Positions 1 to 64,000 of a stretch of 64,000 nt of DNA are shown here, in pieces. How positions within the stretch are numbered: the stretch's first letter is position 1; each line of letters opens with the position of its first letter. Source of the stretch: Anaeramoeba ignava BMAN (lineage: Eukaryota > Protista > Anaeramoebae); the NCBI GenBank assembly GCA_028826165.1, contig JAPDFW010000061.1, positions 310,001 through 374,000 of the forward strand. The letters are read 5' to 3'. The notes beneath the pieces are model-generated. The model saw nothing but the letters and a program-made list of their open reading frames with translations, did not search any database and was not told the DNA's origin. The position numbers were made by a program, and so were the translations under genes.

Positions 1-2560
1 TTGAATTGAATTGAATTGAATATTGAATTGAATATTGAATTGAATTAAATATTGAATAGAATATTAAATATTGAATATTGAATTGAATATTAAATTGAAT
101 ATTGAATTGAATTGAATTGAATTGAATATTGAATTGAATATTGAATTAAATATTGAATTGAATATTGAATTGAATATTGAATTGAATATTGAATTGAATT
201 GAATTGAATAAATATTAAATATTGAATTGAATTAAAATTGAATTAAATATTGAATGAATATTGAAATTGAATATTGAATTAAATATTGAATTGAATTGAA
301 ATTATTGAATTAAATATTGAATTGAATATTGAATTGAATACGAATATTGAATCAAAATGAAATGAATGAAATTGAATTGAATATTGAATATTGAATATTG
401 AATTGAATGAATATTGAAATTGAATATTGAATTGAAAATTGAATATTAAAATGGAATCGAATATAAATATTAAAATATTGAATATTGGAATGGAATCGTG
501 GTGAATTGAAAAATAAAATATTGAAATGGAATTGAATTGAAATTGAATCAAAATATTGAATGGAATATTGAAATTAAATATTGAAATGGAATCGAATATG
601 AATGAATATTGAATTGAAATGGAATGAATCGATTGAATATTGAAATGAAATTGAATGAAATTGAATATTGAAAATTGAATGAATACGAATTGAATGAATG
701 GAATTAAATATTAAATTGAATTAAATATAAATTGAATTAAATATTGAATTGAATTGAATATTGAAATTGGAATTCAAATATTGGTGAATCGAATCGAAAT
801 TGAATTGAAATTGAATGAATTGAATTGGAATTGGAATTGAATAAATTGAATTGAATGGAATGGAATCGAAATGGGAATTGAATTGAATTGAAATGAAATG
901 GAATCGAAATCGAATGGAATGAATGGAATGGAAAATTGGAATTGAATATTGAATAAATATTGAATTGAATATTGGGTGAATATTGGAATTAAATATTGAA
1001 TGAATATTAAATTGAAATATAAATAAATATTGAATATGAATATTGAATGAATATTGAAATTGAATTGAATATTGAATATTGAATATTGATATGAATATTG
1101 GAATGAATATTGAATATTGAATGAATAATGAATTGAATTGAAATTGAATATTGAATTGAAAAATTGAATTGAATAATTGAATTAAATATTGGAATTGAAT
1201 ATTGAATTGAATATTGAATTGGGTGAATATTGAATTGAATATTGAAATTGAATGAATAATGAATTGAAATTGAAATGAATCAAATATTGAATTGAAATTG
1301 AATTGGAATGAAATTGAAATCGAATTGAATGGAATGAATCGAATTGAATATAAATTGAATTGAATATTGAAATAAAATATTGAAATGAAATATCGAATAA
1401 ATATTGAATAAATATTGAATATTGAATAAAATTAAATATTGAATATTGAATAAATATTGAATACGAATATTGAATACGAATATTGAATATTAAATATGTG
1501 GCAAAATTGAAATTGAATATTGAATACGAATATTGAATATTGAAATTGAATGAATGAATATGAATACGAATATTGAATAATGAATTGAATATTGAATTGA
1601 ATGAATATTGGAATTGAATATTGAAATTGAATTGAAATTGGAATGAAATAAAATTGAAATGAATCGGAATTGAATTGAATATTGAATTGAATACGGGAAT
1701 CAAATATTGAATGAATATTAAATATCACAAATCGAATAAAATGAATTGAATATTAAAATAAAATTGAATGAATTGAATATTGAATTGAATTGAATTGAAT
1801 ATTGAATTGAATATTGAATCAAATATCGAATTGAATTGAAATTAAATTCAAATATTGAATTGAATTAAAATTGAATCAAAATTGAATATTGAATTGAATA
1901 TTGAATTGAATATTGAATTGAAATTGAATAAATATTGAATTGAATTAAATATTGAATCGAAATTGAATCGAAATTGAAATTGAATATTGAATCGAATATT
2001 GGAATTGAATTGAATTGAAATTGAAATTGAATTGAAATATGAATAAATATTGAATTGAATGAATGAATTGATATTGAATATTGAATGAATATTGAAATGA
2101 ATTGAAATTGAAATTGAATATTAAATATTGAATTGAATATTAAATATTGAATTGAATATTAAAAATTGAATTGAATATTAAATATTGAATATTGAATATT
2201 AAATATTGAATTGAATATTAAATATTGAATTAAATATTAAATTAAATATTGAATTGAATATTGAATATTAAATATTGAATTGAATATTAAATATTGAATA
2301 TTAAATATTAAAATGAAAGAATTAAATTGAAAATTGAATTGAATTGAATTGGATTGAATATTGAATATTGAATTGAATTGAATTAAATATTGAATTGAAT
2401 ATTGAATTGAATATTGAATTGAATATTGAATTGAATTGAATTGAATATTGAATTGAATTGAATATTGAATTGAATTGAATTGAATTGAATTGAATATTGA
2501 ATTGAATTGAATTGAATTAAATATTAAATTAAATTGAATTGAATTGAATTGAATTAAATT
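1..2560 (+). repeat. Degenerate TTGAA/TTGAATA microsatellite filling a large intron that runs off the window start
   Basis: Continuous ttgaa/ttgaata units, G-rich over C, more degenerate in the middle; ends just before the acceptor tttttAG at 2571-2572. Confidence 0.85.
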
Positions 2561-2572
2561 TATAATTTTTAG

Positions 2573-3098
2573 TGCACATGAAAAAACTGTTTATGATGGA
2601 AGAACTATCATTTCACAAAAAGATATAATTTTTGCTTTGAAAGAACTTGGTTTTGAAGAATTTGAACAAGAAATTTTATCTACAATTGAATTACAAAAAA
2701 ATATGAAAAAAAAAAAGAAAAAACAAATCACAATTTCAAATGAAAATGAAAATGAAAATCAAAATCAAAATCAAAATGAAAATGAAAATCAAAATCAAAA
2801 TGAAAATCAAAATCAAAATCAAAATGAAAATCAAAATCAAAATCAAAATGAAAATGAAAATCAAAATCAAAATCAAAATCAAAATCAAAATCAAAATCAA
2901 AACCAAAATGATAAAGAAATTGATAAAGAAATTGATAAAGAAATTGATAAAGAAATTGATATTGAAATTGAAAACGAAATTCAAATTAAAAGGAAAAGAA
3001 AAACTAAAAAAAAAGAAAAAGAAAAAGAAAAAGAAAAAGAAAAAGAAACTCAAAAAAATACAATCCTTGCATATTTTTCTCATCAAAAACGAAAATAG
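2573..3098 (+). CDS. Terminal exon of a histone-fold protein (NF-YB/DPB4-POLE3/NC2beta class) with an N/Q/E low-complexity tail
   Basis: After AG(2571-72) the frame reads AHEKTVYDGRTIISQKDIIFALKELGFEEFEQEI, matching histone-fold L2-alpha3 (RKTI..EDV..ALKELGF). Upstream exons are outside the window. Confidence 0.75.
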
Positions 3099-3208
3099 AA
3101 AGAAATTTTATAAAAATTATATTTTTTTAATTTTTGAAAATAAAATTTTCATTTTTTTTCTTTCATTATTTTCATTATTTTATTTTATAAAACAAAAAAC
3201 AATAACAA

Positions 3209-3754
3209 ATGGAAGAACCAAAACTTTGTAAAGCAGGTTGTGGATTTTATGCAAGTATAAATGGACTTTGTAGTGTTTGTTCAAGAAAAATTTCACAAGG
3301 AATTTCATTATCAAAACTTCAAGAAACAAATAAAATACTTGAAGAAACAAAAGAAACAGAAATTACAACAACAACAACAACAAAAAATAATCAAAATCCA
3401 AAACTTGAAAAAAAAATTACTCAACTTGCAATGAAGGATCATCAATTTGAAGCCTTTAAAAAACATGTGATTGAAATGCAAGAAATAACCCCAAAAAAAC
3501 TTCAAGAAGAATTTGAAGTATTAAAACCTTTATTATTATCAAATCAAGCACATGATTTAATCAAAGAATTTTTTATTGAACTTGAAAAAAGAGGAGAAGA
3601 ACAAAATTATTTATTTGAACATGTAATTTATTCTCGTGTTCTTGATGGATATAATCTTCGTGCTGATTTCGGAGTTGAAGGATATTATCATAGAGCACCT
3701 GATGGAAAATTGCCTTTATTCTTGAATAAAGCTACATTTTATTGGAATTTATAA
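3209..3754 (+). CDS. A20-type zinc-finger protein with an unrecognised C-terminal domain
   Basis: N-terminal LCKAGCGFYA..GLCSVCSR is the zf-A20 pattern; no AN1 finger at the C-terminus; TCATTT motif upstream. Confidence 0.8.
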   Translation: MEEPKLCKAGCGFYASINGLCSVCSRKISQGISLSKLQETNKILEETKETEITTTTTTKNNQNPKLEKKITQLAMKDHQFEAFKKHVIEMQEITPKKLQEEFEVLKPLLLSNQAHDLIKEFFIELEKRGEEQNYLFEHVIYSRVLDGYNLRADFGVEGYYHRAPDGKLPLFLNKATFYWNL

Positions 3755-3849
3755 ATCAAAACAATATAAAAAAAATTTTTTTCATTTTTTTCTTTCTTTC
3801 TTCTTCAATAAAAATAAAAATAAAAATAAAAATAAAAATAAAAATCAAA

Positions 3850-6800
3850 ATGAATATTTGGGAAATTGTTGAACAAAATAATATCCAGTTATTAAAAACC
3901 GTTGATTCAATCCTAATAAAGGATTTAATAAAAGATAAAAAACCCATTTTAAATTTTGCAATTCAAAAACAAGTTTCAAAAGAAATGATTCAATTTTTAA
4001 TTTCAAAAGGAGCAAATCCAAATTCTGTTGATAAAAATAAAAGAAATTCGTTACATTTAGCTTGCCAATACAAGAATCTTGAAGTTATTAAGATTTTAGT
4101 TGAAAAAGGAGTTGATATTAATGCAAAAACAAATAAAAGAGAAACATCTTTACATTTTGCTTGTCAATATAATTCTCTTGAAATTATCAAATATTTAATT
4201 GAAAAAGGAATCAATATGAACATAAAGGACGACAGAATCAAAACTCCTTTCGATTTAGCTAAATATTATAATTCACTCAATTTGATAGATTATCTTGTTC
4301 AAAAAGGAGTCAATATCATTAATACAGAATTGCAAGAAAATCCAATTTTTCCACAATTATTTTATCAATATGAACAAAATCAAAAATGTTTTGAAATTAT
4401 AAAATATTTGATTGAAAAAGGTGCCAATATTAACGCAGAAGATGGAGAAAATAAAACACCTTTGCATTACAGCTGCGAATATTGCTCATTGGAAATTATC
4501 AAATATTTAATTGAAAGCCAATCTGATATTAATAAAAAAGATTTTAGAAATCAAATGCCTTTACATTTAGCTTCTCAATATAATTCATATGAAGTGATAA
4601 AATATTTAGTTGAAAAGGGTGCATGTCGAAGTACTACAAACAAAACAAACGAGCTTCCTTTACACATCGCATGCAAATATCAAAACAACAAAAACTCTTT
4701 GGAAATTATAAAATTGTTGTTAGTAGACAAAACTTATATCAACACCAAAACACAAGGAAATCAAACACCTTTACACTTGGTGTGTCAATTTCAGAATCAA
4801 GATAATGTTGATAAAATTGTTCAATATTTATTTAAAAAAGGAGCAGACATCAATGAAGAAACATATTCAAATGAAACAGTTTTGCATTACGCTTGTCGAA
4901 ATAAACACAAAAATTCATTCGAGATTATCAAATCTCTTCTGCAACATCAAATAAGTGTTACATATCAAAACAACGATCATCAATCACCTTTGCATCTTGC
5001 TTTCTTATATCAACATGAAAAAACCTTTGAAGTTATTAAACTTCTTGTAGAAAAAGGTGCAAATGTAAATTCAAAAATAAAAACGATGAAACTCCTTTAC
5101 ATTTAGCTTGTCAATATATTTCATTCGAAATTATTAAACTTCTTGTAGAAAAAGGTGCAAATGTAAATTCAATAAATAAGAACGATGAAAACCCTTTGCA
5201 TTTAGCTTGCCAATATAATTCATTTGAAAGCATTAAATATCTTGTAGAAAAAGGTGCAAAAATAAATCCAATAAATAAGAACGATGAAAACCCTTTGCAT
5301 TTAGCTTGCCGATATAATTCCTTTCAAAGCATTGAATATCTTGTAGAAAAAGGTGCAAACATAAATGCAAGAACTAAGAATGAAGAAAACCCTTTGCATT
5401 TAGCTTGCCAATATAATTCATTTGAAACTATTAAATATCTTATAGAAAAAGATGCAAATGTAAATGCAAAAAATAAGAATGAAGAAACTCCTTTACATTT
5501 CGGATTAATGAATCATATATCAGAAAATCGACTTGAAATTGCGAAATTATTAGTAAAAAATGGAGCATATATCCTGACTGTAAACAAAAAAAAAGAAACA
5601 TTATTGCATTATTTTTGTAAAAAGAAAGACACTTCATTAGAAATTATAAATTTTTTGATTGAAAATAACATCAGCATTAACGAAAAAAATTATCAAGAAC
5701 AATCACCTTTACATTATGCTTGCTTAAATGAATTGGATCATATTATCAAGCTTCTCATTGAAAAAGGAGCTAATATCAATTCCACAAACAGAAACGGTCA
5801 AACACCACTATATTTTGCTTGTTCCAAAAAAGTTTCAATAGAAAATATCGGATATTTAATTGAAAAAGGAGCAGAAATCAATGCAAAAGATAAATCAAAC
5901 AACCAAACACCTTTGCATTTAGCCTGCATAAATAACAACAAGCAAGCAATTAAATTATTAATAGAAAAAGGAGCTGATCCAGATCCTAAAACTTTCAGAA
6001 ATCAAACACCTCTTCATTTTTTTTGTCAACACAATCACTCTTTTAATGAAGACCAAGAAGCAATTGAAATTGTTAAAATTTTATTTGAAAAAGGAGCTGA
6101 CATTTCCTTCAAAAATAAATTTGGCCAAAATCCTTTTCATTATGCTTGTCAGTCAAATTCATTCCAAATTATCAAATTTATGGTCGAAAAGGGAATTGAT
6201 GTTAATCAGCAAAGCAACAAACATCAATCACCTTTGCATTTACTTTCTCAGAATATTTCCAAAGGATCTTTTCAAATTATAAAATTTTTGGTTGAAAAAG
6301 GAGCTGATATAAAGGCTAAAGATAATCAAAAAAGAAGCATTTTGCATTATTCTTGCCAAAATACAAATGTATATGCTCTTCAAATTATAGAATTTCTTAT
6401 TGGAAAAGGGATTGATATCAATGAAAAAGCAGAAAAAAATCGAACTGCTTTGCATTTTACTTGTATTTATCAATCAGATGAAAATCATTCTTATAAAGTT
6501 CTGAAATATTTAATTGATCATGGAGCTGATGCAAGTATTATGGATAATGGTAATGAAACTGCATTAAGAACTGCCATCTTTAGAAACAATATAAAATCTA
6601 TCAAGTTACTCTTAATGAATGATGGAATTATGTTTGATTTGCATGACACGGAAATTAGAAAAGAAATGATTGAGTTGCTTCCTCAAATTTATTCAATTAA
6701 TGAAGATTTAAACAAGTTTATGAAATTAGATGATAATTTGAAAGATTTCCAAATCAAATCCAATAATTCTTCAATATTCCATGTTCATAAATCATTTCTT

Positions 6801-7514
6801 TTATTAAGATTTGATAATAATCAATCAATTTTGCAAAAATTTATCAACATTTGCTTTCAAAAACCAAATGAAATTGTTCAAATTGCCTTAAATTTTCTTT
6901 ATACAGGATTTCCTGATTTTGATCATTTCCTTCAGAGAGTTCACAATTTGATTGATTATGCTAACAAATCTATTTCTCTGAAAAGGGATTATAAAAAAAA
7001 CATTATTCGTTGGAATCATTTTTTTGATCAAAAAAATCAATTACTTCTTTCAAGAAAGCAACAAATTACCATTGAAAATGAAAAAGATAAAAAACAAAAT
7101 GATGTTATAAATGAGTTTTTCCAAGAAATGGGATTTGATTCAAGTTGGATTAGACTCAAAAAAGGAAGAAGAGGAATATTGAAAGATTTACAAAAATTAT
7201 ATGAAAATGAATCAACAAAAGATTTTACAATAATTTGTGGAGAAGAAGAAAAAGAAATCAAAATTCATAAATTAATATTAATAATAAGAAGTGAATTATA
7301 TAAAGGAATGTTTTTAAGTGTTCAAGATTCATCAAATCAAGTTCATGACTATTCAGGAAAATCATTTGAAACAATAAATCAATTAATTTATTTTCTTTAT
7401 CATGATGAATTTAATGAAAAAGAAATTAATCAAGAAGAATTTGAAGATGTTAAAGATTATTATCAATTAAATGAAAATTCAATAATTGATTTCCTTCTAA
7501 AAGATTATATTTAA
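3850..7514 (+). CDS. Ankyrin-repeat + tandem BTB/POZ protein, copy A1 (one frameshift near 5075)
   Basis: ATG at 3850 (MNIWEIV, like the paralogs); TPLH-type ankyrin repeats; BTB1 (FHVHKSFLLLRF..LNFLYTG); BTB2 (DFTIIC..IKIHKLILIIRSELYKGMF). One A is missing in tcaaaaataa relative to the next repeat. Confidence 0.9.
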
Positions 7515-7533
7515 TCAATAAAAATTAAAATTA

Positions 7534-7555
7534 TTTTTTTCATTTTTTTCATTTT
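7534..7555 (+). promoter_or_regulatory. T-rich TCATTT initiator-like motif (tandem)
   Basis: tttttttcatttttttcatttt in the 63-bp gap before ATG 7578; the same motif precedes most genes. Confidence 0.65.
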
Positions 7556-7577
7556 CTTTTTTCAATTCAATAAAAAA

Positions 7578-10401
7578 ATGAGAGTAATCAAGAAAAATAG
7601 AAAATTTTTTATTGCTTGTCAAAAAAATTCTTTTCAAGAGATTAAAAATTATATTACTCAAGGAATTAATATTAATGCAAAAACAGTGAAAGAAAATGAG
7701 ACAGCTTTACATATAGTTTGTAAAACTCAGAAGCAAGAAACAATGAAAATTATCAAATATTTAATTCAAAACGGAGCAAAAATTAATTCAAAAAATAAAA
7801 AGGGTCAAACACCTTTTCATCTATCATGTCAAAATAATTCAATTCAAGTTGTCATCTTTTTGATTCAAGAAGATGCAAGTTTAGATAAAAAAACAAGTAA
7901 AAAAGAAACCGTTTTGCATTATGCTTGTCAAAATCATGAAAATCCACTTGAAATCATCCAACTATTGGTTGAAAATGATATTGATCTAAATTTAACAACA
8001 AACGATCACCAATCAATTTTGCATTATACTTGCCAATACCAAAAAAATGGAAATTGTCTTGAAATTATCAAATATTTGATTGAAAAAGGAATTGATATTA
8101 ATTCAAAAACTATCCAAAATGAAACATCCTTGCATATAGCTTGCCAATATCAAAAAAGCATCAATTCTTTTGAAATTATAAAATATTTGGTTGAAAATGG
8201 AGTAGATATAAACGTACAAAATAACGATAATGAAACAGCTTTGCATTTATTTTGTCAATATCAACAAAACGAAAATTGTCTTGAAATTATCAAATATTTG
8301 TTTGAAAAAGGGATTAATATTAATTTAAAAAACAAAAACAATGAAACAGTTTTACATTTAGCTTGCAAATATCAATCTTTTCCAATTATACAATATTTTG
8401 TTGAGAAAGGAATTGATATTAATTCCAAAAATATTGATAATGAAACAGCTTTGCATTTAGTTTGCCAATATCAAAAAAATGAAAATTCATTTGAAATTAT
8501 CAAATATTTGTTTGAAAAAGGGATTAATATTAATTTAAAAAACAAAAACAATGAAACAGTTTTACATTTAGCTTGCAAATATCAATCTTTTCCAATTATG
8601 CAATATTTTGTTGAGAAAGGAATTGATATTAATTCCAAAAATATTGATGATGAAACAGTTCTACATTTGATTTGCAAACAAAAAAAATCGTTTGAGATTA
8701 TTAAATTTCTCATTGAAAAAGGAGCTAATATCAATTCAACAAACAAAAGAAATGAAACAGTTTTGCATATTGTTTGTGGACACCATAATGAAGAAAAATT
8801 CATTTGAAGTCATTAAATATTTTGTTGAGAAAGGAGCTGATATTAATTCCAAAAATATTGATGATGAAACAGCTCTACATTTGATTTGCAAACAAAAAAA
8901 TCCTCTTGAGATTATTAAATTTCTTATTGAAAAAGGAGCTAATATTAATTCAACAAACAAAAGAAATGAAACAGTTTTGCATATTGTTTGTGAACACCAT
9001 AATGAAGAAAATTCATTTGAAGTCATTAAATATTTAATTGAAAAAGGAGCTGATATTCATGCTCAGAACCATAAAAAACAGATAGCTTTGCATATCATTT
9101 GTCGTCATCAATCCAAAATTAGCACGTTTGGAATTGCTAAATATTTGATTGAAAAGGGAGCTGATGCTAATTCAAATGCTCAGAATACTAGAAATCCAAC
9201 ACCTTTACTTATAGCTTGCCAATATTATAACAAAGAAAATTCGTATCCAGTAATAAAACTTCTTCTTGAAAATGGTGCTGATGTTAATTCAAAAAACAAA
9301 GACGGTGACACACCTTTACATTTTGCTTGCCAACAAGATTATTCTTTGATTATCAAATATTTGATTAAACAGGGAGCTGATACAAATGCAAAAAACAAAC
9401 AAAATCAAAATCCTTTAAGAATTATCATCCAAAAAAACAATCCAGAAATTATCAAGTTACTCTTAATGAATGATGGAATTATGTTTAATTTACATGACAC
9501 GGAAATTAGAAAAGAAATGATTGAGCTTCTTCCTAAAATTTATTCAATTAATGAGGATTTAAACAAGTTTATGAAATTAGATGATAATTTGAAAGATTTC
9601 CAAATCAAATCCAATAATTCTTCAATATTCCATGTTCACAAATCATTTCTTTTATTAAGATTTGATAATAATCAATCAATTTTGCAAAAATTTATCAACA
9701 TTTGTTTTCAAAGACCAAATGAAATTGTTCAAATTGTTTTAAATTTTCTTTATACAGGATTTCCTGATTTTGATCATTTTCTTCAGAGAGTTCGCAATTT
9801 CGTTGATTATGCTAACAAATATATTTCTCTGAAAAGGGATTATAAAAACAGACAAATTACTTACAAAAAATATAAAAAAGAAAGTAGCAATCTAATCGCT
9901 TTTAGAGAAGAACAAATAAATAACGAAAATCACATTGAAAATGAAAAAGATAAAAAACAAAATGATGTTATAAATGAGTTTTTCCAAGAAATGGGATTTG
10001 ATTCAAGTTGGATTAAATTGAAAAAAGGAAGAAGAGGAATATTGAAAGATTTACAAAAATTATATCAAAATGAATCAACAAAAGATTTTACAATAATTTG
10101 CGGAGAAGAAGAAAAAGAAATTAAAGTTCATAAATTAATATTAATATTAAGAAGTGAATTATTCAAAGGAATGTTTCAATTAAATGTTCAAGATTCATCA
10201 AATCAAGTTCATGACTATTCAGGAAAATCATTTGAAACATTGTACCAATTAATTTTCTTCTTTTATAATGATAGATTTGATAAATCAAAAAAAATTAAAA
10301 AAGAGGAATTCCAAGATATTAAAGATTATTATCAATTAAATGAAAATTTAACAATAGATTTAGTTCTTCAAAAAAAAAATACACAAAAAAAAAAGAAATA
10401 A
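7578..10401 (+). CDS. Ankyrin-BTB-BTB protein, copy A2 (frameshift near 8797)
   Basis: ORFs 7578-8807 and 8692-10401 join by removing one A in gaagaaaaatt (compare the duplicate repeat at about 9001). Confidence 0.9.
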
Positions 10402-10455
10402 ACTTACAAAACAATTTGAAAAATTCATTTTTTTCTTTCTACAATAAAAATCAAA

Positions 10456-13400
10456 ATGGATATTCGGGAAATCATCCAGAAAAATAATATTCAATTATTA
10501 AAAGAACTTAAAACAATCCCAATAAATCATTTAGGAGGAAATAGAGAACCAATTTTAAATTTTGCAATAGAAAAACAAGTTTCAAAGGAAATAATTGAAT
10601 TTTTAATTGCAAAAGGAGCAACTCCAAATTCTGTTGATAAATATAACAGAAATTCACTACACATTGCAATCAAAAATAAATCACCAATCCAAATTATCAA
10701 TCTTTTAGTTGAAAAAGGAGTTGATATAAATGCAAAAACAAAAAAAAGAGAAACACCTTTACATTTTGCTTGTGAGTATAATTCAAGAATTGAAATTATC
10801 AAAATTTTAGTTGAAAAAAAGGTTAATATCAATGCACAAGCTTATAAAATGAAAACTCCCCTTCATTTTGTTTTCCAAAGTAAACGCAAAAATTCACATG
10901 AAATGGTCAAATATTTGATCGAAAAAGGGGCTTCTATTGATTCTATAAACAGAAAATCAGAAACACTTTTGCATTTATCCTGTAAATATAACTCATTCGA
11001 AATTACTAAATTTCTAATTGAAAACAGAGCTGATATTGAGTTAAAAGATTACCAAAGTAACTCTCCTATACATATATCTTGCAAAAACAATTCATTCAAA
11101 ATAGTAGATTTATTAATTAAAAATGGAGTTGATATTGATTCAAGAAACAAAGGAAAGAAAACAGCTTTACATATCGCTTTTAAAAATGGATTTACTGAAA
11201 TTCTTAAATTATTAATTGAAAAAGGTGCTAATATTAATTTAAAAGATAATCAAGACGAAACAATTTTACATTATGCATGCAAATCAAATTTGTCATTGGA
11301 AATTATCGAGTATTTGATCGAAAAAGGTGCTGATATAAATCTGAAAAATAAAGATGAAGATACACCTTTACATTTTTTATCCAAATCAGAGCAAAAAGAA
11401 AATTTATTTGAAATTATTAAATTTCTGATTGAAAAAGGAGCTGATATAAATATTAAAAATATAGACGGTCAAAATCCATTGCATTTAGCTTGTCAATACC
11501 AATCATTCGAAATTATTGAATATTTCATTTCCAAAGGAATTGATATTAACTCAAAAAACAAATTTGATGAAAATCCATTGCATTTAGCTTGTCAATACCA
11601 ATCATTCGAAATTATTGAATATTTCATTTCCAAAGGAATAGATATTAACTCAAAAAACAAATTTGATGAAAATCCATTGCATTTAGCTTGCCAATACCAA
11701 TCATTTGAAATTATTAAATATCTCATTTACAAAGGAATAGATATTAACCCAAAAAACAAATTTGGGCAAACTCCTTTGCATTTCGCTTCCCAATATAATT
11801 CGTTTGAAATTATTAAATATCTCATTTACAAAGGAATTGATGTTAACGCAAAAAGTAAATTTGGGCAAACTCCTTTGCATTTCGCTTCCCAATATAATTC
11901 GTTTGAAGTTATCAAATTTCTTGTTGAGAATGGGGCAGAGATAAATATACAAAATGAATACAATGAAACATCTTTACATTTAGTTTGTCAGTATAATTCA
12001 TTCCAAATTATCAAATTTCTTGTTGAAAAAGGAGCTAATGTCAATTCAAAAATCATTAGATCAATGATATATCCTTTAGATCTTGTTTGTCAATACCAAC
12101 ATCACAAATTGCTTGAAATCATCAAATCAATAGTTGAAAAAAATGCAGATATTAATAACAAAGACTCACAAAACAGAACTCCGTTACATAAACTCTGTCG
12201 ATATCAAAATGATGAAAATTCATTTGAAGTTATCAAATATTTGATTGAAAATGGTGCAGATGTCAATGCACTAACATATAATCAAGAATCTCCTTTGCAT
12301 TTAATTTGCGAATATCAACAAAACCAAAATTCTTTTGAAATTATCAAATTTTTGTTTCAAAAGGTTCTAATCTTAATTGTAAAACGAAAGCAGGAAAGCA
12401 AACTCCTTTACATTTGGCCTGTAAATTTCAAAAAAACTTAGAAAACTCATTCCAAATCATTAAATTTCTTATTGATAATGGAGCAGATATTAAAGAAAAA
12501 AATAGCTTCGGTCAAACACCGTTAAAAATTGCAATTCAATATGAAAATATAAAACGCAATTAAAGTGATATTAATGAATGATGGAATTATGTTTGATTTG
12601 CATAGCACACAAATCCCAAAAGAAATGGTTGAGTTGCTTCCTCAAATTTATTCAATTAATGAAGATTTAAACAAGTTTATGAAATCAGATGATAATTTCA
12701 AAGATTTCCAAATCAAATCCAATAATTCTTCAATATTCCATGTTCACAAATCATTTCTTTTATTAAGATTTGATAATAATCAATCAATTTTGCAAAAATT
12801 TATCAACATTTGCTTTCAAAAGACCAAATGAAATTGTTCAAATTGCCTTAAATTTTCTTTATACAGGATTTCCTGATTTCGATCATTTCCTTCCAAGCAT
12901 AAACAAGTTAATTAATTATAAAAATCAATTAAATAACCTTATAGCACAATATAATTCAAGTTTCTTATCTATATTTAATTATTTTGATAAAAGAGATGAA
13001 ATTGAAAAATTAAAGCAAATTGAAATTGATAAATATGAAAATGAAAATAAAGTTATGGAAGAGTTTTTCCAAGAAATGGAATTTGATTCGAATTGGATTG
13101 AATTGAAAAAGGGAAGAAGAGGAATATTGAAAGATTTACAAAAATTATATCAAAATGAATCAACAAAAGATTTTACAATAATTTGTGGAGAAGAAGAAAA
13201 AGAAATTAAAGTTCATAAATTAATATTAATAATAAGAAGTGAATTATTCAAAGGAATGTTTTTAAGTGTTCAAGATTCATCAAATCAAGTTCATGATTAT
13301 TCAGGAAAATCATTTGAAACATTAAATCAATTAATTTATTTTCTTTATCATGATGAATTTAATGAAAAAGAAATTAATCAAGAAGAATTCGAAGATGTTA

Positions 13401-13462
13401 AAGATTATTATCAATTAAATGAAAATTCTATAATTGATTTCCTTTTAAAAGATTTTATTTAA
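10456..13462 (+). CDS. Ankyrin-BTB-BTB protein, copy A3 (frameshifts near 12360, 12553, 12820)
   Basis: Ankyrin array then BTB-BTB nearly identical to A1/A2; all three breaks are in A-runs. Confidence 0.88.
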
Positions 13463-13481
13463 TCAATAAAATTTAAATTTA

Positions 13482-13503
13482 TTTTTTTCATTTTTTTCAT
13501 TTT
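13482..13503 (+). promoter_or_regulatory. TCATTT initiator-like motif upstream of the cyanophycinase
   Basis: The intergenic sequence is nearly identical to 7515-7577. Confidence 0.65.
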
Positions 13504-13524
13504 CTTTTTTAATTCAATAAAAAA

Positions 13525-14912
13525 ATGAACATTTGGAAAATAATCTCTTTATTGATAGTCATTCAATTTATCATGGCCACAGCAACAGAACCATTAGTTT
13601 TAATCGGAGGAGCATTAGCAGATGAAAACGAAGCAATTTATCAGCAAATTATCAATTTTGGAGGAGGAAATCAAAAAGCAAGAATTGGAGTGATAACTGC
13701 TGGATCAGATCCTCAAGATGCAAAAGCAAATGCAGAATACTATTGTAATCTTTTCAGAGGTTATGGTGTTTACGATTGTTCTTGGATTCCTATTGATTTA
13801 GATCATAAAGAAAATAATCAAGATCCACAAGTTCTTTCTTTAATAGCTCAAATGACAGCTTTTTTTTTTGTTTGTTTTTGCCAATTCAAAATTCATTTTA
13901 AATTTTAAAATAAAAATTTAACATTTTAAAATTAAATATGAAAATTAGGGAGGAGGAGATCAAGAAAGAATTAGTGAATGCTTTTTTAATTCACACGAAG
14001 ACTCTCCTGCATTATCTTTAATCCGTAAACTTCATACAGAACAAAATGTTGTGATTTCTGGTTCAAGTGCAGGAACTACAATAATGCAAGGAAATTATAT
14101 GGTTACTGGAGGTGAAAGTTATAATGCAGTAACTCAAGACAAACCTCATTCTTATATCGATGATAACTATCCTGATGATCTTAGTTATGATCCTTATCCT
14201 GGGTTTAACATTTTCACTTTAGGTTTACTTGATACTCATTTTTCTCAAAGAGGTAAACAGCGAGAATTCCTTTTTCATTAACATCAAAAAAAAAGAAAAT
14301 TGAATCAAAAAAATTTCCCTTTTTTTTTGGTCTTTAGGAAGAGAAGGAAGAATGATTAGATTGTTAGATTTTTCAAGAATTTCTTATGGATTCGGAATTG
14401 ATGAAAATACTGCTTTAGTTATTAATGGAACCAAAGGAAAAGTTATAGGAGAAGGAGGAGTTTGGGTATTCAACATGAAAAAAATAAATGAAAAAAAAGA
14501 TGAATTGAGGGCAAGCGATTGGGAAATTGATAATGTTCTTGGATCTTATTTAACACTTGATGATGAATATGACTTCACAACAAATTCAATCACTTTTGCA
14601 AGTTGGAAGAGTTCTTTATATGGAAGAGAAATTCATAATCATCCAATGACACCTACTGATGATATTTTTAGTAGTCCCAATAACTCAGAATTAAAAGACA
14701 GAAGAAACCCAAATGAAATGGAAATTGTTTCTTGTGATCTTTTTGATAGTAAAGGATCTGATACTTATGGATTGACTTATGAAGATGATCCTACTTATGA
14801 AGTTGATTTGACAAAAGATAGAGATCAAGGAGCTGATGGTTATCAAGGATATTTTAATGACATTAATTATTATGCCTTCGAAAATTTAAAAATTGATATT
14901 TTCCGTTATTAA
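13525..14912 (+). CDS. Secreted cyanophycinase-like serine peptidase (S51); exons 13525-13869, 13949-14252, 14338-14912
   Basis: Spliced product contains LVLIGGA, FFFGGGDQ, GSSAG (nucleophile Ser), DTHFSQRGREGR (His) and GFGIDENTAL (Glu). Both GT-AG introns restore conserved motifs in frame. Hydrophobic N-terminal signal peptide. Confidence 0.9.
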
Positions 14913-14989
14913 AGCAAAAATTATTTTTTTCATTTTTTTGCTTTTCATTTTTTTTCAATTCAATTCAATAAAAAAAAAATTTTCGAAGA

Positions 14990-17900
14990 ATGAACATTTG
15001 GAAAATAATTGAAGAAAACAATATCCAAAAATTAAAAGAAATTAAAACAATTCAAGAAAATGATTTAGAAACAAATAAAAAACCAATTTTACATTTTGCA
15101 ATAGAAAAACAAGTTTCAAAAGAAATGATTGAAATTTTAATTTCAAAAGGAGCAAATATAAATTCTATTGATAAAAAAAGAAGAAATTCATTACATATTG
15201 CAATTAAAAATAATTCACCAATCCAAATTATCAAATATTTAATTTTGAAAGGAATTGATATTAATTCAAAAACAAATCAAGATGAAACTGCTTTACATAT
15301 TGCTTGTCAAAATCAAAATATTTCAATTAAAGTTATCAAATTTTTAATTTCTAAAGGAATTGATATTAATTCAACAACAAATCAAAATAAAACCGCTTTA
15401 CATATTGCTTGCCAAAATCCAAATATTTCGATTAAAGTCATAAAACTTTTAATTTCTAAAGGAATTGATATTAATTCAAAAACAAATGATGACAAAACAG
15501 TTTTACATTTTGCTTGCTTAAATCGAAATTCAATCATTTCATTTCAAATTATCAAATATTTACTTTCAAAAGAAATTGATATTAATACAAAAACAAAATA
15601 TCAAAATAAAACTGCTTTGCATTATGCTTGTCAGTATAATTCATTCCAAATTATCAAATTTTTAATTTCAAAAGGAATTGATATTAATTCAAAAACAAAT
15701 CAAAATGAAACTGCTTTGCACTTTGCTTATTTAAATAACAATCCAAATATTTCAATTCAAATTATTGAATATTTAATTTTGAAAGGAATTTATATTAATT
15801 CAGAATCAGATAAAAACAAAGAAATTTTGAATTTTGCTTGCCAAAACACATCAATTCAAATTATCAAAAATTTAATTTCATCAGGAATTGATATTAATTC
15901 AAAAACAAAAGACCAAAATCGAACAGCTTTGCATGTTGCTTGCCAAAATAATTCAGAAATTGAGACTATTAAATATTTAATTTCAAATGGAATTGATATT
16001 AATTCAAAAACATATCAAAATGAAACTGCTTTGCATATTGCTTGTTCAAATCCAAATATTTCAACTAAAATTATTGAATATTTACTTTCAAATGGAATTG
16101 ATATTAATTCAAAAACAAACCAAAATGAAAATGCTTTGCATTATGCTTGCCAATATAATCCAATTCAAATTATTAAATATTTAATTTCAAAAGGAATTGA
16201 TATTAATTCAAAAACAAACCAAAATGAAACTGCTTTGCATATTGCTTGCTTAAATTACAACATTTCAATTCAAATTATCGAATATTTACTTTCAAAAGGA
16301 ATTAATATTAATTCAAAAACAAACCATAATCAAACAGCTTTGCATTTTGCTTGTAGAAACTCTAATATTAAAATTGAAATTATTGAATTTTTAATTTCAA
16401 AAGGAATTAATATCAATTCAAAAACAAACCAAAATGAAACAGCTTTGCATTTTGCTTGTTTAAATCCTAATATTAAAATTGATATTATTGAATTTTTAAT
16501 TTCCAAAGGAATAGATATTAATTCAAAAACAAATCATAAACAAACAGCTTTGCATTTTGCTTGTAGAAACTCTAATATTAAAATTGAAATTATTGAATTT
16601 TTAATTTCAAAAGGAATTAATATCAATTCAAAAACAAACCAAAATGAAACTGCTTTGCACTTTGCTTATTTAAATAACAATCCAAATATTTCAATTCAAA
16701 TTATTGAATATTTAATTTTGAAAGGAATTTATATTAATTCAGAATCAGATAAAAACAAAGAAATTTTGAATTTTGTTTGCCAAAAACACATCAATTCAAA
16801 TTATCAAAAATTTAATTTCAAAAACTGAGACAATTAAAAATCAAACTTTGTTACATATTGCTTGCTCAAATTCTAATATTAAAATCGATACTATTGAATA
16901 TTTACTTTCAAAAGGAATTAATATTAATTCAAAAACAAATCAAAACGAAACTCCTTTACATATTGCTTGTTTAAATCCAAATATTAAAATCGATATTATT
17001 GAATATTTAATTTCAAAAGGAATTGATATTAATTCAAAAACATATCAAAATGAAACATTTTTACATATTTATTTGAAAAATCCAAATATCAAGTTTGATA
17101 TTATTGAATATTTAATTTCAAAAGGAATTGATATTAATTCAAAAACAAATCAAAATGAAACTCCTTTACATATTTATTTGAAAAATCCAAATATTAAAAT
17201 TGATATTATTGAATATTTAATTTCAAAAGGAATTGATATTAATTCAAAAACAAATCAAAATGAAACATTTTTACATCTTTATTTGAAAAATCCGAATATT
17301 TCACTTGATATTATTGAATATTTAATTTCAAAAGGAATTGATACTAATTCAAAAACAAATCAAAATGAAACTCCTTTACATATTTTTCTGAAAAATCCAA
17401 ATATTAAAATTGAAATTATTGAATATTTAATTTCAAAAGGAATTGATATTAATTCAAAAACATATCAAAATGAAACATTTTTACATCTTTATTTGAAAAA
17501 TCCTAATATTTCACTTGATATTATTGAATATTTAATTTCGAAAGGAATTGATATTAATTCAAAAACAAAAGATCAAAAACAAAATTCTTTGCATATTGCT
17601 TGTTCAAATCCAAATATTTCATTTGAAATTGTTGAATATTTAATTTTGAAAGGAATTACTGTTAATTCAAAAACAATTGATAATGAAACAGCTCTACATT
17701 ATTTTTGTGTAAATCCAAATGTTTCTATTGATATTATTAAATATTTAATTTATAAAGGAATTGATATTAATTCAAAAACAATATATGAAAATCAAACTGC
17801 TTTACATATTGCTTGTTCAAATCCAAACATTTCATTCGAAATTATTGAATACTTAATCTATAAAGGAATTGATATTAATACAAGAACAATTCAAAATAAA

Positions 17901-20580
17901 ACAGCTTTACATTTTGCTTGCCAGTATAACGATCTTGAAATTATTGAATATTTAATTTCGAAAGGAATTGATATTAATGGAAAAACAGATGACGAGGAAA
18001 CAATTTTGCATTATGCTTGTAAAAATGCAAGGTTTTCAATTGAAATTATTGAATATTTAATTTCAAAAGGAATAATTATTAACTCCAAAACAAATGAAAA
18101 TGAAACAGTTCTACATTATGCTTGCTTAAATCCAAATATTTCTGTTGAAATAATTGAATATTTACTTACAAATGGAATCAATATTGATTCAACAAGAAAA
18201 GAAAAAGAAACAATCTTACACTATGCTTGCCAAAATCCAAATATTTCAATCCAAGTAATCGACTATTTAATTTCCAAAGGAATTTATATCCATTCAAAAA
18301 CATATAACAATCAAACAGGCCTACATATTGCTTGCCAAAATTCAAATATTTCATCCCAAATTATTGAATTTTTAATTTTGAAAGGAATTGATATTAATTC
18401 AAAAACAATATATGAAAATGAAACAGCTTTACATATTGCTTGTCAAAATCCAAATATTTCATTCCAAATTATTAAATATTTAATCTCAAAAGGAATTGAT
18501 ATTAATTCAAAAACAAATCAAAATGAAACAGCTTTACATATTGCTTGTCAAAATCCAAATATTTCATTCCAAATTATTAAATATTTAATCTCAAAAGGAA
18601 CTGATATTAATTCAAAAACAAATCAAAATGAAACAGCTTTACATATTGCTTGTCAAAATTCAAATATTTCATTCCAAATTATTGAAATTTTAATCTCAAA
18701 AGGAATTGATATTAATTCAAAAACAAATAAAAACGAAAATGCTTTACATATTGCTTGCCAAAACCCAAATATTTCATTTCAAATTATTGAATTTTTAATT
18801 TTGAAAGGAACTGATATTAATTCAAAAACAAATCAAAATGAAAATACTTTACATATTGCTTGTAAAAATCCAAATATTTCATTTCAAATTATTGAATTTT
18901 TAATTTTGAAAGGAATTGATATTAATTCAAAAACAAATCAAAATGAAAATGCTTTACATATTGCTTGTCAAAATCCAAATATTTCATTTCAAATCATTGA
19001 ATTTTTAATTTTGAAAGGAATTAATATTAATTCAAAAACAAATCAAAATGAAACAGCTTTACATATTGCTTGCCAAAACTCAAATATTTCATTTCAAATT
19101 ATTGAATTTTTAATTTTGAAAGGAATTGATATTAATTCAAAAACAAATCAAAACGAAAATGCTTTACATATTGCTTGTAAAAATCCAAATATTTCATTTC
19201 AAATTATTGAATTTTTGATTTTGAAAGGAATTAATATTAATTCAAAAACAAATCAAAATGAAACAGCTTTACATATTGCTTGTAAAAATCCAAATATTTC
19301 ATTTCAAATTATTGAATATTTAATTTCCAAAGGAATTGATATTAATTCAAAAACCAATAAAAAAGAAAATGCTTTACATATTGCTTGCCAAAAATCCAAA
19401 TATTTCATTCCAAATTATCGAATATTTAATTTTGAAAGGAATTAATAATATTTCAAAAACCAATAAAAAAGAAAATGCTTTACATATTGCTTGTCAAAAT
19501 CCAAATATTTCATTCCAAATTATCGAATATTTAATTTCAAAAGGAATTGATATTAATTCAAAAACAAATCAAAACGAAAATGCTTTACATATTGCTTGTA
19601 AAAATCCAAACATTTCCCTCAAAATTATTGAATATTTAATTTCCAAAGGAATTAATATTAATTCAGAAACAGATGAATATGAAACTCCTCTTTCACTTTC
19701 TGTAGAAAATAAAAATTCAACATTAATCAAATTATTGATCATCAATGATGCAAGCATTTTAGGTTTGAAAATACAACCAACAACTCAACTAATTATTGAT
19801 ATCTTCTCAAGAATTTATTCAATTAATGAAGATTTAAACAAATTATTAAATTCAAACGAAAATGAAAGTGAAAATTTTTCAGATTTCCCAATCGAATCAA
19901 ATGATGGTTTCAAATTCAAAGTTCATTCATTAATTTTATTGGCAAGATTTGATAACAATTATACAATTTTACATAAATTCATCAGTAAATGTAAACAAAA
20001 ACCACAAAAAGATGTTCAAGCTGCTTTAAATTTCTTATATACTGGATTTGATGATTTTGAAAAATTCATTCAAAAATTCAACAAATATATCCAACAATTC
20101 CAGAAACCAAAAGAAAGGATGTTCAAATTTGAAAAAAAGGAAATTAACGATGAAACAATTTTCAAAGAAATTGGATTTGATTCAAAATGGATTAAATCGA
20201 AAAAAGGGATAAAAGGAATATTGAAAGATTTCCATAAATTATATGAAAATGAATCAACAAAAGATTTTACAATAATTTGTGGAGAAGAAGAAAAGGGAAT
20301 TAAAGTTCATAAATTAATATTAATAATAAGAAGCGAATTATTCAAAGGAATGTTTTTAAGTGTTCAAGACTCATCAAATCAAGTTCATGACTATTCAGGA
20401 AAATCATTTGAAACATTAAATCAATTAATTTATTTTCTTTATCATGATGAATTTAATTGCGAATCGAAAGATGTTAATTACAAAATTATTAAAGAATTGG
20501 AGGATATCAAAGGTTATTATTTATTAAATCAAAATTCAACAATTGATTTCCTTTTAAAAGATTTAAAAGAATTTAATTAA
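14990..20580 (+). CDS. Very long ankyrin-BTB-BTB protein, copy A4 (roughly 45 repeats; frameshifts near 16785, 19393)
   Basis: Homogenised 35-aa repeats (NETALHIACQNPNISFQIIEFLILKGIDINSKTNQ) then BTB-BTB; both breaks are an extra A in caaaaa. Confidence 0.88.
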
Positions 20581-20630
20581 AAGAAATTATTTTTTCATTT
20601 TTTTCTTTTTTCATTTTCAATAAATTCGAA

Positions 20631-23023
20631 ATGGATCAAACAACTAAAAATTCAAACCTTCTCATTTCATGTGAAAAAAGTTCATTAAGTGATATTAAAT
20701 TATTAATTGAGCAAGGTGCAAATATCAATAGCAAAAATATATACAATCAATCAGTTTTCCATTTAGCTTGCAGAAATAGCAATGAAAATTCATTTGAAAT
20801 TATCAAATATTTAATTGAAAATAATGCAGATGTTAAATCTAAAGCAAATACAAATCAAACTCCTCTTCATTATGTTTGCAGGTATCAACAAAATGAAAAT
20901 TCACTTGAAATTATCAAATATTTAATTTCAAAAGGAGTTAATATAAATGATAGAAATAATGAAGATGAAACACCTTTGCATTTAGCTTGTCGATATCAAC
21001 AAAATGAAAATTCATTTGAAATTATCAAATATTTAATTGAAAATAATGCAGATATGAAAGCTAAAACTAAATGGGATGATACAATATTGCATTATGTTTG
21101 CAGATATCAACAACATGAAAAATTACTTGAAATTATCCAATATTTAATTTCAAAAGGAGTCAATATAAATGATAGAAATAATGAAGATGAAACACCTTTG
21201 CATTTAGCTTGTCGATATCAACAAAATGAAAATTCATTTGAAATTATCAAATATCTAATTGAAAATAATGCAGATATGAAAGCTAAAACTAAATGGGATG
21301 ATACAATATTGCATTATATTTGCAGATATCAACAACATGAAAAATTACTTGAAATTATCCAATATTTACTTTCGAAGGGAGCAACACAAACTATCAACTC
21401 CAAAAACATTCATTATGAAACTCCTCTTCATTATGTTTGCCAATACAAACAAAGCAAGAATTCATTTGAAATTATGAAATATCTCATTTCAAAAGGAGCT
21501 GACACAAACATATCAACTGTCAAAGGACAAACACCATTGCATTATGCCTGCAGATATAATTTGATTGAAAATATCAAATTATTAGTTGAGAATGGATCAG
21601 ATATAAACAAAATCAGTACACAGAATGAAACAGTACTACATTATGTTTGCAGATATCAACAAAATGAAAATTCACTTGAAATTATCAAGTATTTAATTTC
21701 AAAAGGAGTTGATCTTAATGTTCAAACCAAAGAAAATTACGAAACACCTTTGAATTATGCTTGCCAATATCAACAAAATGAAAAATCTTTAGAGATTATC
21801 AAATATTTGGTTGAAAATGGAGCACATATCAATGGTGATAATAATGTAGATGAAAAACCTTTACATCTAGTTTGTAGACATCAAAAAAAAGAAAAAGCAC
21901 TTGAGATTGCCAAATTTCTTCTTGATAACGGAGCTAATATAAACACTAAAACTAATTTTGGGAATGTCACACCTTTGCATTTTGCTTGCGAACAAAATTA
22001 TTCCGATCTCATCATATACTTGATTAAAAAAGGTGCGGAGACTAATGCAAAGGCTTTTATAAAACAAACACCTTTACAAATTTCAATCCAGAAAAACAAT
22101 CCAAAGATCATCAAATTACTGATAATGAATGAAGCCAATATTTTTGATTTGAAAGCTTCCGAAATCACAGAAGAAATGATTGAATTTTTTCCTAAAATTT
22201 ATTCAATTAATGAAGATTTAAACAAGTTTATGAAATTAGATGATAATTTTTCAAAGATTTCCAAATCAAATCCAATGATTCTACAATATTCCATATTCAT
22301 AAATCATTTCTTTTATTAAGATTTGATAATAATCAATCAATTTTGCAAAAATTTATCAATATTTGTAACAGAAAACCCAAATTAGTTGTTCAAATTGCCT
22401 TAAATTTTCTTTATACAGGATTTCCTGATTTTGATCATTTCCTTCAAAAAATTCATTCTTCTATTGATTATACAAATAAACTAAAACAAGTTGAAAAAGA
22501 ATATCAATTTGCATTTTATCGCAGAGTTCGTAATGAAAAAGAAAAGAAAATTGATCAATTGAAAAAGAAAAGAAAAAAGGAAATGGAAACTGAATATGAT
22601 GAAAAACAATTTATGGAAGAATTTTTCAAAGAAATGGGATTTGATTCAAAATGGATTGAATTGAAAAAGGGAAGAAGAGGAATATTGAAAGATTTACAAA
22701 AATTATATCAAAATGAATCAACAAAAGATTTTACAATAATTTGTGGAGAAGAAGAAAAGGGAATTAAAGTTCATAAATTAATATTAATAATAAGAAGTGA
22801 ATTATTCAAAGGAATGTTTTTAAGTGTTCAAGATTCATCAAATCAAGTTCATGACTATTCAGGAAAATCATTTGAAACATTAAATCAATTAATTTATTTT
22901 CTTTATCATGATGAATTTAATGAAAAAGAAATTAATCAAGAAGAATTTGAAGATGTTAAAGATTATTATCAATTAAATGAAAATTCTATAATTGATTTCC
23001 TTTTAAAAGATTATAATCAATAA
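20631..23023 (+). CDS. Ankyrin-BTB-BTB protein, copy A5 (frameshift near 22250)
   Basis: 37-aa ankyrin repeats with a near-exact 222-bp internal duplication; the C-terminal BTB2 is almost identical to A1/A3. Confidence 0.88.
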
Positions 23024-23083
23024 AATTTAAAATTAAAATAAATTTTATTGAAATTAACAAAATGGATTTTTTTGTTTTTTAAA

Positions 23084-24027
23084 TTAATTTTTGAAAGAAA
23101 ATCCAAGAAAATTAAATGCTTCATTAATTGATCTCTGTTCAACATATTGAAATTGAAAACCTGAAGCAAGAATTGATTCTTCTGTTTGTTTTTCGTTTTG
23201 TTCTTGTTTATCCCTAATTAAATCAAATCAAATCAAATTAAATTAAATCAATCAAATTAAATCAAATCAAATCAATTTAAAATCGAATCAATTTAAAATA
23301 TTCAATTCAATTCAATATTCAAATTATTTCAAATTATTTCAAATTATTTCAAATTATTTCAAATTATTTCAAATTATTTTAATAAAATTAAATTAATTGA
23401 ATAAATACATCCCAGTATTTAAAGTAACTAAATTCTTTTTTGGTATTTCTTGATGCTCTTTTGGAACCAAATTTTGAGGTTTATAATCAAATTTTTTTGG
23501 TTCTTTTTCTTTAGGTTTTTTTGAATGAATTTTTGTATTTATTATTGCTTGAGCTTGTTGATTTCTACGTTGTCTTCTTTTATTTTTAATTTCTTCTTCT
23601 TGTCTTTTCATTTCTTCTCTATTTCTATTAACTTTTTCTTTTTCTTCTTCTCTTTTTTTCTTTACTTTTTGTTTTTCTAAAATCTTTAAAAAATTTTGAG
23701 AAAATTCGAATTTAAACTTAAATTTAAATTAAATTTTTCAATAAAAATCAATCCAAACTTGTTTTTTTTCATTTTCAATTATTATTTTCTCATTTTCCTT
23801 TCTGTAATTTGCAATTTTTTTATTTAATTCTTCTGGTTCGATTGCATTTGTTTTTTGATAAACTATTTTTATCCTTAAATAAAATGAAGAAAATTTTTTA
23901 AACAGAAAAAAATACTTATTTCTTCAAGTTCTTCTAAATAATCATTATATTCTCTTAAATTTGAAAAATTATCTTTTGTTTTATTAAAAGTTTTAAAAAG
24001 ATCTCTTCTTATTTTTGTTTCATTCAT
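23084..24027 (-). CDS. MNAT1: CDK-activating kinase assembly factor MAT1 lacking the N-terminal RING; exons 24027-23916, 23862-23759, 23683-23409, 23213-23084
   Basis: Spliced protein MNETKIRRDLFKTFNKTKDNFSNLREYNDYLEELEEII matches the MAT1 core (IRK..YNK.E.DF.SLREYNDFLEEVEEI). C-terminal LASGF..VEQRSINEAF matches the MAT1 tail. Three in-phase GT-AG introns. Confidence 0.85.
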
Positions 24028-24130
24028 TTTTTTTTTTAAAAAGGAAAAAAAAAAATAAAAAATAAAATTATTTTTTTAATTTTTTTTTTCATTTTTTTTC
24101 ATTTTTTAAATCTTTTTTTTTTTATCAAAA
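24028..24130. promoter_or_regulatory. Compact divergent promoter region between MAT1 and Furry
   Basis: 103 bp between opposing ATGs; double TCATTT at 24081-24107 facing Furry. Confidence 0.6.
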
Positions 24131-27100
24131 ATGAATAACGAAAAACAAGAAACAATTAATAGTATATTATTAAAATCAATGATGTCTCGTTTTTGTTCCA
24201 AAGCGGATCAAATATTAGAAGATAATTTTCCTTTTGTAAATAAAAACAAAATAAATCAAAACGAAATAAGATTTTTTTTTCTTAATTCATTTTAAATTAA
24301 AAATCCAAAAAAAAAAAAAAAATTTCATAAATAAATAAAAAAAAAGGAACAACAAGTTGATAATGTTTCTCAAATTCTAAAATCTTCAGAGTTTTCTCCT
24401 TTTCTTGAATCACTTTCTATTTTAGCAAAACATGATTTAACTTTTGCTGTATTTAATTTATTAGAATGGCAAAAAAAAGCAACAAGTTATGAAATTCTTT
24501 CAAATTTAATAACTGAATTACAACAAAAAAATAATGGGTAATTTGCACAAAATATTTTGATTAATTTAATAAAGAAAATTTTTAATGAAAAATTTTCAAT
24601 CCAAAAAAAAAATTTTATATTCAATAAATCATCTTTTTAGGAAATTAATTGAAGAGAAAGAATCTAAACAAATCAAAAATGAAAGAAAGGTATTTATAAA
24701 AATAAATAAAATTTAAATTTAAAATTAAAATTAAAAAATAAAATTAAAATTTAAAAAATAGTTTTTTGTTAATTGCATATTTTCTAAAGCAATTATTGTT
24801 ACACTTAAAGAAAATTTAGACAGATTACAACCACATTTAATAACATTAGTTATTGATTTTTCTGTTACCAGACTTAATGAATTAAGCACATTTATCAATG
24901 TTTCATTGACATATGATGTAGAAATTATCAATAAGAATTTTTTATGGAAAAATTGTGTTCAAATTTTACAATTTTTATGCTATCATGATTTTACTCTTGT
25001 GGAAAAATTTTTTAATAATAATATCAAGCAAAAAACTAGTGATAATCAAACATGGCTTAAAACAATGAACCATATAATTCTTCCATTTAATTCAGATTCC
25101 AATTCAAAAGCATCACTAACATTTCTGCAAAGATCAATCAAGGAAATTTTCGATAAAAAAAATGCGCTTCATTTGGTTCAATTAAACTCTTTTAATGAAA
25201 TTATATTCCATCTCTCAAAAACACAAATCCCAGATATTTATAAGAAAAGTTTGAATGAATTACTTCAACCACTTGCGATCGATATCAAAAAAAAATTGAA
25301 GAAAAAAAATAAGGATTTGTTAGTTAGCTCTTTGGTCTCCATTTCATCAATTTCAGATGGGCATTTTATCAAACAATACGAGGGATTAATGAGTGATTCA
25401 ATTTCTTTAAGGAATAAAAAGAAAACTGCAATAACTGGAATCAAGTGTTTAACCAAAATTGCTTCCAAAATTGCATCCAGTTTAAATAACTCTCAAGTTT
25501 CCAAAGAAAAAATACAAAAAATTTCTGCAGCCATCTTCTTTTCTGGGAAATCTCTTAATTTAGGACCCATTCCTGAATATGAACCTCTTGATGATTTTAT
25601 GGATGTTATTTTTGATTTTGATCCTCATTTCGCGGTTCAGAACATTATAAAGGAGCTTTTGAAACAGGAAAATACAAATAAAATTTATGTTGGAACTAGA
25701 TTTTTATACTCTTTCATCCGAAAATTTTCACATTCCGATGAAAACAGTAAAGTTCCCAAAATGGAACAAGAAAAATTCAATGATCTACTTGATTTAGTTT
25801 CTTCAGAAATGAAGAATTTATGCACAAAATACTCGAACATTTGGGGAATGATTTTAGATTTTAATCAAACTAAAAATATAGAAGGTATTTTAAATATTTA
25901 TTTTTATATTTATTTTTATATTTATATTTATGTTTTAAATATTTCTTCAAAGATCTTGTTGCTAAAGATAAAATCATTGAGCTCAGAATCTTACAAAATT
26001 GCATTCGATGCATTCCTGAAATTTTACCTCAAAAAGCATTTACAATCTTAAGCCAATTAACATTTCATCTTGATACAGAAATATCAAGAACAGCATTTAA
26101 AACAATGAAAAAGCTTTTAAAAAATTCAAATTATCCTTTGATTGTTATCCATATATTTTTTCATTTTCTCTTTACAATTATTGACAATCAACAAGCTATT
26201 CTTAATGGATTAGAAATGATTGAATCATTAATCTCGAAATGGATCAAAAACATTACAGAAATTCAAAAAGCAGCTGGATTAACTCCTCAATTACAATATC
26301 CAAAAAATGAGTTGATTGCTCTTGAAAATAATATTTTGAAAGAAAAATCCGAAATCACCCTATCTCATATTGAAGTTGATTCATTGTTTTTTATTTCAAA
26401 TTCGGAAACTAATACAAGAGCAAAAGCTTTTAATTTACTAAAACAAATTGATGAACTTTATAATTTTTTTGGAAAAGATCAAGAAAGTAAGTTTGATTAT
26501 TTTTATTTCTTTTGTTCATTTTGAAAAATATAAACAAAATATAAACAAAAATTTTAGATTCTTCTGTATTTTCTCAATTCAAATCAAAATTTCAAGAAAC
26601 AATTTTAAAATCTTATCGAAGATCTCCAAAAATTATATCAGTTAAAGAAGTATTTATTCTTTTTGATTGAAAAATCCAAAAACAAAAACAAAAACAAAAA
26701 CAAAAACAAAATTTTTAATTTTTATTCATTTAGTTTTTACAAGATATTCAAGAAAATTCAATTACAATTCAAGATGTTTTCTGCAAAAAATTTCAAGAAT
26801 CACGTCCTTTATTTTTAAATTGTTATTCTTATCTTCTTCAAAATTTAGAAATGGATAAATATTTTTTATCTTTCCTTTTTAATCTTGTAAAAAAAAAAAA
26901 GAAAAGTTTATCAAATATTAATGAAAGAAAAAAGAAGAAAATTTAACAAAAATTTTTCGAATTAATTTATTAGTTTTCTGAAAGAGCAATTTTTTTACAG
27001 AATGAAATTACCAAAAAAATTCCCAAACCTTTTCCAATATCTTTTAAACTTAAGCTTATACATTGGTATAATTGCACATCTTTAGCATGTTCAGTATCTT

Positions 27101-29260
27101 ATTATTCAGGTAAAAAATTTAATCCAAAAAAAATATTCAAAACAAAATATTCAAAACAAAAAATATTCAAAACAAAAAATATTCAAAACAAAAAATAATC
27201 CAAAAAAAATATTCAAAACAAATATTCAAAAAAAAATATTCAAAACAAAATATTCAAAACAAAATATTCAAAAAAAATATTCAAAACAAAATATTCTATT
27301 ATTTAGATTCACCTGAAAAACTTCAAGAATTTTTCCAAAAAACAATTTCTTTATTATCAAGTAAAGAACAAAGACTTGAAAATAGGATTATAACTGTAAA
27401 TAATCAAAAATCAAAAATAAATCAAAAATAAATAATAATAAATCAATAATAAATAATAAAAAATCAAAAATCAAAAATCAAAAATAAATAATAAAATATA
27501 GGCACTTGCAAATACCCATCCAGGAACTGCAAAAATCATGTTTTCCGAATTAAAATCTTATTTTAAAGCAATTTTTTCACAATCAGATAGTTCATTTACT
27601 AAAAAAAACAAAATTAAAATGGTTTCACAAGTTCTTCGTAAAATTTCAATATATTATTTTAATATAAAAATTTAAAACAAACAATATTCTTTTTTTTTTT
27701 TTTTCAAAATCAGAAATCACAAGATTATTTGTAGAAATTGCAGATCCAAAATTTTTCCAAGAAGATCAAGATTTACGTGAATCAATTCAAAATATTTTGC
27801 AAATTTCTCAAAAATATTTTGTTGCGACTCAAACAATGAATTTATCAATTCTTCTTTATGTCCGATATAATTTTATTCTTCTTGTTTATTATTTAAACAA
27901 TATTTTTATTAAAAACAATGAATCTTATGAACCAAAAATAAGAAAGGAATTATTTCTTTGTATAAAACCATTTACAGGAGTTGATTCTACAAGCGAATTA
28001 CCAAGTATAGATTCGTTTATTAGTGATGTTTTCAAAACAATTAAAGCAAACACAGAAAATCAACAAGAACTTAAAGAGATTTTAATTCAACAAATTGATT
28101 CCATTCATTATGCCTCATTAATGGTATAAAATTTGGAAACAAACAAAGAAAAGGAAATTGAATTCAAAATTAAAAATTTAATTAAATACAAAAACAAATA
28201 TAAAATAAAAAGGCCATTTCGTCACTATTTCAAGGAGAAATCTTTGATGAAGAAAGTTACAAAACAGATTCGCAAGCATTCGTTTTCATATTTGATTTAA
28301 TCAATTCTCAATCATCTCATTTATTTGCATCACAATTTACTATTAAAATTATTAAACTTTTTTTCAAAACTTATCCTTTAGATCATTTCGAGGAATTTTA
28401 TAGTCAGATTTATAGTATTGATGAAAACATTTCCACTTCAATTTCAATGGCTTTTGCGGAAGTTATGATTCAAGATCCAATTGAGATTGATCCAGCTTTA
28501 TTAATTAATATTATATTATTTAATTTAAGTAATTCAAGATCTCTTGTTAGACAATTAATGACTACACTTTTCTTTAAATTATCTGAGAAATTTGGTTCTC
28601 AATTTTTATATAATTCTCAAACATCGTTACAATTTATATCAAATACAGAGAAAATTGCTGAATTTCAAGTAATTTATTTTAATAGAAGAAAAGAAAAGAA
28701 AAGAATATTAAATAAATTTTTAAAACAAAAACAAAAACAAAAACAAAAACAAAAACAAAAACAAAAAAGAATTCAATTAGTGAATGGATTGCAAAAAAGA
28801 AATTTGATATTGTTTTTGATATTTTTAGACTTGCTTTTGAAAATATTGAAAGACTTAATAAACAACCAAGACATTCAGCAAAAGAAGAACTTTATGCAGA
28901 TGTAAAATATAATAATATAATATAATATAATAATATAATATAACAATATAATATAATTATAGAAAGCAAAACGATCCATTTTAAATTATCTTGCTCCTTG
29001 GGCAAAACAAATCCGTTATGATAAAGAGGATACGGATACTCTTGTTCCTTTTGCGAATGTACTTAATAAAATGTTTGAGCATACAATTGATGAACATGAA
29101 CAATTCTTTTCTTTATGGGAAAATCTTTGGAATGCAATTTGCTCAAATGATTTAAATTTATCTGCAGTTCTTGATTTCTTAATTATAACTGGAACTGTAT
29201 TAATTTTTAATTTAATACTCAATACAAATTATTTAAAATTATAAATTTTATCTATATCTC

Positions 29261-29313
<53 letters not shown>

Positions 29314-32300
29314 TTAATCAAAAATTAAGTCAAATGTGGATTATATCCAAATTCTCAAGAAAATTGTTTATTGGCTATCAAAAAGAAATGATGATTTAAA
29401 TGACCTTCTTTTCAATGAAATTGAACTTCATCCCAAAAAAAATAATCAAATCATACCATTTAATAAGTAAGAAAAAAAAGAATTTAAAATGGATTTTTTT
29501 TCACTTAACTCTTATAATTAATTATTATTTTGGAACAAAAAAAAAATTAAATCAATAAATTAATTAATCAAAGAATTCCAGATCAAAAAGAAGTAGAAGA
29601 ACCAAAAAAATTATCAAGATCAGTAACTTCTGTTTTTTTGAATAGAAAAGCACCCAATCTTTTATTTTCATTTGATATTGATGAAGAAAACGAAAAGAAA
29701 AAATTAAGTAGAAGACAAATTTCACTCATTTTCCTATGCGAATTAATCACACTTCATCATCAAAAATTCCGACAGAAACTTTCATTAATTTTGCATTCAA
29801 TTTTTATGGAACTTTGTTCAAAAACAAGTGTTTTGTTATATCACTCAAAATTAATTTTAGTTTATTTACTATCATTTATTGCAATGCCCAAAAAAATGGA
29901 TCAAGAAAATGAAAGAGGAAATCAAATACTCGGGTTGATTCAAGAAATCCAACGAGAAAATATGGAAATCAAAAAGGATGAGGATATTTCTCGCATTGTT
30001 CTTCTTGTTATTGAAATATTCCAAAAAGCAGGAATAAATATCCAATCTTTTTGGGCAGAAGAATCATTTCGATGGGCATCGCAAATTGAATTGTATTCTG
30101 TAAAACAAGAAGCACCTCTTTCACCAAGTTATTTCCATCGTTCACATCGTATTTATCGAGTTTTAATTACTCAAGTCCAACCTTTACAAATTACCCAAAT
30201 AATTGTTGCATTATTTCGTATGATGTCTTCATCATCAACAAGAGCCGGAAAGTTTATTAATGAAGCGATGAAAACAATTACTATTATGAGTTCTAAACTT
30301 CAATCTATTGAACAAAATCCTCAGATGTTTTGGTCGAGTCTTGGATTGTTGAAAACATCATCAAGTACTGTTTTTAGTGATGGAATTTTAATTTTGGAAA
30401 ATTTATTGAAAACAGGAACTCTTAATAAGCAAGCAATTAATACAATCACGGAATATAAGCCAAAAAATTGGTAAATAACTTAAAATTTAAAATTTAAAAT
30501 TATTTATAAAATTAAAAAAAAAAAAAAGGGGAACAAAAATACTCTTAGAAACACAAAATCTTGTTTTGAATGGATTCAATTTCCCAGAAGTTAATGAAAA
30601 AATTTTCTCTGTTCTTTCTCTTTTTAATCATGTCATTTTTTTGGATATTGTTGAAAATTCACAAACTTTTTTTGTTTCGAATACTTGTGGTTTATTGCCT
30701 TGGTTTTATAAAAATTTGATGGAAACAGATGAAAGAAAATCAATTTGGTCACAAGAAATTTCAGAAATTGCTCAAAAATTTGGATTTGGTTCAATTTCAA
30801 AAGTATTTCAGAAATATTCTAATAATGAATATTTACGTCAAGAATTCTTTCTTTCAGAAATTACTCAATCATTTGGAACTTTTTTCTTACCAAATTTTGG
30901 ATCGCAAATATTCACACTTTATTTGAATGCAATCCGTGAAAAAAATGATTATTGGGAAGAAATATTATTAATGATTTATCATTTAATGGCAAAGATGGAA
31001 ATTTCAAAATTGGAAATAAATCCTTATTTATTTCTGAATTTAACAAAATTTATCAACACAAAACAAAGAAAATTAATTGTGAAAATTCTAGATAAATCAT
31101 TTGGAAAAGATTCACTTGGAGATGAATTATCTTTAGAAGAAATTATGCCAAACGATGAAAAGGATGATTCAAAATCTGATGGAAAAACACTTTCTGAATT
31201 TTATGAAATTTTAAAGCAAATCACAAATATAAAATCAGACATTTCCGAACTTGATCTTACAGAAAGTGAACGTTCATTTACTGAAGAAATTCATATTAAA
31301 AAGAAAAAGGAGATTCAAATTAATACAATGGAAAATTCTGCTAATTTTGGAGAAGATGAATGGGAAGATCTTAATTCAGGTTTAACTCCAAAATCAAATG
31401 AAGATCAAGTTGAAAAAACATTTAGTCAAAAATCAATTTCGAATTCAAATTCAAAACCAATTTCAAGATCAAATTCAAAGTCTAATTCAAATTCAAAATC
31501 AAATATACCAAAGAAAAGAGTTTCTATTATTGCACCTGATTCAAGTGAATCAAGTGATGAAAATGATTCGAGCGAATCAACTGATAAAAATGATTCAAGT
31601 AATTCAAGTAATTCAAGTGAATCAAGTGATGAAAATGATTCGAGTGAAAAAGAAGAGAAAGATAAAAAAGAAGAGAACAAAAAAGAAGAAAAAGAAAAAA
31701 AAGAAGAAAAAGATAGAATTTTAAAAGAAGAACAAGATAAAAAAGAAGAACAAGATAGGATTTTAAAAGAAGAAAAAGATAAAAAAGAAGAACAAGATAG
31801 AATTTTAAAAGAAGAAAAAGATAAAAAAGAGAAAGAAGAGAAAGATAGAATTTTAAAAGAAGAAAAAGATAAAAAAGAAGAAAAAGATAAAAAAGAAAAA
31901 GAGGAAAGAGAAAGAATTTTAAAAGAAGAAAAAGATAAAAAAGAGAAAGAAGAGCAAGATAGGATTTTAAAAGAAGAAAAAGATAAAAAAGAAAAAGAGG
32001 AAAGAGATAGAATTTTAAAAGATGAAAAAGATAAAAAAGAGAAAGAGGAAAAAGATAGAAAAAAGAAAAAAGAAGAAAAGATAAAAAAGAAAAGAAGAAA
32101 AAGATAGGAAAGATCTAAAAGGATTTTAAAAGAAGAAAAAGATAAAAAAGAGAAAGAAGAACAAGATAGGATTTTAAAAGAAGAAAAAGATAAAAAAGAG
32201 AAAGAAGAAAGAGATAGGATTTTAAAAGAAGAAAAAGATAAAAAAGAAAAAGAAGAAAGAGAAAGAATTTTAAAAGAAGAAAAAGATAAAAAAGAGAAAG

Positions 32301-33496
32301 AAGAAAGAGAAAGAATTTTAAGAGAAAAAACTGAAAGAATTTTAAGAGAAGAAAAAGAAAGGAAAGAGAGAGAAGAAAGAGAAAGAAAAGAAAAAGAAGA
32401 AAGAGAAGAAAAAGAAAGGAAAGAAAGAGAGGAAAGAGAAGAAAGAGAAAGAATTCTAAGAGAAAAAACTGAAAGAATTTTAAAAGAAGAAAGAGAAAGG
32501 AAAGAAAGAGAAGAAAGAGAAAGAAAAGAGAAAGAAAAAGAACAACTTAAAAATCAAGAAATTGAAGAATTTGATGTTGAGGATATAAAACGGAAAGAAA
32601 AAGATGAAAAAGAACTTGAAACAATTATTGACTCAATTTCAATGGATATGATTGATCTTGAAATTAAATCTTGGATCAAAGAACGAGAAATGCAAAAAAG
32701 AAAAAATGAAAGAAAAAGCAAATTCCGAAATATTAATGCACATTTAAAATCATTGGATCGACAATGGAAAAGAGAAAACAAAATCAAAATGGATGATGAT
32801 CCAATGAAGAATTTGAAAATAATCAATTCAGCATCACTTTTAATGGATGGATTGATTAGTTTATATTCAGATTTGTGGGAAAAGGCAAAAAATATAATTC
32901 AATCACAAAAAGAAATTGGATGGATTAATAATATTTATTTCGATACAAACTTTTATGAAGAGCTTTCTTATAAACCTTTTTTTGATAATGAAATGTCGGA
33001 AACATTTTTGAAAATTAAATCAATTTCAAATCAACAAGTCGATCAAAAATCAAAATTGGAAGTTTTCCTTCAAAACAAAGAGAAAAATGTTCAAAAATTT
33101 TCTTTTAATTATGATAAGCTTATGAAAATCCAACCAAAATTAGAAAAACAAATCAACATTGTTTCAAATTTACAAATAACAGGAGAAAAAAGAGAAAAAT
33201 ACGAAAATCATCTTAATTTCCTTGTTTATGATTTTCAAGCATCACTTTTTGATCTTTTTAAATCATTTTTCCTTTTAAAACATGATGCTAATCAATATTT
33301 ATCTCTTGTAAAAATGAATATTTTTATTTATATTTTTAAATTTATATTTATATTTATATTTATATTTATTTTTATTTAGGAAGATGAAATTAATTTGAAT
33401 GAATTTAATGAAGAAACTGAAAGAATTGCTCTTCAATTGACTATTCTTTATTATTTAAATTTGAAAAACAAAAAATTGATTGAAACAAAGAAATGA
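24131..33496 (+). CDS. FRY: Furry/TAO3/Mor2 cell-morphogenesis protein, multi-exon, with an E/K/R-rich coiled-coil insert (garbled near 32060-32120)
   Basis: Spliced motifs LESLSILAKH..LLEW, ERK|FFVNCIF, LRILQNCIRCIPEILP, AISSLFQGEIFD, FWAEESFRWAS..RSHRIYRVL and QMFWSSLGLL match the MOR2-PAG1 N/mid/C regions. Introns include 24236-24346, 24538-24640 and 24690-24761. Last exon 33380-33496. Confidence 0.82.
31650..32545 (+). repeat. Coding tandem repeat (DRILKEEKDKKEKEE-like), purine-rich
   Basis: Repeated gatag(a/g)attttaaaagaagaaaaagataaaaaaga units within the Furry CDS. Confidence 0.85.
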
Positions 33497-33801
33497 TTTT
33501 TTTTTAAATTCATTTCCAAATTTAATTTCAGAACAAATCAAATCAAATCAAATCAAGAAAAAATTTGAATAATTTTTGAGTGAAATAATCAAATTCAAAA
33601 ACAAAAGGATTTTATTGAAAAAATCCAAAAATGAATTCAAAATTTTTATTTAAAACAAAAAGAAAAATTATTCATTCTCTTTCTTTTCTTTTCTTTCTTC
33701 CAAATAAAATCCTTTTCACATCATTTTTAAAAAATTTTAAAATGTAAATTTCAAAATTGAAAAGAATTTGAAACAAAAAAGAAAAATAACAACAATTTAA
33801 T

Positions 33802-36325
33802 TTATAATTCTTTTTCTTCTGAATCTGAAATAATATTTTCATTTTGATTTGTTTCAGAAATAATTGGAGAAGTAATTCTTATTGATAAAGTATTTCTTTT
33901 TTTAGATTTTTTCATAGTTGATTTAAGAATTTGAAGAAAACTAACAGTTTCTTCTTTTGTATTTGTTCGTAAAGAAAGAACTTTATTTTTTTTTTCCAAA
34001 TTTTCATCATTTAAAAAATTTGTAGAAAAATTTAATTTAAAAGATTTATTTCCTTCTTTCCATTTAATTGAAACTTGATGTAAAGAAACTTGTTTTGTTG
34101 GAAGAATATCCTAAAAAAACATTTTCAAATAAAAAATTAAGAACAAAATTAAGAATAAAATTAAGAACAAAATTAATTTTTTTTTTGTTTTCTTAATTTC
34201 AAACATTTTCTGAATTATATAAATAAAGTTGGTCATATTGAATAATTGTCCATCTTTTTTTCCAATTAAATCTATTTCTTTTTGCCATTTTATAAATAAA
34301 ACCTTTAAAAGTTGGATTTTTTAATGATTGATAAGGAGGAAGATAAAAAGGACTTAAAAATAATGAAAGAGTTGCATCTTTTTCAAGACCTGGTGTTGCA
34401 ATTATATTTTGAATAAATCTTTATAAATAAATAATTAATTAATTTTTCTTTATAAATTCATAATTTATTTTGTTAATTTTTTTTAAAAGAAATACTCTTG
34501 AAGTAATTCTCTTCTTTGAGAAACAAAGTTTGCTTTTTTATTACCAATAAATTTTTTTGGAGGTAAAGCAAAATCATGATATGGATAATTTATTTTTAAC
34601 TACAAAATAATTTTATTATTAAAATTATTATTAAAATTATTATTAAAATTGTTATTAAAATTATTATTAAAATTATTATTAAAATTAATTATAAAATTAT
34701 TTATAAAATTATTTATAAAATTATTATTAAAATTATTTATTAAATTATTATTAAAATTATTTATTAAAATTATATATAAAATTGTTTATAAAATTAATAA
34801 TAAAATTATTTATAAAATTATTTATAAAATTATTTATAAAATTGTTTATAAAATTATTTATAAAATTATTTATAAAATTGTTTATAAAATTAATAATAAA
34901 ATTATTTATAAAATTATTTATAAAATTGTTTATAAAAATTATTTATAAAATTATTATTAAAATTATATATAAAATTATTTATTAAAATTATTATTAAAAT
35001 TATTTATAAAATTGTTATTAAAATTATTTATAAAATTATTTATAAAATTATTTATAAAATTATTTATAAAATTATTTATTAAAATTATTATTAAAAATTA
35101 TTTATTAAATTATTTATAAAATTAATTATAAAATTATTTATAAAATTAATTATAAAATTAATTATAAAATTATTATTAAAATTATTTATTAAATTATTTA
35201 TAAAATTATTTATAAAATTATTTATAAAATTAATTATAAAATTAATTATAAAATTATATATAAAATTAATTATAAAATTAATATAAAATTGTTTATAAAA
35301 TTATTATTAAAATTATTAATAAAATTATTTATAAAATTATTTATAAAATTATTTATAAAATTATTTATAAAATTATTTATTAAATTATTTATTAAAATTA
35401 TTATTAAAATTATTTATTAAAATTATTGATAAAATTATTATTAAATTATTATTAAATTTATTTATAAAATTATTATTAAAATTATTAAAAAAAATTATTT
35501 TATAAAATTATTTAAAATTATTTATAAAATTATTATTAAAATTATTTATTAAAATTATTTATAAAATTATATATAAAATTATATAAAATTATATATAAAA
35601 TTATTTATAAAAATTATTTATTAAAATTATTTATATAAAATTAAATATAAAATTATTTATAAAATTATTATTAAAATTATTTTATAAAATTATATATAAA
35701 ATTATTTATATAAAATTATTCATTAAAATTATTTATAAAATTATTTATAAAATTAATTATAAAATTAATTATAAAATTATTTATAAAATTAATTATAAAA
35801 TTAATTATAAAATTGTTTATAAAATTATTATTAAAATTATTTATAAAATTATTATAAAATTATTTATAAAATTATTTATAAAATTATTATTAAATTTATT
35901 AAAATTATTTATAAAATTATTATTAAAATTATTTATAAAATTAATTATTAAATTGATTTGTTGATTCTATAATTAATAATTTTTTGAATACTTCTTTATT
36001 CAATTCAAAAAATTGAGAATATCTTCTAAATAAAGTCCATTCTTCAGTTCCATTAGAAATCTTTAATTCAAAAGCCTTTGATTTTAAATATTTTAAATAT
36101 TTTAAATAAAAGTAAATTTTTTTTTAATAAAGATTTTTGATAATATAAATAAAATAAATTTAAATTCTGCACATAATATTTGCGAGTTCTTGTTGTAACT
36201 TGAACATGTGATGGGATAGAAACCCTTATTTTATGTAAAGAAATATCAACTAAATAAGAAATATTCTTATATATTTCTTGTTTTTTTTCTTTTTCTTTTT
36301 GTTTTTTTTGTTTTGTTTTTTTCAT
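33802..36325 (-). CDS. PX-PH domain protein (sorting-nexin-like), 5 exons
   Basis: Spliced: KYY|AFELKISNGTEEWTLFRRYSQFFELNKE|LKINYP..LPPKKFIGN..FVSQRRELLQ (PX), then FKGFIYK..KKRWTIIQ..LYLY..VLSLRTNTKEETVSFLQIL (PH). Introns include 36172-36076 and 35991-34600. Confidence 0.85.
34610..35955. repeat. Almost pure A/T minisatellite (ttataaaattat, about 12 bp) inside the 1.4-kb PX-PH intron
   Basis: Tandem tttataaaatta / ttattaaaatta units; G and C almost absent. Confidence 0.9.
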
Positions 36326-36647
36326 CAAAAAATAAGGAAAAAAGAAAAAAAAAGAAAAAATAGATTTGTTTTTATTGTATTTTTTGAATTATTTTGTTGT
36401 ATTCTTTTGTTTTTTGTGTTATTTTATTTTTGAAATAAAGATTAAAATAAAATAGAAAAGAAAATTAAAAGGAAAAAAAAAATGAAAAAAAAATTTTAAT
36501 TAGTAATTTTTATTTTTAATTATTTTTTTTAATTTTAAATAAAAAAAGTTTTTTTTTTCTTTTTTAATTTTTTTTTATTTTCATTTTTCTTCCTCATTTT
36601 TTTTTTTGCTTTTTCTATTCTATAAAAAAAAAAAATAAAATTAAAAT

Positions 36648-37087
36648 ATGCTTCAACCCAGTTTGTTTTTTAATTTTCAATTAACGAAATTTATAAAAAA
36701 AAAAAACAATAAAAACAAAATGAATTAAAAAATTTTTCAATTAAAAAAAAATAAAAAATTTTAATTTAAAAAAAAAAAATCAGATTTATTTATACTTCCT
36801 ATTGTTCTCTGCTTTATAATCTGGACTGTTGCTTTCTTTAGTCTTCGAATTACAACTAAAGTTCGTTTTAGTCCACTTGAATTAATATATATAGGATTTT
36901 GTTATTTTGGTGTTCTCTTGTTTTTTTGGATTGTATTTATTATATTTTTATCTTTTATAAATGAACTCTATAAATTTTCTTCTTTAATTTTAATTTACTT
37001 ATTTTTTAATTTATTTACTTTTTTTATTAGTTATTTTTGAATGTTTGCAGATATTTAAAATCTCATCGTCCTTTAATTTTTGCATAA
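36648..37087 (+). CDS. Small two-TM protein (72 aa), probable V-ATPase V0 subunit e (Vma9/ATP6V0E-like); exons 36648-36660, 36784-36932, 37031-37087
   Basis: Two in-phase GT-AG introns give MLQPNLFILPIVLCFIIWTVAFFSLRITTKVRFSPLELIYIGFCYFGVLLFFWILFLNVCRYLKSHRPLIFA. Size, two hydrophobic helices and the YL...PLI ending resemble subunit e. Absent from the ORF track. Confidence 0.6.
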
Positions 37088-37260
37088 AAAGAATCTCAAT
37101 TAATTGTGATTAAAGCATATTTTTTTTTTCTTTTTTTTTCTCCTTTCGATTTTTAATGGTTATTTTAATAATTTCTTTTTTTTTTTTTAATAAAAAATGT
37201 CTAATTAAAAAATTTTTTTCATTTTTTTCTTTTCATTTTTTTATAATTTAAAAAATAAAA

Positions 37261-37767
37261 ATGAATTCTAAATCAAAATCAAATTCTAAATCAAAATCAA
37301 ATTCTAAATCAAATTCTAATTCTAAATCAAATTCTAAATCTAAATCAAATTCTAAATCAAAATTAAATTCAAAATCAAAATCAAAATCAAAATCAAAATT
37401 AAATTCTAAATTAAATTCTAAATCAAATTCTAAATCAAATTCTAAATCAAATTCTAAATCAAATTCTAAATCAAATTCTAAATCAAATTCTAAATCAAAA
37501 TCAAAATTAAATTCAAAATCAAATTCTAAATCAAAATCAAATTCTAAATCAAATTCTAAATCAAATTCTAAATCAAAATTAAATTCTAAATCAAATTCTA
37601 AATCAAAATCAAAATTAAATTCTAAATTAAAATCAAAATCAAAATCTAAATCAAATTCTAAATCAAAATCTAAATCAAATTCAAAATTAAATTCTAAATT
37701 AAAATCAAATTCTAAATTAAAATCAAATTCTAAATCAAAATTAAATTCCAAATTAAAATCAAATTCA
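37261..37767 (+). repeat. aaatcaaattct 12-mer repeat, probably encoding the (SKSN)n N-terminus of the RAD5-like gene
   Basis: ATG at 37261 follows a TCATTT motif; the frame is open to donor GT 37779, which splices in phase to 37914. Confidence 0.6.
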
Positions 37768-40700
37768 AAAGAAAGAAAGTAATCATTCTAATTTTTAAAT
37801 TTTAAACAAAATTCACTTATCAAATTAACAAACTGAAATTCTTTTATTTCTTCTTCTTCTTCCATTTTTGTGGAATTTAAAATTAAAATTAAATTTAAAA
37901 TTAAAAAAAAAAGCAAAAAAAATAATTCGGATGTCGAAAAAATTATAATGAATCCTGAAATTAACATTAATAATGAATGGCCTAAGAGTATTGGTACAAT
38001 AACTGCATCCTTAACCTCAATATCTTCCAATTCGCAGATTAAGCATCTGGGTTTTTTAGAAACAGATAAAGTTATTTTGGAAAGAATTCCCAATAAAAAA
38101 AATAAAATAATTAAAGTTAAAAAACCAAATAAAACAAGAGCTTTTGGCAAAATTGATGAACAAACAAGCTCAATTCTTGCATCTTTAATTGATTCTAATC
38201 AAATTTTATTATCAGCAAGGATTAAAGTTGATCAAGATAATGAAAATGGAAATCCAACTAATCTTCAATTAGAAATTTTTGTTTTTGAACCTTTTTTTGA
38301 TAAGTTAAAAGAGATGAATCAAAATCAAAATGAAAATCAAAATGAAAATCAAAATGAAAATCAAAATGAAAATGGAAATCAAAATGAAAATGAAATTAAA
38401 AATCAAAATCAAAATGAAAATGAAAATGAAAATGGAAATGAAAATGAAATGAAGCAATTAATAGAATTAATTCTAAAAGAAAATCCAAACCAAAAATTTG
38501 CTTTTGAAAATAATTTAAAAAATGAAAATAATTTAAAAAATGAAAATAATTTAAAAAATGAAAATAATTTAAAAAATGAAGATGATTTTCATTTTAAACA
38601 TTTAGAAATAGAAAAAATTTAAAAATGAAAATAATTTAAAATAAAAATATTATTCAAAATTCAAATAAAAATATTATTCAAAATTCAAATAAAAATATTA
38701 TTCAAAATTCAAATAAAAATATTATTCAAAATTCAAATAAAAATATTATTCAAAATTCAAACAAAAATATTCAAAATTCAAATAAAAATATTATTCAAAA
38801 TTCAAATAAAAATATTCAAAATTCAAAATTAGAATTTAACTTTGAAGAAATAATGAATAATTTAACATTGGAAGATTTAAAATTGGAAAAGAAAAAGCAA
38901 GATTTAAACAAACAAGATTTAAAAAACCAAAAATTAAACAAAGAACCAAATTCCAAAAATAGACAAAATTTAAACAAACAAGATTTAAAAAATAAACAAA
39001 ATTTCAAAATCAAAGATTTACAATTTGATGATGGAATTGAATTAATGGATACAAATGATAAAATTTCAGATCTTTTATTTGTTTCAAAAGGTGATAATCT
39101 TCAAGAAACAGAACCATCAAATAATTTTCAAGGAGAACTTAAATCATACCAAAAGCAAGGATTAACATGGCTTATTGCGAGAGAGAAAAAAAATTTCCCA
39201 GATGTTAGTATGATTTTACATCCACTTTATCAAACTAGATCATTTAAATCAGGTGAACCTTTTTGGTATAATCCTTTGACTCAAGGTATGACAACAAAAT
39301 TTCCTTCTGCTCCTGAATGGCCACAAGGAGGTATTTTAGCTGATGATCAAGGTCTTGGTAGGATTTTAAATTAAAATCAATTTATAAAAATTAAAATCAA
39401 ATTATAAAAATGAAAATGAATTTATAAAATTTTGGAAAATGAATTGATTTAAATTAAATTTAAAATTAAAAAGGAAAAACTGTTCAAATGCTTGCTTTAA
39501 TAGGAAGTGCTGATACATCTTCTTCCTTAACTAATTTATCTCCTCAAAATTTAATTAAAGGAGAAACAACACTAGTAATTGCACCTTTAAATTTACTTGA
39601 ACAGTGGAAAAGTGAAACAGAAAAATTTCTTGATAATTCCAAATTCAAACCTTATATCTATCATGGAGAAAAAAGAATTCGAGATCCAAAACTTTTGGTT
39701 TCGAAATTTCAAATTATTTTAACAACATATGGAACTATTTCTACTGAATTTCGTGCATTAAAAGAACAAGAAGCAAAAAAGCAAAAAACACTTGAACAAA
39801 GTTTTGAAGATCAAAAAAAGAAAAATACAAAGAAAAAAAAAAGAAATTCAACAACCAAAGGAAGTGAGAAAATAGAAAAAAAGAAAAAACAAAGGAAAAA
39901 AAAGGAAAATCCACCAACTTTACATCAAATTTATTGGCGAAGAATTATACTTGATGAAGGATCCACAATTAAGAATCATCAAACATTAGCAGCAAAATCG
40001 ATTTTTGGACTTCAAAGTGAAAGAAGATGGATTCTAACTGGAACACCAATATCAAATACAATAGACGATCTTTTTTCTTTGTTCCACTTTTTGAATTTGG
40101 AACCTTTTAATCAACTCAGAATTTGGAATTATTTCATTTCACCAAAAGGATCAGCAAAAAATAAAGGAAAAAAAAGCAAACAAGAAGAAGAGGAAATATT
40201 AAAAAGAAAGAAACAAGCATTTGAAAGACTAAGAGTTATTTTGTCTGTTATGATGTTGAGAAGAACAAAAGAAACCCAAATTAATGGGAAAAAAGTTATT
40301 CAATTACCTAAAAAAGATGTTGAAATTGTGAAGGTTGTATTAAGTAAAGAAGAAAGAGAGTTTTATGATGCTTTGGAATCACATTCAGTTGCATATTTTC
40401 AATCTTATGAACACAATGCAGAAAGAACTGATATTTTGACACTTATTTTAAGAATGAGACAATCTTGTGATCATCCATTTCTAGTTTTAAAATCAATAGA
40501 GAAGCCAATCAATGAAGAATCAAGAAAGTTAGAAAAAACACTTCTTGGATTAGTAAAAGATGATTTAAATGATTTAAATGAATCAAATGAATCAAATGAA
40601 TCAAATGAAAATTTAGAAAATGATTTAAATGAAAATTTAGAAATGGATTTAAATGAATATTCTGATGAAATAATTGATTTAAATGAAGATTTAGAAAATG

Positions 40701-41677
40701 AAGATTTAGAAAATTATTCTGGAGATAATTTAGATGATTTTTCAAATGATTTTTCAGATGATTCAGATGATAATTCGGATGATTTAAAAGATTTTATTGT
40801 TTCAGATGAATCAAATGAATCAAGTGAATCAGAATCCAATGAATCAAATGATTTAAATGAAAATTTAGAAAATGATTTAAATGAATCAAATGAATCAAAT
40901 GAATCAAATGATTTAAATGAATTAAATGAAAATTTAGAAAATAAATCAGATGAATCAAATGAATTAAATGAATCAAATGATTTAAATGAAAATTTAGAAA
41001 ATGAATCAAATGAATCAAATGAAAATTTAGAAAATGATTTAAATGAAGATTTAGTTCAAAAAAATCAAATTATTCAAAAAAATCAAATTATTCAAAAGAA
41101 AAAAAGAAAATTATCACAAAGATTTTTGAAATTTGAACCTTCTTCAAAAATTAAAGAAATTCTTAAATATTTAGAGCAAACAATAGAAAAAGAACCAAAT
41201 GCAAAAGTTATAATTTATTCACAATTTACAAAATTTTTAGATATTCTTGAAACAATCCTCAATGAAGAAAAATTTAATTGTGTTAGAATTGATGGATCAA
41301 TGAGACAAAAAAAAAGAGTTGAAGTTATAAAAAAATTTCGATTAAGTCAAGAATCAATGATTTTCTTAATTTCTTTAAAAGCTGGTTCATTTGGATTGAA
41401 TTTAACAGAAGCAACACATTGTATTATTTGCGATCCTTGGTGGAATTCAATTTTGGAACTTCAAGCTTCAGATCGAATTCATAGAATTGGTCAAAAATCA
41501 AATGTTAAAATTATTAAATTTATTTGTGAAAAAACTATTGAAGAAAGGATTTTAGCTCTTCAAAGAAAAAAGGAAGAAATTATTCAAGAAACAATTGAAA
41601 CGAAAAAAATAAAATTAGGAATGGAAGATTTTGAGTTACTTTTTGGATTAAGAGATTCACTTGAAAATATGAAATGA
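37261..41677 (+). CDS. RAD5: RAD5/HLTF-like SNF2 helicase with a HIRAN domain and no RING finger; introns 37779-37913 and about 39358-39473; frame garbled near 38580-38640
   Basis: HIRAN-like WPKSIGT..VILER..FGKIDEQ..LASLID; RAD5-type LHPLY..FWYNP..FP..GGILADDQGLGKT; IILDEG, WILTGTPISN, LRMRQSCDHP, SQFT, SLKAGSFGLNLT, DPWWN, QASDRIHRIGQ. The extent of the N-terminal SKSN exon is less certain. Confidence 0.8.
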
Positions 41678-41850
41678 ATTTATTTGAAAATTAATTCAAA
41701 AACAATTCAAAAAGAAAAAAATAAAAAATAAAAAATTATTTGAAGAAAATTTCATTTTGATTGAAAAAAAAAAAAACAAGTTAATACAATTAATTATTCC
41801 ATTTCCTAAAAATTTAAAGGAAAAATTAAAGTAAAACCAAAGAAAAGAAA

Positions 41851-44800
41851 TTAAACATTTCTGTTTTGATTTTCAGAATGAACAGCATATTTTTCAGTTT
41901 TTAAATTCATCAAATTTCTACTTCTAATAGTAATTTTATCCATTTCAATTTCAGCTTGTCTATCTGATAAAGAACGGTTTTTTTTATATTTTCTTTGAAG
42001 ATAAACAAAAATAAAAACACCAGCAGATAAAATGAAAGTAATAGAAAGAACAACAGCAACAGCAGTAGTAGATTTTGAAGAAGAACTTGAAGTTGATGAA
42101 CTAGGATTAATTGAAGACGTAAAAACAGAAATTTTTCCAAGATATTGAGTTTCACAAGAAATATGAGTTGAATTCAATAGCAAAAGATTGATTCCTTCAT
42201 TTGTCCATGATCCAGAACTATTTGAATATCTTTTGCATTCAAATGTTTCTTTTTGTGATATTCCATTGAGCGGGATTGTGATTGAATATAATGATGTGAT
42301 ATTTTCAATAATTGAACCGTTTAAATATTTTATATCAAGTGACATTCCTCTTGATATTTCTGAATCTTCAAGTGATTGAATTGATAATTCGAAATATTCA
42401 TTTTGTAAATATTCAGGAAATACTGAATTATAAAAAATAATTTTGAAGTTTCTGTTGTTTGTTGCGTTGAATTCAATTGGAAAGTTGTTCAATTCCCATC
42501 CATATTTGAAAATTGCTTTATAAGTTTGATTATTGGAATCCATAGAAAAATTTGGTATTTCAGAACATGAATAGCTTTCCATACAAAGAATAGGGATTAG
42601 TTGTGACAAAATTTCAAGCATTTGTGTTTCAGGGTCATTTTCATGTTTGAGGTTATTTGATTTTTGATTTGATTTTGAACTTGATAATCCTTGTGATTCT
42701 ATTATATTATCAAGTATTTTCAAAAGTGTATTAAAATATTTTTCCATATAATTTGGATCTAAATCCAATTCTTCTTCAGATTGTTTTTCAAATCCTTTTT
42801 CAATAACATCATTAAAAATATCAATAATATTTTCAAGATAAATTTGAGAAGAATCAAAAGTTGAAGTTAATAATTCTGAAGTAATGCATATATCAGCAAA
42901 AAGAGATAAAGGATAACTATCATGATCATTAAGAACAAAATTAACAACATCACCAAAATTTGAAGAGAGAATTTCTCGTTGTTGAGAAAAAGAATGATTT
43001 TCAAAATGAAGAGAATTGTAATTAATAATTCTTATTAAAGTGTTCAAATGGAGAAAAGGACTGAAAAAAGAATAAATATCAGAAGATAAAATAGGATCCA
43101 AAAAATCATTAATTGAATCACTAATAAAATCATTGACTTGATTTGCTGTGTAGAAATAAGGATAATCTACGGATATATTTGATACAGTGGAAACTACAGA
43201 ACCGGTGAAATCAAGAGAGGAGTATCTTACTAAAATTGGAGAAGGAGGAAGAACAGGGAATTGAGCAAGATTTGCAAATGTTAAAGGAAAAACACTTGAA
43301 AAAAGTGGATTTTCAATTTGATCAGGAAATGCTATCCAAGCTTGAAATTTTAAAGGTATTTGATCCTCAGAATAATCAAGTTCACTCATTTGAATATCGA
43401 ATGTGGTTGAAAAATCTGCAACAGAATCATCAGATGGAGTGGAAATAATAGAAACATCATTTGGTGGACTTTTTGTTTCAATTTCATATTCTGCAAAACC
43501 GGAAATTGTTGGATTATTTTTAAGCTTAGCAGTAAAACGGAATGTATATGAGTTGCTAGGAATCAGTGAGTCTGGAAGAATGAGAAGATAAGTATTTGAA
43601 GAAGGAAGAGGAAACTTAGTCTTGTCGTCTATATCTATTGTAAAATCTGTACCTCGTTCAACAATGCTCCACTGGATGTTGAAAGTGTCCCAAAGTAAAG
43701 AAGAGGTATCATCAAACTCTTTGATTGTTGCATGAAGAATAATTTGCCGATTCTTGTTTATCTCCGAAAATTCAGGAGTTGCTGAAATTTGAACTGATGG
43801 AATCGTACTTGTGTCAATTACAAAAATATAAACGCTTTCATATTCTTCTTTATATTCAGTTGAATTTGAGGTAACTTTCAAAACAAACTTGTAGTAACCT
43901 TCAAACAATGTTCCTGCTGTTATATTGACAATAGGATCTGTAGAAAAGACAGGATTCATAAAACAGTCATCATTATAAAGAAATCCTGTTTTGCAAAACC
44001 ATTCAAAATTGAGATTTTGATAAGAATCTTCACAAAGATCTGGGTCGCGAGAATCAGAGCCATCAAGAATAATATCCGAAGAAATAGAAATTGTGCGGCG
44101 AATTCCACCTTTGATTACAACAGATAGATCTGCTGGAATAATTTCAACATTAATTGCTTCATTTGCTGTTTTTGGATCCATTATAATTTCCGGTATTAAT
44201 GTACTTTGATATTGTACAGCAATAACGAGTGAGAATTTTAAACTGCCAAAATAACTTGGATCAATTTTACAAAAGTCAAGATACAATTCCTGTTTTTCAT
44301 TTTCAATACCAAATGAACCAAGTGGAACAGTTCCTGAAATTTCATTTATCAATTCCCAACTGTATAAATGGTTCTTAATATCAACTCGATCAGACGTTGC
44401 GTTCACAATAAAGATGTTTGTTCGGTTTTTATGCACAAAAGTTGTGGATGGGGATTTAATGCAGACAACTGGAGATTTTGTAGAAAGTCTCCAAAATGAA
44501 AAATTGTTTACTGCAGTTTGGTTGTCAACGTCAGTCACTGTCAAATCAAAATTGTAATAACCAGTTTCTAAGAATTGTTCAGGAATAACACATGTTTGAT
44601 TTACACAAAATGATTCTAAACCTGGTGGTGTTTCCCATTCAAAGGTTATTTCTTTCCCAATAGAAAGTGAAGCATCTAAAAAAAATGCTTCATCTCTTCC
44701 AATTGAAGTTGGTCCTAAAAATATTGGCATTGGCATTGAAGCTTTTGACATTGATATAAAAAAATTAAATAAAAAAATTAAATAAAAAAAATTTAAATAA

Positions 44801-45054
44801 AAAAATTAAATAAAAAAAATTAAATAAAAAAAATTAAATAAGATCAAATAAAAAAAAAGAATGGCAAATAAATTTTTGTTTTAATTTTTGTTTTTTTAAA
44901 TGGGAAAAAAAAAATAAAGTGAGAAAATAAGTATTTGATTACTAATTTATTTTTGTTTTGTTTTTTTTAATATTTAAAACTTACAATATGAACTTTCAAA
45001 AAATGATAAAATGAAAACGAGTATTGTCAAAAAATGTTTACTTTTCAAAAACAT
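41851..45054 (-). CDS. Type I membrane protein with PKD/REJ-like ectodomain and GPS-like motif; exons 45054-44985 and 44741-41851
   Basis: Signal-peptide exon MFLKSKHFLTILVFILSFFESSY with gtaagt donor, in phase with aaaAG at 44743-42. REJ-like ILDGSDSRDPD..FEWFC; GPS-like C..W...G..THISCET; single TM AVAVVLSITFILSAGVFIFVYL followed by a basic tail. Confidence 0.75.
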
Positions 45055-45423
45055 TTGGATCTTATTATTTTATTTCGTTAATTGTTTTTTATAGATTCTT
45101 ATTAAAAAAATTTTTTTTTTTTGTTTTTTTCTTTGTTTTGTTTTTAAATTTTAAATTAAAAATTGCTTTTTTATTTTTCTTGTTGTTTTTAATTATTTTT
45201 AGGGATATAAAAAGAAGATAAAAAGAAGAAGAAAGAAAAAAAGAAAAAAGATAAAAAGAAGAAAAAAAATGAAAATTAAAAAAATTAAAATAAAAAAATT
45301 AAAATTAAAAAAAATGGCAAATAATAAAAAAGAAAATTTAATTTAAAAAAAAAAAAAGGAGAATTTTTAATTTTTTTATTTTTTTCTCCTTTTTTTAATT
45401 AATTTTTTTTTTTTAATTTTTAA

Positions 45424-45456
45424 TTTTTTTTCATTTTTTTCATTTTTTTTCATTTT
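45424..45456 (+). promoter_or_regulatory. Triple TCATTT initiator-like motif before RPN6
   Basis: (tttttttcatt)x3 ending 4 nt before ATG 45461. Confidence 0.7.
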
Positions 45457-45460
45457 AAAA

Positions 45461-47637
45461 ATGATTTCTCTTAAAGAAAAATATCAAAAAGCAAAACAAA
45501 ATAAAAATGAAAAAGAAATATTAAAAGAATATCAAGAAATTATTCAAACAAAAACTGAAAATGAAGAAGAAATTAAAATTAAAGAAGAAACAATTATTGA
45601 AATTGGTGAAATTTTTGCAAAATTAGGATTTGGTGAAAATATTAAAAATTTAATGGATTCTTTACAAGATTTTTTCCTTCAACTTCCAAAAGCTAGAACT
45701 GCAAAAATTGTTAGAAAATTAATTGAATTAATTAATCAAATTCCTAATTCTATTGATTTACAAATTCATGTTTGTTCTCATTGGATTGATTGGGCAAAAA
45801 AAGAAAAACGTTCTTATTTAAGACAAAGACTTGAATCAAAATTAGCTTCTTTGTATATTTTTAATATTCATTTATAAATTTAAATTCATTTATAAAATTA
45901 AATTAAAATTAAAATTCATTTATAAAATTAAATTAAAATTAAAATTCATTTATAAAATTAAAATTCATTTATAAAATTAAAATTCATTTATAAAATTATT
46001 AAAATTAAAATTCATTTATAAATTAAAATTCATTTATAAATTAAAATTCATTTATAAATTAAAATTCATTTATAAATTAAAATTCATTTATAAATTAAAA
46101 TTCATTTATAAATTAAAATTAAAATTAAAATTAAAATTAAAATTCATTTATAAAATTAAAATTAAAATTAAAATTAAAATTAAAATTAAAATTAAAATTA
46201 AAATCAAAATTAAAAATTAAAATTAAAATTAAAATTAAAATTAAAAATAAAATTAAAATTAAATTAAAATTAATTTATAAAATTAAAATTAAAATTCATT
46301 TATAAATTAAAATTCATTTATAAAATTAAAATTAAAATTCATTTATAAAATTAATATTTAAAAAAAAGATATTTAGAAAATACAAATTTCCAAATGGCTT
46401 TAACAACAATAACTAATTTAGCTAAAGAAGTGAAAAAATTAGATGATAAACTTTTATTAATTGAAGTTAATTTGATTGAAACTAAAATTCATATTGAATT
46501 GAAAAACATACCTAAAGCAAAAGCATCACTTACATCAGCAAGAACATCAGCAAATGCAGTTTATTGTCCACCTTTATTACAATCAGAAATGGATAAATTA
46601 TCTGGAATTTTACATATTCATGAACAAGATTTTAAAACTGCTTTTTCTTATTTTTTTGAATCATTTGAAGGTTATTCAACTATTGTTCTTGATCCAAAAC
46701 TTAAGAAAAAATATTCAGATAATATTGTTGGTCAAACTAAATTTAAATTTATTGAAAAAGAAGCTATTTCCACATTAAAATATATGCTTTTAACAAAAAT
46801 TATGATGGAACATGTTTGTTTTATTTTAGATATTTATATTTTAAATATTTATTATTAATATTTATATTTATATTTATAATTTAAATATTTATATTTATAT
46901 TTTAAATATTTATATTTTATATATTTATTATTAATAGCCAGAAGAAATTCATGGAATTGTAAATGGAAAAGTAGCATCAAAATTTACAGGAAGAGAAATT
47001 GATTGTATAGTTAAAATTTCTGAAGCATATTCTGAAAGATCTTTACATAAATTTAATGAAGCTATTAAAGAATATGATAAAGGTTTATTCTTTTATTTCC
47101 ATTTAAAAAAGAAATATTTATTCCAATTTAAAATATTTAATTCAAAATAAAAATAAATAAAAGAATTACAAGAAGATCCAATTATTAAAAATTTACTTAA
47201 TTCACTTTATGAAACAATGCTTGAACAAAATTTACTCAGATTAATTGAACCATTTTCAAGAGTTGAAATATCACATATTGCAGATTTAATTAAACTTGAT
47301 ACAAAAACAGTTGAAACAAAGTATAATAATTTATTATTATTTAAAAATTTTTATTTTAATTAATTTATTAATTTATATTTTTTTAATTTATTAAGATTAT
47401 CTCAAATGATTCTAGATAAAAAATTTGAAGGAATTCTTGATCAAGGAGCAGGATGTTTAATTATTTATGATGAAACTATTCCAGATGTAAATTATATTTT
47501 TTTATTTTTTTAAATTCAAAATTAAATTTTTTAAATTCAAAATTAAATAGGAAACTTATAAATTATCAATTGAAATTATGGAAAATTTAAATGTTGTGAT
47601 TGGATCTCTTTATCAAAAAGCAAAAGGATTAAATTAG
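45461..47637 (+). CDS. PSMD11: 26S proteasome lid subunit RPN6, multi-exon
   Basis: [101 protein letters not shown]. Confidence 0.95.
45870..46352 (+). repeat. Intronic minisatellite (ttataaattaaaattcat / aaaatt) in RPN6 intron 1
   Basis: Tandem 18-19-mers and 6-mers between donor 45853 and acceptor 46368. Confidence 0.85.
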
Positions 47638-47701
47638 ATTAAACAAAAATTTTAGATTTTAAAATTTTAATCAAATCAACTCAAATCAATTCAATTCCAA
47701 A

Positions 47702-47753
47702 TTTTCATTTTTTCTTTTTTTCATTTTTCATTTTTCATTTTTTTCATTTTTTT
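47702..47753 (+). promoter_or_regulatory. Five TCATTT motifs before MIOS
   Basis: Repeated tttcattt directly upstream of ATG 47764. Confidence 0.68.
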
Positions 47754-47763
47754 CCTCTTCAAA

Positions 47764-50700
47764 ATGAATCCAAAAATAAATTCTTTTTCAAATCAAAAAT
47801 CTTTCATTTCTTATTTTTCAAAATTTAATTATCATGAAATTGAACAAAATTATCCAAAAATAAAATTTAAAGTTAATTTCTTTTTTTTTTAAAAAAAGAA
47901 AAAAAAAATTTTTTAATAAAATTTTCATTTTATAAATAGACAGAAGAATTAAAATTAAACAAAAATTTAGATTCTCATGAACTTTCTGTATAAATTTATT
48001 AAAACAAAACTTGATTAAATAATTAAAAAAAAAAATTGTTTTGACATCTTATTATTTTTTTGAATTGGTAAAAATAAAAGTGTTTTGAATTAAATCCAAA
48101 TATCAATGAATTACAATTTGCAGTTGGATTTAAAACAGGAAATATTGTCTTATCAAATATTAATAATACAGAATCAAAAAACTTCACAATTCTTTTCCAA
48201 AAAGATTCTCCAAAAAATTGTAACTCAATTTCTTGGAATCCAATTTATTTTAATCAAATTGCTTCAGGATATCAAAAATCACAAAATGGATCAATTTTCA
48301 TTTGGGATTTGAATCAGATTTGTACTTTTTTATAAATTCAAATTCAAAAATTGAAAAATTCAAAAATTCAAATATTTAAATTTCATTTAGATTTTTCTTT
48401 CTCAAATCCTATTATTCAATTTGATAATCAACAGGATTCAATTTTTCTAACTTGGAAACCTAATGAACCCAATATATTATTTTCATGTTCAAAAAATGGA
48501 TTAATTTATATTTATGATATAAAACAAGGAAATCAACCAGTTCAGATAATTGAAAATTTTAAAGATGAATCAACTATTGAATTTCTTGAATTTGATTTTG
48601 TAATGAATTCAAGATTTGGATGTTTAAGCAATGGAAATGTTGCAATTTTTGATTCAAGAAAGCTTTCATCTCCAATATCCTAAAAACAAGAAAAAAAAAT
48701 ATTTTTAATTTTTATTGTTTTAATTTTTATTATTTTTTCCTTGACTACTTTGTAAGAATTTATTTTAAAACCTAATTTTAAAATTCAGGAATTTCATTGG
48801 ATCCCAAATCAAGAAAATTCAATTGGAACAATTTCTACAGAAGATGATAAATTTTATTTATGGAATTTACAAAAAGGAAATGGAGAAAATCAAAATAATT
48901 TTTTGGGTTTGTTGAATTGAATTGAATTGAATTTAAACAAGAAAATTAATTTTAATAATTAATTATTTAAATATCAAAAAATATAAAAATATATAGTGAA
49001 AAATTTAGAAGAAAAACCAATTTCATTTGATTGTATAAATAATTCAAGTTATTCAATTGGTTTTTTAACAAAAGATGGGAATGTTAGAATTGAAAAATTA
49101 TTTGGAAACACAAAATACTCAATGTTTCGAAAATCAAATACTCTTTTTCTTGATGATAAAAGTCTTTTTTCAACACAAAAACTAAATTTGGAGAATGAAG
49201 AAGATATTTCAATTGTGATGAAAAAAAGATGCTTAAAAAATTATTCATTAAATGCAAAAGAAAATGTAAATGTGATCAAAGCATTTCCAAATTTATTTAC
49301 TGATGATATTTTATTTATTTGGAATTATCTTTCTGTTGCAGAAAATGATCCAAATTTTATATTTAATGGAATTGAAGATATTTTAAATGATGAAAAACCT
49401 CGTAAATTCAAAATTAAATTCAAAATCAAAATCAAAATCAAAATCAAAATCAAAATCAAAATTTAAAATCAAATTCAAAATCAAATTCAAATTCAAATTC
49501 AAATTCAAATTCAAATTAAAATTAAAATTAAAATTAAATTCAAATTCAAAATCAAAATAAAAATCAAAATTAAAATCAAAATTAAAATCAAAATCAAAAT
49601 CAAAATCAAAATCAAAATTAAAATTAAAATCAAAATCAAAATCAAAATCAAAATCAAAAATTAAAATTAAAATCAAAATCAAAATCAAAATAAAAATCAA
49701 AATCAAAATCAAAATCAAAATCAAAATTAAAATCAAAATCAAAATCAAAATTTAAAATCAAAATCAAAATCAAAATTAAAATCAAAATCAAAATCAAAAT
49801 CAAAATCAAAATCAAAATCAAATTCAAATTCAAAATCAAAAATCAAAATCAAAATCAAAATCAAAATAAAATTTAAAATAAAAATCAAAATCATAATAAA
49901 AATCAATATCATTATAAAAATTAATATAAAAAATCAAATTTAAAATCAAAATCAAAATCAAAAATTAAATCCAAAATCAAAATTAAAATCAAAATCAAAA
50001 TCAAAATCAAAATAAAAATAAAAATCATTATTAAATTCAAAATCAAAATCAAAATCAAATTCAAAATTGAAATCATAATTAAAATCAAAATCAAATTCAA
50101 AATAAAAATCAAAATTAAAATCAAAATCAAAATCAAAATCAAAATCAAATTCAAATTCAAAATCAAAATAAAATTCAAAATCATAATAAAAATAAAAATC
50201 ATTATAAAAATCAAAATCATAATAAAAATAAAAATCATTATAAAAATTAATATAAAAATCAAAATCAAAATCAAAATCAAAATCAAAATTAAAATTCAAA
50301 TAGAAATAATTAACAAAGTATGGAATTCTTCCAACTTCCAAAAATTTAAAAGTCAACAAAGAGATGCTGTTGAAAAACTACTTCAATCATTAAAAATTCT
50401 TGATGAAAATCAAGTAATTGAATCAAAATCCAATATTGAAAGATGGATTTTTTTGAAAATTATAAATTTAGATTTCGAGGAAGTTGTTTCAATTTTAAAA
50501 GCAGCAGAATTAACAAGATCAAGTCATATTATCAGATTTTGCGAAAGCCCATTTTATGGACTTCTTTCATTGACAATTTCAGGATACAATGAAAAAATGC
50601 GAACAATTTTGACTAAAATGATGGATGAATTAAATTCAACAATTGAAGATCCTTATTTGATATCGTTAGTCACATTTCTATTACAGGATAAAGATTCCAT

Positions 50701-51544
50701 TGTGAGTATTGCGAATAATCCAAAAATAAAAGTACAAGATCGACTATTATTTGCTTCTTGTTTTCTTGATGAAAAGGAATTAAAAGGAATCATTCAAGAA
50801 TTGAAAAAGAAACTTTTTCAAGAAGGAAATTTGCATGGAATAATAACAACAGGAATTAAAGGAAACTTGGAATTTCTTGAATTGATCCAAAATTTTCTTG
50901 ATAAAACAAGTGATGTTCAAACAACAGTTTTAGTTCTGTCGTCAATTTACTCTTTAATTAAAAGGAATCAGGAAACAAGTGAAAAATTAGTTGAGGAAAA
51001 AACTTATCAAATGCTTATGAAAGTTATTGATTCTTATAGAGAATATTTGAATTCAAATCAATTGTTTGAATTTAGATCCTTATTGGATATTGGATTGCAT
51101 GAGAAAATAGGAAATGAAAACATGAACCAAAACAAACCCATTTTGAAATGCAATTATTGTCGAAAAGTGATGGATTTCAAGAAGTCAAAAGATGATTCAA
51201 ATGCAAGAATAATAAATAATTCTTTCAATGATTCCAAAACTTGGAAAGTTTGTCCTTTTTGTTCAAAACCGCTTCCAAAATGCTGTGTTTGTTGCAAAAG
51301 AATAAACGTTTGTGTTTGCGGGAAAAAGACTAATTCCACAAATGAGAAAAATTCTCAAGTTGATCTTTTTTTTGATGTTGAAAAATTGGATCAATCAAGT
51401 TTGATTTTTATATGTTTAAAATGTCATCATGTTTATCATATTAGTTGTTCAAATAATTGGTTTAAAAATCATTCAATATGTCCAGTTTCGGGATGTGAAT
51501 GTTCTTGCATAAGAAATTTAAAAGAAATTTCAAATTCAAATTAG
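47764..51544 (+). CDS. MIOS: GATOR2/SEA complex subunit MIOS (WD40 + solenoid + C-terminal zinc finger/RING), multi-exon
   Basis: FAVGFKTGNIVL, CNSISWNP..IASG, VAIFDSRK, DISIVMKKR..YSL, DPYL..FL, DRLLFA..FL, GNLHGIITTG, DKTSDVQT, C-terminal CPFCSKPLPKCCVC and CLKCHHVYH..WF..HSICPVSGCECSC. Confidence 0.88.
48675..48755 (+). other. Putative U12-type (minor spliceosome) intron with AT-AA ends in MIOS
   Basis: 5' site ATATCCTA at 48675; branch sequence TTTTCCTTGAC at 48735-48745; the nearest in-frame, stop-free junction is tgtAA|gaa, 11 nt after the branch A. Removal gives VAIFDSRKLSSP|EFILKPNFKIQEFHWIP. Confidence 0.72.
49404..50300 (+). repeat. aaaatc/aaaatt/aaattc hexamer satellite filling MIOS intron 49402-50303
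   Basis: Tandem hexamers with no G on the + strand; flanked by an in-phase GT and AG. Confidence 0.88.
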
Positions 51545-51658
51545 AATGTTAAACCTAAATTTCAAAGAGATTTTTTTTTTATTTTTTTTTTTTGAAAAAA
51601 TTAAATTTAAAATTTTTTCATTTTTTTCTTTTTTTCATTTTTTCTTCATTTAAAAAAA

Positions 51659-53187
51659 ATGATTTTCCAATTTTTTTTATCAATAACAATCGCAATATTA
51701 ATTCGAGTTTTTATTGCTTTACATTCACCAAAAATTTCAGAAATGAATTTTGAAAAACAACAACAAATAATGGAATTTACAACAAAAAATTCAATTAAAA
51801 ATTGGTTTGAAAATCAAAAAACAAGCAATAAACAACGAATTGATTTCTCGCCATTATCAGGATATCATTCCTGGCTAAACGGACAAATCGCGAGAATGAT
51901 TGATCCTCAAATTGTTTCTCGAACTCATTCAAAAAAAGATGAAGGAATAAATCAAATTTTTATGCGATGGACTGTCATAATTGCAGACTTAGTCCTTTAC
52001 TTTCCAGCACTTGCGCTTATGGTTGAAGACTCAAGCAGTAATACAAATCAAGCCGTGCAATGGCTGGCTATGGCTTTGCAACCAGCACTTTTATTGATTG
52101 ACCACGCATACTTTCAATATAATTCAATTTCAATTGCTTTTTGTTTGATTGCTATTTATTTTATTAAATTAAATAAGAAAATTTTAGCTTTTTTTTTCTA
52201 TTCTTTAGCCTTCTTTTATAATTCAAATACTTTGGTTTTTGCTTTACCTTTTGTACTTTATTCTCTTGGTTTATGGATTTCTGATTCTTTTGATGAAGAA
52301 AGTAAATTCAAATTAAAAATTAAAATTAAAAATAAAAATTAAAATTAAAAATTTAAAAAGTAGATCAAAATCCAAAAAACAAAAAAATCCATCCTTTCAT
52401 GTCAAATCTTTTTTTTCTTTCCATTTTAATTGCATTTATTTTTCTTTCTTTTTGGTTTCCTTTTAATAATCCAAAAAAAATCATTTTGGAAAATTTCCAA
52501 AAAATATTTTATCCTTTTGAAACTCAAACAAATTCAGAAAAAGATATTGCAAATATTTGGAGTGTCATGTCAAAGATAATTCCATTTCAAAAAAGATTTT
52601 CAGTTTTGAAATTGAAAATTGGATCATCAATTCTAACTTCAATTTTTTCAATGATAATCAACACTCATTTATTTTTTAAACCAACAACAAGAAATCTAAA
52701 TCTTGCACTTTTTAACACTTCTTTAGCATTTTTTCTTTTTGGATTTCAATTCAATGAAGAATTCATATTGTTTCCTTTGATAATTGCAACTTTTATGCTT
52801 CAAGATGCGAAAATAGGACTTTATATGCTTTGGTTTATTTTAATTGGAACATTTAGTTTATTTCCTTTCATGTTAACAGAAAAAATTTTTACTCCTTGTA
52901 TTTTACTTCCTGTTTTGTTTATTCTTATTTCTTGGAAGATTGTTTCTTTTCTTGGTCATTTTAAAAAACTGAAAATTAGTCTTTTCATTTCAGTTTTGAT
53001 TTGTTTGTTCTCTTTAATTCCTTTCTTCTTTCAATCTTCAACAAAATTTACTTTTACTTTTACTTTTACTTTTACTTTTATTTTTATTTTTCTTTCTTGG
53101 ATTTTCTTTCTTTATCATCAATTTTTTCCTTTTAATTTATGGTTTTTATTTCAAAAAAAAAATCTTAAAACTAAAAAGAATCAATAA
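51659..53187 (+). CDS. Divergent ALG6/ALG8-family GT-C glucosyltransferase; intron 52302-52363
   Basis: IDFSPLSGYHSW (cf. LDYPPLTAYHS), FMRWTVIIADL, PALLLIDHAYFQYNS, YPFE..KDIANIWS, LAFFLFGFQFNEEFILFPL (cf. FLFSFQVHEKSILL). Confidence 0.85.
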
Positions 53188-53454
53188 ACAAATTATTAAT
53201 TGAAAACAAAAACAAAAAAGAAAAAAGAAAAAAAAAAATTTTTTTAATTATTTTTAAATTAAAAATTTCTTCAGATTTAAAAAGCTCGATATATTTTTTT
53301 TCAACAAATAATTAAAATGTTGTTTTTATTTTATTCAGAGTTGTTTTATAATCATCATTAGAAATTTTATTTTATATTATTTTAATTAATTGAAAAATAA
53401 AAAAATGAAAAAAATATTTTTAAATTTTTTCATTTTTTTTCATTTTTCTTATAA

Positions 53455-56400
53455 ATGAATATTTGGGAAGCTTTTCAACAATTAGATTTTGAAATTTTAT
53501 ATAAAATTGAAAAAATTCCAAAAAAACAATTAGAAAAAGAAGGAGAAACAATTTTAAATTTTGCAATAGAACAACAAGCACCATTAGAAATAATAGAAAT
53601 TTTAATTAAAAAAAAAGCAAATCCAAATTCAATAAATCATTTTGGAAGAAATGCATTACATATTGCAATTATAAATAGTGCAGGAATTGATATAATTGAT
53701 TGTTTACTTAATTCAGGAGTATCAATTAATCAACAAGATCAAAAAAGCAAAACAGCTTTTCATTATTCAATAATTTATTTGGAAAAACCAAGTAGAATTG
53801 GAGTTATTAAATATTTGATTGAAAAAAATGCTGATATTTTTGCAAAAACTAAATTTGAGGAAACAGCTTTGCATTTTGCTTGTAAAAAAAAATCTCTTAA
53901 AGTTATCAAATTGTTAATTGAAGAAGGACTTGATGTGAATTCAAAAACAATTTATAATGAATCTCCTTTGCATTTCGCATGTCAATGGAGTTCGCTTGAA
54001 ATTATTGAGTATTTGATTCAAATTGGAGCTGATGTATTTGAAAAAACTAATTTTTTTGAAACAGTTTTGCATTTTGCATGCAGAAGTAATTCTCTTCAAA
54101 TTGTAAAATATTTAGTTGAAAAGGGAGTTGATTTAAATGCAAGAACATTCAAAAATGAAACAGTTTTGCATTTTGTATGTAGAAGTAATTCTCTTCAAAT
54201 TGTAAAATATTTAGTTGAAAAGGGAGTTGATTTAAATACAAGGACATTCAACAATGAAACAGTTTTGCATTTTGCATGCAGAAGTAATTCTCTTCAAATT
54301 GTAAAATATTTAGTTGAAAAGGGAGTTGATTTAAATGGAAGAACATTCAAAAATGAAACAGTTTTACATTTTGCATGTAGAAGCAATTCTCTTGATGTTA
54401 TTCAATTTTTGATTGAGAAAAGGTGCTGATTTAAACGCGAAAACAATTTTTGGAGAAACAATGCTACATTATGCTTGTGAAGGAAATTCTTCTGTTGAAG
54501 TTATTCAATTTTTGATTGAGAAAGGAATGAATATAAATTCAAGAACAAAATATCAGAACCAAACCCCTCTACATTTTGCTTGTTTCAGCAATTCCTTTGA
54601 GATTATCAAATACTTAGTTGAAAAAGGAGCGATTCTTAATTCAAAAACAGAAGAAAATATAGCACCATTACATTATGCATGCCTAAAAAAACCGGTTGAA
54701 GTAATTGAGTATTTGATTGAAAAAGGTGCTGATGTGCATCCAAGAGCAAAACAAAATGAAACAGTTTTGCATTTTGCTTGCACATCAAATTCGATCAAAG
54801 TTATACAATATTTGATTGATAAGGGAGTTAATATTTCCCAGAAAACAAGTGATGATGAAACTGCTTTACATTATGCGTGCAAACAAAATTCAATAAAAGT
54901 TATTGAGTATTTGATTGAAAAAAAACAGGATATTACTGCAGAAACAAAAAATAGTAAGAATGTTTTGCATATTGCTTGTCGGAGTAATTCGTTGGAATTT
55001 ATTAAGTATTTGATTCGAAAAAAAGCGGAGATTAAAGCAAGAACAAAATATCGAAACCAAACGCTTTTGCATTTTGCTTGTGAAAGAAACTCAGTTGATA
55101 TTATTAAATATTTAATTGAAGGCGGTGTAAATATCAACGAAAGGACGTTCACCAGCAAATCACCTTTACATATTGCTTGCAGAAACAATTCATTTGAAGT
55201 AATCAAATATTTGATTGAGAATGGAGCATTTGTGAAGGCAAAAACAGACTATAATGAAACAATTTTGCACTACGCTTGCAGATCAAATTCGGTTGATGTT
55301 ATCAAATACTTGATTGAAAAGGGAGTGAATGTTTTCCAGAAAACAAACTTTGATCAAACACCTCTTCATATTGCCTGTCAGAGCAATTCATTGGATGTTA
55401 TTGAATATCTTACCTCAAAAAGACTGAATATCAATTCAATAACAAATCGAAATGAACTTGCTTTCCATTTTGCTTGTCGATATAACTCACTTGAAGTAAT
55501 TCAATATTTAGTGGAAAATGGAGTTGATATCAATGCAAAAACATCCTATAATAAATCCCCTTTGCATTTTGCTTGTCAAAATAATTCTTTGGAGGTTATT
55601 GAGTATTTAATTTCAAAAGGAGCCGATATAAACGCAAAAACGAAAAGACAAGAAAATGTTTTACATTTAGCTTGCAGAAGTAATTCGCTTGATGTTATCA
55701 AATTACTAGTCGGAAATGGACTTGATATCAAACAAAAAACAAATTTTAATGAAACAACTTTGCATTTTGCTTGTCAAAACACTTATATTGAAGTTATTGA
55801 ATATTTGGTTGAAAAGGGAGTTGACATAAATGCCAAAACAGATGAAAAAGAAACAGCTTTGCATATGGCTTGTGAAAGGAATTTACTTCAATTTAATAAA
55901 TTTGCTATTCCCAAACAATGTGATTATGATTCAAGAAGGAAAACCGAAAATCAAACAATTTTGCACTTGTTTCATGAAAACAATTTGGAAAATGATTTTA
56001 TCAAACTTCTTATTGAAAAGGGTGCTTATATCGATGAAAAAAACAATTTTAATGAAACACCACTTTCTATTGCAATTAGAAATCGAAATCAAAACAAAAT
56101 CAAAATTTTGTTAATGAATGATGCAAGTATTTATTCATTAAAAGAAAAGGAAATTACACAAGATTTTCTTGATCTATTTCGCAATATTTACTCAATTAAT
56201 CAAGACATGTGCAATTTCATGAATATACAGGATAACTTTTCAGATTTGCAAATTCAATCAAGTGATTCCTTCAAAATGGATGTTCATAAATTCATTCTTT
56301 TAACCAGATTTGATGGAGATCAATTGCTTTTCCAAAGATTCATTAATATTTGCAGAACAAAGACAAAAGAAGACATACAAATGATTTTGAGTTTTCTTTA

Positions 56401-56959
56401 TACAGGATTTTGCGATTTTGAAACTATTGATCAAAAATTGGATCAACAATTGAAACAAAACATTCAAAATGCTTTGAAAACAAAGAAATTTGTTATAGTC
56501 AAAAAAAATGAAAATGGGAAATTAATTTTTGAAGGTGTTGAAGAAAAACAGAATAAAAAGTTAGAAAATTTTTTCAAAGAAATTGGATTAGATTCAAAAT
56601 GGATTAAATCAAAAAAAGGAAGAAAAGGAATATTAAATGATTTCCATTGTTTATATGAAGAAAAATACATAAAAAAAGATTTTACGATAATTTGTGAAGA
56701 AAGAGAAATTAAAGTTCATAAATTAATATTAATATTAAGAAGTGAATTATTTAAAGGAATGTTTTTATCAGTAACTAATGACAATTCAAATCAAGTTCAT
56801 GATTATTCAGGGAAATCATTTGAATCACTGAATCAATTAATTTATTTTTTTTATCATGACAATTTTGAAGAAGGGAAATTAAATCAATGTAATATTGAAG
56901 AACTTGAAGATGCAAAAGAATTTTATCAATTAAATCACAACTTGAATTTTGATTATTAA
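53455..56959 (+). CDS. Ankyrin-BTB-BTB protein, copy A6 (frameshift near 54420; C-terminus shortened)
   Basis: MNIWE start, ankyrin array with 99-bp near-perfect repeats, BTB-BTB; extra A in gagaaaaggt. Confidence 0.88.
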
Positions 56960-57260
56960 ATTTATTAATTAATAAATCAAATAAATTTGGATTTGTTTGA
57001 TTTAATTGAAAATAATCAATTCCAATTTGAATTTCATCAATAATTTCTTGTGTAATTTGAATTTCATCTTTTAATTTGATTTGAATAAATCCAATATTCA
57101 AATATTTGAAATGATTTATTACTTAATTCACTATAATCTGTAACTTTATTTGAAGTATCATTTGTTACAGATAAAAACATTCCTTGATATAATTCACTTC
57201 TCATTATTAATATTAATTTGGGAAATTTATATTGTTTTTCTTTTCTTTCAATTATAAAAT
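56945..57260 (-). pseudogene. 3' fragment of an RCC1-BTB-BTB gene (BTB2 only)
   Basis: Near-identical to 60877-61190 (KQYKFPKLILIMRSELY.GMFLSVT..NPNLFDLLINKFNNQN); similarity stops abruptly at about 57260. Confidence 0.85.
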
Positions 57261-57264
57261 AGTT

Positions 57265-57545
57265 TAATTTATTTATTTCAAAAATGGAATAAAGAATATT
57301 AAATAATTAAATTTAAAATTAATTATATTTTATATATTTTATTAATATTTCTTTATTTAAAATAATATAAAATTATTCCCAATAATTTAATAAAATTAAT
57401 AAAATATTTTCACTAATTTATTTCAAAAATGGAATAAAGAATATTAAATAATTAAATTTGAAATTAATTATATTTTTATATATTTTTATTAATATTTCTT
57501 TATTTAAGATAATATAAAATTATTCTCAATAATTTAATAAAATTG
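57265..57545. repeat. About 145-bp tandem duplication (2 copies)
   Basis: atttatttcaaaaatggaataaagaatattaaataattaaattt recurs with its C at 57279 and 57424. Confidence 0.85.
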
Positions 57546-58327
57546 AGAAGAAAATTGAAATATTTTTAATAAAGATATATATTTAATTTTAATAATATTT
57601 AATAATAATTAAATTTAAATTTATTTTATTTTAATTTAATTTAATATTTTTATTTATTATTATTTTATTTATTATTTCAATTTTAATTATAATAAAATAT
57701 ATTAAATAATTGGAATAAATATTTTTTAAGATAATTTATTATTTTAATAATTTAATTTAAATTTATTTTATTTTAATTTGAAATAATGTTTTATTTATTA
57801 TATTAATATTTTTTATTTATTTATTATTCCAATTTTAATTATAATAAAATATATTAAAAATAAAATTAAAAATTAAAAATTTTAAATAAATTGAATTTAA
57901 CATGATTGAATAAGATAAACTTTCTAAAAATAATTTACTAATTATTCCATTTTTGATTTTGATTATAATTTATTAATATTTAAATATTAATTAATAATAA
58001 ATTTTATTTGATTTTTATTTTAATATTTTAATTAATGAATTTAAATTTAATTATTATTAATTTCTATTTTTCAATTTTTATTTTTATTTATTATATTAAA
58101 AATATTCAATTTTTTAAAATTTATTATTTTTTTTTTTTGGATTATTTTTTATTAATTAAATTTTTAATAAATATTTTAAATTAAAATTAAATTATTTAAA
58201 ATTAAATTTGTTTCTTATTTATTATTTTAAAGAAATTAATTTGATTAAAAGTAAATTAAAATTGAATTAAATTTTGAAAAAAAAAATTAAAAAAAAAAAG
58301 TTTGATTTTCTTATTATTAATTAATTT

Positions 58328-60053
58328 TTAAATGAAATAAGTTTCAAGTTCATCAACAATCCATTTATCATAAGAACCAGCTAAATAACTTTTACCTGAA
58401 TCTGTATTCCAAGTAATTCCATTAGGTGGATTATAACTATAACCAAAATTTGACCAACCAGTTTGTAAATTAGAATTTATTCCAAAATCACTTCCACCAC
58501 CAAACCATGGACCATAATTTAAATTAGAACAAATTGCACGATCTTGTTTATATGTAAACTTTACAGGTATTCTATCTCCTTTATCATTTCTTAATGAAAA
58601 AATAAATGCATTTGAGTCATTAATGTTTTCTCCATTTTGTGAATATTTAAATCCAACTTGAGTAAAACCTCCAAAAATAAAATTTTGTTTTGTTTTGATA
58701 ATAACTAATGTTTTTCCTTTCCCATCAACTGCTTTATGCCAATTTTGAGAATTAAATCCATCTTTTTTTGCTGAAAATCCTTTTTTCATTTTAGAAAAAA
58801 AATCATTATCATTTATCCATTCTTGTAATTTCTCAACATATTCTTCTTCTGTAATAATTCTTGTTTCTGAAAATTGAGGAAAATTCTTTCTTAATTCTTG
58901 CATTTTCTTTTCATATTCATCAAAAGCAGGTTTCATTTTCTCAATTTCTTTGTTTTTATCTTCAATTTCTTTCTTCCATTTCTCTTCAATTTCTTTGTTT
59001 TTCTCTTCAATTTCTTTCTCTTTATTCTCAACTTCTTTGTTTTTATCTTCAATTTCTTTCTCTTTATCCTCAATTTCCTTGTTTTTCTCTTCAATTTCTT
59101 TGTTTTTATTTTCAATTTCTTTATTTTTATTCTCGACTTCTTTCTTCCATTTCTCTTCAATTTCTTTCTCTTTGTTTTCAATTTCCTTTTGATTATCTTG
59201 AATAACTTTGTTTTGAATATCAACTAAAAAAGATTTAGGAAAAAAATCAAATTGTTTTAATTTATCAAAATCTTGTTTTGAAATTGAATCTTTATCAAAT
59301 AATGAAAAAAAAGAATGAAATAATCTTTTCTTTGCAATTCCCTTTTCTTTTTCTTTTTCTTTTTCTTTCTTTCCTTTTAATCTCTTATTTCTTTTTTTAA
59401 TCCAATTATTTAAAAATTGAAAAAAATCAAATTGAAAAATTTCTTTTTTTTCTTGTTTAAATTGAATAAATTTGATAATTTCTTCTTTAGTTAAATTGAA
59501 TAAATTCTCATTATTTTGAATTTGGGAAAAATTTTGATTTATTAATTCAAAACATTTAATTTCAATTTCATTTGAATTTAAATTTCGATTTTGGAATAAA
59601 AATTGGAAAAATTTGAATAATTAATTGAATTTGAAATTTTTTTTGAATAATTTCTTTCAATAAATTTAATTTAAAATAAATTGAAATTTCTAATAATTGA
59701 ATAAGATTTTCTTGATTCTCAAAAAGAAATATTTCCATAATAAATATAACTCAAAATTGATTCCATTTCTTTTTATTAAATTGATTTAAAGAAATAGAAA
59801 GAGATTCTTGCCTTAATGACTCATTAAAAAAAGGAGATCTTGAAGATAAAATTGATTTATGAACTTTAATTTCAAAAGGATTTGATTTATTCTCAACAAA
59901 AATTGAAAAATCTTTAAATGAATTTCCATTTAAAAGGTTTGAATAATTTTTAATTAAACTTTTTGTTACTTTTTTTTCTAAATTTTTCATTTCATTTTCA
60001 TTTTCATTTTGATTTGCATTTTGAATTTGGTTATTATTATTATTATTATCCAT
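58328..60053 (-). CDS. BTB-BACK-coiled coil-TLDc protein (several homopolymer frameshifts at 59600-59775)
   Basis: BTB: FKDFSIFV..IKVHKSILSSRSPFF. TLDc: FSAKKDGFNSQNWHKAVDGKGKTLVIIKT..IFGGFT..AFIFSL..GPWFG..YLAG..VDELETY. Confidence 0.85.
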
Positions 60054-60454
60054 TTTGTTTTTGTTTTTGTTTTTGTTTTTGTTTTTGTTTTTTTTAAAAA
60101 GGAAAAATGAAAAATTTAAATAAAAAAAATGAATAAAAAGTGGATTTTGAAAATAAATAAAAATATAAAAATGAGAATAAATTTAAATTAATAATTAATT
60201 TAATTTTCTTTTTAATTTATTATTTTAAATTAATTTATTAATAAATTATTATTATTTTTATTAATTTTTATTTATTAAAAAAAAGGAAAATTATTTTAAT
60301 TTAATTTTTAATTTAATTTTTTTTTTGAATTTAAAAATTATTAATAAATTTAAATTTTAAAACAAATTTCCAAATTAATATTAATTCAATTTAATTCAAA
60401 AAGATAAAATTTTAATTTCAAAAAAATCAATTTTCAAAATATTTTTAAACAATA

Positions 60455-60860
60455 AAATATTTAAATCTAAAACATTAATAAATTATTATTTTAATAATAA
60501 AATTAAATAGTAAATTATATTTTTAAATCAATTTATAAATTAAATATTAAATTAAATCTATTCTTATTTTTTATATTTATATGTTAAATATTTAAATAAT
60601 AAAAATATTTAAATCTAAAAAACATTAAATTATTATTTTTAATAATAAAATTAAATATTAAATTATATTTTTAAATTAATTTATAAATTAAATATTAAAT
60701 CAAATCTATTCTCATTTTTTATATTTATATGTTAAATATTTAAATAATAAAATATTTAAATCTAAAACATTAAATTATTATTTTAATAATAAAATTAAAT
60801 ATTAAATTATATTTTTAAATTAATTTATAAATTAAATATTAAATTAAATTTTAATTTTAA
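60455..60860. repeat. About 147-bp tandem repeat (about 2.7 copies) between the RCC1-BTB and TLDc genes
   Basis: aatatttaaatctaaaa recurs with tctaa at 60466, 60614 and 60761. Confidence 0.88.
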
Positions 60861-60874
60861 TTTTGATTTTAATT

Positions 60875-62647
60875 TTAATTTTGATTATTAAATTTATTAA
60901 TTAATAAATCAAATAAATTTGGATTTGTTTGATTTAATTGAAAATAATCAATTCCAATTTGAATTTCATCAATAATTTCTTGTGTAATTTCAATTTCTTC
61001 TTTAATTTGATTTGAATAAATCCAATATTCAAATATTTGAAATGATTTATTACTTAATTCACTATAATCTGTAACTTTATTAGATTTATCTTCAGTTACA
61101 GATAAAAACATTCCTCGATATAATTCACTTCTCATTATTAATATTAATTTAGGAAATTTATATTGTTTTTCTTTTCTTTCAATAATAAAATCTTTTTCAT
61201 TTTCATTTTCATTTAAATAAATTCTTTTCATTGTTTCTTCAATTTTTTCATTTGAATTTATAATTTCTTTAATTTCAGAATATAATTTTGGATTTATTAT
61301 TCTGTTTGAATAAATCATTTCAAATATTTGATTTGATTCTTTAATTGATTTTTTTGAAATAATTTCTTGAAGTTTTTCAATTTGATTTTGATTTTGATCT
61401 AATCTATATTTCAATATTAATTTATGAGCTTCAATTATTTCTCCATTTTCGGTTTTAAATGAAATATCACAAAATTCTTTTCTTCTAAATAATTTTATCA
61501 AATCTTCTTCAAGATTGGAAAAAGAAGGAAGAGAATAATAAATAAATGAATTGTTAAATCCACAAGAAATATGATAATTAGAAATATTTTCATTAAATCT
61601 TAATTTAGGAAGTTCAATTTGAATTGGAATTAATTGATTTTCTTTTGTATTTTCAGTTCCTAATTCCCCATATTCATTAATTCCAAATCCAATTAATTTT
61701 GAATTGGATGACAAAATCAAAGTTTGTCTAAATCCACAAGAAAAATCAAGAATATCATCATCATTTTCAAATAAAGATGATTTGATTTCAGTAAATTCAT
61801 AAGTATCTTCATTTCTGCCAAGTCCATTATATTGGTAATTTCCACATGAATAAAGTTTTCTTTTTGGATTTTGATTTTCATTTTCAATCATCATTATTGA
61901 ATAATAAATTCCACATTTAATATCAATTATTTTGCCTTTTGGAATATTTTGGATTTTGGTTAATTTTTGGATTTTCATTTCTTTTCTTGATTCTCCTAAT
62001 CCAACTTGACCATAATCATTATATCCGCATCCAAATAATTCTTGATTTGAATTCAAAAGAAAAATATGATAAGATATAATTCCTGAAAATATTTTAGAAA
62101 CATTTTTCATCATTAAAATTGGTTTTTCTGTTTTTGGAAGTGTTTTAGAATCAAAACCAAGTTGACCATTAAAATTTGAACCAATTCCATAAACATTTTG
62201 ATTTGAAGTTAATAAGTAAATTGTAAAACCTCCAGAAACAATATCTTGAATTATTCTATCATTTTTATCTTCAATTAATGATGAAATATTGATAAATTCT
62301 TTTGGATTATTTGGATTAATATTTTCTCCTTTGGCAAATACATTTCCTTCTATTGTTAAAATAGCTTCATTTCGATAACCAACAGTTACTTTTTGAATAT
62401 TTTCTTCAATTTGAATTTTTTCAGGATTTTGATTTGAATAATCTTCATTTAAATATTCTATTGCTTTTCCATTTTCAAAAAGGAAAATTATTGCAAAATT
62501 TGAAGTTGAAATTTGTTTAATTTGTTTTTCATTTTCATTTTCATTTTCATTTTCAAATTTAAATTGAATTGGTTTTGTTATTTCATTTGGTTCATTTTTG
62601 ATAAGTTTTGGATTTTGATTTTGACCAAAAAATAAAATTTCATTCAT
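60875..62647 (-). CDS. RCC1-repeat + tandem BTB protein
   Basis: RCC1 blades (VYGIGSNFNGQLG, GCGYNDYGQVGLG, IKCGIYYS, GFGINEYGELG); BTB1 FCDISF..IEAHKLILKYR; BTB2 LILIMRSELYRGMFLSV. Confidence 0.9.
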   Translation of the reverse strand: MNEILFFGQNQNPKLIKNEPNEITKPIQFKFENENENENEKQIKQISTSNFAIIFLFENGKAIEYLNEDYSNQNPEKIQIEENIQKVTVGYRNEAILTIEGNVFAKGENINPNNPKEFINISSLIEDKNDRIIQDIVSGGFTIYLLTSNQNVYGIGSNFNGQLGFDSKTLPKTEKPILMMKNVSKIFSGIISYHIFLLNSNQELFGCGYNDYGQVGLGESRKEMKIQKLTKIQNIPKGKIIDIKCGIYYSIMMIENENQNPKRKLYSCGNYQYNGLGRNEDTYEFTEIKSSLFENDDDILDFSCGFRQTLILSSNSKLIGFGINEYGELGTENTKENQLIPIQIELPKLRFNENISNYHISCGFNNSFIYYSLPSFSNLEEDLIKLFRRKEFCDISFKTENGEIIEAHKLILKYRLDQNQNQIEKLQEIISKKSIKESNQIFEMIYSNRIINPKLYSEIKEIINSNEKIEETMKRIYLNENENEKDFIIERKEKQYKFPKLILIMRSELYRGMFLSVTEDKSNKVTDYSELSNKSFQIFEYWIYSNQIKEEIEITQEIIDEIQIGIDYFQLNQTNPNLFDLLINKFNNQN

Positions 62648-62657
62648 TTTTGAAAAG

Positions 62658-62674
62658 AAAAAAAATGAAAAAAA
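62658..62674 (-). promoter_or_regulatory. TCATTT motif on the minus strand before RCC1-BTB
   Basis: aaaaaaaatgaaaaaaa (reverse complement of T7CAT8) about 10 nt upstream of ATG 62647, so the motif follows gene orientation. Confidence 0.65.
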
Positions 62675-62748
62675 TAAATTTTTAATTTTAATTTTAATTT
62701 TAATTTTAATTTTAATTTTGGAAAAGAAAGAAATATGAAAAATAGTTT

Positions 62749-64000
62749 TTAAATGAAATAAGTCTCAAGTTCTTTGACAACCCATTCATCATAGGATCCA
62801 GCTAAATAACTTTTAGCTCTCTTCGTTCCATATTTAATTCCATTGGGCAAATTGTAACTCACACCAAAATCTGAATAACCAGATTTTAAATTAGAATTTA
62901 AATCAATATCATCATTGCCAAAACATGAACCTCTATCTAAACGATAATAAATCGCATTTTGTTCTTCATCTTGTTTAATTGTGAATTTCTTTGATTTTCT
63001 TTTATTTGTACTATTTCTTAATGAAAAAATAAATGCATTTGGATCTGGAATATATCTTGAATCTCCTGTCATAAATCCAACTTGAGTAAAACCTCCAAAA
63101 ATAAAATTATCTTTTGTTTTGATAATAACTAATGTTTTTCCTTTATCATCAACTGCTTTATGCCAATTTTGAGAATCAAATCCATCTCTTTTTGCTGAAT
63201 ATCCCAATTTCATTTTAGAAAAGAATTCATCATCATTTATCCATTCTTTTAATTTCTTAACATATTCAATATTTTTAATAATTTCTGAATCTGAAAAAAT
63301 ATTCAACCATTTCTTTCTATATTCTTCTTCATATTCATTAAAAACTGGTTTCATTTTCTCGATTTCCTTCCTTTGATCTTCAACTTTTTTCTTCCATTTC
63401 TTATCAATTTCTTTATCTTTTTTATCAATCTCAATTTTCATTTGTTGGTTTTCTTTTTGATTGTGTTGAATAACTTTGTTTTGAATATTAATGAAAAAAG
63501 AATTTGGAAGAGAAGGATCAAATTTTTTCAATTTAACAAAATCTTGTTTTGAAATTGAATCTTTATCAAATAATGAAAAAAAAGAATGAAATAATTTTTT
63601 CTTCATGTTCTCTTTGTGCTCGAATTTGTTTAATTTGAATAAATTAACTCTTTTTTCAATCCAATTATTTAAAAATTGAAAAAAATCAAATTGAAAAATT
63701 TCTTTTTTTTCTTGTTTAAATTGAATAAATTTGATAATTTCTTCTTTAGTTAAATTGAATAAATTCTCATTATTTTGAATTTTGGAAAAGTTTTGATTTA
63801 TTAATTCAAAACATTTTATTTCAATTTCATTTGAATTTAAATTTCGATTTTGGAATAAAAATTGGAAAAAATTTGAATAATTAATTGAATTTAAAATTTT
63901 TTTTGAATAATTTCTTTCAATAAATCTAATTTAAAATAAATTGAAATTTCTAATAATTGGATAAGATTTTCTTGATTCTCAAAAGAAATATTTCCATAAT
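62749..64000 (-). CDS. BTB-BACK-TLDc protein, second copy, 5' end beyond the window
   Basis: 63660-64000 is nearly identical to 59400-59740; TLDc motifs as in the first copy. Confidence 0.85.

What the first reader, a model, noticed from the sequence alone, without database searches (positions are those of the whole stretch)
13463..15010. Cyanophycinase appears to have captured an ankyrin gene's promoter and first codons
Seen: the spacer before the cyanophycinase (13463-13524) is nearly identical to the spacer before ankyrin gene A2 (7515-7577). Its first 20 coding bases, atgaacatttggaaaataat (MNIWKII), are identical to the first 20 of the next ankyrin gene A4 at 14990. MNIW is the family start (also in A1 and A6). 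Here those residues form the n-region of a signal peptide. Inference: a foreign gene was domesticated by recombining into a slot of the tandem array, gaining a promoter, start codon and part of a secretion signal. Later gene conversion is an alternative explanation.
Basis: partly seen in the sequence, partly recalled or inferred. Interest (0 to 1): 0.78.

Follow-up and report, generated by a model that had tools for sequence, protein, structure and literature searches.

The report
Cyanophycinase carries an ankyrin gene's start
In the amoeba Anaeramoeba ignava, a spliced cyanophycinase gene sits inside a row of ankyrin-BTB genes between two copies of the row's spacer plus the neighbour's first 20 coding bases, which likely records a long-resident gene moving into the row and likely taking over the neighbour's promoter and the front of its own predicted signal peptide.

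Summary
Observation confirmed; interpretation half right. The window is Anaeramoeba ignava. The gene 13525-14912 has two introns, appears as spliced contigs and keeps the CphE catalytic residues. Its first 20 coding bases equal those of neighbour A4 and nothing else in the window; one contig with no differences spans both copies. The match is the end of a ~70-bp direct repeat (spacer + 20 bases) on both sides of the enzyme's body: the signature of an insertion with target duplication in front of A4. The spacer's likeness to the A2 spacer is less telling: it ends a ~1 kb block shared by the upstream BTB tails. 'Foreign gene domesticated here' is not supported: A. flamelloides has a single orthologue (50% identical) with its own signal-like start (MNLFF) among non-ankyrin neighbours, the pair does not nest in bacteria, and codon use is host-like. 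So: an old gene relocated into the array, with its promoter and first seven codons replaced. A neat, well-preserved chimeric-gene case of a known kind.

The parts
12546..13462 (+). 3' part of upstream ankyrin-BTB gene A3 (BTB tail), 97% like the A1 tail and 96% like the A5 tail
   Evidence: (PF00651)
13463..13524 (+). 62-nt array spacer S: likely 3' end of A3 and promoter/5' UTR of the cyanophycinase; 95% like the spacer before A2
13475..13544 (+). left copy of the ~70-bp direct repeat (spacer + first 20 coding bases)
13514..13518 (+). HCAHW (Trichomonas Inr-like) word; the spliced contig of run X3 begins at its A (13516); weak hint of a start site
13525..13544 (+). 20 coding bases (MNIWKII) identical to the start of A4; front of the predicted signal peptide
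13525..13869 (+). cyanophycinase exon 1
13870..13948 (+). intron 1 (GT...AG, 79 nt)
13949..14252 (+). exon 2, with catalytic Ser155 (GSSAG) and His212
14253..14337 (+). intron 2 (GT...AG, 85 nt)
14338..14912 (+). exon 3 to the stop codon, with Glu239
14913..14989 (+). 77-nt array-type spacer S': 3' UTR of the cyanophycinase (spliced contig runs to 14985) and likely promoter of A4
14917..15009 (+). right copy of the direct repeat, with 23 nt of insertions
14990..20580 (+). downstream ankyrin-BTB gene A4 (read in three overlapping frames in this assembly), starts MNIWKII
6588..7581 (+). A1 BTB tail + spacer + first 4 bases of A2: the sister block that explains the spacer likeness

Best explanation
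A single-copy, two-intron cyanophycinase gene with an orthologue outside ankyrin arrays in A. flamelloides sits in A. ignava between two copies of a ~70-bp stretch made of the array spacer and the first 20 coding bases of ankyrin gene A4, which likely arose when the gene's body was inserted as DNA at codon 7 of A4 with that stretch duplicated. Shown: the repeat, the introns, spliced contigs, the orthologue's different start and neighbourhood. Inferred: the left copy now supplies promoter, start codon and MNIWKII; the right copy gave A4 its start back; the in-frame join survived because MNIWKII (with a lysine where the family has glutamate) can stand in as the front of the enzyme's existing signal peptide; the shared ATG-AA start may have served as microhomology; the left spacer was later kept alike with the A1 spacer by conversion among BTB tails, while the right one gathered insertions. 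The product is predicted to be a secreted or lysosomal CphE-type serine peptidase that cuts cyanophycin of bacterial prey into beta-Asp-Arg, as before the move.
For: Direct repeat on both flanks, 66-67 of 70 bases; the enzyme keeps none of its own flanks: array-type spacer begins about 4 nt after its stop. The downstream spacer's two best matches among 6123 T-rich 70-nt windows, after itself, are the spacers before A2 (80.5) and before the enzyme (72.5). 20-mer unique to the adjacent gene; A1, A3, A6 and the nearest outside paralogue P0258 have E where A4 and the enzyme have K. Introns argue for a DNA-level move. Orthologues P0002/P0122 begin MNLF and lie between a PTHR25465 gene and two ubiquitin hydrolases in both A. 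flamelloides strains. Catalytic S155, H212, E239 and binding residues Q120, D210, T211, R216, R218, R221 match the CphE pattern given in PMC3235067; 47% identity to CPHE_PSEAG.
Against: The spacer part of the repeat is low-complexity, and a non-array upstream region at 37201 scores 71.0, close to the enzyme's own 72.5; T-rich TTTTCA-type leaders precede unrelated genes too; the 12-mer shared by the three spacers is not rare by count (3 found, 23 of 100 shuffles reach 3). A. flamelloides is only 50% identical, so it cannot show the ancestral A. ignava locus or start. The 20 bases are perfect while the two spacers differ by 3-4 substitutions and 23 inserted bases, which fits later conversion as well. 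The shared lysine could have arisen in the enzyme and been copied into A4. No whole genome was held, so other copies of the 20-mer elsewhere were not counted.
Confidence: 0.58

Rival explanations
1. The enzyme reached this spot by some other route (or the array grew around it), and short conversion or template-switch events between neighbouring 5' ends later copied the 20 bases and spacer between it and A4, in either direction.
For: The array is visibly homogenised: BTB tails of A1, A3 and A5 are 96-97% alike while their 5' parts are not. The 20 bases are perfect though the spacers have diverged. Both orthologues already start MN, giving a seed. Lysine at position 5 suits a signal peptide more than the family's glutamate.
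Against: Conversion needs prior homology; the only homology between the two genes is this repeat, so its origin still needs an insertion or fusion. Both flanks of the enzyme are array-type.
Confidence: 0.2
2. A deletion fused the first 20 bases of a since-lost tandem twin of A4 to a cyanophycinase that already lay just upstream of A4.
For: Gives the same end product; tandem neighbours are often each other's closest copies; A1, A3 and A4 starts are 81-82% alike over 180 nt.
Against: Does not by itself explain why the spacer after the enzyme's stop is also an array spacer. No remnant of a twin was seen in the self-comparison.
Confidence: 0.13
3. A bacterial gene was captured directly into the array slot and thereby first gained a host promoter, start codon and secretion signal.
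For: Named bacterial homologues score higher (up to 47% identity) than named non-Anaeramoeba eukaryotic ones (35-40%); the family is absent from the eight other genomes in the paper's table; A. ignava has many transferred genes (PMC11550330).
Against: Best hit is the A. flamelloides orthologue; the two form a clade outside the named bacterial branch; two introns and host-like GC3; bacterial homologues have their own leaders. Any transfer is older than the split of the two species.
Confidence: 0.05
4. The match is chance or an assembly chimera.
For: The assembly has single-base frame breaks in every ankyrin gene looked at; no listed contig bridges the A3 stop and the enzyme with 31 letters on each side; the runs may include the sample the window came from.
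Against: Contig 13481-15109 in X2 has no differences and spans both copies; spliced contigs in X3 (other study) run 13516-14985 and include the 20 bases. Chance of the 17 bases after ATG under the window's codon-position composition is about 6e-10.
Confidence: 0.02

Closest known systems
Targeting-presequence capture from other genes (rice rps11-1 from atp2, Arabidopsis sdh3 from hsp70, carrot rps10 from hsp22; as summarised in PMC2631504, passages seen)
   Same: A gene carries 5' coding sequence copied from an unrelated host gene at the front of its targeting peptide.
   Different: There the donor part was itself a targeting signal given to a gene that lacked one; here only seven codons from a cytosolic-type ankyrin start replace the front of an existing signal-like leader, and donor and recipient are neighbours with the duplicated junction still visible.
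   Same: A coding region comes under another gene's promoter and first codons through a duplication-type rearrangement.
   Different: Not retroposed (two introns kept); single copy, so no parental copy remains; the host is a tandem ankyrin-BTB array in a metamonad.
Extracellular cyanophycinase CphE (Pseudomonas anguilliseptica CPHE_PSEAG, P. alcaligenes CphEal; PMC3235067 passages), peptidase family S51
   Same: Length about 410-420 aa, N-terminal leader, Ser-His-Glu triad and the Gln/Asp/Thr/Arg/Arg/Arg binding set at the same spacing; 47% identity.
   Different: Eukaryotic, two introns, ankyrin-derived start; activity and secretion untested.

Membership tests
Peptidase S51 / CphE-type cyanophycinase | Match to family profiles | tested here: met
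   PF03575 38.1 bits against cut-off 23.9; TIGR02069 125.1 bits, just under its 126.6 cut-off; hits to solved cyanophycinases 3en0, 7uqw, 7uqv
Peptidase S51 / CphE-type cyanophycinase | Ser (GxSxG)-His-Glu triad and cyanophycin-binding Gln, Asp, three Arg | tested here: met
   S155, H212, E239, Q120, D210, T211, R216, R218, R221 against the residues named in PMC3235067
Peptidase S51 / CphE-type cyanophycinase | Cleavable N-terminal secretion signal | tested here: inconclusive
   Hydrophobic stretch at about residues 6-17 followed by A-T-A; no predictor or experiment
Peptidase S51 / CphE-type cyanophycinase | Releases beta-Asp-Arg from cyanophycin | not testable with these tools
   Needs an enzyme assay
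Chimeric gene with captured 5' end | 5' sequence traces to an unrelated gene, body to another family | tested here: met
   20 bases identical to A4, spacer of array type; 0 of 248 homologues start MNIW
Chimeric gene with captured 5' end | Fused form is transcribed from the captured region | tested here: inconclusive
   Spliced contig includes the 20 bases and begins at 13516 inside the spacer, but contigs cannot fix a start site
Chimeric gene with captured 5' end | Unfused ancestral state seen in a close outgroup or an empty site | tested here: inconclusive
   A. flamelloides shows a different start and locus but is too distant to give the ancestral A. ignava state
Recently transferred bacterial gene | Nested among bacteria, absent from relatives, no introns, foreign composition | tested here: not met
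Retrocopy (target-primed insertion) | Introns lost, poly(A) remnant, short target duplication | tested here: not met
   Two introns present; duplication about 70 bp. Whether the introns predate the move was not testable.
Integron-like cassette array | Dedicated recombinase and recombination sites; several unrelated cassettes in slots | not tested
   No genome held; only one unrelated gene among the five ankyrin-BTB genes of this array; no integrase noticed among the window's ORFs, not searched by profile

The most novel reading that the evidence does not exclude
The ankyrin-BTB arrays of A. ignava act as landing pads: their short spacers serve as both the end of one gene and the promoter of the next, and recombination repeatedly drops unrelated genes, trimmed to almost exactly their coding region, into these slots, rewiring their expression and leader peptides. 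This locus would be one of many such swaps across the genome.
Probability: 0.12. Interest if true: 0.75.

Novelty: new member of a known kind. Interest (0 to 1): 0.42.

Why it matters
It is an unusually legible record of how a gene's promoter, start codon and leader can be replaced in one step: both junctions fall within a few bases of the coding limits and the donor is next door. It suggests that seven codons of a cytosolic repeat protein can stand in for a signal n-region, which is easy to test. If such swaps are common in the ankyrin-BTB arrays, they would offer a route by which Anaeramoeba, rich in transferred genes, rewires them; this one case does not show that, because the enzyme is older than the event.

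Tried and rejected
No whole genome was available, so no genome-wide count of the 20-mer or of similar swaps. Pfam on single exons found nothing; the full protein was needed. A search with A4's first 70 residues returned only 2 proteins of 58 candidates, too weak to census the family's starts. Exact look-ups of three ankyrin ORFs failed because the ORFs are frame-broken. The enzyme's last 60 coding bases align in frame with the BTB tails, tempting as a 3' recombination guide, but 48 of 716 control windows score as well against A1 and 139 of 716 against A3, and the A. flamelloides C-terminus scores the same at protein level: rejected as evidence. The 12-mer shared by three spacers is not significant by count. 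No RNA holder was listed as such; X3 and X4 are taken as cDNA only because their contigs skip both introns. Depth over 13530-13593 came from one contig per run, but the tool did not lay A4's own 20-base match in X1, so this says nothing on other short copies. Ten look-ups for names of near homologues named only P0258 to a species, so the unnamed tree rows have no taxonomy. The paper's transfer tables (file 15) hold no cyanophycin term or locus tag, but hold none of the neighbouring tags either: uninformative. Paper searches for promoter capture + chimeric gene + tandem duplication + signal peptide, and for presequence acquisition with five terms, gave 0 papers. Earlier-findings look-ups gave nothing. 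No structure prediction or AU test was run.

Full report
Setting. The first exon of the gene at 13525 matches, at 100%, a 407-residue protein named cyanophycinase of Anaeramoeba ignava (P0001, KAJ5076378.1), so the window is a eukaryotic, about 22% GC genome. The gene lies fourth in a head-to-tail row: ankyrin-BTB genes A1 (ATG 3850), A2 (7578), A3 (10456), the enzyme (13525-14912), A4 (14990), A5 (20631). The ankyrin ORFs are broken by single-base frame changes; contigs of three runs lack one base at 12822, at an A3 break, so these are likely assembly errors.

The observation. The spacer before the enzyme matches the spacer before A2 at 60 of 63 columns. The first 20 coding bases occur at 13525 and 14990 only, with no further match at up to 2 mismatches and 0 of 100 shuffles reaching two; the chance of the 17 bases after ATG under codon-position composition is about 6e-10. 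A1, A3 and A6 differ at 4, 5 and 6 of the 20 positions. The feature is not an assembly chimera as far as could be tested: one contig of run X2 covers 13481-15109 without a difference, and X1 covers it in two overlapping pieces. The join from the A3 stop into the spacer is covered by short exact pieces (13425-13477, 13448-13503), none with 31 letters on both sides; these runs may include the window's own sample.

Gene structure and expression. Contigs of X3 (a second study) and X4 skip 13870-13948 and 14253-14337, both GT-AG; the spliced frame equals P0001. The X3 contig runs from 13516 to 14985. Position 13516 is the A of a TCAAT word, 9 nt before the ATG, which fits the HCAHW initiator used for Trichomonas vaginalis in PMC7370421 (passages seen); contig ends are only a weak hint, and such words occur within 30 nt of 12 of 13 starts looked at, with no chance control. 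The 3' end stops 4 nt before A4's ATG, so the 77-nt spacer is both this gene's 3' UTR and the likely promoter of A4.

What the spacer likeness means. The A2-like spacer is the tail of a 997-column, 88% block that is mostly the BTB end of the upstream gene; identity is 54-59 of 60 per block up to ATGA and then stops. BTB ends of A1, A3 and A5 are 96-97% alike. So the spacer travels with the upstream gene, and T-rich TTTTCA leaders also precede unrelated genes. By itself it shows only that the enzyme occupies an array slot. Among 6123 T-rich windows its best matches after itself are the spacers before A2 (80.5) and the enzyme (72.5), though a non-array leader at 37201 follows at 71.0. The enzyme's body, from the last base of codon 7 to about 4 nt after the stop, is thus bracketed by a ~70-bp direct repeat of array sequence.

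Is it foreign? The best homologue is the A. flamelloides cyanophycinase, 50% identical. In supplementary file 14 of PMC11550330 (rows found by search, cells cut at 400 characters) the family PTHR36175 has one gene in each Anaeramoeba genome (M0811_06377, M0812_11920, M0813_10474) and none in eight other genomes. Neighbouring tags in A. ignava are an AN1 zinc finger (06372), an ankyrin family (06375), MAT1 (06380) and Furry (06381), which fits this window (5 of the 6 tags asked were not found in the cut cells). In A. flamelloides, 5 of 6 and 4 of 5 neighbouring tags asked were found, none in an ankyrin family: PTHR25465 on one side, two ubiquitin hydrolases on the other, then PTHR13585 and MTHFR; 11923 and 10476 were not found. 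Both orthologues start MNLF with their own hydrophobic leader. Of 248 Met-starting homologues held, 14 start MN and 0 MNIW. A FastTree of 115 rows (26 close relatives and rows under 380 residues left out) and an IQ-TREE quick tree of 49 chosen rows join the Anaeramoeba proteins (0.985; SH-aLRT 99); in the latter all 11 named bacterial rows lie on one side of a branch (93) without them, and their own position is unresolved. The trees are unrooted and no AU test was run, so an ancient transfer is not excluded; named bacterial hits do score above named other eukaryotes. GC3 is 0.15, within the host range 0.10-0.19. The gene therefore predates the species split, and the array event replaced an existing 5' end.

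What it encodes. PF03575 passes its cut-off, TIGR02069 falls 1.5 bits short, three solved cyanophycinases are hit, and S155, H212, E239, Q120, D210, T211, R216, R218 and R221 match the CphE residues listed in PMC3235067 (passages seen). CphE is the extracellular type (PMC10206079, passages). Secretion and activity on prey cyanophycin are inferred.

Mechanism. Most likely (0.58) a DNA-level insertion or single crossover placed the gene's body at codon 7 of A4 and duplicated spacer plus 20 bases; selection kept the in-frame join because MNIWKII can head the existing leader. A4 and the enzyme share K5 where A1, A3, A6 and the nearest outside paralogue P0258 have E; this may be a pre-adaptation in A4 or a change copied back from the enzyme. 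Rivals: later conversion between neighbours (0.2), deletion-fusion with a lost twin of A4 (0.13), direct capture of a foreign gene (0.05), artefact (0.02). An in-frame likeness between the enzyme's C-terminus and BTB tails was not above background.

Novelty. Capture of a 5' end from an unrelated gene is a known kind of event (PMC2631504, passages; jingwei, Sdic and Cit+ recalled). I found no description of this locus: the main text of PMC11550330 has no cyanophycin, ankyrin or BTB term, and searches for Anaeramoeba with cyanophycinase (either term), ankyrin or BTB listed nothing on it by title and abstract; those listed papers were not read, and the paper's main supplementary PDF was too large to read and may bear on the gene's origin. 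Interest 0.42: real, tidy and testable, but one case, and the domestication story does not hold. The bolder reading, arrays as recurrent landing pads, needs a genome-wide census (probability 0.12).

Noticed in passing
window 14913-14989: The spliced contig of the enzyme runs to 14985, over the whole presumed promoter of A4 and to within 4 nt of its ATG; the 50-95 nt array spacers seem to be 3' UTR and promoter at once.
   Followed up: partly
window 3134-3208, 45386-45460, 51584-51658, 53380-53454, 62648-62722: T-rich leaders with repeated TTTTCA words precede unrelated genes; possible genome-wide initiator-like core promoter akin to the Trichomonas Inr. No chance control.
   Followed up: partly
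window 5106, 8807, 12441, 12822, 16828, 19445, 22319, 54429: Every ankyrin-BTB gene looked at has one or more single-base frame breaks without an intron; likely assembly errors.
   Followed up: partly
window 13145-13479 versus 60871-61216 and 56939-57246: The BTB tail is shared (69-70%) with minus-strand genes including an RCC1-like BTB gene, so one tail is joined to different front ends; summed contig depth over 13149-13255 is far above single-copy level, hinting at a very large family.
   Followed up: no
window 14842-14912: The enzyme's last codons resemble the BTB tail's last codons in frame, but not above background.
   Followed up: yes
proteins P0078, P0079, P0090, P0110, P0115, P0118, P0119: Full-length CphE-like proteins with leaders occur in Willaertia, molluscs, a hemichordate and a copepod; six animal rows group together. 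A eukaryotic secreted cyanophycinase-like family seems little discussed (listing only).
   Followed up: no
window 13870-13875: Intron 1 begins GTTTGT directly after a run of ten T; intron 2 begins GTAAAC.
   Followed up: no
window 23380-23700 (- strand) and 24131 onward: A short minus-strand, lysine-rich gene (likely MAT1 by the paper's tag order) and an intron-rich Furry-like gene close the array on the right.
   Followed up: no
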